Shown here in pieces: positions 1-64,000 of a DNA stretch of 64,000 bases. The position numbers and the translations under genes were made by a program. Source of the DNA: a virus (taxonomy: Duplodnaviria > Caudoviricetes); the IMG/VR virus record IMGVR_UViG_3300031867_000018, positions 1 to 64,000 of that record; one strand, 5' to 3'. The notes under the pieces are model-generated. The model made no database searches. It was given only the letters and a program-made list of their open reading frames with translations, and had not been told where the DNA came from. The stretch's first letter is position 1; every line of letters starts with the position of its first letter.

Positions 1-263
1 GAAAGCATAGATATACATATGATATATCTTATGTGCCGGACTATGACGAGGATCGCTGACGGCATCGTGAAAGCATAGATATACATATGATATATCTTAT
101 GTGCCGGACTATGACGAGGATCGCTGACGGCATCGTGAAAGCATAGATATACATATGATATATCTTATGTGCCGGACTATGACGAGGATCGCTGACGGCA
201 TCGTGAAAGCATAGATATACATATGATATATCTTATGTGCCGGACTATGACGAGGATCGCTGA
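1..263. repeat. Perfect 68-bp tandem repeat, 3 full copies plus a 59-nt partial copy; probably continues beyond the window start
   Basis: Unit gaaagcatagatatacatatgatatatcttatgtgccggactatgacgaggatcgctgacggcatcgt starts at 1, 69, 137 and 205; no spacers. Confidence 0.97.
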
Positions 264-1130
264 GTGTCGGAAGATAGCATCGAGGTATATATATATATAT
301 ATATATAAGAGTTATATATAAAGTTGTCAAGCCTGTAAAGATATATATAGTAATATAGTAATAATGTATCAATAGATGATTGATTGATAGCATCGGACTA
401 TATTATATTAATAACCTGATGCACAATGTAATTATTATTGTAATATAGATATATAGTTAGTATCAGATCACAAATATTATTATAACGTTGTTATATAGCC
501 CCGTAATGTTATTATATGGGTATGTGATAATTATAATAGTTGTATATACCTACATTATATATAATGCCTGTATAGTTTGATATGTGCGTTATATGTGGCG
601 TTGTATTGATATTATTGATTGATATGTATTATGTATGTTATGCAGATTGATATAATAATATATATTTGTGTGTATTTGGCTATGTATCAATGATTGATAG
701 TGTTTTGATTATTTGTTGATGTATAATTATATTGTTTTATGCAAAATATTTGTATATTATATATTTATGTGAATAACTATATATGTAAATATTGGCTTAT
801 ATAAAGGGGTTTAAAGGTGTTTTGTTAGTGTATGATTTTTAAAAATTTATGCAAAATAAATGTATAATATTTATAGTATAACGAACACCTATAACGAAAA
901 GTAATAAATATTACTTTGATATTACTATTATTAATATATATCAGTATCAATATATATATATATCAATAGTATTATATATTATATCACTATTAGTACATAT
1001 TTATTATATTTTACCATTCTTTCAACTTCTGTATGCCTTGTATTTATCGGCTTTTCGCCTTGATCGTGTAAAATATACCCTTGAAAATATACATTTTTAG
1101 AGGTATTTTTTATTTTATTTTATCTGATAT
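264..1130. other. Very AT-rich, low-complexity non-coding tract (candidate origin unwinding or genome-end region)
   Basis: (AT)n runs, no credible ORF; function is inferred only. Confidence 0.5.
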
Positions 1131-1974
1131 ATAGGGGGTTAGTTTACATCTTAGATCCGGTCTTGATCTCCGCAGAACCCCTTATCTGTTCCGTTCTCAC
1201 ATCCCACTAAAAATCCAAATCCCCTTCGTAACTCACTTCGACAAAACCCTTAATTCTCCTACTGTAACTTCATTTTTTCAATAACTAAATTCTAACTTAT
1301 TCAACTCAAATTTTTATTCAAACCTACCAATAAATCAGTATTTCAACGAAAAATATATTTTCAACCCTAAAAAATATTAAAATCTCAATATTGATAATCT
1401 TTTTTAAAGGCTTTGTATTTCCGATAAAGCCTTATTTTTATGCTTATAATTTTACACTTTACACTCAAAATACCGAAGTTGATATTTTTGTGGTTTATTT
1501 GCTATAAAATTTTCTTTCTGATTACCCTTTAAACTAAAATAAATTTTAATAAGCAGACAATACATAGCATTGAACACAGAGTATCACACTTATGTGATAC
1601 GACATAGCTGTCTGCAAGACTAAAGTTTTACTCTCTTTGAAATTTTATAAAGAATATATTTATATATTTATTTTCAGATAATACTTGCTTTCAGTGTATG
1701 GGGAGATATTTACAAAAAATTACACTTATGTTCCCTTATATTTAATCTTAAAGGAATATAGTCTGCAATACCGTTATTTAAGCACATCTCATATTAAAAA
1801 AAACGCCTTTTTGAGTTGAAAAAGGCATTATTTTTTTCGTAAAGGTTAAAGATTTGAGCATTAAAGCATTTGTGAAGCTGCAAATTCTTGCAAATATTTT
1901 CAACAAAATAATTAAACAGAGAATAAATAAATGTATCAGTAAAAAGTTTTGCTACAAAATAAAGGAGGAACGTT

Positions 1975-3246
1975 ATGCAAAATAAAAAAATCACTGTTAT
2001 TGACTCTGTAATGGGTTCAGGTAAGACAAGTTGGGCTATCCGTTACATAAATGATAACCCAAAAACAAATTTCATTTATGTAGCACCGTATCTTGCGGAA
2101 GTAGATAGAATTATGAATAGTTGTCCTAACAGATTCAAAGCACCACATCACAACGGTATTGGCAAGCTAAAAAGTTTTCAGTATTTATTGTCTCTTAATG
2201 CAGATATATGTTGTACTCATGCTTTATTTACTTTATTTGATGAAGAAACCAGAAATTTAATCAGAGAAAAAAAATACACTATCATTATTGATGAGGTTCC
2301 TATGATTATGACCGAGTATGGCAATATGTGTGACGAAGAGAGAAAAGAAAAACTCACTAAAGACGATTTGTCTATGATGTTTAGGAGTGGTTGTCTTATA
2401 AAAAATGAAGATGACGACTTCTTGCGTTGGAATCCTAAAGACGTAAAGATGAAAATTTCTTGGTACAGGGTAAAGAAATATGCGGAAGCAGGATGTTTAT
2501 TATATCTTGATAATTCATTCTTAGCTTGGCAATATAATCCTGAAAATTTCAGAGTATTTGACAACATCTTTATTTTGACATATTTATTTGACGGTAGTTT
2601 AGCTAAACACTATTTTGATGTTTACGGGTTAAAATACGAGAAAAAATCTGTTCAATGTTTATACGGCAAATATAACCTTTGTGAGTTTATGTCTTGTGAC
2701 GGAGCTGTTTTTAAAGAGTTGGTAAATATCTATGAAGGAAAGATGAATTATAACACTGTTCCTAACAGCAAAGATAAAAGAGTTTTAAGAAGTCACCTAT
2801 CAAAAACTTGGTTTGGGTACTCAAAGAATAAAGAATATATAGCGCAGTTAAGAAGAAATTTGTGTAATTATTTTCAGAATAATGAAAACCGTAAAGAAAG
2901 AAATAAAATGTGGACTGCTTTTAAAGACGGGAAGAAAGGGAATAAACAACTCAATGACAAAGGCTATACCTACGCTTTTATCCCTTGTAATTGTAGAGCT
3001 ACAAACGACTTTTCTGATAGAAGCAAACTTGCTTATTGTGTAAACCGATTTTTACACCCTACAATTAAGCATTTCTTCACAAGTAAAGGTATTTCTGTTG
3101 ACGAGGACGCTTTTGCTTTGTCGGAATTTGTACAGTGGATATGGAGAAGCCGCATCAGAAACGGTCAGCCGATAGAAATTTATATACCTTCAAAGCGTAT
3201 GCGTAACTTATTAAAGGAATGGTTGGGTTTATCAATTGAGGAATAA
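1975..3246 (+). CDS. SF2/DEAD-like helicase-fold protein (possible origin-binding or initiator protein)
   Basis: Walker A MGSGKT, Walker B IIIDE, motif VI-like QWIWRSRIR; RBS aaggagg. Confidence 0.75.
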   Translation: MQNKKITVIDSVMGSGKTSWAIRYINDNPKTNFIYVAPYLAEVDRIMNSCPNRFKAPHHNGIGKLKSFQYLLSLNADICCTHALFTLFDEETRNLIREKKYTIIIDEVPMIMTEYGNMCDEERKEKLTKDDLSMMFRSGCLIKNEDDDFLRWNPKDVKMKISWYRVKKYAEAGCLLYLDNSFLAWQYNPENFRVFDNIFILTYLFDGSLAKHYFDVYGLKYEKKSVQCLYGKYNLCEFMSCDGAVFKELVNIYEGKMNYNTVPNSKDKRVLRSHLSKTWFGYSKNKEYIAQLRRNLCNYFQNNENRKERNKMWTAFKDGKKGNKQLNDKGYTYAFIPCNCRATNDFSDRSKLAYCVNRFLHPTIKHFFTSKGISVDEDAFALSEFVQWIWRSRIRNGQPIEIYIPSKRMRNLLKEWLGLSIEE

Positions 3247-3325
3247 GTATAAAATTTACGATATGAAAATTTTTAGAGAATAAATATTTAAAGGTATTAG
3301 TAAGCAATTACGGAGGTAAAAAAAT

Positions 3326-3673
3326 ATGTCAAGACAAAAAACTCTTTTAAAGGCAAATTTAGAGGCGAATATTGATTTTCAATTATTGAAATACTTAAAA
3401 AAAGTACATGAGCATATTAAAGACGACATAGAAGAAGATCATACACTTTGGGATTTTCTCATTGGTCAAATAATTAGGGCTGGATTACCCAATAATCTAT
3501 ATGATGAGTATGGAAATCCTTATATTCCCGTTTTTGAATTATATGAGTTACCGATAAAGAGAGCAGAAGCACTACGAAAGCGACAGAAATACGAAGAAAA
3601 ATTAGAAAAGAAATTTCGCAGGAACAGGTATATGGAAGTTTTTACGGACGAAGAAAACAAGGAGGACACTTAA
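3326..3673 (+). CDS. Hypothetical protein
   Basis: 115-aa ORF with RBS ggaggt. Confidence 0.7.
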   Translation: MSRQKTLLKANLEANIDFQLLKYLKKVHEHIKDDIEEDHTLWDFLIGQIIRAGLPNNLYDEYGNPYIPVFELYELPIKRAEALRKRQKYEEKLEKKFRRNRYMEVFTDEENKEDT

Positions 3674-3678
3674 AATAA

Positions 3679-3876
3679 ATGAGTTATAAAAATGATTATA
3701 ATGATTACAGAAATTACGGTTCTGACTCAACAAAATATGTGAGAATAATATCATCAGATTTTAATGCCCCATTATCAATGGTAGATACAGCCAAGAGGAT
3801 AATCTCTGACGAATGGTTTGATAGAAATTGCCGCAGACTTGCGGAGATAAACCATAGAAAACAGGAGGTAACATAA
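3679..3876 (+). CDS. Hypothetical protein
   Basis: Short ORF packed in the operon, RBS aggagg. Confidence 0.6.
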   Translation: MSYKNDYNDYRNYGSDSTKYVRIISSDFNAPLSMVDTAKRIISDEWFDRNCRRLAEINHRKQEVT

Positions 3877-3877
3877 T

Positions 3878-4243
3878 ATGCAAAAATTAAGATATGACAA
3901 AATAGCTGAAGAAATTATCGCAGTAAACTTACAAAATGGATATACGGTGATCGCTATGAGAAATTATAGTCATCATAAAGACCGATACAATGTTAAGCTG
4001 TATATTAAAGATAATACCGTTGATAATCTTGACTTAATGGAAAAGTTTGAGAAAGTCAAAGTAAAAACTAATGGAACAGACGGTTTGACAAGCCACGATG
4101 ACAGAATTGTAAATGCGGAAATAACGAAATTGATTTCGGAATTATATCGTAGCGGCAAGTTTGATTATTATATTAATCGCTATAAATACCAAATGAAGTG
4201 TTTTGATTATGGAAATGAACACTTTGAGAAGAAAGGATCGTGA
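3878..4243 (+). CDS. Hypothetical protein
   Basis: 121-aa ORF, RBS aggaggt. Confidence 0.7.
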   Translation: MQKLRYDKIAEEIIAVNLQNGYTVIAMRNYSHHKDRYNVKLYIKDNTVDNLDLMEKFEKVKVKTNGTDGLTSHDDRIVNAEITKLISELYRSGKFDYYINRYKYQMKCFDYGNEHFEKKGS

Positions 4244-4247
4244 TAAA

Positions 4248-7200
4248 TTGTTAGATAAGCAATATCATCTGTATTCTGTTGATACTGGACATTTCTACAG
4301 TGGTAAGGAAAGATATTTACACAATATGAATTGTAAATATCGTCAGGAGCGAAACTTTATTAAGAATAAAGCGGAGATTTATAGCAAACAGCTTATTCAA
4401 GATGGGTTAATTGACGAAAAAACTGCCCAGAAATTGTCAAGGATGAATCTCAAAAAATTACATGAGTATAAAGAAAACAACACTCCTTCGGCACAGGTAT
4501 CAATATTGATTGATTTGTATGAGTTGATAATTCATAAGCGTGAAAAAGCCAAAGAATCCAAAGATAAACTTTTGAGACTTTTGGGGAATAAGGTTCAACA
4601 TAATATTAACACCAACGGCACCGATCATATCCGTAATCTTGACGATACCATTCTTAACGATAACAATGTAGTCTCAATGTTTGATAGTTTTTTGAGCCGT
4701 ACCCTCAAGATTGAAGAGGACGAGCTTACCGATAATCTTATCATTGTACAAATATATTACTTTGATGTTTTTAAAGATATAAGTTTCTTTGGGTTTACAT
4801 ACAAAGGTGAAAAATACAGATACTTCACTTCTTCTGCGGGGCAGATACGCAAGAAAAAAACTGTGTTTATCAAAGAGTCGGTATGGCAGAAATATGAAAA
4901 GACACTGATGTGCGGTTTAACGATTGACGATATAAACGCTAAAGGCGGTATAAACACAAGCAAGTTCTTAGCCTATCTCGCTTTGACAAACACCGCAAGT
5001 GATGAGTGGAAAGAGTTTGATATAGATAAATGTATCGTTGTTGAGGATTTCGAGACTAATGTTTGGGGTACTTATGACTTTATTGACGAGACAGATTATT
5101 CGATAACCCGCAAAACAGACTATGTTCCTATACCGCATACTGACGGAGCGGGAATGATTTTACCGAATGCCTTCGGGCAGAAGCAGAAAAACACTATGGT
5201 AAGAATGCCGTGGATAAAAGGTTTACTTTCTGTTTTTCCGTTTGATAAATTTATATCGGAGCATGAAAACGATTCCGAAAATCCTGCGTCCCGAAAAATC
5301 ACCGATATATACGGGAAAGAATGGGATATTTTTGAGGACGAAATACAGGTTATATTTACGAAATCGCAATGTAAACTTTATCGCTATTATACAGATTTTC
5401 AAGCTTATAAGGATAATTACAAGAAATACGGTTGCACCGCAGGTAGATGTAATATTGAGGAAGATAGGGTTAAAAACGCAAAAATCAACTATCAGATGTT
5501 GCAGACTTTGACGGATATCGCGGATGAAGAAATTGATATACTCACCAAACCTTCGGCTGACCGTATTAAAAATATATGCACGAGTAAAGAAACTATGCTT
5601 GATATTTTGGGGGTAACACCGTATAACACTAATCCTACTCCGTTTCAGAAAGCTATTAAGATGTACCCTGCTTTGTTGGGTGACACCTACTGTAAGGATG
5701 TTATCAGAGAAGTTAAGAATAGTTTGTTGAAGAAATATAGAAGTGGCAAATTGGAAGTTAAGGGTAAATATGCCTTTATATTACCCGATTTCTATGCCGC
5801 TTGTGAGTTTTGGTTTTGTGGGATTCAAGAGCCGAAAGGCTTGCTTGATAACGGCGAGGTATTTTGTTGGTTGGCAAGATTCGTAGATAAAATAGATTGT
5901 CTAAGAAGTCCACATTTATTTATGGAACATTCTGTGCGTAAAAATACAGCTAATGTTCAAGATCGCAGAGAAATTTTAAGGGAATGGTTTATTACTGATG
6001 CGTTATATACCAGTACCCACGATTTAATAAGTAAAATTTTACAGTAGACATACTTGCTGTACCCTATGGAAACATAGGGATATAAAACTTCGTGAACCTA
6101 TAAATATAGGGTGTGCATTTTACATTAAGGAATCGTAGGAAATGACGATTAGAAAATGTGCTAACAGGGAAAATCGTACAGCGACAATCCTGTGCTAAGT
6201 ATAGATTGATTATTCTGCATTTCACAAAGGAGGAATGAAATGCCAGAATTTAAAGAGATAGAATATAGAGGAACCTTGGTAAAAGTTAGCAGAAAAGACG
6301 ATGTAATATGGAATGGAACATTAAGAAATCGTTATTATAATGATGATGGATATGCAGTATGTTCTATGAAAATTCCTAATGTTGGTTGGCAAGGAGTTAG
6401 TATTGCCCGATTGGTGGCAACTGCATACATCCCAAATCCACATAATTTACCAGAGGTTAATCACAAAGATTATGACAGAGCAAACGCAAATGTAGAAAAT
6501 TTAGAATGGATTACTCACGCAGACAATGTTAAATATAGCGTATGTAATCGCCCTGATTACTCAGGAGAAAATAATCCTAACTTTGGAAATAGGAAATTAT
6601 CAAAAATATATGCTAAAAATAAGCAGTATGCAATTGAGAAGCAAGGAAGACCGGGCGTACAAAACGGCAGATGTGTAAAAATTAAATTGTTTAAAGACGG
6701 AAAATTAGTTAAGATATTTGATTATATTGGGTTGTGTTGCGAGTATTTAAGAGATGTTGCAAAAGTTACAAATTCTGCAATAGATACTATTAGAAGTAAG
6801 ATAAATCAGTGCGAAAAAGAAAATAAGCCCTATAAAGGATATACATTTGAAAAAATAAGATAAATTGTTCAGAATAATCAATCTATAAAAGCTTAACGAC
6901 TATCGAAAGGATATTTTAATGTCTTATACAGATATTAAAAGAATAACCAAGTAGAGTACAATTTCTGTGAAATTCGGGAATTGAAAGCGCGAAGCACCTA
7001 AGTCCGTGAGGATATGGTGAAGATATAGTCTGCCTCTTTAGAGACGAAGAGGTGTTGATGTTGACGGAGATAAGTCTCTTGTAGTCTCCGACTCGATAAT
7101 AATTACTGTTGCAGAAAGAATGATAAAGAAATATGATATTGTTCCGTTGTATTATAATATGCGTAAAGCATCCCCTGTGCAATTAACTAATGAAAATATT

Positions 7201-9086
7201 TATAACGGACTTATTGCGGCTTTTACAGGTGGCAATATAGGTGTTATCAGTAATGATATATCTAAGATTTGGAACAGCGATGCTATATGTAACGGAAATG
7301 AAGAAGATAAGAAGGAGGCGATAGATTGTATTAAATGTCTCTGTTGTCAAAACAACTTTGTAATCGATTAAATATTAGTCGCTTCATACAGTAATGTATG
7401 TCGAATAAGTTGGTGAACCTATAAATATAGGGTGTCCAATTTACGTTTAGGAACTATAGGAAATGATAGTTAGGAATTGGGCTAACAGGGAAAATCTAAA
7501 TGGTTATATTTTAATCACATGACAATCCTGTGCCAAGTCTTGAGATAATCAAGAAAGGTCAAACGACTATCCCTTTGGTGTTGAAATACACAATAGGAGT
7601 AGGGGCAAGACGAAATTCCTTGCTGGGTGAAAATCCCTTAAATCGAAGTGCCAACTAATCTGCAATATAAACATTGGCAAAAAAGGAGAATTATGATAAA
7701 AGATTATTTCAAAGAAATAAACAGTGAAGAGAAAGCGTATTGGTTAGGATTTCTATACGCAGATGGTTGTGTAGACAATAATTTAAGACATATAAATTTA
7801 GAATTAAATATTAAAGATTATGATCATATCGCAAAGTTTAAAGAAGTATTAGAAACGAATGCAAAAATTGTAATTAAAGAGCCTACTACAACTAAGCCAA
7901 ATAGGTCAGTAAGAATTGTAATATCTTGTAAACAAATGTGTTGTGATTTAGTTAAATTAGGGTGCATGCCCTGTAAATCTGCTAAATTAATATTTCCAAA
8001 CGAAAATCAAGTACCAAATCATTTATTATCTCATTTTATTAGGGGTTATTTTGATGGCGATGGTTGTTTATGTTGTTGTGAAGGGTATAGAAAAAGACCT
8101 GATAGAAGAGGGAAAGAATATCATTATAAAACATGGTTTTTAACATTTGCTGGGACAGAGGATTTTTTATTAGGTATATGTAATTTTTTAGGCGACAAAA
8201 CCAAGTTGATTAAAAACTCGAAGTGTACATATCAATTAAAATTTGGAGGAAATTTAAAAATTAAAAAGTTGATGTCTAAGTTTTACGAAAATGCCAATGT
8301 TTATTTAGACAGAAAACAAATTATTTATCAAAGCTTAATTAGTTAGTAATAAGATTGCAGATTAATAATATAGTCTATTCCCACTTTTGAATAAGTGTTA
8401 AAGTATTGCGAAAGCAAGGGTAGAAAAAGTACGCAAAAACATTGTATAAACCAGAATATCCAAAATTTATAGCAGAAAAAATAGCAAAATATACAAAAGA
8501 TAAACTCCCCGCATTCTTTGAGTATGCCAAAGACAAAAAACCAAACCAAGTCTGCACACGCAACAATAGTTTTGTCAACAAAATATATAATCGTGTAAAG
8601 GATAAAGGAATAAATATTAAGCATTTGGGAATTGAACCTATTGACTACAAATTGTTAATGCGTAACCCGGATATTGTATGCAGTAAAGAAATAGCCGAGA
8701 CCTATGATCGGTTAAACAAACGATACCGTTTTATGCTTAATATGAAAGATGAGCATATCGACAACTTACGGTATGTAGCTTGCCGATTAAGAGACGAGTT
8801 TGCCGAGATCGGATATTCCAACGAAATGGTGACAGATATGTTGGTTGAGTATTTGTACGGCAGCGAGAAACGATATAAACAAGTATTGTGGTTCTGTTAC
8901 GGTCAATATATAGTCAATAATCTTTCGCATAATATTGTTATTCCAAAGAAAAGAATATTTCAATGCGCCAGCTGTGGCGAATGGTTTGAGGTGTATGCAC
9001 ATTCGACAAAAATAATGTGTGATGCCTGTGCAGAGTTGTCATATAAAGAAAGATATAAAAAATATAACAAAAAACGAAGAAAATAA
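4248..9086 (+). CDS. yonO: YonO-like single-subunit DNA-dependent RNA polymerase; exons 4248-6045, 7055-7368, 8430-9086 (922 aa spliced)
   Basis: Motifs SAGQIR, HTDGAG, RMPWIKGL, LRSPHL. Splicing restores ILQ-F-DVDGDK (catalytic DxDGD) and NNFVID-YAKTLYKP. Exons total 2769 nt, in frame. C-terminal CxxC...CxxC. TTG start after gaaagga. Confidence 0.9.
6046..7054 (+). ncRNA. Group I self-splicing intron 1 in the RNA polymerase gene
   Basis: Exon ends in U pairing with G in P1 (acagt/gctgt); core aatcctgtgc, ttaacgacta and gaagatatagtct (P7); terminal G7054; removal restores frame. Confidence 0.92.
6240..6863 (+). CDS. Intron-encoded HNH homing endonuclease
   Basis: RLVATAYIPNPHNLPEVNHKDYDRANANVENLEW; ORF looped out by an 18-bp perfect stem (6200-6217 / 6870-6887). 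Confidence 0.9.
   Translation: MPEFKEIEYRGTLVKVSRKDDVIWNGTLRNRYYNDDGYAVCSMKIPNVGWQGVSIARLVATAYIPNPHNLPEVNHKDYDRANANVENLEWITHADNVKYSVCNRPDYSGENNPNFGNRKLSKIYAKNKQYAIEKQGRPGVQNGRCVKIKLFKDGKLVKIFDYIGLCCEYLRDVAKVTNSAIDTIRSKINQCEKENKPYKGYTFEKIR
7369..8429 (+). ncRNA. Group I self-splicing intron 2 in the RNA polymerase gene
   Basis: P1 cgat|taa...ttagtcg with U.G at the splice site; caaacgacta and ataatatagtct (P7); terminal G8429; removal joins D to YAKTLYKP. Confidence 0.92.
7693..8346 (+). CDS. Intron-encoded LAGLIDADG homing endonuclease
   Basis: Two motifs YWLGFLYADG and HFIRGYFDGDG; ATG 7693 after aaggag; flanked by an 11-bp stem 7656-7666 / 8354-8364. Confidence 0.9.
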   Translation: MIKDYFKEINSEEKAYWLGFLYADGCVDNNLRHINLELNIKDYDHIAKFKEVLETNAKIVIKEPTTTKPNRSVRIVISCKQMCCDLVKLGCMPCKSAKLIFPNENQVPNHLLSHFIRGYFDGDGCLCCCEGYRKRPDRRGKEYHYKTWFLTFAGTEDFLLGICNFLGDKTKLIKNSKCTYQLKFGGNLKIKKLMSKFYENANVYLDRKQIIYQSLIS

Positions 9087-9218
9087 CCACAAACTTACAG
9101 AGGGTCAAAATACCGCTATTTACGGGTGTGGTCTTTTTATCACAACCGTTGCTTACGGTATTCGGTTTGTGTACTTATGGAGGATAGTATCTCCAATTTT
9201 CAGGAAAGGGCTGGTCTA

Positions 9219-9524
9219 TTGCGTATAAATCAGGAACAAATCATTGAAGAAGTCTCGAATGAAACCTGCATATCAAACAGAGTCGTGAAAGAGGTTCTTC
9301 GTGGACTTGGTAAAGTTGTTTCAAAGAAATTAGCTGAAAGTCCCTATAAAAAAATGGTTATAGACTTGTGGGAAGGGTTTAAAATCAAGCGTTACTATCA
9401 GGAAGAAAAAGATTACTCAAAGGGAGTGGTCAAAGACATAAAATGTTCTGAACGTGTTGTAATTAAACCGACTGTGACCCGCACATTTAAAGAAAAGTTA
9501 AATAAACAGATTTTTGGAAATTGA
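9219..9524 (+). CDS. Divergent HU/IHF-like DNA-binding protein
   Basis: INQEQIIEEVSNETCIS...VKEVL...IKPTVTRTFKEKLN pattern; TTG start after gaaaggg. Confidence 0.6.
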   Translation: MRINQEQIIEEVSNETCISNRVVKEVLRGLGKVVSKKLAESPYKKMVIDLWEGFKIKRYYQEEKDYSKGVVKDIKCSERVVIKPTVTRTFKEKLNKQIFGN

Positions 9525-9591
9525 TCTTCGGGTGGTGTCGTTACTTTGTGGCGGCATTGCCCTAAAAAATAAATATAAAGGAGCTGAGAAT

Positions 9592-9765
9592 TTGTTCTCA
9601 ATCACAAAAGACGAAGCATTTTACCTTCGCAAGAATGGTCATTCGGATAGTGTTAAGGTGACACATAGTCGATATAAAAAATATTTTGCAATAGAGTGTA
9701 AAGATGTATATGATGCTTTAAAACGATTCAATAAAGACCGTATAACAACAAAGAACTTCGGATAA
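9592..9765 (+). CDS. Small hypothetical protein
   Basis: TTG start after aaggag, within ORF 9514-9765. Confidence 0.5.
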   Translation: MFSITKDEAFYLRKNGHSDSVKVTHSRYKKYFAIECKDVYDALKRFNKDRITTKNFG

Positions 9766-9794
9766 CCGAAAATAAACCGTAAAGGTGGAATTTT

Positions 9795-11015
9795 ATGGGT
9801 AAAACCCTATTTTTTGATACTTGTGCTTTACTGAATGTTCAAGAAAAAGCATTTGGACAGCATTTTGTAATTGCACAGAAAACTTTGAAAGAACTTGAAA
9901 ATATTAAGACTTCCCGTAATAAAGATGTCGATATAAAGCGTAAAGCCAACACATTGACACATCTACTGGATAAAAATTATGGTAAATACACCGTTGAAAT
10001 AGGTTGGTTTTCTGAAAATATCGAGGATAACCTAATTCCCGATAATGAAATTATGCTTGCAGCTAAATCTTATATGGAAGATACAAAAGAAGATATAATA
10101 TTTGTATCGGACGATATAGCCTGTAAAAATTTAGCAAGAAATGTTTTCGGGTTTGAGTGTGTGGGGTCTGCTGAATTGTTTGGTAATAGTATTGACAGAT
10201 ATAAAGGCTATAAAGAAGTGACACTCAGTGATGAACAGTTAAGCGAGTTTTACTCAAACATTTCAGTTAATACATACGATTGTTTGACTAATGAATATTT
10301 TATAATCAAGAACTCGGTGGGTGAAACTATAGACACTCAAAAATGGAACGGGACGGGATATGTTGCCGTAACACCTAAAACATTCAAATCAAGCGAAATG
10401 GGAAATATTAAACCTTTAGACGAAATACAGACTTGTGCTATGGATTCGTTGGTAAACAACGAAATATCTGTATTTTATGGCAGGTCTGGATCAGGCAAAA
10501 CTACCCTGCCTCTTGCTTATGCAATGGCAGAAATAGAGAAGCATAGATATGATAAACTTATCATCATATATTCTTATGAAACTCTTAAAGGTGCAAAGAC
10601 TTTAGGTTTTGAAAAAGGCGACCACACAACAAAGTTATTAAATTCAGCGTCTATAGGTAATATATTAGCTTCAAAATTCGGAGATATTACAGGTGTTGAA
10701 TACCTAATGGCAAAAGGTAAGCTTGAAATCTTGCCTACTGCAAATATTCGTGGTGTTGAGTTTAAAAACAGTGTTGTATTGGTAACGGAAGCCCAAAATC
10801 TTGATGTTTACACCCTCAAAACTATTATTCAGCGATGCAAAGACGGCTGCAAACAGATTTACGAGGGTGATATTATTGAGCAGAAAGATACGAATATATC
10901 AATGCTTGGTATGGACAGGCTTATAGAGGTATTCAAAGGGCATCCTTCTTTGGGATGTGTTAAATTAAAGAATAATTACAGAAGTCAGCTTAGTGAATTG
11001 GCTGATAAAATGTAA
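9795..11015 (+). CDS. phoH: PIN domain-PhoH ATPase fusion protein
   Basis: N-terminal FFDTCALL...ELENIK...DNEI...VSDD (PIN); GRSGSGKT, IRGVEF, TEAQN, EGDIIEQKD (PhoH). Confidence 0.88.
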   Translation: MGKTLFFDTCALLNVQEKAFGQHFVIAQKTLKELENIKTSRNKDVDIKRKANTLTHLLDKNYGKYTVEIGWFSENIEDNLIPDNEIMLAAKSYMEDTKEDIIFVSDDIACKNLARNVFGFECVGSAELFGNSIDRYKGYKEVTLSDEQLSEFYSNISVNTYDCLTNEYFIIKNSVGETIDTQKWNGTGYVAVTPKTFKSSEMGNIKPLDEIQTCAMDSLVNNEISVFYGRSGSGKTTLPLAYAMAEIEKHRYDKLIIIYSYETLKGAKTLGFEKGDHTTKLLNSASIGNILASKFGDITGVEYLMAKGKLEILPTANIRGVEFKNSVVLVTEAQNLDVYTLKTIIQRCKDGCKQIYEGDIIEQKDTNISMLGMDRLIEVFKGHPSLGCVKLKNNYRSQLSELADKM

Positions 11016-11035
11016 GTATGAAAGGATAGGTTCTT

Positions 11036-11650
11036 ATAGAATTATTACAGGTTGAAATGCCGCAGCATTTGGAAAATTTGCAGTTACCATCTCCTGAAAT
11101 GGTAAACTACTGGAGATTGGCAGAGCATAGAATTTTCTATATTGATTATGAAATAGATGAAACTGTTTTGGAAATTCAGAAGGCAATAATCGCAATAAAT
11201 ATTGCCGACAAAGATATGCCTATGGAAGATAGAATACCTATCAAGATATTCTTAAATACGCCCGGTGGGTTATTAGCTGAAACTTTTTCTCTTGCTACTA
11301 CAATTATAATGAGCAAGACAAAAGTTGTTACAGTAAATATCGGAGAAGCATATTCGGGTGGTTGTTTATTGTTGATCGCAGGACACGGCAGATATGCGTT
11401 CCCGTATTCCAAAGCAATGATACACACGGGTTCAGGCGGTGTTCAAGGTACATTTGAGCAGACTGAACAAGCACAGAAAAATTATAAGAAACAGATTGAA
11501 GAAATGGGAGCATACATACTTGAAAGAACGCAGATGGACGAAAAGATTTACAAGCGTAACAAGGCTAAAGACTGGTATCTTGATGGGGAAGAACAGGTCA
11601 AGTATGGTATTGTTTCTAAAATCGTTACGGATTTAGACGAAATAATATAA
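11036..11650 (+). CDS. clpP: ClpP-family protease subunit
   Basis: IFLNTPGG, AYSGG (Ser), MIHTG (His), KDWY (Asp); start may be ATA 11036 or ATG 11057. Confidence 0.9.
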   Translation: MELLQVEMPQHLENLQLPSPEMVNYWRLAEHRIFYIDYEIDETVLEIQKAIIAINIADKDMPMEDRIPIKIFLNTPGGLLAETFSLATTIIMSKTKVVTVNIGEAYSGGCLLLIAGHGRYAFPYSKAMIHTGSGGVQGTFEQTEQAQKNYKKQIEEMGAYILERTQMDEKIYKRNKAKDWYLDGEEQVKYGIVSKIVTDLDEII

Positions 11651-11656
11651 TTTTCA

Positions 11657-11681
11657 AGGGCGGGTTATCCTGCCTTTTTTT
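11657..11681 (+). terminator. Intrinsic terminator
   Basis: agggcggg-ttat-cctgcct followed by a T run. Confidence 0.7.
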
Positions 11682-11704
11682 AGTCGGAACGAAAGGGAGA
11701 TTTT

Positions 11705-11914
11705 ATGTCAAAGAATTGCAAATATATAAAGACAACAACAGAAGCGGTAAGTATCAAGGGTGTATTATCTAATAATCTTGACACTATCACTGTAGAAGAT
11801 AAAGATGAGGATTTTGAGGTTTCATTAAGTGATTATCTCAAAAATTTTACGGGTAAAGCAATAAGCGTATCTGTCAAAACGCAGTCCGATGAAGATTTGG
11901 ACAATGTTGAGTAA
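11705..11914 (+). CDS. Small protein (YonK-like by position and size)
   Basis: Acidic 69-aa ORF directly before the phosphoesterase, as in SPbeta-type order. Confidence 0.55.
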   Translation: MSKNCKYIKTTTEAVSIKGVLSNNLDTITVEDKDEDFEVSLSDYLKNFTGKAISVSVKTQSDEDLDNVE

Positions 11915-11919
11915 AGGAG

Positions 11920-13101
11920 TTGTTTACGATAGACAACCATGATTTTTTAAAACAACAACTTGATTTATTGTTACAGAAACAGACTGACCCAACACTTGAA
12001 TGGCAGGACATTACAGATTTTAGGGCTGAATATTTAGGTAAAGGTGAACACAGAGATAGTGTACGCAAGGGGTTCCTCTTATTGAAGGACTACATTAGTG
12101 CAGGATGGGTGAAAGACCCAACCGAAACATTATCCGACAACACTGAATTGGACGAAGATTATATCAAACTAAAAAAAGAGCGGCAAAAACTTTCGGATTC
12201 GAGAGTTGAGTATAATCGTGTAATAAGACAAGAAGCCCGAAAGGAATCATTTGTGGATTTAGTCAAAGAAACTATTTGCCGTAATCTTGAACCGATTAAG
12301 TTTTCGTATAATCAAAAAGTGATAAATTCGTATAATTCTAAAGACCTACTCATTAGTTTGTCTGATTTACACACGGGTATTGTTATTGATTCATTTACTA
12401 ATCAATTTAACGAAACGATTCTATCTCAGCGAATAGGTAACTATGTAGACAAGATAATTGATATTCAGAAAACTCATAGAGTTGAAAACGCCTATATTGT
12501 TATTGGAGAATTAGTTTCGGGGATTATCCACGATAATCTGCGTTTACAAAACAATATGGATTTAATGGAACAATTCAAATATGCTTGCGAGATAATCTCT
12601 GCTATGTTAACGGTATTGTCGGATTATTTCGTTAATATCTATGTTTACACTACTCCCGGCAACCACTCTCGTATTGTACCACAGAAAGAAAAATCGCTTG
12701 CTAAAGAAAATATAGATTTATTGGCGCCGTTCTATTTAAAGGCAAGGTTACAGAATTATAATAATATTGTTATCTGTGATAATGATATTGACCCTATGAT
12801 AGCAATTTTTGATATTCGGGGAAATAAGGTAGTTAGCGTCCACGGAGATAAAGACAGTCCCGATACTGTTGTACAGAATATGACGTTATTTTTGAGACAG
12901 CAGATAGATATAGTTCTGTTGGGTCACAGACATACAAACGGATTCAAGACGATAAATGACACAAAGATTTTACAGGCTGGTTGTTGCAGTGCTGATGATA
13001 GCTATGCAAATGATTTAAGAAAGCGTAATCGTCCGGAGCAAATCGTGGCGGTTATAGATGAAAACGGAATAGATTGTCTGTATGATGTACAGATAGACTA
13101 A
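11920..13101 (+). CDS. Calcineurin-like metallophosphoesterase (YonJ-like)
   Basis: SDLHTG, PGNHSR, VHGD, LGHRH motifs. Confidence 0.85.
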   Translation: MFTIDNHDFLKQQLDLLLQKQTDPTLEWQDITDFRAEYLGKGEHRDSVRKGFLLLKDYISAGWVKDPTETLSDNTELDEDYIKLKKERQKLSDSRVEYNRVIRQEARKESFVDLVKETICRNLEPIKFSYNQKVINSYNSKDLLISLSDLHTGIVIDSFTNQFNETILSQRIGNYVDKIIDIQKTHRVENAYIVIGELVSGIIHDNLRLQNNMDLMEQFKYACEIISAMLTVLSDYFVNIYVYTTPGNHSRIVPQKEKSLAKENIDLLAPFYLKARLQNYNNIVICDNDIDPMIAIFDIRGNKVVSVHGDKDSPDTVVQNMTLFLRQQIDIVLLGHRHTNGFKTINDTKILQAGCCSADDSYANDLRKRNRPEQIVAVIDENGIDCLYDVQID

Positions 13102-13147
13102 TCGGAAAGAAAAAATTAATCGTAATGTATAAAAGGAGAATATTATT

Positions 13148-13435
13148 ATGACAAAGAAAAAACTTATTAAGGCTATTGCCACGGAAACAAACATAACACA
13201 GAAGGATATTACAGCAGTTCTTGACACTTTAAAAGCTGTTGTTGTAGATACAGTACAGAATGGCGAAGATGTAAAAATTGCGGATTTCGTAAACTTTTCT
13301 GTAAAGGAAGTCCCTGAAAGAAGCGGTATTACACAGCTTGGCAAAAATAAGGGTAAAAAGTGGGTTAAACCTGCTCATAAGGAAGTGAAAGTTAAATTGT
13401 CTAAATCGGTAAAAAATTGCTTAATAGGTGAATAA
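13148..13435 (+). CDS. hup: HU family DNA-binding protein
   Basis: MTKKKLIKAIA...GEDVKIADFVNFSVKEVPERSG...PAHKEVKVKLSKSVK. Confidence 0.9.
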   Translation: MTKKKLIKAIATETNITQKDITAVLDTLKAVVVDTVQNGEDVKIADFVNFSVKEVPERSGITQLGKNKGKKWVKPAHKEVKVKLSKSVKNCLIGE

Positions 13436-13748
13436 TATGATTAAAAAACTGATCATCGAAGATGAAAACGAATTAGCGTATCTAATGGATGTTGATATTT
13501 CTATATATGAGGTAGTAACAGTCATTGCCAAATATGGCGATGCTCAAAAGATAGTTAAATCTCTGTTAAAATCTGATACTGCAACACTAAAAGATGTTTC
13601 TTTGACTTGTCCTGATTTTAACGAGTATGGCGATGAGTATATTATCACTTATGATAATCAAAGAGATATTTATTGTGAACCGATGATAAGAGATAGAAAA
13701 AGAGGATATATTGGTTTCGACTCAGACCATACCTATATATTTGACTAA
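13428..13748 (+). CDS. Hypothetical protein, probably truncated at its 3' end
   Basis: Overlaps HU stop; runs directly into the recombinase fragment. Confidence 0.55.
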   Translation: MNNMIKKLIIEDENELAYLMDVDISIYEVVTVIAKYGDAQKIVKSLLKSDTATLKDVSLTCPDFNEYGDEYIITYDNQRDIYCEPMIRDRKRGYIGFDSDHTYIFD

Positions 13749-14001
13749 TGGGACTAAAGAAGGTATTTCACAAGCAACATTAAACGACTGGGCGCATAAA
13801 GTGGGCGCAATGATTGATATACCTGAATTTCATCCACATGATTTTCGTCATAGTGGCGCAAATTTGCTAAAAGATAACGGTTGCCCGTTAGAAACAGTTT
13901 CATCTTTATTAAATCATTTAAGCACAGATGTCACAAAACGCTTCTACCTGCGCGAGAATAGCCGACAAATCCGTAACCTCAAAGACCAATTTGAAATATA
14001 A
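13749..14001 (+). pseudogene. C-terminal fragment of a tyrosine recombinase
   Basis: HPHDFRHSGA...SSLLNHLSTDVTKRFY (HxxR, H, Y); the N-terminal part including the first catalytic Arg is absent. Confidence 0.8.
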
Positions 14002-14013
14002 AGGAGACCAATT

Positions 14014-14292
14014 ATGAAATACTCAATCCAAATCCGCAAAGAATCCACCCTCACTACCCCACTTTGGACAGACTACGGATCAACAACAACCGTAGACAAC
14101 ACAACCTCATTTATCCCCTACTCTACAGAGGATATCTCAGAATTACAAGATAAACTGAAAGAATTAGATAAAATATATGGCTACGAAAATATTCGTGCCA
14201 TTGCAGTTCCTGACTTCAATGTCGAAATAACAATCCTTCAAGAGACAGAAAACGAATCAAATGAGGATAACAGTCCGCAAACAGATCCATAA
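14014..14292 (+). CDS. Hypothetical protein
   Basis: 92-aa ORF, RBS aaggag. Confidence 0.6.
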   Translation: MKYSIQIRKESTLTTPLWTDYGSTTTVDNTTSFIPYSTEDISELQDKLKELDKIYGYENIRAIAVPDFNVEITILQETENESNEDNSPQTDP

Positions 14293-14340
14293 TGTTCTGT
14301 TATTTTTTTGAAAAAAATTTCAGAAAGGAGGCAAGAAAGT

Positions 14341-14769
14341 ATGATTTCAGTTCTAAAAATGGGAGATAAACCATGTACAAGTTTTGTTGAATTAGTGGCG
14401 ACATCTACAGATGAAAAACCGATCGGTAAATACAACGATGTATACATTGCCAATGGCAGTATTTTAAAAGAAATTGATACAGGTCGGGAATATGTATACA
14501 ACGAAGAGGGAACTGTTTGGATTTTAAAAAATAGTGGTGGCGGTGGCGGTGGTGGCGGTTCAAATAACTATGAAAACTTAACTAACAAGCCACAAATAAA
14601 CGGCGTTACACTCGTAGGAAATAAAACTTTAGATAGTTTAGGCATAGCAACTGCAACAGAGGTAGAAACAGTGACGGAGGAATTAAATTCTAAGATAGAT
14701 ACTGTTGAAGAACAGCTAAACACTAAAGTTACGGCACAGGTTGTAGGAGAGACGCTCTCTCTAATATAA
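14341..14769 (+). CDS. Virion fibre/appendage-like protein with poly-Gly linker
   Basis: GGGGGGG-SNNYENLTNKPQINGVTLVGNKT motif seen in phage fibre proteins; ATG 14341 after gaaaggagg. Confidence 0.55.
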   Translation: MISVLKMGDKPCTSFVELVATSTDEKPIGKYNDVYIANGSILKEIDTGREYVYNEEGTVWILKNSGGGGGGGGSNNYENLTNKPQINGVTLVGNKTLDSLGIATATEVETVTEELNSKIDTVEEQLNTKVTAQVVGETLSLI

Positions 14770-14816
14770 CAAAAATAAAATACAAAAACTGTAAAAGTTT
14801 ATAGGAGGAAAAAATT

Positions 14817-15689
14817 ATGGCAGATATTGCAAAACTTACGGTAAATGGTTCAACGTATGACATTAAGGACGCAGGCGCGCGAGAACTTATTGCGGCAATC
14901 AATAATTGGTCTTATGTGGTATGTTCTTCGGCAGCAAATACACCCGAAGATGTTCAATGGGATTCTTCCGGTACAACAATAACGGGTACTCTTGTAGCTT
15001 CGGCTGACACTATGTATGAGATTTATTTAGTACCATCTACAAACGGTACAAATGACGCTTTTGACGAATATATAACAGTAACTCCATCAAGCGGTACATA
15101 TAAGTGGGAAATGTTCGGAAATACAGATGTACATCTTTCTGACTTAGGCGACCTTGCTTACAAAGACAATGCAAGTGCAACATACACGCCAGAGGGTACG
15201 GTATCGCAGCCGACTTTTTCAGGGACTCAGGGCAGCGTAAGCGTAACAGGTACTCCTGCAGGTACTGTTTCACAGCCTACATTCACAGGTGCAGAGGGAA
15301 ATTTAAGCGTGTCGGGTACACCTGAGGGAACAGTTTCACAGCCAACAGCAGAAGTGACACCAACAACAGCTACTATCGGACAGATAACAGCAGTAGGTAC
15401 GCTTCCGTCAATGACATATGACAGCACAACGGAAACACTTACTTTTGCGGCGGGTACGCTTCCAACAGCGGCAGATGTAACCGTAATGACGGGTGCAAGC
15501 GTAACGGTATCACAGCCAACATTCAGCGGTAGTGCATTAACTTCAACTGGTACTTTCACGCCAAGCGGAACAGTGTCACAGCCAACATTCAGCGGCGAAT
15601 CACTTACATCAAGCGGAAACTTTACGCCAGAGGGTACGGTATCGCAGCCTACATTTGCAGGTACAGAAGCAACAATAACTGTGTCTTGA
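14817..15689 (+). CDS. Thr/Ser/Gly-rich repeat fibre-like protein
   Basis: Six (G)TVSQPT(F) repeats; N-terminal TYDIKDAGAR. Confidence 0.65.
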   Translation: MADIAKLTVNGSTYDIKDAGARELIAAINNWSYVVCSSAANTPEDVQWDSSGTTITGTLVASADTMYEIYLVPSTNGTNDAFDEYITVTPSSGTYKWEMFGNTDVHLSDLGDLAYKDNASATYTPEGTVSQPTFSGTQGSVSVTGTPAGTVSQPTFTGAEGNLSVSGTPEGTVSQPTAEVTPTTATIGQITAVGTLPSMTYDSTTETLTFAAGTLPTAADVTVMTGASVTVSQPTFSGSALTSTGTFTPSGTVSQPTFSGESLTSSGNFTPEGTVSQPTFAGTEATITVS

Positions 15690-15738
15690 TAATATCCCCT
15701 CCTTGCGGGGGGTGTATTCAGGAAGGAGTGATTGAAAA

Positions 15739-16869
15739 ATGGCGAATGTAAGCAATTTAAACAATGGAACAACAAGTTATACAGTTCGAGATGCACAAGC
15801 GGAAGCTTTGCTGGTGGATAATGCAAGCAAGAATTTATTAAAACTTTCCGTAAAGAGTCAAACCATGGCGGGCTTAACGTTATCGGTTGATGATGGAACT
15901 ATAAGAATTAATGGAACAGCATCTAATACTCTTTTATTAATGATATCCGATATATCAAATCTTGAATTAAATAAAAATTACATTTTTACAGGTTGTGATG
16001 GAGGAGCTGTAGATACATATCGTTTGGACATTAGACCGATAGATGCGAGCAGTTATGATTATATTTTAATAGATGGAAGTATCGATATTGTGCACCGTCA
16101 AAATTACAATGCGGTTTTTCTGCGAGTTGAACAAGGATTAACATTAAACAATGTTTCTCTTAGACCAATGATACGCAAAGCTGAAATCACAGACTCAACC
16201 TTTGAACCGTATTATCGCACTCAAAAACAGCTTGATGCAGATTTATCTACTGTGGAAACATATACAAATACTATTAAAAATAATATTACCGTAGGTAAAC
16301 CTTATGTTTTTTCTCCTATGTCGCAGGCAACCATACAAGATGAAAGCGTGGTAATAAACGCAACTAATACTAACGGAAACATTAACTGCACGGCAAAAAA
16401 TCAAATAAATCTAACTGGTTCAAAAGGCGTAACAGTATATAGCGGTTCTGACATTTCTTCTAATATACAGCTATATACGAATTATACTTTAAAACCAAAA
16501 ATTACATTAGATTCAAGAGGGATAGAAATTTATGGTGGGACAGGGACAGACATTCCATCAGCGGTAAAAATAAGAGCAAGTAATAATAATGTTTCTTCAA
16601 GTAGTAATAGTATATCACTTTATGCTAATGGTGGATTTGTTGGTCTGAATAACGGCACAAATTCTATAGCAGTAGACATTGAGGGAGCCAAAATAAATGC
16701 TGATGAAATTTATGTAAAGTTTTCTGGAATGTCTTCTCAAATAACATTGAAAGAATATATAGAACTTGTAGTTAATCAAGCTATATCAGCAGGTTTCTTT
16801 CCGGGTGCTTCAACAATAATGTATCCGACTGTTGAGGAAGAAATTGAAAAACCGGATGTAGGAAATTAA
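15739..16869 (+). CDS. Fibre/spike-like structural protein
   Basis: N-terminal SYTVRDAQA, KNLL...DDGTIRINGTA...FEPY, beta-rich C-terminus. Confidence 0.55.
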   Translation: MANVSNLNNGTTSYTVRDAQAEALLVDNASKNLLKLSVKSQTMAGLTLSVDDGTIRINGTASNTLLLMISDISNLELNKNYIFTGCDGGAVDTYRLDIRPIDASSYDYILIDGSIDIVHRQNYNAVFLRVEQGLTLNNVSLRPMIRKAEITDSTFEPYYRTQKQLDADLSTVETYTNTIKNNITVGKPYVFSPMSQATIQDESVVINATNTNGNINCTAKNQINLTGSKGVTVYSGSDISSNIQLYTNYTLKPKITLDSRGIEIYGGTGTDIPSAVKIRASNNNVSSSSNSISLYANGGFVGLNNGTNSIAVDIEGAKINADEIYVKFSGMSSQITLKEYIELVVNQAISAGFFPGASTIMYPTVEEEIEKPDVGN

Positions 16870-16888
16870 AACAAGGAGGGCAAAACAT

Positions 16889-17647
16889 ATGAATTTCAAA
16901 GATTACGCTTTGGGTTGTTATAGAGATATTCCTGATGATAGAGATTATGTATTTGCCCCATTAAAGGCGGCAAATACACAATTTCCGCAAAATTTCAAAC
17001 TCCACGAAACAAGAGTAAAAAATCAGGGCAACATAAATTCTTGTGTTGCCCACTCATTATCAACTATCAAAGAAATACAAGAATATTATGAAACAGGCAA
17101 GAATTTGATTTTCTCTGTTGGTTGGATATATGGATATCGTGTGGATAACCAATTTAAAGGAGAAGGTATGTACCCAAGAGAAGCATTAAATAATTTAGTT
17201 AAATATGGGGATGTTCTGGAAAAGGACTTCCCCGAAAACCTTGAATATAATGATATACAAAAACTTATACAAAGGCGAAAAGTAGATTGCTTGGATAAAG
17301 GAAGAAACTACCGCTGTAAAGCATATGCGAAAGTAACTTCTGTTAATGATGTAAAAAGCTGTTTGTATATTAATCATTCTCCTGTTTTAATATCTTGTCA
17401 GATATATGATAATTTCTATGACACAGGGGCAAATGGTATAGTTGGTAATCCAAAAGGTAATGATAATGGCGGTCATGCTATGACTATTGTGGGGTGGCGG
17501 GCTATTGGAAATACTGAATATTGGATAGTTCAGAACTCTTGGGGCGTTGAATTTGCGGACAAAGGTTATTGCTATATTGATAAAGGGGCAAGGTTTATAA
17601 ATGAAGTGTATACTGTGGCAGACTTGGAAAATGTCGTAATGCCATAA
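16889..17647 (+). CDS. Papain-like (C1A) cysteine peptidase
   Basis: NQGNINSCVAH (Gln, Cys), GGHAMTIVGW (His), QNSWG (Asn). Confidence 0.9.
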   Translation: MNFKDYALGCYRDIPDDRDYVFAPLKAANTQFPQNFKLHETRVKNQGNINSCVAHSLSTIKEIQEYYETGKNLIFSVGWIYGYRVDNQFKGEGMYPREALNNLVKYGDVLEKDFPENLEYNDIQKLIQRRKVDCLDKGRNYRCKAYAKVTSVNDVKSCLYINHSPVLISCQIYDNFYDTGANGIVGNPKGNDNGGHAMTIVGWRAIGNTEYWIVQNSWGVEFADKGYCYIDKGARFINEVYTVADLENVVMP

Positions 17648-17649
17648 TG

Positions 17650-17715
17650 GTCAACCACCCCGACCTACGGCTAATGCCTTAGAGGTAGGAGACTTCTTGC
17701 TCTCGGTTCGTTAAA
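17650..17715 (-). mobile_element. Miniature IS200/IS605-type end remnant (PATE-like)
   Basis: Minus strand gagcaagaagtctcctacctct...gtaggtcggggtggttgac resembles the tnpB element right end gcaggaatctcccacttct...gtgggagaggttcaa at 34175-34221. Confidence 0.6.
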
Positions 17716-17736
17716 TTATTATAGAGGTGGTTTTTA

Positions 17737-18486
17737 ATGTATATAATAAAGCAATTTTTAACTCCTAATCCCTACTCCCGTCCTCAAATACCTTTAAAAA
17801 AAGTAACAAAGATTGCTCTACATTATGTAGGAAATGCTGGAAGTACAGCTCAAGGAAATAGAAATTATTTCAATAATTTGGCTAATACTCATACTACTTA
17901 TGCTTCTTCACATTATATTATAGGACTTGATGGGGAAATCATACAGTGTATTCCCGAAAACGAATGGGCATACTGCACTAATGATGCAAATAGCTATTCT
18001 ATAAGCATAGAAAATTGTCACCCGAAAACTGACGGGAAGTTTACGGATAAGACAAGACAGAGTTTAAAAGAATTATGTACGGATTTATGTAAAAGATATG
18101 GACTTAATCCTAAAACGGATTTGATTAGACATTACGATGTTAACGGGAAATGTTGCCCAAAATACTGGGTAGATCATCCTGATGATTTCATTAAATTCAA
18201 AAATGAAGTTTATACCTATATGAAGGAAAGTGAAATAGATATGGAAGAATTAAATAAATTATCTGCTCGTCTTACTGTTCTTGAGGAAAAAGTTAAAGCT
18301 CAGGAACAAGGCAAAGAGAAGGTTTTTGATAATATAAACGAAATTCCTGATTGGGGAAAAACAACTGTTAACAAGCTCGTTAAAAAAGGAGTAATTCAAG
18401 GAACAGGAACGGGTTTAAATATAAGCAACACTTTGCTCCGTCTATTAGTTATCAACGATCGAGCCGGAGTGTATGATACGTTTTAA
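17737..18486 (+). CDS. N-acetylmuramoyl-L-alanine amidase (Amidase_2) endolysin
   Basis: IALHYVG, ASSHYIIG, SISIENC, IRHYDVNGKCCP; C-terminal IPDWGK...LVKKGVIQG binding module. Confidence 0.9.
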   Translation: MYIIKQFLTPNPYSRPQIPLKKVTKIALHYVGNAGSTAQGNRNYFNNLANTHTTYASSHYIIGLDGEIIQCIPENEWAYCTNDANSYSISIENCHPKTDGKFTDKTRQSLKELCTDLCKRYGLNPKTDLIRHYDVNGKCCPKYWVDHPDDFIKFKNEVYTYMKESEIDMEELNKLSARLTVLEEKVKAQEQGKEKVFDNINEIPDWGKTTVNKLVKKGVIQGTGTGLNISNTLLRLLVINDRAGVYDTF

Positions 18487-18547
18487 ATAAAAATTGAATT
18501 TTATATAGTCGCCTTTGGCGGTTTTTTAGTTGAGAGGTGATATTTTG

Positions 18548-19549
18548 GCAAACGAAAAAGGCGGAAAAACACGAGATGAAGTAATTTACGAATCTATGCG
18601 TGAGCCGAAAAAAATAGATACCACTATTGACTTTCAAATCCCAAGAGCTACTACCCATAAAGGCGAAAATTTTACATATCATTGTACTTGTTGCGGTAAA
18701 GGCTATAATGCCCGCAAAACCAATTTTCAGAAAACAAGCAGTGTGTTATTTCAAGCCAACGAAGGTTATTTGCCGTGGTGTAAGGCTTGCACAGACAAGT
18801 TCTTTAATCTGTTAGTTGCGTTTTACAGCGGAAACGAAGAACACGCTATTGAACATTTTTGCCACACGGCAGACTGGGTATATGATATTGAGCCTTTAAA
18901 AGCGGCAAGGGAAATTTCGTCTGACAGAAGCCGAATATCGCATTATGCGGCTAAGAAAAATCTGAATGTGGGCGTGCGCAAAACTTATATAGATTCATTG
19001 AGATATGCGTATGAAAATAAATTAGACGATATTATTGAAAGCAAAGAACAAGTAAAAAATGCGGATAGCTCTGTTACTGCTTCTGCTATTGATAGGTGGG
19101 GTGTTGGTTTTACGGAAATGGATTATCGCAATCTTGACACACATTATAAGATGTTGAAGAAAAATAATCCTAATGCCGATAATAACCAAGAAATATTTAT
19201 CAAAGATTTATGCCACTTAAATATGCTGAAAACAAGAGCTTTACAGCAAGGTGACAGTAAGGAATTTGCAAATCTTACGGAACAGTACGCAAAAACATTT
19301 AAACAGGCAGGACTAAAAGCTATCGAAGAAAGGGATTCAAGCAACGACAATACATTTGGTGTAACTTTGGATTTGATGTCAAAATATACTCCCGAAGAGT
19401 TTTATCTTGATAAAAAGAAGTTTATGGATGAGGATAAGACGGGTGACTATGGAGGCAGATTTATTCTCCGTCCTTTGGTAAACCTATTAACAGGCAGCAA
19501 TATAAGAGATAAAGAATATTTCGTTCCCGAAGGTGATGATAATGAGTAG
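18548..19549 (+). CDS. Zn-finger protein preceding the terminase (possible small subunit)
   Basis: CTCCG...WCKAC; overlaps the large terminase gene; start approximate. Confidence 0.55.
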   Translation, partial: ANEKGGKTRDEVIYESMREPKKIDTTIDFQIPRATTHKGENFTYHCTCCGKGYNARKTNFQKTSSVLFQANEGYLPWCKACTDKFFNLLVAFYSGNEEHAIEHFCHTADWVYDIEPLKAAREISSDRSRISHYAAKKNLNVGVRKTYIDSLRYAYENKLDDIIESKEQVKNADSSVTASAIDRWGVGFTEMDYRNLDTHYKMLKKNNPNADNNQEIFIKDLCHLNMLKTRALQQGDSKEFANLTEQYAKTFKQAGLKAIEERDSSNDNTFGVTLDLMSKYTPEEFYLDKKKFMDEDKTGDYGGRFILRPLVNLLTGSNIRDKEYFVPEGDDNE

Positions 19550-21359
19550 TTACAAACACCTTATGGACGAAAATCAGCGGAATTTATATAAAAACTTCCC
19601 GTCTACGCATTATTTGAGCAATCCGACAAATGTTGAACATATTCTTGCTTGGTGTACTTTTTGGCGGAGAAATTTACATTTGTTTGTGAGAGATTATCTT
19701 AAAATACCTTTATATCCTTATCAGCAAATTGCTATGTACTATATGGGCATAAGCGATTTGATAACCATTATTGCAAGCCGAAATGCGGCTAAATCTTTTA
19801 TTATAGCTTTATACGGCTGTTGTAGATGTATACTCTACCCCGGCACAAAATTCAGAATAGGAAGTAAGCGCAAAAAACAGGCAAGGCTTATGGTCGAGGA
19901 AAAAATCATAGGTGAATTTTGTAGGTGGTCTCCTGCTTTAAAGAATGAGATAGAACGATATACGGTATCTAATAATGAAATATCTGTTGAATTTAAGAAC
20001 GGATCGAAAATCACGGTATTTATTGCAAACGATGATGCTCGTGGTGACAGAACAAATGTTGTTGTCCGAGAGGAGTTCAGACAGATAGATAAGTCCGTAG
20101 AAGATTCTGTTATTTCGCCGTTTCAGACGGTAAGAAATCAACCTTATATGTTAAATCCATTTTACGGCGATAATCCTGTTTTACAGGAAAACCCTGTAGA
20201 TATTTATATAAGCTCTTCATGGCTTGATGATGGGCATTGGCTTTGGGATATTGTGTCACAGACTTATGACGAAATGAAAAAGGGCAATCCTGCGATACTA
20301 TTAGCTTTTGATGAAAGTATTACGCTTAAACACCACTTGAAAACATTGTCTCAGCTTAAAAAGGAAAAGAAAAAACAAGACCCACTGACTTGGAAAATAG
20401 AATACTTGAATTTGCGCATAAAGGATTCAATGTCTTCTTATTTTACATATTCAATGCTGATGAATAGACAAGTTTTGAGAAATTTCTTTAAACCGAGAAG
20501 CACACTTGATTTTAAGTCAAAGAAGCGTAATAAATACTTTATCCCATATCAGGACGGAGAGTTTAGGGTAATATCAAATGATATTGCGTTTGTTGCGGGA
20601 CAAAAGAATGACAACTCTGTTTACAGTTGTATTAGGGCTATTCCCGAAAGTAATATTTATGAGGGGGATAACGGCTCTGTGGAAGTTCAGCAAGGCTACC
20701 GCAGACAATATCCTTATGCAGAATCAAATCAGATGGGTGACACTACAAAACAAGCTATTCGTATAAGGCAATTGTATGAAGATTTTGGTAAAGGTGAGGA
20801 ATGTTATATCGTAATTGACTGTCGTAACGGCGGCACACAGATAGTATATGCTTTGCAAAAGGTATTATATGATGAAGAACGTGGTGTTGAGTATGAACCG
20901 CTAAAATGTATGAATAATGACGATTATGCAAAACTTTGTCAAGATCCAAGTGCCAGACCTTGTATATTTGCGATAAATGCAACACAGAGTTTAAACAGTG
21001 ATATAGCAATAGCGTTTAGAAAAAATCTTGTGGAAAACAAGATAGATTTTCTTATCAATTTCGATACAGCAAAAGAAGAGATATTATCCAATAATGAGGA
21101 CTATATTGGAGAAGTTGATATTGACAAACAGTTTGAGTATGAACGACCTTTCTTGGAAACACAGGAAATGGTGAACGAGTGTGCGGAACTGCAATATGAA
21201 AAGTTGCCGCAGACCAACGCTATTAAGATATATGAAAAAGGTTCAAACAGAAAAGACCGATACACAAGTTTTTCGTATGGGTCTTATTTTATTGACTTAA
21301 TGGAGCGAGATCAGTTGGGAAGAAGTTCTGAATATGAATTTACTACATTTATAAATTAG
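19542..21359 (+). CDS. Terminase large subunit
   Basis: LYPYQ, ASRNAAKS (Walker A variant), VVREEFR (Walker B), YISS, NDIA, KDRYTS nuclease motifs. Confidence 0.85.
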   Translation: MSSYKHLMDENQRNLYKNFPSTHYLSNPTNVEHILAWCTFWRRNLHLFVRDYLKIPLYPYQQIAMYYMGISDLITIIASRNAAKSFIIALYGCCRCILYPGTKFRIGSKRKKQARLMVEEKIIGEFCRWSPALKNEIERYTVSNNEISVEFKNGSKITVFIANDDARGDRTNVVVREEFRQIDKSVEDSVISPFQTVRNQPYMLNPFYGDNPVLQENPVDIYISSSWLDDGHWLWDIVSQTYDEMKKGNPAILLAFDESITLKHHLKTLSQLKKEKKKQDPLTWKIEYLNLRIKDSMSSYFTYSMLMNRQVLRNFFKPRSTLDFKSKKRNKYFIPYQDGEFRVISNDIAFVAGQKNDNSVYSCIRAIPESNIYEGDNGSVEVQQGYRRQYPYAESNQMGDTTKQAIRIRQLYEDFGKGEECYIVIDCRNGGTQIVYALQKVLYDEERGVEYEPLKCMNNDDYAKLCQDPSARPCIFAINATQSLNSDIAIAFRKNLVENKIDFLINFDTAKEEILSNNEDYIGEVDIDKQFEYERPFLETQEMVNECAELQYEKLPQTNAIKIYEKGSNRKDRYTSFSYGSYFIDLMERDQLGRSSEYEFTTFIN

Positions 21360-21369
21360 GGGGATTGAT

Positions 21370-22974
21370 ATGCAGGAAGAGATAAAAGGCGGTCGTGACA
21401 GACCGAATGAAAATGCCGAGGTAAACAATAGTTATGAGTTCAACTCTTACTATAATACCGAGGTATATAATCACGTTTTCGGGTTTGATATTTTCAGCGT
21501 ATATTCTCCCGAAATGATTTCCAATATGATACGACAACCAATGGTCTATAATGAGGAATTGCGCAAATTATCAAACGAATTATATTCTGCAAGCGGCTTA
21601 CTTACACAATGTATAGATTATTGTACTGCAATGCCTACGCTTGATTATGTAGTAATTCCGAGAGGCAGAAACAAGATTAAGCAACGCAGGAACAAGGATT
21701 TAATGGAATCGGCTTTGAGAACATTAAAACATAAGGAGTTTGTGCGTGATGCTTTGTTTAAGTCTATGATTGACGGTGTGGCATTCTACTATTGCGAAAC
21801 TACCGCAAAAAAGGACGACAACAAAGAGTTTATGCACGATTGGGATGTTGAGAACATACTGGAAATAAATTCGTTAGGTGTCAATATATCGGTGATACCG
21901 TTGCCTACAAATTATATGAAAATTGTCGGACGCAAAAATTCGGCTTATGTTTTGGCTATGAATTTGAGGTATTTTGACGAGGTTATTACAAGTGATGAAT
22001 TGGAGCGTAAACTGAAACTTTATCCCGAAGAGATACGACAAGGATATAAAAAATGGAAAGATAGTAAGCATAACAGCGGGAATTGGCTTGTGCTTGACAA
22101 CACCAAAACTATTGTAAGCAAAGTAAGAAGTCGTATTGAAGAAGCTTGGGGCAGACCTTTATGTTTGGCTGCTATCAAGAACATATTATATAATTCTTAT
22201 TTTCAAGACACTTGCCGTGGCACACTTGATGAAATCAACAATAGAATATTTTATCAAGAGTTCCCCGAAGGTAAAGACAAAGGCTCTTGTGCATTGACAA
22301 AAAATCAGCAAGAGACCCAACACGCTTTGGTTAAGCAAGGTATTCTGAATAAGAATGAAAGACAGTCGGCAAGTTTCTTTTCTGTTGCGGCAGGCACGAA
22401 AATCCATCATATAGACGCAGATACTTCTTTACTTGACGAAAAGAATAGTTCTTACATACAAGACCAGATAGGTATTGACCTTGGATTTATGGCAAATCTT
22501 TTGTCGGGTACGGGTTCAGGCAGTTATGCAGCACAGCAAAATAACTTACAGCTTTTGTTGAGTGAGATAATTATGTGGATTGAGCCGATAACCGCAGAAT
22601 TGGTCAAGGTTATCAATAAACACATTATCAAGGACAGTGCAAATATAATTGACCTTTATTATCTGCCAAATAGTATTATAACAAGGTCTGAATTTACAAA
22701 GAATATGAAAGAGTTATTCTTGCAAGGCAAAGGCTCTCTTACTGCTTGGATAGCAAGTACGGGAGTAAATGCCGAAGCTTATCTTGCGTTAATGGATCAC
22801 GAATTGGAAGAGGATTTCGAGAACAAATATCCTGTCCATCAGACAAGTTATACTATGAGTTCCAGTGACGGGGATAATCAAGGCGGAAGACCGACAAATG
22901 ATGATTCCACTAACGATTCTACGCTGAAATCAAAGGCGAATAATGCTAACGGATTACCAAGTCCGAGCGATTAA
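21370..22974 (+). CDS. Portal protein
   Basis: 534 aa, follows terminase; WGRP and C-terminal GGRP; SPbeta-type order. Confidence 0.75.
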   Translation: MQEEIKGGRDRPNENAEVNNSYEFNSYYNTEVYNHVFGFDIFSVYSPEMISNMIRQPMVYNEELRKLSNELYSASGLLTQCIDYCTAMPTLDYVVIPRGRNKIKQRRNKDLMESALRTLKHKEFVRDALFKSMIDGVAFYYCETTAKKDDNKEFMHDWDVENILEINSLGVNISVIPLPTNYMKIVGRKNSAYVLAMNLRYFDEVITSDELERKLKLYPEEIRQGYKKWKDSKHNSGNWLVLDNTKTIVSKVRSRIEEAWGRPLCLAAIKNILYNSYFQDTCRGTLDEINNRIFYQEFPEGKDKGSCALTKNQQETQHALVKQGILNKNERQSASFFSVAAGTKIHHIDADTSLLDEKNSSYIQDQIGIDLGFMANLLSGTGSGSYAAQQNNLQLLLSEIIMWIEPITAELVKVINKHIIKDSANIIDLYYLPNSIITRSEFTKNMKELFLQGKGSLTAWIASTGVNAEAYLALMDHELEEDFENKYPVHQTSYTMSSSDGDNQGGRPTNDDSTNDSTLKSKANNANGLPSPSD

Positions 22975-23052
22975 ATATTAGGAATGAGGAAGGATTTGTC
23001 AAAGGACAGGTCTTTTTTTTTATTTATAAAAAATTAAAGGAGGATTGAGAAA

Positions 23053-24210
23053 ATGTTTAAAATCCTCGAAATTTCTGAAAAGCAAAAAGGTGGCAGAGTG
23101 CCAATTAAAATAGCGTTACTTAAAATACATACAGATAAATCGGAAACCAATACCAATGGTATTCACTGGGAAGAAGAGTACGTTTTAAAAAATATAGACA
23201 GTGCAAAAAATATGGGGATTTTTGCCGAGTTTGCCGATAGTGATAAAGTTACACCTGTAGGTCATGGACTTACAGGCTTTTTTATTGGCAAAAACGGAAT
23301 TAAAGAACCTAAATTTGAAAACAGTGAACAGGTTGGTATGACGACCGAAGATGTTTCTATACAAGAGATAAATGTTGACGGACAGGATATTAAAGCCTTG
23401 GTTGCTGACGGCTATTTGTCTGAACACCGCTACCCCGAATTTGTAAAATGGGTACGAGAAAGTAAGCAAATCGGTAATGTTGATACGTCAATAGAATGTG
23501 TCGGCTTAAAGGCAAACAACGGTCAAATTATTTATGCTGAGGGCGATAATGCTACACAGGAATACCGCACACCGAAAGAATTTGAATTTTCGGGTACGGC
23601 GATATTATCTGTAGAGCCTGCCGATAAGAACGCTATTGTATTGGAAGTCGCCGAAAAAAGAAAAAAGGAGGAAATCGAAATGGACGAAAAGGCTTTAAAA
23701 GAGCTTATCGCAACAACTATTACTGAGTGCAACGATAAGTCCAAAGAGTTTACCGCACAGATAAGCGAGTTAAACTCACAGATTGAAGCAAAGGACGCTA
23801 CTATTGCAGAACTTAATGCAAGTATTGAAAAGTCACAGGCTGAAATCGAAACATTAAAAACAGCAAACGAAACTTCTGTAAGTGAGATAAATTCTCTTAA
23901 AGAGGAACTTGGCAAGTTGCAGGCTGAAAAGAAAATAAACGAGCTGAATGCTGCACTTAGCTCTTACACAGAAGACGAGCAGAAATTTGCAGAAGCTGAA
24001 ATCAACGCATTTAAGGAAAATCCGCTTGAGGGCGATATTTCTTTAATCAACTCTAAAATTTGCACAGGTATTGTAGCAAAGCAGAAAGAAGATGCGAAGA
24101 TTGCTGAAATCAACTCTGCAAAGAAAACAGAACCTGAAATTATTGATATTTTTAGCGGTGTGTCCGAGATAAATGAGGATATGTCCGATGAAGATACTAA
24201 CATTTTCTAA
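23053..24210 (+). CDS. Prohead protease-scaffold fusion
   Basis: GHG, TSIE, FSGTAIL..PAD followed by a coiled-coil C-terminus. Confidence 0.7.
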   Translation: MFKILEISEKQKGGRVPIKIALLKIHTDKSETNTNGIHWEEEYVLKNIDSAKNMGIFAEFADSDKVTPVGHGLTGFFIGKNGIKEPKFENSEQVGMTTEDVSIQEINVDGQDIKALVADGYLSEHRYPEFVKWVRESKQIGNVDTSIECVGLKANNGQIIYAEGDNATQEYRTPKEFEFSGTAILSVEPADKNAIVLEVAEKRKKEEIEMDEKALKELIATTITECNDKSKEFTAQISELNSQIEAKDATIAELNASIEKSQAEIETLKTANETSVSEINSLKEELGKLQAEKKINELNAALSSYTEDEQKFAEAEINAFKENPLEGDISLINSKICTGIVAKQKEDAKIAEINSAKKTEPEIIDIFSGVSEINEDMSDEDTNIF

Positions 24211-24227
24211 AAAGGAGGAATTTCACT

Positions 24228-24632
24228 ATGATTAGATTCGAGAAATTAGAAGTACCCGAAAAGATATATCCTTACACCGATGTTACGGTTGCGGCTGATT
24301 ATCCTAACGGTATTATGGGTACGGTTACAAACGGTGTATTCACAAAGGGTGCAGGTACAGTATTTATCGACCAAGTTGAATGGGGCGATGACGCTTACAG
24401 CGAAAAGTTTATTATTCCAAAGGACGCTCACGCAAGAACAGCGGATATTACAGACGAGAAACTTGTCGGCAAGACTGTAAATATCACAGCAGACGAACTT
24501 CCTACCACTTACGCAGTTGACGATGTGCTTGTTGCTGATACTACAGGTCTTTTAAAGGTAGGTACAGGCGCAGGTTTCAAGGTTATTGAGAAGACAAAGT
24601 ACGGCGTTAGAGCTGTGATTGTTGGAGCATAA
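24228..24632 (+). CDS. Head decoration protein
   Basis: Small beta-rich ORF between scaffold and capsid; strongly biased codon use. Confidence 0.55.
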   Translation: MIRFEKLEVPEKIYPYTDVTVAADYPNGIMGTVTNGVFTKGAGTVFIDQVEWGDDAYSEKFIIPKDAHARTADITDEKLVGKTVNITADELPTTYAVDDVLVADTTGLLKVGTGAGFKVIEKTKYGVRAVIVGA

Positions 24633-24650
24633 TAAAAGGAGGTACATAAT

Positions 24651-25754
24651 ATGGATTATTCATTTGAACTTAATAATGCGAGACGTGACGAGACTTTTGC
24701 CTCGGGCAAGATTAAGTCTACTTCTCCCGTTGTAGAAATCTTCTCCGCTTTAGTAGACGGTAAAGACCTTTCTAAATTTGGTAAGAAGGCAGATGTGGCT
24801 ATCACACACATGAAGGGTCTTGCTGAGTCTGCTCAGGCAGGCGACTATAAAGCTATGGCAGAACTTAACGAGATCAGAAAGTTTGTTATTCAGCCCAGAC
24901 TTTTGCAGGAAATCAAGCTTCTTGGTGTATTTGGTTCTTACAAGCAGCTTGGTTGGAATGAAGTTCCCGAAATCGAGAGTATTGAGATCGACAACGTAAG
25001 AGCGGAAATTCAGGCTGAGGGTCAGGATGTTCCTACACCTTTCATTCGCAGAAAGAAGAGCCGCCTTGCTCCTATCACAATTTCTTCGGGCTATAAGGTA
25101 AATTACAGAGAACTTGCTTTCGGTGACTTTACAAACGAAAATCTCTTAAAGGGTGAGGTCATCAAGGAAATCCGCAATAAGGCAGCTCTTTATGTTATTG
25201 AGACTGTATTTAATGCTATTGATACATATACAGGCGCAGTTAAGTATTTTGAGGAATCCGCAGGACTTAACAAAACAGGCGTTGATGCACTTCTTACAAA
25301 GATAAGACGTTACGGCAAGCCTAATGTAATCGGTGATTATGCCGTTCTCGCACAGTTCCTTCCTTGGATCGGCTATTCGGGTAATGTTGGTATTACAGGT
25401 GTATCTGAGAAGCTGCTTGACGAGATCGCCGATACAGGTCTTGTTGGTACATACAATGGTTCTGTATTAAGTGAGATTCCTAACGGTTACAACTTTAATA
25501 AGCTGAACACCAAAGGTGACAACTATGACACACTGCTTCCCGCAGGTCTTGCATTTGTTACTCCTGCTGCTCCTATTAATGGCGTATCTGCCGTTCAGAC
25601 TTTCACGGTTGGCGGTCTTACAAGCTTCACAGGCAACAGTGTAAGTACAGGCGATATTCTTACAAGATTTGATCTTGCTGTTGCAGCCGGTGTTGCTCCC
25701 GGCGCTGAAGACACTATTGGTATAATTCACGATACCAACCTTGATAGTCTTTGA
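24651..25754 (+). CDS. Major capsid protein
   Basis: 367 aa, position, strong RBS, codon bias, followed by a terminator. Confidence 0.8.
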   Translation: MDYSFELNNARRDETFASGKIKSTSPVVEIFSALVDGKDLSKFGKKADVAITHMKGLAESAQAGDYKAMAELNEIRKFVIQPRLLQEIKLLGVFGSYKQLGWNEVPEIESIEIDNVRAEIQAEGQDVPTPFIRRKKSRLAPITISSGYKVNYRELAFGDFTNENLLKGEVIKEIRNKAALYVIETVFNAIDTYTGAVKYFEESAGLNKTGVDALLTKIRRYGKPNVIGDYAVLAQFLPWIGYSGNVGITGVSEKLLDEIADTGLVGTYNGSVLSEIPNGYNFNKLNTKGDNYDTLLPAGLAFVTPAAPINGVSAVQTFTVGGLTSFTGNSVSTGDILTRFDLAVAAGVAPGAEDTIGIIHDTNLDSL

Positions 25755-25769
25755 TAAATAATATTATTC

Positions 25770-25801
25770 GAGGGTAGGCTTTTGTGTCTGCCCTCTTTTT
25801 T
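25770..25801 (+). terminator. Intrinsic terminator after the capsid gene
   Basis: gagggtaggc...gtctgccctc plus T run. Confidence 0.75.
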
Positions 25802-25814
25802 GGGATTTGATGTT

Positions 25815-25997
25815 ATGAACGATAAATTCTACTGCTACTCTACCCGTCTGCATTGTTTTTTAAAGGCTTTAAAATTCAGATATGCAGATGTTGGAGTGAA
25901 CAAGAATACAAATAAAAACTATTGGATTTACGATAAATCCGATAAATTAGACAGTGCTATTGCGTTATACAACGAAATAAAGCATAAATTTAATTGA
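25815..25997 (+). CDS. Small hypothetical protein
   Basis: MNDKFYCYS...; short conserved-looking phage ORF. Confidence 0.5.
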   Translation: MNDKFYCYSTRLHCFLKALKFRYADVGVNKNTNKNYWIYDKSDKLDSAIALYNEIKHKFN

Positions 25998-26029
25998 AAT
26001 GTAAGAAATAATTGAAAGGAAAAAATGTT

Positions 26030-26554
26030 ATGGCTGAAAAAACAACTGTAAAATCTTTGGATGATTATATATCTGATGATTTTAATATGAACAAAAAAGT
26101 AACGGTTAAAAATCTTGCAGATTGGAATGTCGGTTTCCCCAATATTGCATCAAGGGGCGATACTCGTATAGCACCTACCGCAAAGTCTTTGGTATCGAGA
26201 GAAGAACTGTTTGAGCAGATAAATGCAGGCAATAAACTTTTGGTCGGAACGGATAGTTTCGGTTCACACGCTACGTTATATATCGAGGACGAGCCGACAA
26301 GAAAATATGTCGGTTTTGATTCGGATGAAGAAAAACGACAGCAGAATGTTATCACGGATGAAAAGATAAAAAGTTGGTTTGAGTTAAAGACTCAGGCGGC
26401 TTTTGAAAAAAATATTCGTGAGAATGTTGTTACGAGAGCTGAAAAGACTTATCTGTTAAAAGCTATAAACAGACTTAAACTTAATGAACACGACAAGATA
26501 GCGTTCTGTCAGGAATGGTGTAAGTTCCGTTTAGTTTATCGAAGAGGTGAGTAA
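26030..26554 (+). CDS. Hypothetical head-associated protein
   Basis: GTDSFGSHATLYIED; position after capsid. Confidence 0.6.
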   Translation: MAEKTTVKSLDDYISDDFNMNKKVTVKNLADWNVGFPNIASRGDTRIAPTAKSLVSREELFEQINAGNKLLVGTDSFGSHATLYIEDEPTRKYVGFDSDEEKRQQNVITDEKIKSWFELKTQAAFEKNIRENVVTRAEKTYLLKAINRLKLNEHDKIAFCQEWCKFRLVYRRGE

Positions 26555-26557
26555 AAT

Positions 26558-26950
26558 ATGGCAAATACAACAGCCAAAGATGTAATTGATAGTTTTGAGT
26601 CTTCATTTGCGGATAAGCAAGTTATACCCGAAAGTCTTGAAAACGTATGGCTGTTAAAAGCCATAGGAAGATTTTCGACTGAGATAGATCCATTAAACTA
26701 TGACGAAGATTTAGGCGAGTTTGATGTTAAACTTGACCGATATGTCATAGACAGTCTTGCGGCAATGATGAAGGTTCTTTATATGGAAAGACAATATTCA
26801 CTTGTAAATAAAAGAGTGAGTATCGTGGCACACGACATCAGTATTGATGGCGGAGGCTCCCAAAAGAACCATACCAAAAGTGAATTTGAATTTGCGGCAG
26901 GAATAGCAAGGGATATGATAGAAAATCAAAAACCTTCCGCTTATCTGTGA
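26558..26950 (+). CDS. Putative head-tail adaptor
   Basis: Size and position. Confidence 0.5.
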   Translation: MANTTAKDVIDSFESSFADKQVIPESLENVWLLKAIGRFSTEIDPLNYDEDLGEFDVKLDRYVIDSLAAMMKVLYMERQYSLVNKRVSIVAHDISIDGGGSQKNHTKSEFEFAAGIARDMIENQKPSAYL

Positions 26951-26961
26951 GGTGGCTGTCT

Positions 26962-27996
26962 ATGAAAGAATGGTATTTAATGGGTGGGGCTACAAAGCCA
27001 AACTCAATAGGCGGTTATGAAAATGAAGCTTTTGGGGATTTTAAAGGCGATGCTTTCAGCGAAGCGTTAACTACCGATATAGCAGACGATATTGTTATAT
27101 GGAATCACGATATGACCGAAAGTGTACAGATAAGAGGTATCTTGTCGGAGAATGTTGCCGATACAACGTTAAAGTCTTTACAACGATCTGTATTGGTCGA
27201 GATAGGAACGCTAAAAGGCGGAGATTATCTTGAATTTGACGATAACATATGGATAGTTGACGGAAGACCCGGCAATAACCATATATATGAAAAGGCAACA
27301 TTAAAGCAATGTCAATATAAGCTTAGGTGGCAGAAAAATGACGGGACTATTATTGAGCGTTGGGCTAACTTTGAGAGTGCAAGTAAATACGATGTCGGCG
27401 AAATAGACGGCAGAACAATGATACTGCCTACCAACAACTCCACTATTCTAATCCCTACGGATGAAAATAGTTTGACTATTGAAGGTAAGCGAGTGTTTAT
27501 TGATATAAATGAACCACCTCAAAAGACATTTAAAATCACCCGAAATGACGATGTGCTTTATCTATATAAAGGCAACGAAGGTGTATTAAGTCTTATCTCC
27601 GACAGAACGGAGTTAAACAGCGAAGAAGATAGACCCGATTTAAGACTGTGCAATTATATTGAGACTACAGAGCCGTATATACCTGACCCAAATCAAAGTC
27701 AAGTTTTATCTACCATCAACGGAAGAGATACTTTGCGTGTAGGGTATTCAAGAACATATACTGTAAGCTTTACAGATTTAGACGGAAATGAAGTTTCGGC
27801 TGATGATGTGAGTTTTGTATGGAATATCGAAGGTGATATTACGGATAGTATAACTGCCGATATTGACGGAGATAGTATTACACTAACTGCCGATGACGAT
27901 GATATGTTGGTCGATGAAAAGTTCAAACTGCAAATTGTGATAGACGGTGAAATCAATGTTGAAATGATAATTACTATTGCAGAGGCTTGGGGGTGA
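26962..27996 (+). CDS. Putative head closure/neck protein with Ig-like C-terminus
   Basis: Position; CQYKLRW; acidic beta-rich C-terminus. Confidence 0.5.
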   Translation: MKEWYLMGGATKPNSIGGYENEAFGDFKGDAFSEALTTDIADDIVIWNHDMTESVQIRGILSENVADTTLKSLQRSVLVEIGTLKGGDYLEFDDNIWIVDGRPGNNHIYEKATLKQCQYKLRWQKNDGTIIERWANFESASKYDVGEIDGRTMILPTNNSTILIPTDENSLTIEGKRVFIDINEPPQKTFKITRNDDVLYLYKGNEGVLSLISDRTELNSEEDRPDLRLCNYIETTEPYIPDPNQSQVLSTINGRDTLRVGYSRTYTVSFTDLDGNEVSADDVSFVWNIEGDITDSITADIDGDSITLTADDDDMLVDEKFKLQIVIDGEINVEMIITIAEAWG

Positions 27997-28000
27997 GTGA

Positions 28001-28531
28001 ATGGCAAATAGTTCTATCGTATCCGAAATAAAGGACAAAATAATAAAAGAGATAATCAATGACGAAAATCTTTTTTACGCTATCAATAGCCCTGACGTGA
28101 CTAATCCGAAAGAAGCTGATGAACTTATCAATACTCATTTATTCAGGTATCATCAAAATCCCAACACTATCAATAAATCCATAACCTTTATCACGATACA
28201 GGTACATATTGCAAAGACAAACAGATACAACGATAATGACCCGTGGATAAGACCTACCGTTGAGATATGGATAATTTCACATGAAAATTGTATGAAGGTC
28301 AATAATGTCCCGAAAATCACTGCAAATAGAAATGATTATATATCACAATTGTTAGACGATAAGTTTAATGGGCGAAATGTGCTTGGAACGGAGAGAGACA
28401 AGAATCCACTAAAACTTTTAGGTAAATTGGATTTAGTCGAAAATTCTGAGGGGGCGTTTGCGGCTGATTACTTATATCGTAAAATGGTGTTTATCGGCAG
28501 AGATTTAAACGATGCTTTATGTGTGGTGTAA
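28001..28531 (+). CDS. Putative tail terminator/completion protein
   Basis: Position; NRNDYISQLLDDKFNG. Confidence 0.5.
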   Translation: MANSSIVSEIKDKIIKEIINDENLFYAINSPDVTNPKEADELINTHLFRYHQNPNTINKSITFITIQVHIAKTNRYNDNDPWIRPTVEIWIISHENCMKVNNVPKITANRNDYISQLLDDKFNGRNVLGTERDKNPLKLLGKLDLVENSEGAFAADYLYRKMVFIGRDLNDALCVV

Positions 28532-28533
28532 TT

Positions 28534-29292
28534 ATGAATAGCAAAATATGTGATTACGCTGATATTGATGAATTAAAGGTATTTCATGGGTACGATATAC
28601 GAATATCCGATAAGATAGCAATTCGTCAACCTACACTGGAAGAAGTTTGTAATTATGGAGAACGACAATATTTCTCTATGGTGTATAATCTCACATCAGT
28701 TGGTGCGGATATGAAGTTTCAGTTATGGGATTTAGGTATTGATTACACCGAGATTAACGATTTTGACCTATTTTATTCTTTTCTTTATAGAGGATATACT
28801 CAAAAACAGACCGAGATATTATTCGGCGATTTAGATTTATCAAAAATGAGAGTATATGAAAGAAAAAAGGATAAAAGTCGAGTGCTTTATGATGCAGAAA
28901 ATGAGATAACAATAGATGAATTTACTTATATGGCTATTATGGATGTGTTACGTCAAATGCACGGATTTAAACGTAATAGTAAAATTCCCGCAAATAAGTC
29001 AACAAAAATGATATTAATTGAGGATGATCGAGAAGATTATTTACGAAACAAAAACAAACCCTATCATTCACAAATGAAAAATTTAATTTCGGCATTGGTG
29101 AATTGCGAGGGGTTTAAATATAATTACGAAACCGTTTTTGATTTAAAAATCAATGTCTTTTTAGATGCGTCAAAGCGATTGCAAAAAATAAAGAACGCTG
29201 ATTTATTATTACAAAGCGGATATTCAGGCTTTGGAATTAAATTGAAAGATGTTCCAAAGAAAGATATAGATTGGATGGGAGAGCTAAATTAA
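28534..29292 (+). CDS. Hypothetical tail-assembly protein
   Basis: IRQPTLEEV...; position before the tail tube gene. Confidence 0.5.
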   Translation: MNSKICDYADIDELKVFHGYDIRISDKIAIRQPTLEEVCNYGERQYFSMVYNLTSVGADMKFQLWDLGIDYTEINDFDLFYSFLYRGYTQKQTEILFGDLDLSKMRVYERKKDKSRVLYDAENEITIDEFTYMAIMDVLRQMHGFKRNSKIPANKSTKMILIEDDREDYLRNKNKPYHSQMKNLISALVNCEGFKYNYETVFDLKINVFLDASKRLQKIKNADLLLQSGYSGFGIKLKDVPKKDIDWMGELN

Positions 29293-29334
29293 GCTCTTTT
29301 TTTATTACAAAAAATATTTTAAGGAGGAAAAATT

Positions 29335-30117
29335 ATGGCATTTAATCCTAATGAATTGGTTATTGAAAAAGTAAGAGCCGTAGAGGAATACGATCCTGCT
29401 ACAAATGAACTTATAGGCAGATTTACGCAGATAGAAGAACCTTCTCTTAATTTTTCTGCTGACTCTACAGAAGTTACAGATGCAGTAGGTACTTCTATTG
29501 CAACATTCTACAATGCGCAAACAGGGACTTTCGGTTTTACAAACTCTTTATTTTCACTTGATATGGCAGCTTCTCAGTTTGGTACAGAGAAAGAGATTGC
29601 AAGTTCCGATAATAAATTAAATGTTCCTATATCTGAAATAGTTACTATTAGCACAGGCGCTACAGTTGAACTTAAATATACTCCTGTTGAAAACACGGTT
29701 AAGTATGTCAAGGTTATTAATGAAAACAATACTTTTGGTACTACATACGAATATTCTGCTACGGCAGGAGATGGCAAGTTTACTCTTTCAGGTAAGACTA
29801 TTACACTTCCAGAGGGTACGACAGGACGTGTATTTGTTCAGTACGAAAGAGAGTCTGCTGAAGCTGTAAGAGTTTCTAAAACGACTGACGGTGTACCTAC
29901 AGTTAAAACACTTCTTATTCATGTTATCTTCCATGATCCTTGCAATACAAATCTTGTGTATGCAGGTGTTGTTATTGCGGAAAGAGCGCAGCCTAACATT
30001 GAAAGTGTTGAATTATCGCTCACACCTGACGGAAAACATTCTATCGAGTACAAGCTTCAGAAACCTTACTGTGACGAAACAGGCAAGTTAGTTGATATTA
30101 TTGTAGCAGAGGAATAA
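29335..30117 (+). CDS. Major tail tube protein
   Basis: 260 aa, beta-rich, strong RBS, flanked by terminator-like hairpins at 29281 and 30128. Confidence 0.65.
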   Translation: MAFNPNELVIEKVRAVEEYDPATNELIGRFTQIEEPSLNFSADSTEVTDAVGTSIATFYNAQTGTFGFTNSLFSLDMAASQFGTEKEIASSDNKLNVPISEIVTISTGATVELKYTPVENTVKYVKVINENNTFGTTYEYSATAGDGKFTLSGKTITLPEGTTGRVFVQYERESAEAVRVSKTTDGVPTVKTLLIHVIFHDPCNTNLVYAGVVIAERAQPNIESVELSLTPDGKHSIEYKLQKPYCDETGKLVDIIVAEE

Positions 30118-30165
30118 TAAACTTATTGGCGGCTGAAATATGCCGCCTTTTTGAGGTGTACTAAT

Positions 30166-30531
30166 ATGTCAAAAAGATTAAATAGATGTGCGATATGCGG
30201 AAAAGAATATGAAGTTTGTTCTACTTGTGCTTCTATTAAATCATTCACTCCGTGGAGAACAATCGTTGATAATATTAATTGTTATGGTATACATACAGCT
30301 TTAAGAGATTATACAAATGGTTATATCAACAAGGAGGAAGCTAAAAGATTGTTGACAGAGCATGATTTATCCGGAGTAGAAAATTTTCAAGAAAACATTA
30401 AAGTGGCTATCGCAAATATCTTAAATGAATCAGATCAGAAGAAAAAATCTAAGAAAAATCATATAAATGATAATGAAAACATAGATGAAAACAAAATTAT
30501 CAATGATGATAACAGCAATATTGAACAGTAA
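30166..30531 (+). CDS. Zn-finger hypothetical protein
   Basis: CAICGKEYEVCSTC. Confidence 0.6.
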   Translation: MSKRLNRCAICGKEYEVCSTCASIKSFTPWRTIVDNINCYGIHTALRDYTNGYINKEEAKRLLTEHDLSGVENFQENIKVAIANILNESDQKKKSKKNHINDNENIDENKIINDDNSNIEQ

Positions 30532-30603
30532 TTATAATTAAGGGGATAACAAAGTTCAATATTGTCTATCCCCTATTTTTTACGAATTGAAGGAGTGTTA
30601 GTT

Positions 30604-30822
30604 GTGAGAGCATATAGTGATATATTCGGGTGGATGTATGATACTGAATATGTAAGATTTATCCCGAATATGAAACAAAATTGCAAATATCTGAAATCGG
30701 GACAAGCAAACGGAGAACTTGTAGATATTATCTGTGGAGAAGATGATAGATTGGTATTCGTATGGAAAAAATCAAAGATAATGAATGATTTGTATGTAAA
30801 ATGGTGTAATCACGAATTATGA
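30604..30822 (+). CDS. Small hypothetical protein
   Basis: GTG start after aaggag. Confidence 0.5.
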   Translation: MRAYSDIFGWMYDTEYVRFIPNMKQNCKYLKSGQANGELVDIICGEDDRLVFVWKKSKIMNDLYVKWCNHEL

Positions 30823-30837
30823 TGAGGAGGAGTTACT

Positions 30838-31236
30838 ATGGAAGAAATCTTGAAAAATATAGATTGGGTTACAGTCATCGAAGTAATATGGAGAGTAGTA
30901 TTACTCCCAATTGTGATATATTTATTAACTGAAATAAACAACTATGCCAAGGAAAAGAAAATCAATCATTACACGGATATAGTGCTTAAATTGGCTAAAA
31001 TTGCGGCAAAAACTACATATGAGACATTTGTTAAAGACATAAAAGGAACGGATGTATGGACAGAAACTACTCAGCAGGAGGCATTAGATTTAGCAAAAGA
31101 CGAAATTCTTAATGCTTTATCTGATTCCGCTATTGAAATGCTCGAAACTGCAAATAAAGATTTTGAGTTATGGGTTGAAAACGCAATAGAATCGGCAATA
31201 TATGACTTGAAACGTGAGGGCAAAGCAAATGAATAA
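30838..31236 (+). CDS. Holin-like membrane protein
   Basis: Single N-terminal TM helix and C-terminal IESAIYDLK, like LL-H-type holins. Confidence 0.6.
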   Translation: MEEILKNIDWVTVIEVIWRVVLLPIVIYLLTEINNYAKEKKINHYTDIVLKLAKIAAKTTYETFVKDIKGTDVWTETTQQEALDLAKDEILNALSDSAIEMLETANKDFELWVENAIESAIYDLKREGKANE

Positions 31237-31756
31237 TATAGAAGCGATTTTTCAAGTAGATTTTAAAACGCTTATACTGTACATATTTGCCATAGTTTTT
31301 TTTGTTGTTACTGTTGCCGAGGTCATAGGTAAATTTTCTGTAGTAATAGGTAAACCTGTAGTTTGGATGAGAAAAAGAAAAGAAGACCACGAATTGATAA
31401 TCTCTATCGCTAATGAGGTTAAAGCGTTAAAAAAGCGTTTTGAGGAAACAGAAGAACAATCTATGAAACGTGACCAAAAACTCGAAAACAATTTTAATAA
31501 TTTGGAATTAAAGTTTGGGACTATTTCAAGTAAACTTGACGAAATGCAGCGTAAGAGTGACGAAGCGGAAGTTTCAAAGTTGCGGGATATGCTTATGAAG
31601 TACTACAACAAATACAAAAGTGCAGATGAATGGTCGTTGCTTGACAAAGAAGCGTTTAATAGTTTGCTTAAACAGTATGAGAGCCGTGGCGGTGACGGAT
31701 ATATACATAGCGTTGTTGTACCTGTAATGGAAGAATTAAAAGTTGTTGATAAATAA
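31229..31756 (+). CDS. Membrane-anchored coiled-coil protein (possible lysis accessory)
   Basis: N-terminal TM helix, coiled coil, YESRGGDG. Confidence 0.55.
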   Translation: MNNIEAIFQVDFKTLILYIFAIVFFVVTVAEVIGKFSVVIGKPVVWMRKRKEDHELIISIANEVKALKKRFEETEEQSMKRDQKLENNFNNLELKFGTISSKLDEMQRKSDEAEVSKLRDMLMKYYNKYKSADEWSLLDKEAFNSLLKQYESRGGDGYIHSVVVPVMEELKVVDK

Positions 31757-31807
31757 TTGATATGGGTAGTCTCAATACGACTACCCTATTCTTATTGAGG
31801 TGGTAAT

Positions 31808-32338
31808 ATTAAAAATTCCGGAAAAATATTTGAAGATTGTTTTAGGAAATCTATACCCGATTATTGTTTAGCAATTCGACTTCCCGACCCTGCTGCATCG
31901 TTTTCAGGTGGAGATATTACAAGATTTGCAGTTAAAAATCCTTGTGACTTTATTGTGTTTGATACTTCCACAAGAGTATTATATTGCTTGGAATTAAAAT
32001 CAACTAAACAGAAATCTATTTCATTTGAAGTTACTTCTCTTAAATCACAGCCTAAAAAAATGATTCATAAGCATCAAATTGAGGGGTTAATGAAATTTAG
32101 AGAATATGATTATGTGGTTTCAGGGTTTGTTTTTAATTTTCGAGATGAAAAAAACAAGATAGAACATACTTATTTTCAAAATATAGATGATTTTAATATT
32201 ATGGTAAAATCATTAGATAAAAAATCGTTTAATGAAAATGATTTAAAGAAAAATAAATCTTTAGAAATTGAAGGCACTTTGAAACGGGTTAATTATATTT
32301 GGGATTTAGGTAGTTTCTTTGAAATAGAGAATAAATAG
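31808..32338 (+). CDS. recU: RecU-like Holliday junction resolvase
   Basis: Frame open upstream of the called ORF: NSGKIFE...NPCDF...LELKST...HQIEGL; probable ATT start after gaggtggt. Confidence 0.75.
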   Translation: MKNSGKIFEDCFRKSIPDYCLAIRLPDPAASFSGGDITRFAVKNPCDFIVFDTSTRVLYCLELKSTKQKSISFEVTSLKSQPKKMIHKHQIEGLMKFREYDYVVSGFVFNFRDEKNKIEHTYFQNIDDFNIMVKSLDKKSFNENDLKKNKSLEIEGTLKRVNYIWDLGSFFEIENK

Positions 32339-32351
32339 TTGAGGTGATTAT

Positions 32352-32561
32352 ATGAGAGTAAAAAGAAATGATTGTGTCGGTTGTAGCAGTCAATTTGGGT
32401 ATTGTATCGGTGAAGCCTGTCGATATTATGGGGAATATGAAGTTTTAGAATGCGATGACTGTGGAGTTCAATCAGAATATTTATATAAGTACGAAAATAA
32501 AGAAGTTTGTGAAAATTGTTTACTTGAATATTTCGAGAAAGTAGAATTGGAGGAAAATTAA
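32352..32561 (+). CDS. Small Cys-rich Zn-binding protein
   Basis: Several CxxC motifs. Confidence 0.55.
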   Translation: MRVKRNDCVGCSSQFGYCIGEACRYYGEYEVLECDDCGVQSEYLYKYENKEVCENCLLEYFEKVELEEN

Positions 32562-32563
32562 TT

Positions 32564-32920
32564 ATGGCAAGAACAAAAAAAGAAGTAGTGGAAACCAAAT
32601 CAATAGAAGAAATGACAATCGAAGAACAGAGAGAATACGCAAAAGAAAACAATCCTCTGCTTGTGTATAATGCTTTATTCAGATTAAACAAATTTTTAGA
32701 TGTTATTGAAGCACTGATTCCTAATCAGGAAAATATTCCTGAACTGATAGAAATAGGTAAAAGTTTAGCAGATGAAAATACGAGAAAAGAAACAATTGAA
32801 ACAATATTAGATATACGTCAAAGAGAAGTGCAGAGAGAAGAGGAATTTAAAGATATAGTCGATCGTCTGGTGGCTAAAATTCGTGAATATGAGCCAAATT
32901 ATGGGGTTAAAAACTCATAA
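32564..32920 (+). CDS. Hypothetical protein
   Basis: 118-aa ORF, RBS ggagg. Confidence 0.65.
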   Translation: MARTKKEVVETKSIEEMTIEEQREYAKENNPLLVYNALFRLNKFLDVIEALIPNQENIPELIEIGKSLADENTRKETIETILDIRQREVQREEEFKDIVDRLVAKIREYEPNYGVKNS

Positions 32921-32943
32921 AATGGCAGTTTTATAGAATTAAT

Positions 32944-34221
32944 AGCAAGAATACTCCCGCTTCTGAAGCGGAGAGATGAATTGCGAAAGAGAGGTGATAC
33001 CGTGGAAAAAGCGTACAAATACAGAATATATCCAAACAAACAACAGAAAGAGTTAATCGCTAAAACTTTTGGTTGCGTTAGGTTTGTTTATAACTACTAT
33101 CTCGCACAACGTATCGAGAAGTATAAAGAAAATAAAGAAACAATATCATACAATGAATGTTCTGCTGACTTAACTCAATTAAAGAAAACGGAAGAATACC
33201 AATGGTTGAAAGAAGTAGACGCGACAGCATTACAATCGTCTTTGAAAAATCTTGATGTGGCTTACCAAAAGTTCTTTAAAGAGCATAGTGGCTTTCCTAA
33301 GTTTAAGTCAAAGAAAACGCATAGACATTCTTATAAAGCCAAATGTATAAATGGCAATATTCAGTATTTAGGTAAATGTATTAAACTACCTAAACTCGGA
33401 ATGGTAAAAACGAAAACTAAGTTAGTACCACAAGGCAGAATATTAAATGCTACGGTATCGCAAACACCAAGCGGTAAATATTACGTTTCGATCTGCTGCA
33501 CAGGTGTTGATATTAAACCTTTACCTAAAACAAACAACACGATAGGTATTGACTTAGGCATTAAAGAATTTGCTATTACAAGTGATGGGAAAATGATAAG
33601 TAACCCTAAATTCTTAAAGAAGTCTTTAGATAAACTCGCTAAATTACAAAGACAATTATCTCGAAAACAAGAGGTAGTTCAAACTGGAATAAAGCAAGGA
33701 TAAAGGTAGCAAGGCAGCACGAAAAGATTACTAACCAACGTCAAGACTTTTTACAGAAATTATCAACGGAAATTATTCGCAATAATGATGTTATCTGTGT
33801 TGAAGATTTGAGTATATCGGGAATGCTACAAAATCACAAGCTTGCAAGGTCTATATCCGATGTATCGTGGAATGAGTTCATAAGACAATTAGGTTATAAA
33901 GCTGATTGGTACGGCAGAAAACTTGTTAAGGTAGGAAAATTCTATGCAAGCAGCCAAACTTGTAATCATTGCGGATATATCAATAAGGGAACAAAAGACT
34001 TATCCGTAAGAGAATGGACTTGTCCTGAATGTGGAGAATATCACGACCGAGATGTGAATGCCGCAAAGAATATACTTGATGAAGGATTAAGGCTTTTAGC
34101 CTAAATTATACAACATAGGGTAGGAAATACCCGAATATACGCCTGTGGAGTTAGTAGGTTACGAGGACGATGAAGCAGGAATCTCCCACTTCTTAACAGA
34201 GTGAAAGTGGGAGAGGTTCAA
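32944..34221 (+). mobile_element. Non-autonomous IS200/IS605-family (IS1341-like) element
   Basis: Follows TTAAT; left hairpin ctcccgcttctgaagcggagag; right hairpin tctcccactt...aagtgggaga ending TTCAA; no tnpA. Confidence 0.85.
33002..34104 (+). pseudogene. tnpB: TnpB RNA-guided nuclease, frameshifted at 33664-33667
   Basis: KAYKYRIYP, FGCVRFVYN, GIDLG, VEDL, Zn ribbon, [10 protein letters not shown]; one extra A in the A4 run would join the two ORFs. Confidence 0.9.
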
Positions 34222-34240
34222 TTTAGTGTTAATCGGAACA
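34085..34240 (+). ncRNA. TnpB omega/reRNA scaffold plus guide (boundaries approximate)
   Basis: Right-end region gggtaggaaatacccg...gcctgtggag...gaagcaggaatctccc...TTCAA; guide would start at 34222. Confidence 0.6.
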
Positions 34241-34334
34241 AATATGTATAAAAAAATAAAAATCCATAACAATATTTATTAGTTTATTTAATTTTATAAC
34301 GGATTAAAAAAATATCATCAAAAGGAGAATCTAT

Positions 34335-34649
34335 ATGAATAATTTTTACAAATTAGAACCGGTATTTAAAGCTGTATCGGAGAAAGAATATAAAAAGTTT
34401 ATTGATGAATACCCTCGGAGATTGGAACGTGGTTGGTCAGGAATATCATCTCCACCTTTAATTTCTTGGAATGATTGGGAATTAGCAAACAGATTTCCTT
34501 TTAGTGTAGTCGCTGAAACTTACCAATATACCGATAAAAAAGGAGATATGTGGTATAAAGCACCTGAAGATAGAGAGTTTCTCATTATGGAAAACTACAA
34601 AGAAGTGTTTAATAGCAAAACAGGATATGTAGCAAAAAATAATGAATAA
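34335..34649 (+). CDS. Hypothetical protein
   Basis: 104-aa ORF, RBS aaggag. Confidence 0.65.
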   Translation: MNNFYKLEPVFKAVSEKEYKKFIDEYPRRLERGWSGISSPPLISWNDWELANRFPFSVVAETYQYTDKKGDMWYKAPEDREFLIMENYKEVFNSKTGYVAKNNE

Positions 34650-35073
34650 TTCTTAGTTCAAAAGAATAAAAGAAGAATAATAATGTCTGATTATAAAATT
34701 GAATGTAATTGTGTGAATATATGGGTGTTGATATTGTAGCAGCTACAACGACTTTGCCAATAGAAAAATAGAAAAAATAAAACAACATTCCGATCGTCTT
34801 GAATCTATACAATTACGTTTTAAGGCTGGCAATTTTATTGAACTTTCGACAGTCCAGATTTACTTATTGATTCTATTGTTCTTATAGGAATAGATACAAA
34901 CGGTGAATATATTGATGATATAGATTTTATGATATATAAAAAGCAGAAAAGCTTGTTTTTGCTTCTATATCAACCTGTTCCTGCTATGTTATGAATGCTC
35001 TTGTATATAACAGTAAAGTACAGTAAAACATCTTACCCCGTTTTTTTGCGGGGTTATTTTGTGAGGTGATATA

Positions 35074-35574
35074 ATGGCAGCGAAAAATATGGCAGACCTT
35101 ATCAAAAACATACGAAAACAACTTGATGCTACAATACTATTGGTGGCACAAGATGTTCAAGAATATATACAAAAAGAATTAGATAAATATTACAGTGAAT
35201 ATGATCCGGCAAAATACATACCCCGTACTCATCAACTCCAAAATTGCTGTGTTGTATCACAGCCACAAATTATCAACAATAGTATCAAGGTAGATGTCTA
35301 TTTAGATATTGAGTCACTTCATTATATCACTAAAGGGGCAGACCCATTTAAAACGGTGGTGTCTGCCGATTATGGTTTACACGGTGGTTGGGATATTGAA
35401 GACAAACATATTGTACCTTGGGAGCAAATAAGTCCTCAAAACACTGGAGATGTTGATACAGGAGGCAATGGAACATCTATATGGACGGTGCCAATTACTG
35501 AAATTTTAACGACTAAAAAAATACGACAATGGTTTATGGAAGCTGCGAAAAAGTACGGCTTGCCACTTAGATAA
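35074..35574 (+). CDS. Hypothetical tail-associated protein
   Basis: YYSEYDPAKYIPRT; directly upstream of the tape measure gene. Confidence 0.6.
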   Translation: MAAKNMADLIKNIRKQLDATILLVAQDVQEYIQKELDKYYSEYDPAKYIPRTHQLQNCCVVSQPQIINNSIKVDVYLDIESLHYITKGADPFKTVVSADYGLHGGWDIEDKHIVPWEQISPQNTGDVDTGGNGTSIWTVPITEILTTKKIRQWFMEAAKKYGLPLR

Positions 35575-35637
35575 TATTACTTTAACTCTCTCCTTTCGAG
35601 AGAGTTTTTTATTTACAGAAAGGAGAGATAAGTAAAA

Positions 35638-38600
35638 ATGAATGACGATTTTAAAATTTCGTTAGTCGGGGTGTTAGATGCTGAAACAACAGCTAATAAT
35701 ATAAAGGGTAAATATGGCGAAGTAAAAGGAAAACTTCCAAATATCGAATTAATAGGACAACTTGATATCACTAATACAATAAACACAATAAATGGTCAAT
35801 TATCAGGAATAACACAACATTTACACTCGTTAAATATAAACGCTAATATCGCAGGTATAAATTTCAACTCGAGTCAGGTTCAGCAACAAGCAAGCGTTAT
35901 AGGTAATCAAATCAACAACGGTATATCACAAGGGGTAAACAGTGCCAATAATATACTTAACCAATTTGTAAATACTCTGCATAGTTACCGATGGAATGAT
36001 AACGAAATTCAAAATGCTGTTTCAGAAATAAACAGGCTTGCACAACAAACAGGGATAACAATAGCATCTTTGAGTCAATCAATATCGGAAGTTACGGGTA
36101 AAAAAGGAACAAAAAGAGTATTAGATGTTAGTGTTGAAGGTATAAATCAGCTCGGACAAGCAACTAAACTTGTAAGACAATGGGATTTGGATTCAGGAAA
36201 TTTAGTAAAAACAACCGACAATTTAAAATCGGGAGTTGTAGCAACTGCATCGGAAATGCAAAAATTAAGCGATCAAATTACAAAAGTCGCAAGTTCTTAC
36301 GAAAATAAAGTGGCAAAAATTAGAGCGAATGTTCAAATTGGGCAAAAACCTATTACACCTGCAATGTCAGCCGATTGGAGTCAAATTGAAAGTCAGATAA
36401 GTGCAATCAATAATGCAATTGGACAATTCCGAAACTCGACATCAGCTACTTTTGCGCAAAATGAAGCAGGTATAAAATCTTCGATAACTAACTTAGAGAT
36501 ATTAATAAAGGATTTGCAAAATGCAAGATATCAGGCAAGTGTACTCCGTGCCAATCCTGTTGAGGTATTAAGACAAGAAGCTATAGAAAAAGTTACGCAA
36601 TTCCGCAACGAATTGGAAAGAGCAAAAGGTGATGTAAGTCAGGTTAATAATGATTCTATACGATGGCTTGCTACCCTTAATAATGTTGGAGGGTTTAGAG
36701 TTACTGGAGCAGAAATCGTTGATATTCTCGACAATATCAAAGTCGCAAGAGAACGCTTGAATACATCGAATAAAAAAGAAGGTATAGATAATAGTCTCGA
36801 AAAAGTAAAGATTCAAGCACAAAGCCTATTGTCCGAAATAGAGAAATTAGAAAAGTCAAAAATAATACCTAACGGCTTTAAGATAGATGTTAATGGTGTA
36901 GAAAAAGGTTTAGAAAATATAAAAAATGAGATATCATTAATATCAAAAACTGGAAAAGGAGATTTATCTGTTTTATCTGCACAGTTTAGTCTTTTCAAGA
37001 AAGAGTTGTCTAAGATGGGTGGAAGTACAACAGCTAACACTAATTTTACAAATTCTATTAATCAATGGGTAACCGAAGCAAAAGGATCGATCAAGAATTT
37101 CGATGCTGTTTTCACTCAAACGATAGAACATATAAAAACTGAAGCGGCAAGTGCTGATAAGATCGCTTTAAGCAATCTTAAATCACAGTTTTCTGATTTG
37201 AAAAATGTATATTCATTTTTACAGAAAATGGAAAACAATACAATTGGTGCGACATTTACGCAAAAATCAGAACAACTCAAAAAATTCGGTAGCGATGGAG
37301 CTACTTCGCTTAACACATTAACGAAAGCCTATAATAGCTTGCAAACGGCAATACAGACAAATGACTTTGCAAAAATACAGGCAGCAATCAAAAATTATGA
37401 TACTGAATTGAAGAAAGCCACAAGTACGGTTAAGACTTTTACGGCACAGGGCAAGCAAATAAATAATATAGCCAATCAACGATTCTCCAATCAGATGGAA
37501 GAATGGCAAATAAAGAATACAAGAGCAGCAAAAGTTTTTGGAAACGAAATAAATCGTATACGGGGAGAGTTAAAAAATGCTGATAAAACCAAGCTGACAC
37601 AGTTAAGATTGCAATTTGATGCCGTACAGAAGTCGGCGAGAGAGATGGGTCTGTTGGGTAAGACATTTACGCAATCTTTTGTAGAAATGAGCAGTAAATT
37701 TGCCACTTGGTTCGGCGTTACATCTCTTATGGCACGAACTGTTATGTTGTTACGGTCAGCAGTAGAAGAGGTAAAGAATGTTGATAAGGCGATGACAGAA
37801 CTCTACCGAGTAACCGACTTAACAGCAAATGGTTATGAGAAATTATACACCAAGATAACTAAGTCGGCACAAGATTATGGTATAAAACTGGACAATCTTA
37901 TATCATCGACTGCAAGTTGGGTCAGGTTTGGTTTTGATACTGATACTGCGGAACAATTAGCTGAAATATCAGCAATGTATCAGCACGTTACAGATCTTGA
38001 CGAAAGTACAGCTGTTAAAAATCTGTTGACGGCATACAAAGGTTATCAAACACAATTGCTTGAGTTAACTGGCGGTGACGAAACGGCTGCGGTCGAACGG
38101 ATTGCAGACATATATGATAAGCTCGGTAACGAATTGCCGGTATCCGCTGCCCAAGTCGCAGAAGGTATGAACGAATGGGCAGCTATTGCTGCAGCTTCCA
38201 AAACAACATTTGAAGAAGCCACAGGTTTAATTGTTGGTGGTGGTTCAGTAACGCAAGATTTTACATCAATGGGTACTGCTTTAAAAATTGTAACCATGCG
38301 TTTGCAGGGGATGAAAGGAAAACTTCAAGAGTTGGGTGAAGAGGTCGATGAAAACATTGTCAGCACTTCCAAGATGCAAACCCAAATACTCAACTTAACA
38401 CATGGTAAAGTCAATATTTTCGAGACGGACGGTCAAACTTTCAGAAGCACATATGAAATCCTGAAGGATATATCCGCCATTCAAGAGGAATTGACAGACC
38501 CCGAAAGAGCAGAATTGCTCGAATTGATTGCTGGAAAAAATCGTGGTAATGCAATACAAAGTTTACTTGGCAATTGGCAGGAAGTCGAAAAGACTGTAAT

Positions 38601-41600
38601 AGCCGCATCTAATGCGGAAGGAACAGCGGCAGCCGAAAACGAAAAATATCTTGCAAGTTTAGAGGGTAAATTGACCTCTTTGAAAGCAGCATGGTCTGTG
38701 TTGGCAAATGATTTCTTTTCTTCTGATTCGTTTAAGGGCATGGTAGATGGTGTTACCGTACTTGTTAATGGAATAAACACATTGATTCAAACACTTGGCA
38801 GCGTACCTACAGTTATGACAGGGTTGGTTGCTGCATTTTCGTTTAAAGGTCATAACTTCTTTGAATACATTAATACAACAGCTACAGGTGCAGCAAACAA
38901 AATAGGCTTTTTAGGTCGGTCATTTAGTGATTGGAAGAACCATAATTACATTAGCCATTCAGATATGGCTGCGTTAAGAGAGTATAATGCTTTGATAGAC
39001 AGTGGTGTTTCTGCTAATGCGGCATGGGATAGAAGTATGTTGAATGCGGGTGCTATGGCTCGCAATTTAGCTAAAGATGCAAGTTTAGTTGCAGATGGTG
39101 TCAATAAAGGCAAAGTCGAAATGGCTGGCTTAGAACAAGCAAGCAGAGCAACGGCTGTTGGTGTTAAATTATTAAATGTTGCATTGAATACTCTTGCTAC
39201 TGTAGTGGTTTCCTTAATAATAAATTCTGTGATGGAACTTATTCAGGAACAACATAACCTACGACAATCGTTAATTGACACAGGCAAAGAAACAGCGAAT
39301 GAAATAAAAAATATCAAAGATTTGAAAAAGGCTTATGAAGACAGCGTAATAGCTTATAATGATGGTATAGGTTCAAAAGAAAATATGATTTCTGCCGCTC
39401 AAACTTTAGCGCAAGAATTAGGTATGGAGAGCGATGTTGTTCAAAATCTCACTAATGATTATAAAGGTTTAAGCGCAGCGATAGATGAAGCCTATATTGA
39501 AAAACTTAAAGAAAAAAGACCTGAATTGCTTGCTGCCGTGCAAGCTACAGAAGAAGAAACAGATTCGTTTTGGAAAAATCCAAGCCAAAATTTTGTAGTT
39601 CCAACCTCACCTTCAGAGGAAAAAATGAGCGATGTTGATAAAGCTATATGGGGAGATTTGCAAAATGAAGGTTTGGCTGTAGCAGGTAAAATCCCCGACA
39701 CTCGAAAAAAAAATAGTCAGTTAATCTTTAGCGACACTACAGAAACAGTTGATGGAAGAGTTGAAGCTTATAATAATTTAATTAAAGCAAGGCAACGAAT
39801 GACTGAAGTTTTCACACCTGATCAATTAGATGAATCGGAATATTGGGACTTAATTAACGAAAAAATTAATAACCAAAAAGACGAAATGGAAGCGTTGATT
39901 TCAGCCCGAAAAGAATACAATGCAAATGTTGTTGAAGAACAGTATTATAATTTAACAAAAGATGATATCCCAAAAACAATAGAAGACTTCAATCACCTTG
40001 AAGAACAAATGAAATCAGGTGTAGAAACAAACGGGAATTATCGTGGAAGTCAGGAGCTTATTAATCAAGCAATCGAAGATTATATACATAATCAGCCTGC
40101 ATATATTAAGGCTTTAGAAGAAGAACAAGCAACCAAAGAAAATAATAATACAAACATCGGAGTTTCAGAGGATCCGTTTTTACAGTTTAAAAATATGGTT
40201 GGCGAAACCGTATCATACACCCAAGAAGAATTTGAGAAACTATTTTCTTTGGGAGATAAAGACAATCCTTTTGACGGCTTAATCAATAGCTCAAACGAAT
40301 ATGTTGCTGCATTAAAGGCTGTTGATACGGAAATGTCAACCGTTGAATCCGCATTAAAGGAATACAACGAAAAAGGTAGTATATCGGTAGAAACAGCGGA
40401 TAAACTTCTTAAAGCAAATGGGAAGTATGGAGATTCTCTTGTTTATACCCAGAATGGTATCGAATTAAATGTTGATGCTTTAAAAAAGGAAAACATTGAA
40501 TATATTGAAATATTAAAGCAAAAATATCAAGCTCAGATAGAAGCTGCAAAATTAGCAGAAGCAGAAGCAAAAGAGGCGTTAAGCCATCAAAAAAATGCTT
40601 TAGCTGTCCAGTTGGAAGAAGCTGCTTTAAGAAAAAAGGAGCTAAATGGCGCAGAAGGGCCATTACAAGGTAATAAATTCAAATATAATGTAGCAAGTCT
40701 TCAAACATCAGGAAATAGAGAAGCTATAAGAGAAGCGGAAATTACAAGAGAGCAAGCAGAACAAGAGTATCAAAAACAAATAGATTTATTAAACAGCTTA
40801 ATTGATAAAATTAACAATCCTGATTTTGGAGCTTATGTTCCACCCGAAGAAAAAAATAATGCTTCATCATCAACACCGAAAACTAAATCCTATGAAAAGA
40901 ATACAAACGCTTACAATTGGGCTGATGCTTGGTTACAAGATCAACAAAATAATGCAGATAAACTCAAAACTGAATACGACAAAATAAACAAGCAGTTGGA
41001 TAAAGCTATTGAGTTAGGTGACGAAAAACTTATCAGAAGTCTTTCTGAGAACGCAGTCGAAAAATCAAAGCAAATACAAGAAGTTCAGGCAAGTGCGGCA
41101 TCGGAAGGTAGAACTCGTTATGCAGACATAATGAAAGAAATTTGGAGTATGGCTCCTGAATTACAAGATAAGAGTATAGACGATATTACCGAAGACGACT
41201 TGCTAAAGGTTGAGAAAAGGCTTGACGACATAATCACCAAGGAGAAAAATATCGCTGTTGATATGTATAATGCAAACAACGATGTTGTTGACCCTAATCA
41301 AACAGCCATTGAAACAGCCGAAAATAATGCAAAGCGTTGGGATGAACTTATTAAAAATGCTCAAGAGTATTATAAAGCATTTGGCGAAGTATCGGGGGAA
41401 GGTTCTTTCGCAGAAGACTGGGCAGAACAAGGCGACAATATAGTTGAAACTGTAAAAACAACTTTCGATGCGGTAAATGACATTTTTGACAAGAGTGTTG
41501 AAAATCAACAGAAAGAACTCGATAAGCTTGATTTGCGTATAGACTTACTTGATGATGACGATTTTTCGGGTCAAATGGATTTAATTGCTCAAAAGTCACA

Positions 41601-42945
41601 AATCAATACTGAAATAGCGAAAAATCTCGCTAATCAAATTGAGTCAATAAAATCTGAATTTGAAGACAGTTTGCTTCCGGAAGACGAATACAAATCTCGT
41701 ATGGAAGAACTGGAAGACCAATACAACGATTGTATTAAAGCCGGAAAAGAATTTGAAGATACGCTGAAAGATATAGCACAAGAACAAATTGATAACATAT
41801 CTTCTGTAGAAGATAATGTTATGAGTTATCTCGAAGACTATCTCAAAGCTGTCGAAGATAACTCACAAAAAGAAATAGATGCTGCCGAAAAAACAGCCGA
41901 TGCAAAAAAGAAGGCACTGGATAAAGCTAAAGATGCCCTCAAAGACTACCAAGATGAACTTGAAAAAGAATGGCAGGCTGAAGATGACAGAGCCGCACGA
42001 CAAGAAAAATTAGATCAGCGAAGTGACCTGTCATCACAAAGAGCTAAGTCTTTAGCCGCTGCTGCTTCGGGTGATTTAGAAGCATTATCTAAAGTTGAGG
42101 AACTCGACAAAGAAATAGCCGACATCGACAAGGACATTCAGGAAGAAGCAACAAAGCAAATCAGGGATATGTTGAAAGATTATATTGCCAAACAGGAAGA
42201 CGACTTAGACAAGCAAGCTGACAAGATAGACGAAGAAATTGACCTGATGAAACAACAGCTTGAAGAAGCCCAAAAAATGAATGAAGAATTACTCAAAGGC
42301 GAAAGCGGTATGGCTTTAGTCCACGCTTTAATGAATGGTGAACCTGTTAAACTGAACGGACAGGAAGTCGATTTAAATACTATAAGAACAAGTGTTGATA
42401 CTGAAAACGGTAATGCTTTTAGTTATGGCTATGAGAATGAGACTTCTGAATGGCAAGAAAACTTGACTAAATCTTTAGCGGCTGTTGCTAATCTTGAATC
42501 TTTGAATGAATTGGCACAAGGTAATTTTACTTTGCAAAATGGCAATATCCTTTTGAGTAACGGGCATAGCTTCGATACTTCTATGTTGAGTACAACTAAT
42601 CCAAATAGTATTGTCAATGGTCTTATTCCGGTCGATCCTAATTTACTTCCTATTGCTCCTCTTGCTAATGGAGAAACCATTATGAGTAGTTTAGGGATAG
42701 GAAAGACTTTGTTTGATAATTCAGAGGTAATTAAAAAGATGGGGGATATACAGAAATCTATTGACAATAATAACAACCCTCCTGTCCTTACGATTCAAGG
42801 CAATTTGCTTAATGTTGAGGGAAATGTTGTGGAAGATACTATTCCAATGATAAATGATATCGTAGCAAAACAGATACCTAACGCTTTAATGAGTTTACAA
42901 AAAGGAGTTAGCAGAAATGCAGCGTTGATAAAGTATAGTAGATAA
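35638..42945 (+). CDS. Tail tape measure protein
   Basis: 2435 aa, helical; TP901-type core (VDKAMTELYRVT...IAGKNRGNAIQSLLGNW). Confidence 0.9.
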   Translation: MNDDFKISLVGVLDAETTANNIKGKYGEVKGKLPNIELIGQLDITNTINTINGQLSGITQHLHSLNINANIAGINFNSSQVQQQASVIGNQINNGISQGVNSANNILNQFVNTLHSYRWNDNEIQNAVSEINRLAQQTGITIASLSQSISEVTGKKGTKRVLDVSVEGINQLGQATKLVRQWDLDSGNLVKTTDNLKSGVVATASEMQKLSDQITKVASSYENKVAKIRANVQIGQKPITPAMSADWSQIESQISAINNAIGQFRNSTSATFAQNEAGIKSSITNLEILIKDLQNARYQASVLRANPVEVLRQEAIEKVTQFRNELERAKGDVSQVNNDSIRWLATLNNVGGFRVTGAEIVDILDNIKVARERLNTSNKKEGIDNSLEKVKIQAQSLLSEIEKLEKSKIIPNGFKIDVNGVEKGLENIKNEISLISKTGKGDLSVLSAQFSLFKKELSKMGGSTTANTNFTNSINQWVTEAKGSIKNFDAVFTQTIEHIKTEAASADKIALSNLKSQFSDLKNVYSFLQKMENNTIGATFTQKSEQLKKFGSDGATSLNTLTKAYNSLQTAIQTNDFAKIQAAIKNYDTELKKATSTVKTFTAQGKQINNIANQRFSNQMEEWQIKNTRAAKVFGNEINRIRGELKNADKTKLTQLRLQFDAVQKSAREMGLLGKTFTQSFVEMSSKFATWFGVTSLMARTVMLLRSAVEEVKNVDKAMTELYRVTDLTANGYEKLYTKITKSAQDYGIKLDNLISSTASWVRFGFDTDTAEQLAEISAMYQHVTDLDESTAVKNLLTAYKGYQTQLLELTGGDETAAVERIADIYDKLGNELPVSAAQVAEGMNEWAAIAAASKTTFEEATGLIVGGGSVTQDFTSMGTALKIVTMRLQGMKGKLQELGEEVDENIVSTSKMQTQILNLTHGKVNIFETDGQTFRSTYEILKDISAIQEELTDPERAELLELIAGKNRGNAIQSLLGNWQEVEKTVIAASNAEGTAAAENEKYLASLEGKLTSLKAAWSVLANDFFSSDSFKGMVDGVTVLVNGINTLIQTLGSVPTVMTGLVAAFSFKGHNFFEYINTTATGAANKIGFLGRSFSDWKNHNYISHSDMAALREYNALIDSGVSANAAWDRSMLNAGAMARNLAKDASLVADGVNKGKVEMAGLEQASRATAVGVKLLNVALNTLATVVVSLIINSVMELIQEQHNLRQSLIDTGKETANEIKNIKDLKKAYEDSVIAYNDGIGSKENMISAAQTLAQELGMESDVVQNLTNDYKGLSAAIDEAYIEKLKEKRPELLAAVQATEEETDSFWKNPSQNFVVPTSPSEEKMSDVDKAIWGDLQNEGLAVAGKIPDTRKKNSQLIFSDTTETVDGRVEAYNNLIKARQRMTEVFTPDQLDESEYWDLINEKINNQKDEMEALISARKEYNANVVEEQYYNLTKDDIPKTIEDFNHLEEQMKSGVETNGNYRGSQELINQAIEDYIHNQPAYIKALEEEQATKENNNTNIGVSEDPFLQFKNMVGETVSYTQEEFEKLFSLGDKDNPFDGLINSSNEYVAALKAVDTEMSTVESALKEYNEKGSISVETADKLLKANGKYGDSLVYTQNGIELNVDALKKENIEYIEILKQKYQAQIEAAKLAEAEAKEALSHQKNALAVQLEEAALRKKELNGAEGPLQGNKFKYNVASLQTSGNREAIREAEITREQAEQEYQKQIDLLNSLIDKINNPDFGAYVPPEEKNNASSSTPKTKSYEKNTNAYNWADAWLQDQQNNADKLKTEYDKINKQLDKAIELGDEKLIRSLSENAVEKSKQIQEVQASAASEGRTRYADIMKEIWSMAPELQDKSIDDITEDDLLKVEKRLDDIITKEKNIAVDMYNANNDVVDPNQTAIETAENNAKRWDELIKNAQEYYKAFGEVSGEGSFAEDWAEQGDNIVETVKTTFDAVNDIFDKSVENQQKELDKLDLRIDLLDDDDFSGQMDLIAQKSQINTEIAKNLANQIESIKSEFEDSLLPEDEYKSRMEELEDQYNDCIKAGKEFEDTLKDIAQEQIDNISSVEDNVMSYLEDYLKAVEDNSQKEIDAAEKTADAKKKALDKAKDALKDYQDELEKEWQAEDDRAARQEKLDQRSDLSSQRAKSLAAAASGDLEALSKVEELDKEIADIDKDIQEEATKQIRDMLKDYIAKQEDDLDKQADKIDEEIDLMKQQLEEAQKMNEELLKGESGMALVHALMNGEPVKLNGQEVDLNTIRTSVDTENGNAFSYGYENETSEWQENLTKSLAAVANLESLNELAQGNFTLQNGNILLSNGHSFDTSMLSTTNPNSIVNGLIPVDPNLLPIAPLANGETIMSSLGIGKTLFDNSEVIKKMGDIQKSIDNNNNPPVLTIQGNLLNVEGNVVEDTIPMINDIVAKQIPNALMSLQKGVSRNAALIKYSR

Positions 42946-43012
42946 TTATTATTTGAGGTAGGAAAATCACGTTCCTACCTCTTTTTTGTTGAAAATTCAC
43001 GGAGGTGATTTT

Positions 43013-43843
43013 ATGGGATTTATAAATGATTGCAAAGTTACTTTTAATGGGGTCGATTTAACGACTTATGGATTGACAAATGTAACTATTGGTAATAACA
43101 TAAAGCCTCATATTTTTGGAGCAAATAAATCTATCCAGACCGCAAAATCTTTATATGGAAAAAGAAATGTTATAACAGGATGTAATAAAGAACCAATTAC
43201 TTTCGATTTAACTTTTAGCAAAGGGGATTCAACAATAACCGAAGATTTTTGCAGTGAATTATATCAAATATTCGATGTTACAACATATAAGCCACTTAAA
43301 TTCGGGAACGAAGATATGTATTATAACGCTATGCCAATGGTCGGGTCTGTTAGTGAACTTAATTTATATATAGGTTCAAAAGGATATGTGACTATTCCTT
43401 TCGTGTGTGATGCCGGTAATGGTTGGATAGATAGAGAGTATAATTTTAGCCGCAACTCAGAAACTATAGGTATAACATGGAGTATGAACAACCCGTGCAA
43501 TGTTAAGGATATTAATGATACATATAGAGTATATCCATACATAGAGATACAAGTTCCAGTTAATACTAATTATGTTAGTTTCGGTCTTGCGAGTCTTATA
43601 GATGCAGGAGATAGTAATGCTTGGTTTACACTTGATAATATTTCGGAAAATCAGACGATAGCCATAGACTGTGCGAATAAGCAATGCTACAGCTCAGCAG
43701 GAGACAATATCGTAGACAGTATAAGATATGATCAATTCTTTTTTCTCGAAGGTGGAGACAATACTATATATCATAGACAAATACAGGGTACTACATCTTA
43801 TTATAATATTAATTTTTATTTAAGCTGTCCGTATATGACTTGA
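43013..43843 (+). CDS. Distal tail (Dit-like) protein
   Basis: Follows TMP; GYVTIPFVCDA, FFFLEGGDN. Confidence 0.7.
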   Translation: MGFINDCKVTFNGVDLTTYGLTNVTIGNNIKPHIFGANKSIQTAKSLYGKRNVITGCNKEPITFDLTFSKGDSTITEDFCSELYQIFDVTTYKPLKFGNEDMYYNAMPMVGSVSELNLYIGSKGYVTIPFVCDAGNGWIDREYNFSRNSETIGITWSMNNPCNVKDINDTYRVYPYIEIQVPVNTNYVSFGLASLIDAGDSNAWFTLDNISENQTIAIDCANKQCYSSAGDNIVDSIRYDQFFFLEGGDNTIYHRQIQGTTSYYNINFYLSCPYMT

Positions 43844-43858
43844 ATTGAGGTGAATTAA

Positions 43859-46800
43859 TTGAGATTAAGTAAATTAATTGAAGGTAGGACTTATACCTAT
43901 GAGATGATTTTGAGGAAGCAAGACTTGGTGGCTATCGGTTATATTCCTTATTCAAGTATATCATATACGAGAAAATTTAACGATTATGACGAATTGTCTT
44001 TTACTACATTCAGATATTTATATAGCCAAAAGGATAAATCTCAGTATGTAAATCCTATATGGGAACAACTTACGGCAGGATATGTAGTTGAATTAAGGAT
44101 TTGGGATAGTAATTATGTTGATGAAAATACTATTATAGATAATGTATCAGGGGTAAAAGAGTGTGTTTTTAAAGAATATTTTACTATTTCTAAGCCCGAT
44201 ATGCAAGCAAACGAAACGAGTGATAGTGAGAAAACGATTAATTGTATAGCGCAACATCAAATGGCATTTAAAAAGTTAAAATTACGAGGATTTGATGATA
44301 CAAGAAAACTATACGATTGTCGGTTATCATCAAGCACAAGTTCTTCAGAAGAAATTATATACGATATTGTAACAGATGTTAATGGATATCCGATAGAAAA
44401 CACTTATACTGTTGATAATTCAATAAGCACATACGATCCGACAGATAATACAAAGGGTGGTATATTAAATTATATTTTAAAATATATTTTGCCTGATTGG
44501 AAAGTTAGTTACTATGACGCAGAATTATTGAGAGTAGGACAACAAGGCAGACAAATAAATGTTGACAGAAATTTATTTACAGGTGCAATCGTTATTGGTG
44601 GTGATGATTCGGATGGACACGGCACATTAACGCAAGGTATTGCTACATATTGGAAGACAACAGGTAGAACAATATATAACAATATGCAAACAGCTATAAC
44701 ATCCGCTTCTTATAGTCTATCTGCCGCTGTGGATGGTACAGTAAAAGCACAGTATCAAATTGGTAGTGCATGGGCTAAATATGAAATCTCAAGTTTTTTG
44801 TCGTCAGATCGTGTATGGAATGAAAGCAATATTGATTCGATAATAAATGAACCTTTGAACGGTGCTAAACTGTTGACAGATGCAGAAAGTTTGCTTGTTA
44901 ACACACAAACATTGATCCAAGAATTATATAGTTTTCAATATAACTTTAGTGAGCTAAATAGTATAGATGGTAAAGATATAGATTATCTAAGTCAAGCTGA
45001 AGCATTTGTGTATTTAAATGATTATTGTAATGCACTTCTTTATAAACTTATTGCACCTTTATATATATACAAAACGGCTTCGGGCAATGTGCCTTATCGT
45101 TCTTTGCAACTTGATGGAACACTTGTTGACGTATTTGAAAAGTTGCAAGATTCTTTCTTATGTGTATTCGGATTTGATAACATAAATAAAACAATTCAAA
45201 TCTACAGTAGAGATAATGAAGTAGTAAATCCTAATAGTTCGCTTATAATTAGTCCTGATAATTATATGACGGATATCTCGTATCAGGCAGATACTGATCA
45301 AATAATAACAAGGCTGTATGCTACAGGTAAAGATGACCTGTGGTTAAGTGGAGCAAATATAACGGGACAGCGATTTGTAGATAATTTTGGTTATTTCACA
45401 AGTCAACCAAGTAAATACTTTACGGCGGATTCTGACGGTAACTATCCTCTTGTTACCGCACTTGAAACTTATGCAAGTATACTTGAACATTACTCAGATA
45501 AAAGCAATCAAGCAATAACAAGAAATGATATATTATATGTTTCCGGTAATGTGTATGAATATACGACAGAAACATATAATCTCGAACAGTTGCGAAACAA
45601 AATAAGTGAGTTGAGCGACAGAGTATCAGTATGCCAAAGTCTTGCTAAGCAATGGTCATATGTTTATTACAGTGATACGGCTTCAAGTGGTGCAACGCAA
45701 CAGGTGTCTGCTGGGGCTGTTATTGCTGCAAATAATGAATTATCAGAGATAGAGCAGGATATATCGCAGTATATAGACTTTGAATTGAATGCAACAACAG
45801 TAAGAGCTATCTACGACATTGATAGTGACAGCTTTAACACAAGCGTAGGTATGCCGGGAGAACCAATTGGAACACAAAGTGGTTTCTACTTATACGCAAA
45901 TTTATATCGGCTGCAGGAGGCACTTGTTAATTGGCAAACACAGTTTACTTATGAAAATGTAAGAGACTTGAATGATAATATTATATTCACAACCGAATTG
46001 TTGAATCAGCTTCGTGTGTACATATACGAAGAAGATGTGTCTTTTGATAATATCTCGGACGACAACGTGCTGTATCAATACGCTAAAGACTATCTGGAAT
46101 ATATCAATCAGATACCTATTACTGTAAACATAGGTATGGTGGACATATTAAGTAATTATCAATATCAGAGAGAATGGTCATTGATTACTGATGTGGGTGC
46201 AAAAATAAGAGTAGATTTTAGAGATTTCGACTTGAATATGCACGATACTAAATTAAAATTGATGGAATATACCCATTCTGTTTCTAATGGTCAGCAGGAT
46301 TTAAAAATTACATTATCTAACGCTTATGAGTTGAGAAATGTTTATAATCAAATGTTGCAGAATGTGTGGTATAATTCGTATAAAAACACGAAAGATATAC
46401 AGAGTTATAAAAAGTATTGGGAAGATTTTATCAAGAAACAAGATGATTTATTGTTGCAAGGGCAAACAATAAGTGCTGATGTTAACAATATTGTTGATGG
46501 TTTAGGGAGACCAGTTGTTAACGCAAACGGCTTAGTATTGAGTAAATTCGGTAATAATGCAATAAAATCTAATGCAGACGGTTATTATGTTCATGACCGG
46601 GGTTTCTCCAGTACAAAAAATGGTACGGGGTATACGGCTAATACGGTGTTGCGTCCTAATCAAATCGTTTTTGATAATGCCGATGTTGTCTATGATACAA
46701 GCCCAACAGGATATACTACATTTACGGTTAAGAACGTAGGCAGCAATAGTGGTAATGCAACTGGATTGCCTCGCTATTATACTGCTCCTTTTTGCAGTCA

Positions 46801-47437
46801 AAAATTACAAGCACTTGATATTCGGAATGGTACAAATTACATAACAACCAATTCAAATGGCGATCCTTGTATTTATTATGCAGAAATGACAATGGACTCT
46901 TCATCAGGTAATTTAAACGGTGGAGAATATTTTTATTATATGGCTAAATTAGTGCCTGATACTACAGAATCTGCTGTAAATGGATATGCGGTTCAGCAAT
47001 TTACAGACAACACAGGTAGATTAATGTATTACAATGTAAATGATGACGGTACAATAGATTATAACACTTTGGTATACACTGCCCCCGAAAATGCAGAATT
47101 ACTTGAACAGTCAAAAGTTAAGATATATCAAGCTATATTATATCCAACTATTCAGGTTAAAAGAACAACAAAAGCATCTGATGATCACGTTCCCGATGTT
47201 GTTTTCGGTATAGGAGATTCTAACGGATATGGCAAATTTACCGTAAGAAAATTGACCGATTCTGCTCAACTATTATATACAAGCCGAACGGAAAATGGTA
47301 GGATACGAGGCTTGGAGATAAAAGACAATGGCATATATCAAATACGAGGTAATGAAAGTAATATTATTCCATTTACACATCTTTCTTCAACAGAGCCAAC
47401 AACGGCTGAAGAAGGCGATTTATGGATAAAAACATGA
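43859..47437 (+). CDS. Tail tip/baseplate hub (Tal-like) protein
   Basis: IITRLYATGKDDL...FVDNFGYF; 1192 aa following Dit. Confidence 0.7.
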   Translation: MRLSKLIEGRTYTYEMILRKQDLVAIGYIPYSSISYTRKFNDYDELSFTTFRYLYSQKDKSQYVNPIWEQLTAGYVVELRIWDSNYVDENTIIDNVSGVKECVFKEYFTISKPDMQANETSDSEKTINCIAQHQMAFKKLKLRGFDDTRKLYDCRLSSSTSSSEEIIYDIVTDVNGYPIENTYTVDNSISTYDPTDNTKGGILNYILKYILPDWKVSYYDAELLRVGQQGRQINVDRNLFTGAIVIGGDDSDGHGTLTQGIATYWKTTGRTIYNNMQTAITSASYSLSAAVDGTVKAQYQIGSAWAKYEISSFLSSDRVWNESNIDSIINEPLNGAKLLTDAESLLVNTQTLIQELYSFQYNFSELNSIDGKDIDYLSQAEAFVYLNDYCNALLYKLIAPLYIYKTASGNVPYRSLQLDGTLVDVFEKLQDSFLCVFGFDNINKTIQIYSRDNEVVNPNSSLIISPDNYMTDISYQADTDQIITRLYATGKDDLWLSGANITGQRFVDNFGYFTSQPSKYFTADSDGNYPLVTALETYASILEHYSDKSNQAITRNDILYVSGNVYEYTTETYNLEQLRNKISELSDRVSVCQSLAKQWSYVYYSDTASSGATQQVSAGAVIAANNELSEIEQDISQYIDFELNATTVRAIYDIDSDSFNTSVGMPGEPIGTQSGFYLYANLYRLQEALVNWQTQFTYENVRDLNDNIIFTTELLNQLRVYIYEEDVSFDNISDDNVLYQYAKDYLEYINQIPITVNIGMVDILSNYQYQREWSLITDVGAKIRVDFRDFDLNMHDTKLKLMEYTHSVSNGQQDLKITLSNAYELRNVYNQMLQNVWYNSYKNTKDIQSYKKYWEDFIKKQDDLLLQGQTISADVNNIVDGLGRPVVNANGLVLSKFGNNAIKSNADGYYVHDRGFSSTKNGTGYTANTVLRPNQIVFDNADVVYDTSPTGYTTFTVKNVGSNSGNATGLPRYYTAPFCSQKLQALDIRNGTNYITTNSNGDPCIYYAEMTMDSSSGNLNGGEYFYYMAKLVPDTTESAVNGYAVQQFTDNTGRLMYYNVNDDGTIDYNTLVYTAPENAELLEQSKVKIYQAILYPTIQVKRTTKASDDHVPDVVFGIGDSNGYGKFTVRKLTDSAQLLYTSRTENGRIRGLEIKDNGIYQIRGNESNIIPFTHLSSTEPTTAEEGDLWIKT

Positions 47438-47455
47438 TATGAGAGGTGATTTATA

Positions 47456-48403
47456 ATGGCTTTAACGCCCGAATCGATAGCGGAGACATGGACACATGGT
47501 GACACAGTAGAAATAGCAACAACAGACGATTGGAATGTGTTTGCAACTTATCTAAACGCAAATCCTACAGCAGGAAGCGTTAGAAGTGCAAGGCTTATAG
47601 ACAATCTGGATTTTACAAACAAAAATTGTATTTTTATTACAGCCACGGGATATACGTCACCAATCACACATCTGTCATTTGACGGAGGGGGTTTTGAAAT
47701 TAGTAATATAGTAGCAACTCTTTCGGGTAATTTCAACGGTTTGGTGTGGTTTCGTGAGACTACTAATACTACTTCCATTAGCGATGTTACGGTAAGGAAT
47801 TGTTATGTTACGACTAACACCGCAACATCAGGATTATTCTGCGTTATGTCTGGGTATGTGGCTGCGAATTGCCATATTACGAATAGTCGATTTAATATGG
47901 GGGCAGAATTTCGTGGCATACATGGAGGAACTGGCGGTGTTGAATCATGCTCAGAAAATATCACAGTTTCTCTTTCGTCAGCAATAACAGGTGGTAGTTA
48001 TGTTGGTATCTATGGTCATCCTATAAACAAATGTGTTGTAATCAACGACATATCTGTAGAGCATAACAATGTCCTTATTACAGATTTTGATGGTTCTTCT
48101 TCCGCAACAACAATAGGTTCATCATTTTCGAGGAGTAGAGTAACAACAAATAACACAGGCGTTACATTCCGACCATTTGCTATACCATATCCAACTGAGT
48201 GCTATTGTGCCAATCCTTTGATAGGAGTTGCTACATACACTCCGTTTTATAATATTAGAACAAATACAAGATCATATTACGATAATTCAATCGAAGGCAA
48301 TCCAACAGCTTCGGCGGGTACAGAGTACGGATTAACTACAGCGGAACTGCAATCAGTTGCGACTATGCAAAGTTTAGGTTGGTATGTAAAGGCGGTGGAA
48401 TAA
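47456..48403 (+). CDS. Beta-helix/GLUG-like putative receptor-binding protein
   Basis: LIDNLDF...FDGGGFEISN...GLTTAELQS; Thr/Ser/Gly-rich. Confidence 0.5.
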   Translation: MALTPESIAETWTHGDTVEIATTDDWNVFATYLNANPTAGSVRSARLIDNLDFTNKNCIFITATGYTSPITHLSFDGGGFEISNIVATLSGNFNGLVWFRETTNTTSISDVTVRNCYVTTNTATSGLFCVMSGYVAANCHITNSRFNMGAEFRGIHGGTGGVESCSENITVSLSSAITGGSYVGIYGHPINKCVVINDISVEHNNVLITDFDGSSSATTIGSSFSRSRVTTNNTGVTFRPFAIPYPTECYCANPLIGVATYTPFYNIRTNTRSYYDNSIEGNPTASAGTEYGLTTAELQSVATMQSLGWYVKAVE

Positions 48404-48406
48404 ATT

Positions 48407-49132
48407 ATGTCTGAAATATCAAATCTTATTACAGCAACACATGATACAAAGCTGGTACATGAGGAGTATACAGGGAAGAGAAATGTATCTATCGCAATAA
48501 GGACATTACGAGACATACGATTACATTCGATTACATTCAAAGGAGTCAAATCTTCATATGTATCGGGTGGCGAAATACAAGACATATCTGTTGCCTGTAA
48601 TATAAGTTCTTATGCAATGACAGCTAATGCAACATATCAAGATATTACGTTTCCACTCAATAATTATGCTGTTGCATATAGGACAACACAAACAATAACT
48701 ATGCAAACAAACCGTACATTTGAGTTGGAAGACGGCATTGATTCTTCGATTGACGATAGTGCGTTAGGTATGGGTATCTTTTTTAATACTATTACTAATG
48801 TGCCATCTTTTGAGATAAATTATTATATTGTTGGCGAACCGTATCTTAGAACTAACAATATAAACGATAATTACCTTTATTTATCAGGTTTCCCGACAGA
48901 TTATGGAGATTACTCAGGTAATAGTAATTGGTGGATAGATACAGACAAAGTAATTAATATCGGTTATCCTTTTATGTACGGTTTCCCGACAGATTACGGA
49001 GATTATAATTTCGGAAGGATTTATGTTAAAACTGCAAGTGGTTTTATTCTTTGTCCGATTTATCAAAAAACATCAAATGGGTTTCAGCCGTCAATTCTCA
49101 AAAAATACGATGGTAATAGATTTGTATTATGA
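48407..49132 (+). CDS. Tail-associated hypothetical protein with internal duplication
   Basis: GFPTDYGDY occurs twice; last gene of the + arm. Confidence 0.6.
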   Translation: MSEISNLITATHDTKLVHEEYTGKRNVSIAIRTLRDIRLHSITFKGVKSSYVSGGEIQDISVACNISSYAMTANATYQDITFPLNNYAVAYRTTQTITMQTNRTFELEDGIDSSIDDSALGMGIFFNTITNVPSFEINYYIVGEPYLRTNNINDNYLYLSGFPTDYGDYSGNSNWWIDTDKVINIGYPFMYGFPTDYGDYNFGRIYVKTASGFILCPIYQKTSNGFQPSILKKYDGNRFVL

Positions 49133-49138
49133 TATGAA

Positions 49139-49167
49139 ATGGGCGGTTTCGACTGCCCTATTTTTTT
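49139..49167 (+). terminator. Intrinsic terminator ending the late operon
   Basis: gggcggt-ttcg-actgccc plus T run. Confidence 0.8.
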
Positions 49168-49239
49168 ACGATTGGATTAGAAATGTTTATGATTTGAATT
49201 GGTAATATTTGGTATCTAAACATAGCTGCAAAATAAATT

Positions 49240-49499
49240 GTGTGTAAAGAGTGTGTAAAATGTATTTTTTATGTATTGAAAGTGGCTTGTTTGCAAGGGT
49301 TTAAAATATTTTAATACTAATTCACTTTCTTTACAATGTGTTTTTATTTTTTTTAAGATAATAACATAATAAATGTGATAAATAAGCCATTTATGAGCAT
49401 CAATAAATCAATTTGTAAACATTAAAAACATTATCATTTGGTATATGATTGCATAATTTAGCACCGTTTATTTAAAAAAGTGTGTAAAAGTGTGTAAAA
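49240..49499. other. attP-like site
   Basis: Four GTGTGTAAA direct repeats in two pairs (49240, 49251; 49480, 49490) flanking an inner inverted repeat, directly 3' of the integrase. Confidence 0.7.
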
Positions 49500-49508
49500 C
49501 AAATTGGA

Positions 49509-50690
49509 TTATTTTACCAATTTCATCAACTCATTTTCTTTTACATCTTCTTCGATTTCGGTATAAATATTCATTGTTAATTTAATATCTGAATGCCCCA
49601 TAATTTCTTGCATAGCTTTAGAATTAACCCCTTTGGCATACATCATCGAACAAAACGTATGTCTTAATGTGTGCGGAGCTAAAAAGTGTATTTTTAAAGA
49701 TTCATTGCTTTGATGTTTGTTGTAAGTTTGTTGAACCACTTTCAGACTTGTATAAATTTGTCTTTGATTGGTTACATTTCCGTTTTTTGTGCAAAAAACA
49801 AATCCAATCCATTCGTTTTTGTATACAACTATATTTTGATTTTGTTTTATTTCAAATAATGTTTTTCTAACAATAGGAAGCATAGGAATGTCTCTCATAG
49901 AACTCTCCGTTTTTGGGGTTTGCAGATAATATCGATAACCTCCGTCTGGAGCTGACGCATATATCAAGTTGTGTCTTATGTGTATGATATTTTCTTCAAA
50001 ATCAACATCTTCCCATAAAAGACCACAAAGTTCAGAGGCTCTCATTCCTGTATACAGTAAAACAATAACTTTGGCATAAATTAGTTTTCGCTGAGGCGTA
50101 TTCAAAAAAATTAAAAAAGCTTCAACTTGCTTTTCTGTTAAGCAATTCCCATTTTTTGTGGTTTCTTTACATTTTTTAACGATTTTATTTATGCTTTCTA
50201 AGGTATAAGTGTTTGGATTGTGTATTATAATTCTGTTTCTTATCGCAAATTTTATAATAGAGTTGACTATGCTATAGATTCCTTTAATTGTTTTTAAAGC
50301 CAATTTTTTATTTATGGCTAAGTCTTGGTAGAAATTTGTTAATAAAGCATAATTAATGTCGTTGATTCTCACTTGTGCAAGTTTTGGTTGGATATGACGG
50401 CTATAATCTCCCATATAACGCACAAGAGTTGTTGGTTTTATGTTTACCTTTTGGATGTTCATCCAAGCTTCATACAATTCATAAAAAAACGGATTAATAC
50501 TACTGCAGGGATTTAAATATTTTTGTTTAACAATTTCTTCCTCTTTTTCTCTTAGTTCTGCAAGATCATGAGCATAAATATACATCCACTTATTTGCCAA
50601 TTTGTCTTTATACCTATATTGATAAGTTCCATCTTTACGTTGACTTTCTCCTGTTTTTAAAACTCTACCTTTATTATCTTTCCTGCTCAT
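49509..50690 (-). CDS. int: Tyrosine integrase (Tn916/lambda-like)
   Basis: N-terminal RKDNKGRVLKTGESQRKDG; TGMRASE, HTLRHTF, MGHSDIKLTMNIY. Confidence 0.95.
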   Translation of the reverse strand: MSRKDNKGRVLKTGESQRKDGTYQYRYKDKLANKWMYIYAHDLAELREKEEEIVKQKYLNPCSSINPFFYELYEAWMNIQKVNIKPTTLVRYMGDYSRHIQPKLAQVRINDINYALLTNFYQDLAINKKLALKTIKGIYSIVNSIIKFAIRNRIIIHNPNTYTLESINKIVKKCKETTKNGNCLTEKQVEAFLIFLNTPQRKLIYAKVIVLLYTGMRASELCGLLWEDVDFEENIIHIRHNLIYASAPDGGYRYYLQTPKTESSMRDIPMLPIVRKTLFEIKQNQNIVVYKNEWIGFVFCTKNGNVTNQRQIYTSLKVVQQTYNKHQSNESLKIHFLAPHTLRHTFCSMMYAKGVNSKAMQEIMGHSDIKLTMNIYTEIEEDVKENELMKLVK

Positions 50691-50782
50691 ATTCAGTTCC
50701 TCCTTTTCTTAAAAGTAAAAAGAGCAACTATGTTTAGATATTTTTGATTATATCACACGATTGCTCTTTTTACAACAATTAT

Positions 50783-50986
50783 TTATACACTATATTGATT
50801 TAGTAACCATTTCTCAAACTCTTTTCTTTTTATTAAGTATTTACTCTTCACCCTCAAAACAAACACACATCTTTCATCTCTGACCCATTCATATAACTGT
50901 TTCGTGCCGATATTAGACAACTTAGATGCTTCTACTATTGTTAGTAATATCTTGTCTTTAATTTCAACTTCCGTTGGTGCTTCCAA
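50783..50986 (-). CDS. xis: Excisionase (Tn916 Xis-like)
   Basis: DKILLTIVEASKLSNIG...KYLIKRKEFEKWL, upstream of int; start approximate. Confidence 0.8.
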   Translation of the reverse strand: MEAPTEVEIKDKILLTIVEASKLSNIGTKQLYEWVRDERCVFVLRVKSKYLIKRKEFEKWLLNQYSV

Positions 50987-51554
50987 ACCCTCCACTCCTT
51001 TTCTTGCCCGTAAAATCATCGTCTTTTACAAGTAAAAAATTAGCAAATTGGAATTGGCAGAACGCTGTTCCTTTCTTGATTTCCATAGGTTTATTCCCGT
51101 TATTTTTTATGCCGACCCAAATATGCCCTTCATTTTCTTTATTATCAACATAATCCTTGTCAATTATACCCACAGTATTCAATAATTGACAATTATATTT
51201 AAAACCAAGAGAACTTCTTGGGTATGCCTGTAATACTTCCCCGCTATTCATATATGCTTTTAAATAGGTGGGAACTTTTTTTGTTTCTTTTGGGTCGAGT
51301 ATAAAATCGTATGGTGCATACACATCGTAGCAAGCTGAATCTGCCGTTGCTCTTTTAGGTAATGGCGGTTGGAAATTATGCAATTCTTTACATTCTTTCA
51401 CAGCTTTTACATACTTGAAATACCTATTTTTCTGCTTTTCTTTTTCTATTTTTGCAAGTTCCTGTTTCACATCTGTTTTCGTAATACTGACAGTGAGAAC
51501 GATATCTGTAACAATAAGTGTTAATAATATTATAAATAATAATGCTGGTTCCAA
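50964..51554 (-). CDS. dut: Trimeric dUTPase with hydrophobic N-terminal extension
   Basis: SACYD, PRSSLG, GIIDKDY, RSGGFGST. Confidence 0.9.
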   Translation of the reverse strand: MEPALLFIILLTLIVTDIVLTVSITKTDVKQELAKIEKEKQKNRYFKYVKAVKECKELHNFQPPLPKRATADSACYDVYAPYDFILDPKETKKVPTYLKAYMNSGEVLQAYPRSSLGFKYNCQLLNTVGIIDKDYVDNKENEGHIWVGIKNNGNKPMEIKKGTAFCQFQFANFLLVKDDDFTGKKRSGGFGSTNGS

Positions 51555-51555
51555 T

Positions 51556-51765
51556 TCATCTACCTTCTTTCTTTTGAATATACCTTTCTAATTTTATAGG
51601 ATTATCCGCAGTTTTCTTTGTTTTTATAGCTTTGTTGTTTTCTATTTTGTATAAGAAATAATCACTACGATTTTTGTCGCTTGTAATTAAGTATCTATTT
51701 CCTGATCTCGTTTCGTAATCAAGGAAGATACGTTCATTTTTATCTATTACAAATTCATTTTTCAT
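51556..51765 (-). CDS. Small hypothetical protein
   Basis: 69-aa ORF in operon. Confidence 0.55.
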   Translation of the reverse strand: MKNEFVIDKNERIFLDYETRSGNRYLITSDKNRSDYFLYKIENNKAIKTKKTADNPIKLERYIQKKEGR

Positions 51766-52274
51766 CTTGATTCTCCAATACTAAAAATACCTCGGCATAA
51801 CTAATACCTCTTTTAAGAGCTTCTTCGTGTGTTGAAACACAAAAATCAATTCGATTGCCTTGAATGGCACTTCCCGTTCCTTCAGCTACATAAGCTTCTC
51901 CGTCAATCATTATTTTGCTTCCTAAAGGAATAACATTAGGGTCAACAGCCATAGAGTGATAAGAAATGATAGGAGTTCCCATCGCCGTAAAATTATATCC
52001 GCCATTACATATTTCACAAGGACAATAATAAGTTTTGAAATGTACCTAAACTAATTATCTGAGTATTTGAATTAGTTGCTGTTTCATTTTCTGTAGTTAA
52101 TTCTGTTGTTGATTCTGTACTTGCTATTTCTGTAGTTGATATGATAATGCTTGATTTTGATATATCGTCATTGATATTTACCGAAACAGTTTTGTAAGCA
52201 ACAATAATAATTAATGTTGTTAGTACGAATATAGCAACTTTGTTGATTAGAATGACGAATTGCTTATTAGACAT
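51755..52274 (-). pseudogene. Membrane-anchored 3D-domain (cell-wall lytic) protein, frameshifted near 52035
   Basis: TM helix and Thr/Ser linker in one frame; YYCPCEIC...AVDPNVIPLGS...TGSAIQGNRID in another. Confidence 0.75.
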
Positions 52275-52339
52275 GGAATCTCCTTTGTGTTTCAATTATT
52301 TTGATGTATGTGCTTGCAGAATGATACTTTTTGTGGCAC

Positions 52340-52537
52340 TTAGTCCATTATAAGTTTATATAGCCCACAGTGGCACTCTCCTTCGATTTGATTGTCCATC
52401 ATGTTTCTAAAATCTTTGCACATACATTTAGTGTCTGGACTTTTTTCAATTTGGCAAGGACAATAATTATCATTATCTTTTAATTTTTGCCGAATCTCAT
52501 TAACATATTCAGCGTTTGAGTTTAATATTACTCTCAT
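52340..52537 (-). CDS. Ferredoxin:thioredoxin/disulfide reductase catalytic subunit
   Basis: YCPC...KCMC...ECHCGLY. Confidence 0.85.
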   Translation of the reverse strand: MRVILNSNAEYVNEIRQKLKDNDNYCPCQIEKSPDTKCMCKDFRNMMDNQIEGECHCGLYKLIMD

Positions 52538-52545
52538 ATTTCCTC

Positions 52546-53037
52546 CTAAGATATTTTTTTAGCATATTGATTGTCACTGGCAAGATTTACTCCAAGTACA
52601 TAGTCGTAATGAGACTGTTGGTCGGGAATAAATCTACCAAATTTAATAATTATATTAGATAATTTTTTAAACTGCTCTAAGTAGTCTTTGTATTTTTGAT
52701 TTACTTCTTCCTCTGTGTAACCTGTGTATATGACGATATCGTCTTTAATATTATTTATATTTCTTAATTGTATAATAAATAGCAACACATTATCTATGTC
52801 ATCGAAAGGCTCTAACCCTCCAAATATTACAGATTTGGAAATATCGTTGTTTAAATATCTATTTATTATGTTTCGTATCGGAATCTCAATATCCGGAGAA
52901 TTAGCAAGTGCGCCGTTTTGACACACTTGCTTTCTGCACTCTTTGTCACATTTAAAAGTACAAGAATGACAACCGATAAACATTGAAGGAAGTTTATAGT
53001 TGACAAAATCTTCATCTATGACATATTTAACTTTCAT
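52546..53037 (-). CDS. nrdG: Anaerobic RNR activase (radical SAM)
   Basis: CxxxC...C cluster, FGGLEPF, IYTGY, LASDNQ; coupled to nrdD. Confidence 0.88.
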   Translation of the reverse strand: MKVKYVIDEDFVNYKLPSMFIGCHSCTFKCDKECRKQVCQNGALANSPDIEIPIRNIINRYLNNDISKSVIFGGLEPFDDIDNVLLFIIQLRNINNIKDDIVIYTGYTEEEVNQKYKDYLEQFKKLSNIIIKFGRFIPDQQSHYDYVLGVNLASDNQYAKKIS

Positions 53038-56000
53038 CCTATAACCCCGTCATTTCGTAAAACATTCATCCATTGACGCTTATCAAATTCTCTTTTACGA
53101 ATATTTTGATAGCTGCTTGTGGGTGTATAGAATCCGACTACCCTTGAATATGTATCTGCGATTGCTTCTCCGCAAACAGGGCACATCTTTTCTGAGATGA
53201 ATGCGTGTTTATGCACACATGTGCTAATTTTTGTCGTGAAAGCAAAATATATAACTCCTTGAGACGCAACATAATTAAGCATATCCCATGCAGTTTCTTC
53301 ATTTGGAAACCTGTTTTCAATATTGATATGAGCTATGCAACCACCACCACATTTTTTATCAAATAAAGAGCCTACTCTACACTTCTCCTGAATAGTGCAT
53401 TTCTCCATTAAAGGAATCCACTGATTCGAGTAGATAAAGTATTTGTTTTGTTCAAATAACAGATTATCCGCCTTACACATAACACCAGCACAGTTTTCAG
53501 CAGGTATCATTTCAATGTTAAAAGTAAAATCACACTCAAAATTGTCTTTTACCTCGTTCATAATATCAAGAATTTTAGTTGTAAATGCGATAGCTTCATC
53601 AGAATAACTTTTACAACCTATCTCATCTGTATTTATTAAACCAAACAAATCCATTACTTCGTATATTCCAATACCACCGATTGTACAGAATTGCTTGTCT
53701 AATTCTACTGCGCCGTCACAATAATTAGGAAGCAAACCCTTTTCAATATTACGCTTAATAATATGGCGCATAGAAGACAATGCTTTACAATCAAGTAAAA
53801 CTCTTTTCTTTAATATCTGTAAGTATTTTGATTGATTAAATTCGCTTTCATAAGCAATGCGCACAAGGTTAATTGTACTTACTCTGCACGATCCAACCGA
53901 AAGAGCAGTTCCACCTATTGAATTAATAAAAGCGTCAAGTTTCTGAGTATCGCTTAATAAACGACAACAATTGGATAATACACCAACATTATCACTTACA
54001 AAGAAGTTACTATCTGACCATTTGATATTATGGTTTGAACACCAACGAGCAAAATCTTCGTCTGCAAACTTGCCGTCTTTGTAAAGTAGTGAATATGTTA
54101 ATACGGGGTATGTAAACATATTAATTTCCCTTGTTTCACTTACAACTTCCATGAAGATTTTTTGACATTCTATCAAATCTTCAATGTGGTCGATAGCAAG
54201 GGTGTTATCAGGAAACTCTACTCCACCGAAAAGAGATTCAAGGTAAGGTCTATCAAATATAGACACATTTGTAACCTTTGTATTCGCAACGGTTCGCTAC
54301 GCCGTTACCGCCCATTAAGGGCTGCTCTATGTCACCATAGAGAGTAGACTATATCACAAACTGTTAAAAACAGTTTCCTTGCACTTCCACCGTCAATCGC
54401 TTACGGTGTACTCCCTTGCGGGATAGTCGTTGAACCTTCCTCATTAGAAGCTTGGCTGCTAATTGTCTTATGTCTTTTATAATTATGTATTTTAAATAAG
54501 TGGCAATCTTTACAATAAGTAATCAAGTTATTATCGTCAAGGAATCTGCTATCTTGAACGATAATTTTATATAAAGCTATCCGTTCATCTATTGTATTTA
54601 TATCATGCTCAGGATGTTCTTTAATTATTTCCTTAATAATATCAGAAAAATGCTTAATATGATGAATGTGTAAGATGGTGTGGGTAGCTCCGCATAATTG
54701 ACAAGTATAATTATCTCTTTTAGCTATTTTAGGCACTTGATTTACTGTAAAATATTCTCTCAATAACAAATATAATGGAGTAATCCCACCTTGCCAATTA
54801 GGATGATTTTCTCCTGTCATTAGCCCTATTTTTGATTCGGAATTATTCATCGTTTCAAGACCCAATCTGTGCATTTGTCTTCGTACTGTACCTGCGTCTA
54901 TTCCGTACATATCTCCTATAGCTTTGCAAGTTAAATGTTGATTCCAGTGCAAGTCGTTCATTTTGTCAATGTTTAACAAATCGGGATGTATTTCTTTGCC
55001 ATTATAATTAAATTGAGCTTCCGACATTCCTCTTGTTTTAATACCTGACTTGGTTAAATATCTGCGGATTGTTCCATTATCGGTATTAAAAAGTAAGCCT
55101 ATTTTATAAGCAGATAACCCTTCGTCACAGTATAACTCAATTATTTTTTGTATTTCATCATCTGTAAATTTATAATGTCGATTTTGCTTAATGATTTGAA
55201 TGCCGTTCTTTTTAAGATTATTATGAATAGCGTCATAAGATACTTTATTTTCTTTGGCTATCTGAGAAACAGACTTGCCTAATTCAACATGATTGTGATA
55301 TAAATATTCATATAATTCATGCTGTTTCTTTTTTCTAACGTGTTTGGTTATAGGTTTGGAAATTTTATGTTTTAACAACCACTGTTGAATTGTATTTTGT
55401 TTACATCCATATTCCTCTGCAATATCTTTAGTACGGCGATCTTTGACTACATACTCTTCATATAACCAATCTTTATCCATCCACGGTTTTTCTCCAGTAT
55501 AACGATTTTTAGGATAATTCATTTAAACACCTCCTTTATTTTATATTCTATTTTTTTATAAGACATAAGATTTTTCAGCAATTCACAAGGTTTGCTATGG
55601 CGGTCGCCCACCATAGGCGCAAACATTTACGCACTTTGGTCAATTCTTAAAAACGGTTGATTTAAACGGAATATCAGCTTTTGAAACTGCTGCCTTAAAT
55701 AATAGTCGGGATTTTTCATATAATATCCGTCTTCACAGTCTTTCTTCCAAAAATACCACGCCCAAATAAGGATATTCGGCATACCCACAGCTCCCGATTG
55801 GCGGTTAGATAAGAAAGAAACAAACTCTATCACATCGTCAAAATATGTTGTTAAATGCTTGGGCGGCTGATTATTGTAGTTTTCAAGAAAAAACAAACCT
55901 TCCGTTGCCAATCTTGTAAAATCATTTGCCCAACAATAAGGGAAATAACTTGCAGTTGTGCTGTCATTCAAATAAAAGCCACGACTAAATTCTTGTTCCA

Positions 56001-56313
56001 ACCACTGCTTTGCGGTTCTTAGCCCCCACATCTTCTTGATTTCGGTAAAAATCTTATTTAACCCAAACAGTTTATCTTCACTTTTGCCTTTTTCACTCAT
56101 AAAACTACGAATGTCTTTGTGATTTGCGTTAGCGTTTGGGTCAACGGAAGCGTCAGCAACGGTATCTTTGTCTATAAAGTTTTCAATAAACTCAGAGAAG
56201 TCAAGTTGATTTGGGTGAACCCCATTAATATACTCAAAATCTTCTCCATATTTCTTTTTTAGGTCTTCAAGACAACGCTCGAAGTCTTTCGATAATTTTA
56301 ATTGTATTTCCAT
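53034..56313 (-). CDS. nrdD: Class III ribonucleotide reductase; exons 56313-55629 and 54274-53034 (641 aa spliced)
   Basis: PYCWA, QSGAVG, QSA-F-TNVSIFD across the junction, SNCCRL, SRVVGF glycyl-radical motif. Confidence 0.92.
54275..55628 (-). ncRNA. Group I intron in nrdD
   Basis: Exon ends in U; tcaacgacta and gtgatatagtct core; terminal G; removal restores the Phe codon and frame. Confidence 0.92.
54401..55522 (-). CDS. Intron-encoded HNH endonuclease with repeated HTH domains
   Basis: RDNYTCQLCG...HIHHIK...NLITYCKDCH; 3' end runs into the intron core. Confidence 0.88.
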   Translation of the reverse strand: MNYPKNRYTGEKPWMDKDWLYEEYVVKDRRTKDIAEEYGCKQNTIQQWLLKHKISKPITKHVRKKKQHELYEYLYHNHVELGKSVSQIAKENKVSYDAIHNNLKKNGIQIIKQNRHYKFTDDEIQKIIELYCDEGLSAYKIGLLFNTDNGTIRRYLTKSGIKTRGMSEAQFNYNGKEIHPDLLNIDKMNDLHWNQHLTCKAIGDMYGIDAGTVRRQMHRLGLETMNNSESKIGLMTGENHPNWQGGITPLYLLLREYFTVNQVPKIAKRDNYTCQLCGATHTILHIHHIKHFSDIIKEIIKEHPEHDINTIDERIALYKIIVQDSRFLDDNNLITYCKDCHLFKIHNYKRHKTISSQASNEEGSTTIPQGSTP

Positions 56314-56322
56314 ATGTGCCTC

Positions 56323-56526
56323 CTACTGTTCGTTTATCCATTTTGTTGCTGTTGAAAAATCCATTAATTCGCCGTTGACCGCCAGCATAGGAACCGAGGA
56401 GATACCCAAATCAAGCATTGTTTCAACATTGTCATTTTCGGTGTAAGTTATCTGTTTGTTATTCAGCTTCTTCTTTAGCACCTCACATCTTGAACATCCC
56501 GTTGAATACAATATAATTTCTGACAT
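56323..56526 (-). CDS. nrdH: NrdH/glutaredoxin-like redoxin
   Basis: GCSRC, SVPML. Confidence 0.8.
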   Translation of the reverse strand: MSEIILYSTGCSRCEVLKKKLNNKQITYTENDNVETMLDLGISSVPMLAVNGELMDFSTATKWINEQ

Positions 56527-56635
56527 AAACTCACCTCTTTGAAATATAGTATCTATATAAACGCTATTGCGGAATTGAAAGGAATTTATGGGCAGATTGT
56601 TATTCTCTGCCGTTGAGCCATTTCAGGCATTGTAT

Positions 56636-57202
56636 TTAATGGAATAAAAGTTGAAATATTTGCATAGATTTATTTATGTTTTTATATGTTTCTGGGAAGT
56701 CATTCCAACTATCTATTGTAGATAACATTTTGCCCCATTTATTATTTTGATTCCAAGGTTTTGAAAATAGTACAGTATATCTACAAGATGATTTGTTTAA
56801 ATGTTCTATACAATCATCAATAAGAATATCTCCTGCGACCATACCTTTATCATGACAGATTATCAGCTTGTCCGAATGATAGAACGGAAAATGTTTTTGT
56901 AACCACTTATGTTTAGGTAAAACTGATTTTGGGTGTGCCGCTGTTAAGAAATAAACATCGTTATCTTGTGATAACTCCGTTAGAACTTCGACTGCACCAT
57001 TATTAACCTGTAAATTTTCAATCAAATCGTCCGACATAAATTCCTTAAAAATATCGGAACATTCGGGTTTTAAAAATTTATGAATATTATATTCAGTGAT
57101 ATCATCTGTAGTAATGTCATCTTGATATTTAGCATTATAAATTGGAAGTATAGTTTCAATGAGATTGTTAAGTGTTTCGTCTATATCAACCAGAATTTTC
57201 AT
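56636..57202 (-). CDS. HAD-family 5'(3')-deoxyribonucleotidase
   Basis: VDIDET, ILIDD, KPWN. Confidence 0.85.
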   Translation of the reverse strand: MKILVDIDETLNNLIETILPIYNAKYQDDITTDDITEYNIHKFLKPECSDIFKEFMSDDLIENLQVNNGAVEVLTELSQDNDVYFLTAAHPKSVLPKHKWLQKHFPFYHSDKLIICHDKGMVAGDILIDDCIEHLNKSSCRYTVLFSKPWNQNNKWGKMLSTIDSWNDFPETYKNINKSMQIFQLLFH

Positions 57203-57232
57203 ATTATCACCACCTATTAATATCTTAATTTT

Positions 57233-58000
57233 TTAATTATCAAGATTGATATTCAGCCATCTTTTACCCTTCCAATATTTCCACTGCAAATTTCCCCCCG
57301 ATATTCGTGTTTCAATTTCTTCAATATTGCCTTGTGCTAATAAGAAGTTTCTGTATTTTTGCTTTAATTCATTAGTACACGGTAGTTGTGATAAAGTGTG
57401 TAGTATCTGTTCATAAGACCAATCAAAATCGGACAATTTGCTTTGTCTATATAATTCGTCTTCGTATTCCTTTACAGCAGCCTTCGCTTCTTCGTAAGTA
57501 CCGTAAACATCCCAGTAATTAAGCGATGTATGTTCAGGTTTTCCTAAATCTGTAAATCTATCTACGATTCTCCAACCTTCCTTTTTGTCGATTTCTGTGT
57601 CTAAGGTTATGTGGCAATTATCTTGAACATTGACTAAAATACCCTTTTTATATAAATCAAGAATAAGATCGGGGGTTTTTATATAGTTGCTCGGTATAGA
57701 TTTTAAGATTTCTCTACCTTTTTTTACGCTTTCTTCATCGATAGACCATAGTACTGTATCATAAGACCATCCTTTGGGGAGTTTCTTCCAACGTGAAGGT
57801 ATGTGATTATTTACAAAATCTTTATAGGGTATTCCGTCAATAGTTCTGACATCAATCAATTCTATTAATTGCAAACAAACTGTTTTGGGATAATGATCTT
57901 CGATAATGCCGTAATTGATATATTTTTTATTGTCGCGTGTCTCAAGAAAATAAACAACACTGCCTATTGGGTAATTTCGAGGATTCCATATTGTGTTCAA
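57233..58000 (-). CDS. Hypothetical protein
   Basis: 255-aa ORF with RBS. Confidence 0.7.
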   Translation of the reverse strand: MNTIWNPRNYPIGSVVYFLETRDNKKYINYGIIEDHYPKTVCLQLIELIDVRTIDGIPYKDFVNNHIPSRWKKLPKGWSYDTVLWSIDEESVKKGREILKSIPSNYIKTPDLILDLYKKGILVNVQDNCHITLDTEIDKKEGWRIVDRFTDLGKPEHTSLNYWDVYGTYEEAKAAVKEYEDELYRQSKLSDFDWSYEQILHTLSQLPCTNELKQKYRNFLLAQGNIEEIETRISGGNLQWKYWKGKRWLNINLDN

Positions 58001-58017
58001 TTATTTACATCTCCCTT

Positions 58018-58506
58018 TTAGTCTATATAAGTTTCTTTTATTTCTTCTCCGAAAATTTCAAGAGCTTTTTCAGCAAGTTCTTCGCTTGAAAACCATATTT
58101 CATATGTATTGACATATGTATGTTCACCTATCACAAAATCATGAATTTCTTCGTCATAATAAATATGATATTTCTGCTGTTCCATATTAGTCCAATCAAT
58201 CTTATCGTTATGCTCATCAGCCCATCTTTGCATACGAAGCATAAGACTTACACGTTTTGCCATTTTTTCGCCAAGGTGAAAATCAGAAAAATAATTCCCG
58301 CTTTTATACGATTCCTCGTCTGTCGTATCGGAATTTTCGAAGTCTAATTTTAAACTACAATCATAGGCTATAAAGTAGTACTGATTACCCGGCTGAACCC
58401 TCTCCCAGCCTGTTTTTTTCTTTTCTTCTATTCCCAAAGTTTTAGCTTGTTCATCTGTCAATTCAATATCAACACTCTTGCCATTTGCTGTAATTGTTGC
58501 TTTCAT
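58018..58506 (-). CDS. Hypothetical protein
   Basis: ATG after ggaggt; KTGWER...WFSSEELAEKA. Confidence 0.7.
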   Translation of the reverse strand: MKATITANGKSVDIELTDEQAKTLGIEEKKKTGWERVQPGNQYYFIAYDCSLKLDFENSDTTDEESYKSGNYFSDFHLGEKMAKRVSLMLRMQRWADEHNDKIDWTNMEQQKYHIYYDEEIHDFVIGEHTYVNTYEIWFSSEELAEKALEIFGEEIKETYID

Positions 58507-58519
58507 ATTCCTACCTCCG

Positions 58520-58817
58520 TTATTCAGAATCAATCTCTTCAAATATCTGTTTTGCTACTTTTGTTTTTGATAGCCTAAATGCTAACTTTTCTGCTGCGGC
58601 GTTTATAATTTCATCTTTATGTGTTTCAAAAAAGTTATCAAAATTCTGACGAATCCAATTTTGAAAACCTCTTTCAGAATCAAAAATATGAGAACGGAAA
58701 GCTTGCTCTATATCTCTTGTTAATTTTTCAATAACACGGTTTTCTGCTGTCGCTTCAAGTTTTTTGTTTTACTGCATTGTCATCAAAGTTAAAAGCTACA
58801 TTGATAATGTGTTCCAT
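58520..58817 (-). pseudogene. Hypothetical protein frameshifted in an A6 run near 58760
   Basis: MEHIINVAFNFDDNAVKQK / LEATAENRVIEK...EEIDSE*; removing one A gives a continuous ORF with RBS. Confidence 0.6.
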
Positions 58818-58830
58818 ACTTTATTCTCCT

Positions 58831-59364
58831 TTATATATTTTCTTCTATCGCTAAATTTCTTATTTCTTGTGCTGTTAATCTACTATCCTCGTTAATAATA
58901 GAATAACTCGCTATGTATTGAACATTTTCAAAAGCATCGGAATCGTACTGCTTGCGGCTTCTTATTGCCTCTATATTATCACCTCTACCTTTCATTCTTT
59001 CTTCTCTGACATTTTCAGGGACATATAAATACACTATTATATATTCTTTATTGCCTTTATAGTGATTTATAAAATATTGTATCCCTAATAGATCAATCAC
59101 ATACACATCCGATTGGTCTACTTGTTGACTTGTACCACAATACCTATAACCGTTGTATTTTGTATAAGCGACCATATCTTCGGGTTTTATATTGTCAAAC
59201 TCTTCTTCGGTAATGAAGATATGTCCTGTTTCACCCTCAAATCTCGGTGGACGTGTTGTGTATGATTGCAGTTGTTTCATACCGTATATATCTTCAAGGA
59301 GTGTGGCAACGGTTGTTTTGCCGCTACCCGACTCTCCACAAAGTAGGATTATTTTGTTATTCAT
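58831..59364 (-). CDS. gmk: Guanylate kinase-like protein
   Basis: GESGSGKT, SYTTRPPR, GHIF, YNGYRY. Confidence 0.85.
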   Translation of the reverse strand: MNNKIILLCGESGSGKTTVATLLEDIYGMKQLQSYTTRPPRFEGETGHIFITEEEFDNIKPEDMVAYTKYNGYRYCGTSQQVDQSDVYVIDLLGIQYFINHYKGNKEYIIVYLYVPENVREERMKGRGDNIEAIRSRKQYDSDAFENVQYIASYSIINEDSRLTAQEIRNLAIEENI

Positions 59365-59481
59365 TTCGTATCTCCATTTCTGCCTTATGTTTATTTATTC
59401 TGTCTTGTGCAAGTTCAAAGTGGGATTCGTCAAGCTCTATATCAACAAAGTTACGATTAGTGTTTTGGAATAAGATTTATG

Positions 59482-60066
59482 TTATACAACATAATTTTCA
59501 TATACCATTTTCACCCATTCTTTAAATTCGTTTTGTGTCATTGTGTGTTTAGCAATATTACATTTACAACAACAAGTTACCACATTGTTATTTTCATATC
59601 CTTTACTGCTATCAATTCTATCTATGCCATTAATTTTTACAACCGTATCACTTATCTTTCCTTTTGATTTCATCTCATTGTATCTATCTTCCAAAATTCT
59701 TGAGTATTCTATATCACAATAATAGCATCTCATTTTTGATAGTTTACAAAACTCATCAAAAGAAATAATCTCTGAAAAGCCTTTGTTCTTATTTCTTCTT
59801 TTTAAGTGTGAGTACTGAATTTTTAATATAGCAATTTCTCTATTTTCGTTTCTCTTGAATTTATTCTTCTCAACAAATTCTTTTTTAAAGCAACCACAAC
59901 TTTTAGATTTTCCAGAACGTAACGATTCTCCTGTTACAATATGTTCGTTCCCGCAATCACATTTACATAAATATTTTAATTGTCCTTTATTCCCTTTTTC
60001 ATCTAATAGTTTGATAACTAACAATTTACCGTATCTATTTCCAATAATATCTTTTATTTTTGCGAT
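59482..60066 (-). CDS. Free-standing HNH-type homing endonuclease
   Basis: GNRYGKL, CKCDCG, KSCGC, CYYC, GIDRIDSSKGY..NNVVTCCCKCNIAK; probable ATC start. Confidence 0.8.
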   Translation of the reverse strand: MAKIKDIIGNRYGKLLVIKLLDEKGNKGQLKYLCKCDCGNEHIVTGESLRSGKSKSCGCFKKEFVEKNKFKRNENREIAILKIQYSHLKRRNKNKGFSEIISFDEFCKLSKMRCYYCDIEYSRILEDRYNEMKSKGKISDTVVKINGIDRIDSSKGYENNNVVTCCCKCNIAKHTMTQNEFKEWVKMVYENYVV

Positions 60067-60116
60067 TAAATCATCTCCTATGTATTCATGTATAATTAGT
60101 CATAGATAGTAAACCA

Positions 60117-60359
60117 TTATAAGTAAGTAGCTATAGTCTCAAATAAAGTCATATCCGCATTAGGTATATTCTCTGTTTCGGGAGCGGGATATACCTCAAT
60201 AGGCTTTCCAAGGTCAAGGCTGAAAATACCCATGATAGATTTTGCGTCTATTGTGTATCTGCCGTTGCTCATAAGTACAGCAAATGGTACTTTCTGAATA
60301 TCGTTGACAAAAGATTTAACTTTGTCTATAGTGTTGATGTTAATTATATATTTTGTCAT
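60117..60359 (-). CDS. HPr-like protein
   Basis: IDAKSIMGIFSL (Ser46 motif); no His in the N-terminal region. Confidence 0.8.
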   Translation of the reverse strand: MTKYIININTIDKVKSFVNDIQKVPFAVLMSNGRYTIDAKSIMGIFSLDLGKPIEVYPAPETENIPNADMTLFETIATYL

Positions 60360-60360
60360 A

Positions 60361-60993
60361 TTAGTTCTCCTTTACTTCAATATCCGAAAACAGTACAGGT
60401 AATTTTTCTTTAAACTCTTTCAAAATCATATTGGCAATCTCTCTCATAGATGGATGTGCTGCGGAAGATGTACGGAGTTTAAAGAAATGTCGCCACTCTC
60501 TGATATTCATTGTAACAACGATTTCGGTTTTGGTGCTGTTAGGTAGAATCACTCTTGCTTCTTCGGGTTTAGCTCCCTTTTTTATCAAACCAAAATATAC
60601 GCTTTCAAGAAGTTTCATCGTTGCAGACCAATCGTTATATTGGTCTGAATGCTCATTCCAAAAACAAGGTTTAATAAAAGTTAATTCATTGTCAAATTTA
60701 TCGTTGGTGTAGTTGCAATATCTTTGAGATTCTTGACTATACGATGCTATCCTATGTCTTACAATTTCGTGACTTACTGCCCTATCGCAAATAATTCGTA
60801 CCGTCACTTTCTCGTGTTCCAATACACTTTCGTGACCTCGTTTGATGATGCCTGCGATAAATTTTTCGGCAGAACCTTCACCGATTTTATCTTCGGATTT
60901 ATAACAAGTGCGCCCTGCGGCTTCGATTGTTTTCATAATTGTTTCCGGGTTAAAATAACCCTCGATTTTAAAACTCGGTTTAACTATTTTCAT
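60361..60993 (-). CDS. thyX: Flavin-dependent thymidylate synthase
   Basis: GHESVLEH, RHRIASYSQESQRY, EEARVILP. Confidence 0.95.
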   Translation of the reverse strand: MKIVKPSFKIEGYFNPETIMKTIEAAGRTCYKSEDKIGEGSAEKFIAGIIKRGHESVLEHEKVTVRIICDRAVSHEIVRHRIASYSQESQRYCNYTNDKFDNELTFIKPCFWNEHSDQYNDWSATMKLLESVYFGLIKKGAKPEEARVILPNSTKTEIVVTMNIREWRHFFKLRTSSAAHPSMREIANMILKEFKEKLPVLFSDIEVKEN

Positions 60994-61760
60994 TGTTACC
61001 TCCTACTTGTATATTCTCTATTCTTTCTTTGGCTATGTTGAAATAATGCTCGTCCAATTCGATACCGATGAAACGGCGGTTGAGCTTTTTGGCAGCTACA
61101 CCTGTACTGCCAGCCCCCCATATAATTATCAAGAACGATATTATTTTCTTTTGTATAGGTCTTGATTAAATATTCAAGTAATGACATAGGCTTTTCTGTC
61201 GGATGTAGTTTCTTTGCGGGTGTGCTGAATTGTAAAATAGATATAGGCATCTTATCTTCATATAATTTATAGTTGTTAGCTGTTTTGTATGTATGTAATA
61301 AGTTATTACTGCCATATATTTTCACATTTGCCTTGCGTGGAGTTTCTCTTTTCTCTTTGATTGGAAAATAATTTATTTTTACGCCGTTTTTTGTATAACA
61401 GGCTTTAGCTTTGCTGAACACCATTATATTTTCTTGAACTCTACCCGGCTGATAATTCATTAACTGAAAATTGCTTGGTTTTTGTTTTTGCCATACCCAA
61501 TCATACCTATACATTTCAAGGTTTGATGTTCTTAGTAAACTGCTGAATGGTTCTTGCCCGAAAAGTACGATACACGCATTATCTTTTATAATACGTTTGT
61601 ACTGATTCCACAATTGGTCAAAAGATATATTGCAATCCCACTTGCAAGCAGTTATTCCGTAAGGCGGATCGCATAGCACCAAATCAATCGACTTATCAGG
61701 TATCTTCTTCATCAGTTCAAGGCAATCGCCTTGCCATAATTCAATATTATTAATAAACAA
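60981..61760 (-). pseudogene. N4/N6 DNA methyltransferase (beta class), frameshifted in a G6 run near 61115
   Basis: DPPY, HPTEKP; removing one G restores MGAGSTGVA...FIGIELD. Confidence 0.8.
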
Positions 61761-61811
61761 CGCCTCTCAATAATTTGTTATCAACACCTCAACATCTTTG
61801 CTGCGGTCTAT

Positions 61812-62627
61812 TTATTCTTCATTCTGTATCAACATCTTTTCGCTTGCTTGTTTGTAAAATTCCTTTGACACTTCAAATCCATAACAATCTCTACCTAATT
61901 CCTGACAAGCTCTCAATGTTGTACCTGAACCTGCTACGGGGTCAATTACAACATCTCCTTCGTCTGTAAAAATTTCAATCAGTTTCTTTAAAGTATTGAC
62001 AGGTTTCTGTGCAGGATGTATCTTTGGAATATCTTTGCCGTCTTTCTCCCAATTAAACCAGTTAAAAATCATTTTACCTGTACCTCTAATCGTTTTACCG
62101 TTTTCATCGGTCTGCGCACCGTTTCTGAATTTCGGCAGCTTATCACGGTACAGAATCAAAGCGTATTCTGTTGCTCCTACGACACGCATATTTGCTTTAA
62201 GCACCTGTGGACTGTAGTTTTTGATAAACACAAGTGGGATATTATGTTTAAATCCGTGTTTTTCGGCATATTTAATTACCATTGGCATTTGCTCAAAGGA
62301 ACAAAAAACTATCATACACGGTGCGTCACTGCTTCGACCTCTCGCACCTGCTTTTTTTGGTTCTTTCTTTAAAAGCCTGTTGCAGAAATGGAAGTATTCA
62401 GCGATATTGAAGTTAAAATCGGTGTTAAATGCTGCTTTGCCTGCTAATTTACTTTCACCATTCTTATTGTCTCCGCCGTTATACCACATAGGGTTACTGC
62501 CATAGAAGTTAGTTCCGACATTATAGGGAATGTCGGCGATTACAAGCTGCGCTCTTGGAATACCATATCTTTTGTAGTTCTGAAAATTATCGTTATAAAG
62601 TTTACATTTTGACATTTTGTTTTTCAC
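61812..62627 (-). CDS. N4/N6 DNA methyltransferase (beta class)
   Basis: ADIPY, HPAQKP, DPVAGSGT. Confidence 0.9.
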   Translation of the reverse strand: MKNKMSKCKLYNDNFQNYKRYGIPRAQLVIADIPYNVGTNFYGSNPMWYNGGDNKNGESKLAGKAAFNTDFNFNIAEYFHFCNRLLKKEPKKAGARGRSSDAPCMIVFCSFEQMPMVIKYAEKHGFKHNIPLVFIKNYSPQVLKANMRVVGATEYALILYRDKLPKFRNGAQTDENGKTIRGTGKMIFNWFNWEKDGKDIPKIHPAQKPVNTLKKLIEIFTDEGDVVIDPVAGSGTTLRACQELGRDCYGFEVSKEFYKQASEKMLIQNEE

Positions 62628-62821
62628 TAGAAAGGCAGAAATTTCTCTTAGGTCGCGACACCTTTGTCCTTTCTTTAGAATTTATAAAATGAGATTTCTA
62701 TTCGGTCAATTATCAAACCGGAATTCTTTTGCAAATATCTCCAGTTGTTTCGTCAGGAAGTTTGGGTATTAACTTAATTTTGCCTGTATAAGAAACTATC
62801 TCACTCATTTTATGTACTCCT

Positions 62822-63577
62822 TTACTTTAAATTTGGGAATTGTGATTTCAACACATCTATAATATGAAATTGCTGAATTTTTCTCATAGCAATACAATTC
62901 AAATAACCTCGCCAATCAAAATTTGATAAATATTCTATTATTTCAGACTTCATATCTTCGTTATGTATCTTAATTTTATATTCTGCGGAATAATTCTCTC
63001 CGTCTTTTAATATCTTTCCTGCTGTTCCGTCACCCCAGTGACACATACGAATATCAAACTCTTTGTCAGCATATCCTTTACTATCTTGCCGATATATAGA
63101 TATGTCTTTGAGTTTTGCGGTTGGTTTCTTGTTTAATTCTCCCTGTACAGGTCTTCGATAAATATTAAAGCAACAATGTAATTCTCTGTCGGTGTAGGTA
63201 TGCTTGTCCAAATCTTCGCTATAAATCAAGTCAAACTCATACATTGAATGAGTATTGTTTAGTTGACTGATAGGAAGTATAAAAGCTATATAAATTGAAA
63301 ACGGCGGGTTTGTTACAATAATATCCCATTTGTCTGGCTGGTATGTAAAGAAATCTTGCCCTTCCTCTATACAACTTCTGACTACTTGATACCCCCCCAT
63401 TTTTAAACTGCGGTAAAAAGCCGACCACTCTGCATCACAAGGGCTCCAAATTATCTTGTCTTTTGGCAAATATTTTAAAATTGGTTCTACCGCATAATAT
63501 GGAGTGTACGATTCATCGGCTTTTGCAGATTTATCGCTGGTTAAATAGCCTATATTTAATGCCAATTTATCACTCAC
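62822..63577 (-). CDS. Adenine methyltransferase-like protein, possibly chimeric
   Basis: YTP, QDFF, TNPPFS. Confidence 0.65.
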   Translation of the reverse strand: MSDKLALNIGYLTSDKSAKADESYTPYYAVEPILKYLPKDKIIWSPCDAEWSAFYRSLKMGGYQVVRSCIEEGQDFFTYQPDKWDIIVTNPPFSIYIAFILPISQLNNTHSMYEFDLIYSEDLDKHTYTDRELHCCFNIYRRPVQGELNKKPTAKLKDISIYRQDSKGYADKEFDIRMCHWGDGTAGKILKDGENYSAEYKIKIHNEDMKSEIIEYLSNFDWRGYLNCIAMRKIQQFHIIDVLKSQFPNLK

Positions 63578-63594
63578 CTTACTTTTATCAGCAT

Positions 63595-64000
63595 TTATGA
63601 TATATGTTTATATTCTTCCTTTGTTTCAAAATCAGAATATTTCAAATCAAAATACTGCACTGCTAATTCTGGCATATCATTTTCGATCTGATTTACATAT
63701 CGTAAATAAGCACATTCTTTAATCGTTCTCTGCTGTAATACATCCACAAATTGTCTTAATGACTTTTTCTTAAAGAAACTCGGACTATTACACCAATTTG
63801 CCAAAAGAATATACATACCTCGATATGGTGATTCTTCATACCTGTTAAATCTCATTATGTACGGCAAACACTGATACTTCATAAGAAGCGCAATTCTTTT
63901 AAATAAATCCCACAAATCTTGTCTCCAAAAATCTAAGTCCCATTTATCGCTTCTATCAAAGCCACAAAACGTATAAAATTTAGGAACTTTATTGGTATAT
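63595..64000 (-). CDS. C-terminal part of a protein running off the window (radical-SAM-like)
   Basis: Frame open to the window end: FYTFCGFD...RIALLMKYQCLPYIMRF...LANWCN. Confidence 0.5.
   Translation of the reverse strand, partial: YTNKVPKFYTFCGFDRSDKWDLDFWRQDLWDLFKRIALLMKYQCLPYIMRFNRYEESPYRGMYILLANWCNSPSFFKKKSLRQFVDVLQQRTIKECAYLRYVNQIENDMPELAVQYFDLKYSDFETKEEYKHIS

Follow-up and report, generated by a model that had tools for sequence, protein, structure and literature searches.

The window, a 64-kb stretch of DNA (64,000 nucleotides) from an IMG/VR record that represents a 109-kb phage genome with terminal repeats, carries a yonO-like RNA polymerase gene divided into three exons by two predicted group I introns. 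The exon and intron boundaries of the original prediction were all recovered:

4248..6045, plus strand: exon 1 of the yonO-like RNA polymerase gene, 599 codons and the first base of a Phe codon
6046..7054, plus strand: group I intron 1, SPO1-type family, 1009 nt, starting inside an in-frame TAG (6045-6047) and ending with G7054
7055..7368, plus strand: exon 2, the two remaining bases of the Phe codon followed by 104 codons, containing the catalytic DVDGD and ending ...NNFVID
7369..8429, plus strand: group I intron 2, same ribozyme family as intron 1, 1061 nt, with an in-frame TAA (7369-7371) first and G8429 last
8430..9086, plus strand: exon 3, 218 codons and a stop, beginning YAKTLYKP and encoding a C-terminal Cys4 zinc-ribbon-like tail

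The start codon of exon 1 is TTG 4248, about 10 nt downstream of an AAAGGA ribosome-binding site, and relatives begin with MLDKQY. Joined, the exons gave 2769 nt in one frame (922 codons and a stop). The last base of exon 1 (T6045) and TT7055-7056 make up the Phe codon before DVDGD, while exon 2 also ends in T and the second junction reads GAT^TAC, or D^YAK (^, junction). Both sequence and alignment supported the earlier claim that the introns split this Phe codon and the D^YAK motif, and the in-frame stops at the two 5' junctions were present as described, so that unspliced RNA would give a truncated protein without the aspartate triad.

Exon 1 alone matched PF05183 (RdRP) in Pfam at 26.5 bits (curated cut-off, 23.8), as relatives also did, and tblastn aligned it with SPbeta-like YonO at 43-49% identity over 78-97% of exon 1 (E ~1e-130). 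The spliced protein was colinear with the intronless SPbeta YonO across both junctions and through the C-terminal zinc-ribbon tail, and more than 100 intronless relatives were likewise colinear with it across both junctions. Of 333 columns invariant among 24 intronless relatives, it retained 318. The DxDGD triad, present as DVDGD at the start of exon 2, was invariant in 24 relatives, and this Asp triad is essential in YonO (PMC5467207). A sequence search found no PDB relative, and for the double-psi beta-barrel fold expected of this enzyme type the AlphaFold model of the relative P0016, built on a 24-sequence alignment, reached a pLDDT of only 46. The gene heads a plus-strand packaging, head and tail block that encodes PhoH, an exonuclease, terminase, portal and tail proteins. 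These results indicate that it is, as had been proposed and as sequence comparison predicts, the gene for a YonO-type single-chain DNA-dependent RNA polymerase of a cattle-gut phage; DNA-dependent RNA synthesis and a late-gene role are predicted functions for which the gene context is the one feature in agreement.

Each intron contains the elements of a ribozyme core together with an endonuclease gene:

6040..6061, plus strand: P1 of intron 1, exon UACAGU (6040-6045) with guide GCUGUA (6056-6061) and U6045.G6056 at the splice site, from sequence and MFE fold
6062..6079, plus strand: P2 hairpin of intron 1, CCCUAUG, GAAA loop, CAUAGGG
6080..6170, plus strand: conserved 5' core of intron 1, covariance model 105.9 bits, E 8e-27
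6200..6887, plus strand: P6a of intron 1, a perfect 18-bp stem (6200-6217 with 6870-6887) enclosing the endonuclease gene loop
6240..6863, plus strand: gene of a 207-aa HNH homing endonuclease, own ribosome-binding site AGGAGG
6898..7054, plus strand: 3' core of intron 1, fold z -3.39
7365..7400, plus strand: P1 and P2 of intron 2, from sequence and from P1 covariation with the exon in locus L060
7401..7491, plus strand: conserved 5' core of intron 2, covariance model 99.8 bits, E 3.9e-25
7565..7570, plus strand: P7 5' strand of intron 2, GACUAU, partner AUAGUC at 8370-8375
7656..8364, plus strand: P8 of intron 2, a perfect 11-bp stem (7656-7666 with 8354-8364) enclosing the endonuclease gene loop
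7693..8346, plus strand: gene of a 217-aa double-motif LAGLIDADG homing endonuclease, start ATG 7693, ribosome-binding site GGAG

In the 5' core of intron 1, CUUCG (6088-6092) forms the P3 5' strand, two covarying hairpins separate P3 from P4, and a UAA junction is present; the P3 3' strand CGAAG lies at 6990-6994. P4 pairs ACAGGG (6164-6169) with CCUGU (6189-6193), and the Rfam alignment of the SPO1 intron served as the homology guide for placing P4-P6. P7 pairs GACUAU (6898-6903) with AUAGUC (7025-7030), with two hairpins between the strands (P7.1 and P7.2 by position), while P8 is UCC-GUGA-GGA (7003-7012) and P9 pairs CCUCUU (7033-7038) with AAGAGG (7047-7052). The enclosed ORF matched HNH_3 in Pfam (27.4 bits, cut-off 24.8) and HNH in PHROG (E 3e-21), and its protein showed 63% identity to the intron ORF of locus L087.

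P1 of intron 2 pairs exon CGAU and intron UAA (7365-7371) with UUAGUCG (7375-7381), placing U7368.G7378 at the splice site, and is followed by P2 (7385-7400: CAUACA, GUAA loop, UGUAUG). P3 pairs GUUGG (7409-7413) with CCAAC (7651-7655), and P4 pairs ACAGGG (7485-7490) with CCUGU (7527-7531). The ORF matched LAGLIDADG_3 in Pfam (29.6 bits, cut-off 22.5) and an endonuclease family in PHROG (E 1.7e-55).

A covariance model built from 11 other introns, with the window sequences left out, gave exactly two matches in the window, at the two 5' cores, and all 20 model pairs were standard pairs in both introns. Across an alignment of 13 introns, 98.8% of cells paired, compared with 72.5% after shuffling and 35-45% when the alignment was slid, and compensatory changes occurred at 16 of the 20 pairs. 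The long-range 5-bp P3 was complementary in 13 of 15 introns through 11 different sequences, with one G.U pair (Semele), and P7 covaried in Goe11. At the 5' splice sites, the exon U pairs with a G of the internal guide sequence in P1 of both introns. The guide covaries with the exon in L060 and L087; at site 2, the pairing is UGAU/GUCA in L060 versus CGAU/GUCG in intron 2. Both introns end in G, and joining there restores the frame and motifs of intronless alleles. A group I core from P3 to P9 was found, with P4, P6 and P7 placed through the SPO1 Rfam alignment, P3 and P7 by long-range covariation, and P8 and P9 as hairpins; the 5' core is homologous to that of the SPO1 gene 31 intron (73% identity). 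The covariance model, the P1 U.G pair, the terminal G and the covarying P3 and P7 uphold the group I reading at these junctions.

The Rfam model Intron_gpI (RF00028) matched neither intron at the gathering score or even at E 10. This negative result weighs little because the positive control, the SPO1 intron, whose gene 31 record is annotated 'contains intron', also failed, scoring only 25.6 bits against the RF00028 threshold of 50. The general model is insensitive to the ORF-bearing SPO1-type family, for which the family-specific model gives 100-106 bits. No RNA run contained this sequence, and that result, like the Rfam silence on both inserts, would suit a dead gene, with inserts that have lost splicing and a yonO pseudogene in this phage, or an assembly artefact. 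We regard this reading as scarcely credible, since all core helices and model pairs are intact, the exons are in frame with nearly all invariant residues kept, the genome has terminal repeats, and an independent contig from other runs has intron 1 at the same place. The results indicate that both inserts are SPO1-type group I introns with mobile-intron anatomy, which are predicted to splice.

The survey of yonO homologues that had been suggested recovered both intron-plus and intron-minus alleles. Among close relatives, about 9% carry the site-2 intron, about 1% the site-1 intron and about 90% neither; 107 of the 120 closest protein clusters measure 882-935 aa, fitting the predicted 922 aa, and 78 of 80 IMG/VR loci are colinear with no insert. 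All four presence/absence combinations of the two sites occur. A ~92% identical relative has intron 1 and precisely lacks intron 2, with exactly 279 nt (207 + 72 exon bases) in place of 1340 nt in the window. Relative P0002 (84% identical) is without intron 1 and ends at site 2. In L087, site 2 is unoccupied and the DxDGD motif is interrupted by a homologous HNH intron. In Goe11 and L060, P5 of the site-2 ribozyme accommodates a GIY-YIG gene; the phi3T copy contains no ORF. In 58 intronless alleles, nucleotide conservation placed site 1 at the 99.3rd percentile and site 2 at a moderate 81st. Lineages differ in where the catalytic motif is interrupted, with insertion points 5 to 11 nt apart, which points to repeated invasion rather than a conserved device.

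The original prediction had proposed a checkpoint. In a regulatory reading of this kind, the phage would use the two splicing steps to time or gate the transcription of its late genes, perhaps in response to guanosine nucleotides or to the state of translation. With DVDGD in exon 2 and a truncated unspliced product, an active enzyme would indeed need both splicing events, and YonO drives the late genes of SPbeta (PMC5467207). However, SPbeta itself and most close relatives do without either intron, every occupancy combination exists, the catalytic-motif insertion points vary among lineages, and site 1 ranks among the most conserved positions. Both introns also carry homing endonuclease genes, and in other phages the same ribozyme family interrupts nrdD and genes for DNA polymerase. 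The survey therefore speaks against the checkpoint, which we consider very unlikely.

Endonuclease genes and precise intron-minus alleles, the marks of homing introns, were both present, and intronless alleles form the majority. Patchy occupancy, endonuclease genes and a conserved target together are the signature by which selfish homing is recognized (Swithers 2009, PMC2814812), here read from sequence. Very probably, yonO was invaded twice by selfish mobile group I introns whose ribozyme family, that of the SPO1 DNA polymerase intron, occurs in Firmicute phages; nothing observed points to a regulatory use by the phage. Host RNA polymerase would make the pre-mRNA, in which each intron would fold and remove itself by guanosine-initiated two-step transesterification, with attack after the P1 U.G pair and then exon ligation after the terminal G, and the ligated mRNA would yield the 922-aa enzyme. 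At the two 5' junctions, the in-frame stops may halt ribosomes before the ribozyme is unfolded, while the HNH gene (P6a loop) and the LAGLIDADG gene (P8 loop) would be translated from their own ribosome-binding sites. The endonucleases would cut or nick the intronless yonO of co-infecting relatives, and repair would copy the intron in. The introns presumably lie at DxDGD and ID^YAK because target phages conserve these sequences and cannot escape by mutating them.

A further role, additional to selfish homing, would be that of an interference weapon, the endonucleases cutting the intronless polymerase gene of co-infecting rivals at its catalytic motif and so blocking their late transcription. 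The HNH protein gp210 of PhiPA3 offers a precedent against PhiKZ (PMC11620839). Both endonuclease genes in the window look intact, their presumed targets are conserved in intronless relatives of the same habitat, and in L088 and L092 free-standing HNH homologues immediately precede YonO-like genes. The ORF-less introns of many relatives (phi3T, Enterocloster CB457P1) cannot act in this way, however, and pure selfish homing explains the pattern equally well, so we hold the weapon role to be unlikely. Three different insertion points fall within 11 nt of the DxDGD codons, and three endonuclease families accompany one ribozyme family; by analogy, this cluster might record an arms race over one polymerase target, an interpretation we likewise find doubtful.

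Group I introns with homing endonucleases are known from conserved sites of essential phage genes, polymerase genes included. The locus is conceptually nothing new: it is a routine example of a familiar selfish element, which is widespread yet unannotated in the YonO gene family, the model Bacillus phage phi3T included. In routine annotation a YonO-type polymerase gene falls apart into two or three 'hypothetical' ORFs, and the piece encoding the catalytic aspartates may go missing. This is the case in the window, where exon 2 shows up only as an 83-aa ORF. The polymerase is consequently under-reported in catalogues of genes from gut and Bacillus phages. The family also forms a compact natural series: a single ribozyme is combined with endonucleases of three families in three different loops, the insertion points in this one gene number at least four, and every presence/absence state is represented. 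Its cultivable members (phi3T, Goe11, SPbeta, Enterocloster phages) would suit work on homing and phage-phage competition.

The SPO1 gene 31 intron self-splices and has the same P3, P4, P7 and P8 layout as the window introns; as here, it places an HNH enzyme, the nickase I-HmuI, in a peripheral loop and occupies an essential conserved host gene. It differs in that the host gene encodes a DNA polymerase and the ORF lies in P8, compared with P6a in window intron 1, and I-HmuI has the catalytic core alone in common with the window HNH protein (weak match, 33% over 45 aa). The ortholog SPbeta YonO (Forrest et al. 2017, PMC5467207) is colinear over its full length, has the same Asp triad and likewise stands ahead of late genes, whereas its gene has no intron and the N-terminal region of the window protein is ~80 aa longer. 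Introns in phage multi-subunit RNA polymerase genes are already published (PMC11620839, PMC2919709). Like the window introns, the PhiPA3 gp210 intron (Birkholz et al. 2024, PMC11620839) is a group I-type HNH intron beside the catalytic aspartates of a two-barrel polymerase, in this case in the beta-subunit gene, and gp210 inhibits PhiKZ. PhiPA3 differs in being a jumbo Pseudomonas phage with a single intron in a multi-subunit virion polymerase, and in having a demonstrated competitive function.

A literature search found no paper describing introns in YonO genes. The earlier remark that no described case was known in a YonO gene nevertheless does not extend to sequences, since introns are present in the YonO genes of phi3T, SPR, Goe11, Goe14 and Enterocloster phages. 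The site-2 intron was present in 16 of 24 SPbeta-like Bacillus phage records, its carriers including phi3T, phi3Ts, SPR, SPbetaL3-L7, BUCT083, vB_BsuS-Goe11 and Goe14, and in these records yonO is annotated as a pair of fragments (yonO_1/yonO_2, or phi3T_60/59), with no intron marked. It shares with window intron 2 the gene family, the insertion point (...NNF(T/V)ID^(F/Y)AKTL), the ribozyme family, the in-frame UAA start and the ...GGGUA-N5-6-G end. The Goe11 copy carries a GIY-YIG/NUMOD3 gene in the P5 loop, in contrast to LAGLIDADG in P8 of intron 2, and the phi3T copy is ORF-less and 400 nt long. Enterocloster phages CB457P1 and CB473P3 and the gut contig MT835481 showed the same two hot spots and the same ribozyme family, with unannotated introns, in genes whose YonO-like proteins are only ~26% identical to the window protein. 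CB457P1 is split at DFD^GD and ...ELD^, and MT835481 at DFD^GD; the CB457P1 introns are ORF-less, and its catalytic-site insertion lies 11 nt downstream of that in the window.

The source record comes from a bovine gut metagenome assembly and is 109,015 bp long with direct terminal repeats; the window is its first 64 kb. On the plus strand, an open reading frame extends from TTG at 4248 to TAG at 6045-6047, with an AAAGGA ribosome-binding site about 10 nt 5' of the TTG and the stop codon of the preceding gene at 4241-4243. Joined to 7055-7368 and 8430-9086, which lie in other frames, it gives a complete reading frame of 2769 nt (922 codons plus stop). Exon 1 matched the Pfam family RdRP (PF05183) above the cut-off and was 43-49% identical to YonO, a single-chain RNA polymerase, of SPbeta-like Bacillus phages (E about 1e-130). 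The alignment showed that the joined protein is colinear with the intronless SPbeta YonO over both junctions (slashes mark junctions; site 1: window ISKILQ-F-DVDGDKSL, SPbeta ISKLLQFDNDGDKAL; site 2: window NNFVID-YAKTLYKP, SPbeta NNFTIDFAKTLFMP). It also retained 318 of the 333 columns invariant in 24 intronless relatives. The predicted ligated exons read ...CAGT/TTGATGTT... at site 1 and ...ATCGAT/TACGCA... at site 2. The exon, intron and stop coordinates of the original prediction were all correct, as was its assignment of the polymerase to the YonO type. The features of the locus are as follows.

4248-6045, 7055-7368 and 8430-9086, plus strand: exons 1 to 3 of the yonO-like gene
6046-7054: intron 1, at site 1 (DVDGD motif)
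6080-6170: covariance model match in intron 1 (105.9 bits, E 8e-27)
6240-6863, plus strand: HNH gene of intron 1, in the P6a loop, closed by a perfect 18-bp stem
7369-8429: intron 2, at site 2 (D/YAK motif)
7401-7491: covariance model match in intron 2 (99.8 bits, E 3.9e-25)
7693-8346, plus strand: double-motif LAGLIDADG gene of intron 2, in the P8 loop, with a perfect 11-bp closing stem

On the same strand, PhoH, exonuclease, terminase, portal and tail genes lie 3' of the yonO-like gene, and SPbeta likewise has YonO followed by late genes. SPbeta YonO transcribes the late operon, and its aspartate triad is essential (PMC5467207). Because this triad lies in exon 2, it follows logically that an active polymerase would require both predicted splicing events. 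A promoter and terminator scan of 3200-9900 gave nothing usefully above shuffles, and its single plus-strand terminator call (7031-7054) was the P9 hairpin. A look-up of RNA runs containing 4248-9086 gave none, and the four runs compared with the window yielded DNA contigs only. A PDB sequence search with the polymerase profile gave no match, and an AlphaFold model of the relative P0016, built on a 24-sequence alignment, had a mean pLDDT of 46.4, too low for use. The ORF at 1975-3246 matched PHROG 2467, a family of unknown function.

We then considered the identity of the two inserts. Rfam gave no Intron_gpI match in the whole window at gathering score or in 5900-8600 at E 10. This negative carries little weight, since the positive control, the group I intron in DNA polymerase gene 31 of Bacillus phage SPO1 (annotated 'contains intron'), also scored below threshold (25.6 bits, threshold 50). 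The 5' core of intron 1 showed homology to the SPO1 intron as well as to inserts splitting nrdD and DNA polymerase genes of Enterococcus, Clostridium, Lactobacillus and Staphylococcus phages. P4, P5, P6 and the 5' strand of P7 were identified through Rfam's partial SPO1 alignment, and these elements were present in both window introns (ACAGGG...AAUCCUGUGC...AACGACUA). Both introns also share GNRA-capped P2 hairpins, P7 (GACUAU/AUAGUC), P8 and P9; the last exon base before each is a U, paired to G in P1 (UACAGU/GCUGUA; CGAU/GUCG), and each intron ends in G. The names P7.1 and P7.2 and those of two P3-P4 hairpins are our own positional labels.

Covariation was assessed across the family. In a 13-member alignment, 98.8% of the cells of three local helices were paired, compared to 72.5% in shuffles and 35-45% with a slid partner, and 16 of the 20 pairs showed compensatory changes. 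The pseudoknot-forming P3, a 5-bp helix, took 11 different sequences among the 13 introns, of 15 compared, in which it was complementary (intron 1 CUUCG/CGAAG; intron 2 GUUGG/CCAAC; SPO1 CCCAG/CUGGG); a single G.U pair occurred, in Semele. P7 covaried in Goe11, an SPbeta-like phage (GACCAU/AUGGUC). A covariance model trained on 11 other introns, with the window introns left out, found exactly two matches in the 64 kb, with every modelled pair standard. These homologies, covariations and model matches bear out the structural reading originally proposed: both inserts are group I introns, and their splicing is predicted from sequence. A different candidate for the 5' strand of P3, GUGC just before the UAA junction, was dropped because it covaries as part of a local stem (helix 2); P3 proper is the 5-bp helix lying upstream of GUGAAC.

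The 109-kb genome holds only two copies of the intron core, both in yonO. The 5' cores of introns 1 and 2 were 78% identical over a 97-column alignment (83% over 90 nt by BLAST). Had one intron been copied from the other, they would be siblings; we saw no sign of recent intragenomic copying, as each core was equally or more similar (up to 85%) to introns of other phages.

To survey yonO alleles with and without introns, as originally proposed, we examined relatives and found all four states. The window carries both introns, P0002 (84% identical) carries only that at site 2, a contig of about 92% identity, found in other gut runs (cattle and goat), carries only that at site 1, and most relatives have neither. 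The contig covers 5304-7161 with intron 1 and continues with exactly 279 nt (207 + 72 exon bases) in place of the 1340 nt in the window, and so precisely lacks intron 2. Among the 120 closest protein clusters, 107 were 882-935 aa long and hence intronless, and 11 ended exactly at ...NNFVID, indicating an intron at site 2; the window's own ORF was the only one that ended at ...SKILQ (site 1). Similarly, 78 of 80 IMG/VR loci were intronless, and the remaining two had an intron of 1227 nt at site 2, whose P5 loop carries a GIY-YIG/NUMOD3 gene. In cultured Bacillus phages, a site-2 intron was found in 16 of 24 SPbeta-like records, either ORF-less and 400 nt long (phi3T, phi3Ts, SPR, SPbetaL3) or with a GIY-YIG gene (Goe11, Goe14, BUCT083, SPbetaL4-L7); the carrier records show yonO as two annotated fragments, with no intron annotated. 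Within this one ribozyme family, the homing endonuclease genes belong to three unrelated families and lie in three separate loops.

From lineage to lineage, the insertion point at the catalytic motif shifted by 5-11 nt. Locus L087, found by HNH protein search, has a YonO 54% identical to that of the window and lacks the site-2 intron; its homologous intron (HNH 63% identical) directly follows the first Asp codon and lies 5 nt 3' of the window site. Distant YonO-like genes (about 26% identical) were split at D/FDSD (L091) or at DxD/GD (L089, L090, Enterocloster phage CB457P1 and gut contig MT835481), and in CB457P1 a second, ORF-less intron adjoins the site-2 motif. CB457P1 is cultured and published; its YonO-like gene (L005:1748-3075) is annotated as three 'hypothetical' CDS, and the group I introns between them, about 540 and 515 nt long and both ORF-less, lie at the two hot spots of the window.

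Nucleotide conservation across 58 distinct intronless alleles placed the 24-nt stretch spanning site 1 at the 99.3rd percentile and site 2 at the 81st. The window introns match the published preference of group I introns for conserved sites of host genes (PMC2814812). Both 5' junctions of the window gene carry in-frame stops, a feature shared by the introns of Goe11, phi3T and locus L060, all of which start with UAA. Work on the T4 td intron reportedly shows that stops of this kind are usual and prevent ribosomes from entering the ribozyme. The suggestion that the two splicing events act as a checkpoint on late gene expression found no support, given the patchy and mostly absent introns, their shifting insertion points, the homing endonuclease genes and the conservation of site 1. 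An added role in interference competition is possible and compatible with the data; such competition was shown for the PhiPA3 HNH intron, which lies in an RNA polymerase beta gene next to conserved aspartates, and introns in phage multi-subunit polymerase genes are already described (PMC11620839).

No paper describing an intron in yonO came up in literature searches, but the sequences are public and frequent. Three features are particular to the window: one yonO gene combines two introns that each bear an endonuclease gene, site 1 falls exactly between the first and second bases of the Phe codon, and the site-2 intron has a LAGLIDADG gene in P8. The main value of the finding lies in annotation and in the material it offers for work on homing and competition in Bacillus subtilis.

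The HNH and LAGLIDADG proteins are predicted homing endonucleases with putative activity and target sites; PDB sequence searches gave no match for either. A perfect 13-nt inverted repeat (7667-7679/8292-8304) has one arm in the leader of the LAGLIDADG gene, just 5' of the ribosome-binding site, and the other at the 3' end of the same gene's coding sequence; their pairing could extend P8 or limit endonuclease translation. In intron 2 relatives from gut metagenome contigs, the whole LAGLIDADG loop (window 7654-8370) is replaced by a 21-nt hairpin (CACCC-UUAU-GGGGUG); by sequence, these are ORF-less versions of the intron 2 ribozyme. Free-standing homologues of the intron 1 HNH lie directly 5' of genes for YonO-like (PF05183) proteins of about 820 aa in two other loci (L088:2348-5523, L092:2303-5427), which suggests that both the free-standing and the intron-borne HNH forms associate with the YonO-like gene. 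In a third locus (L095:364-4285), a related HNH-bearing intron separates ORFs of 615 and 342 aa, neither of which matched a Pfam family or showed similarity to the window YonO; together they make up 957 aa, matching a YonO-like protein in size, so the split gene may be a very divergent polymerase. In a fourth (L093:2351-4510), an HNH homologue is found immediately 5' of the gene for a crAss-type major capsid protein (PF23898, E 1.5e-213).
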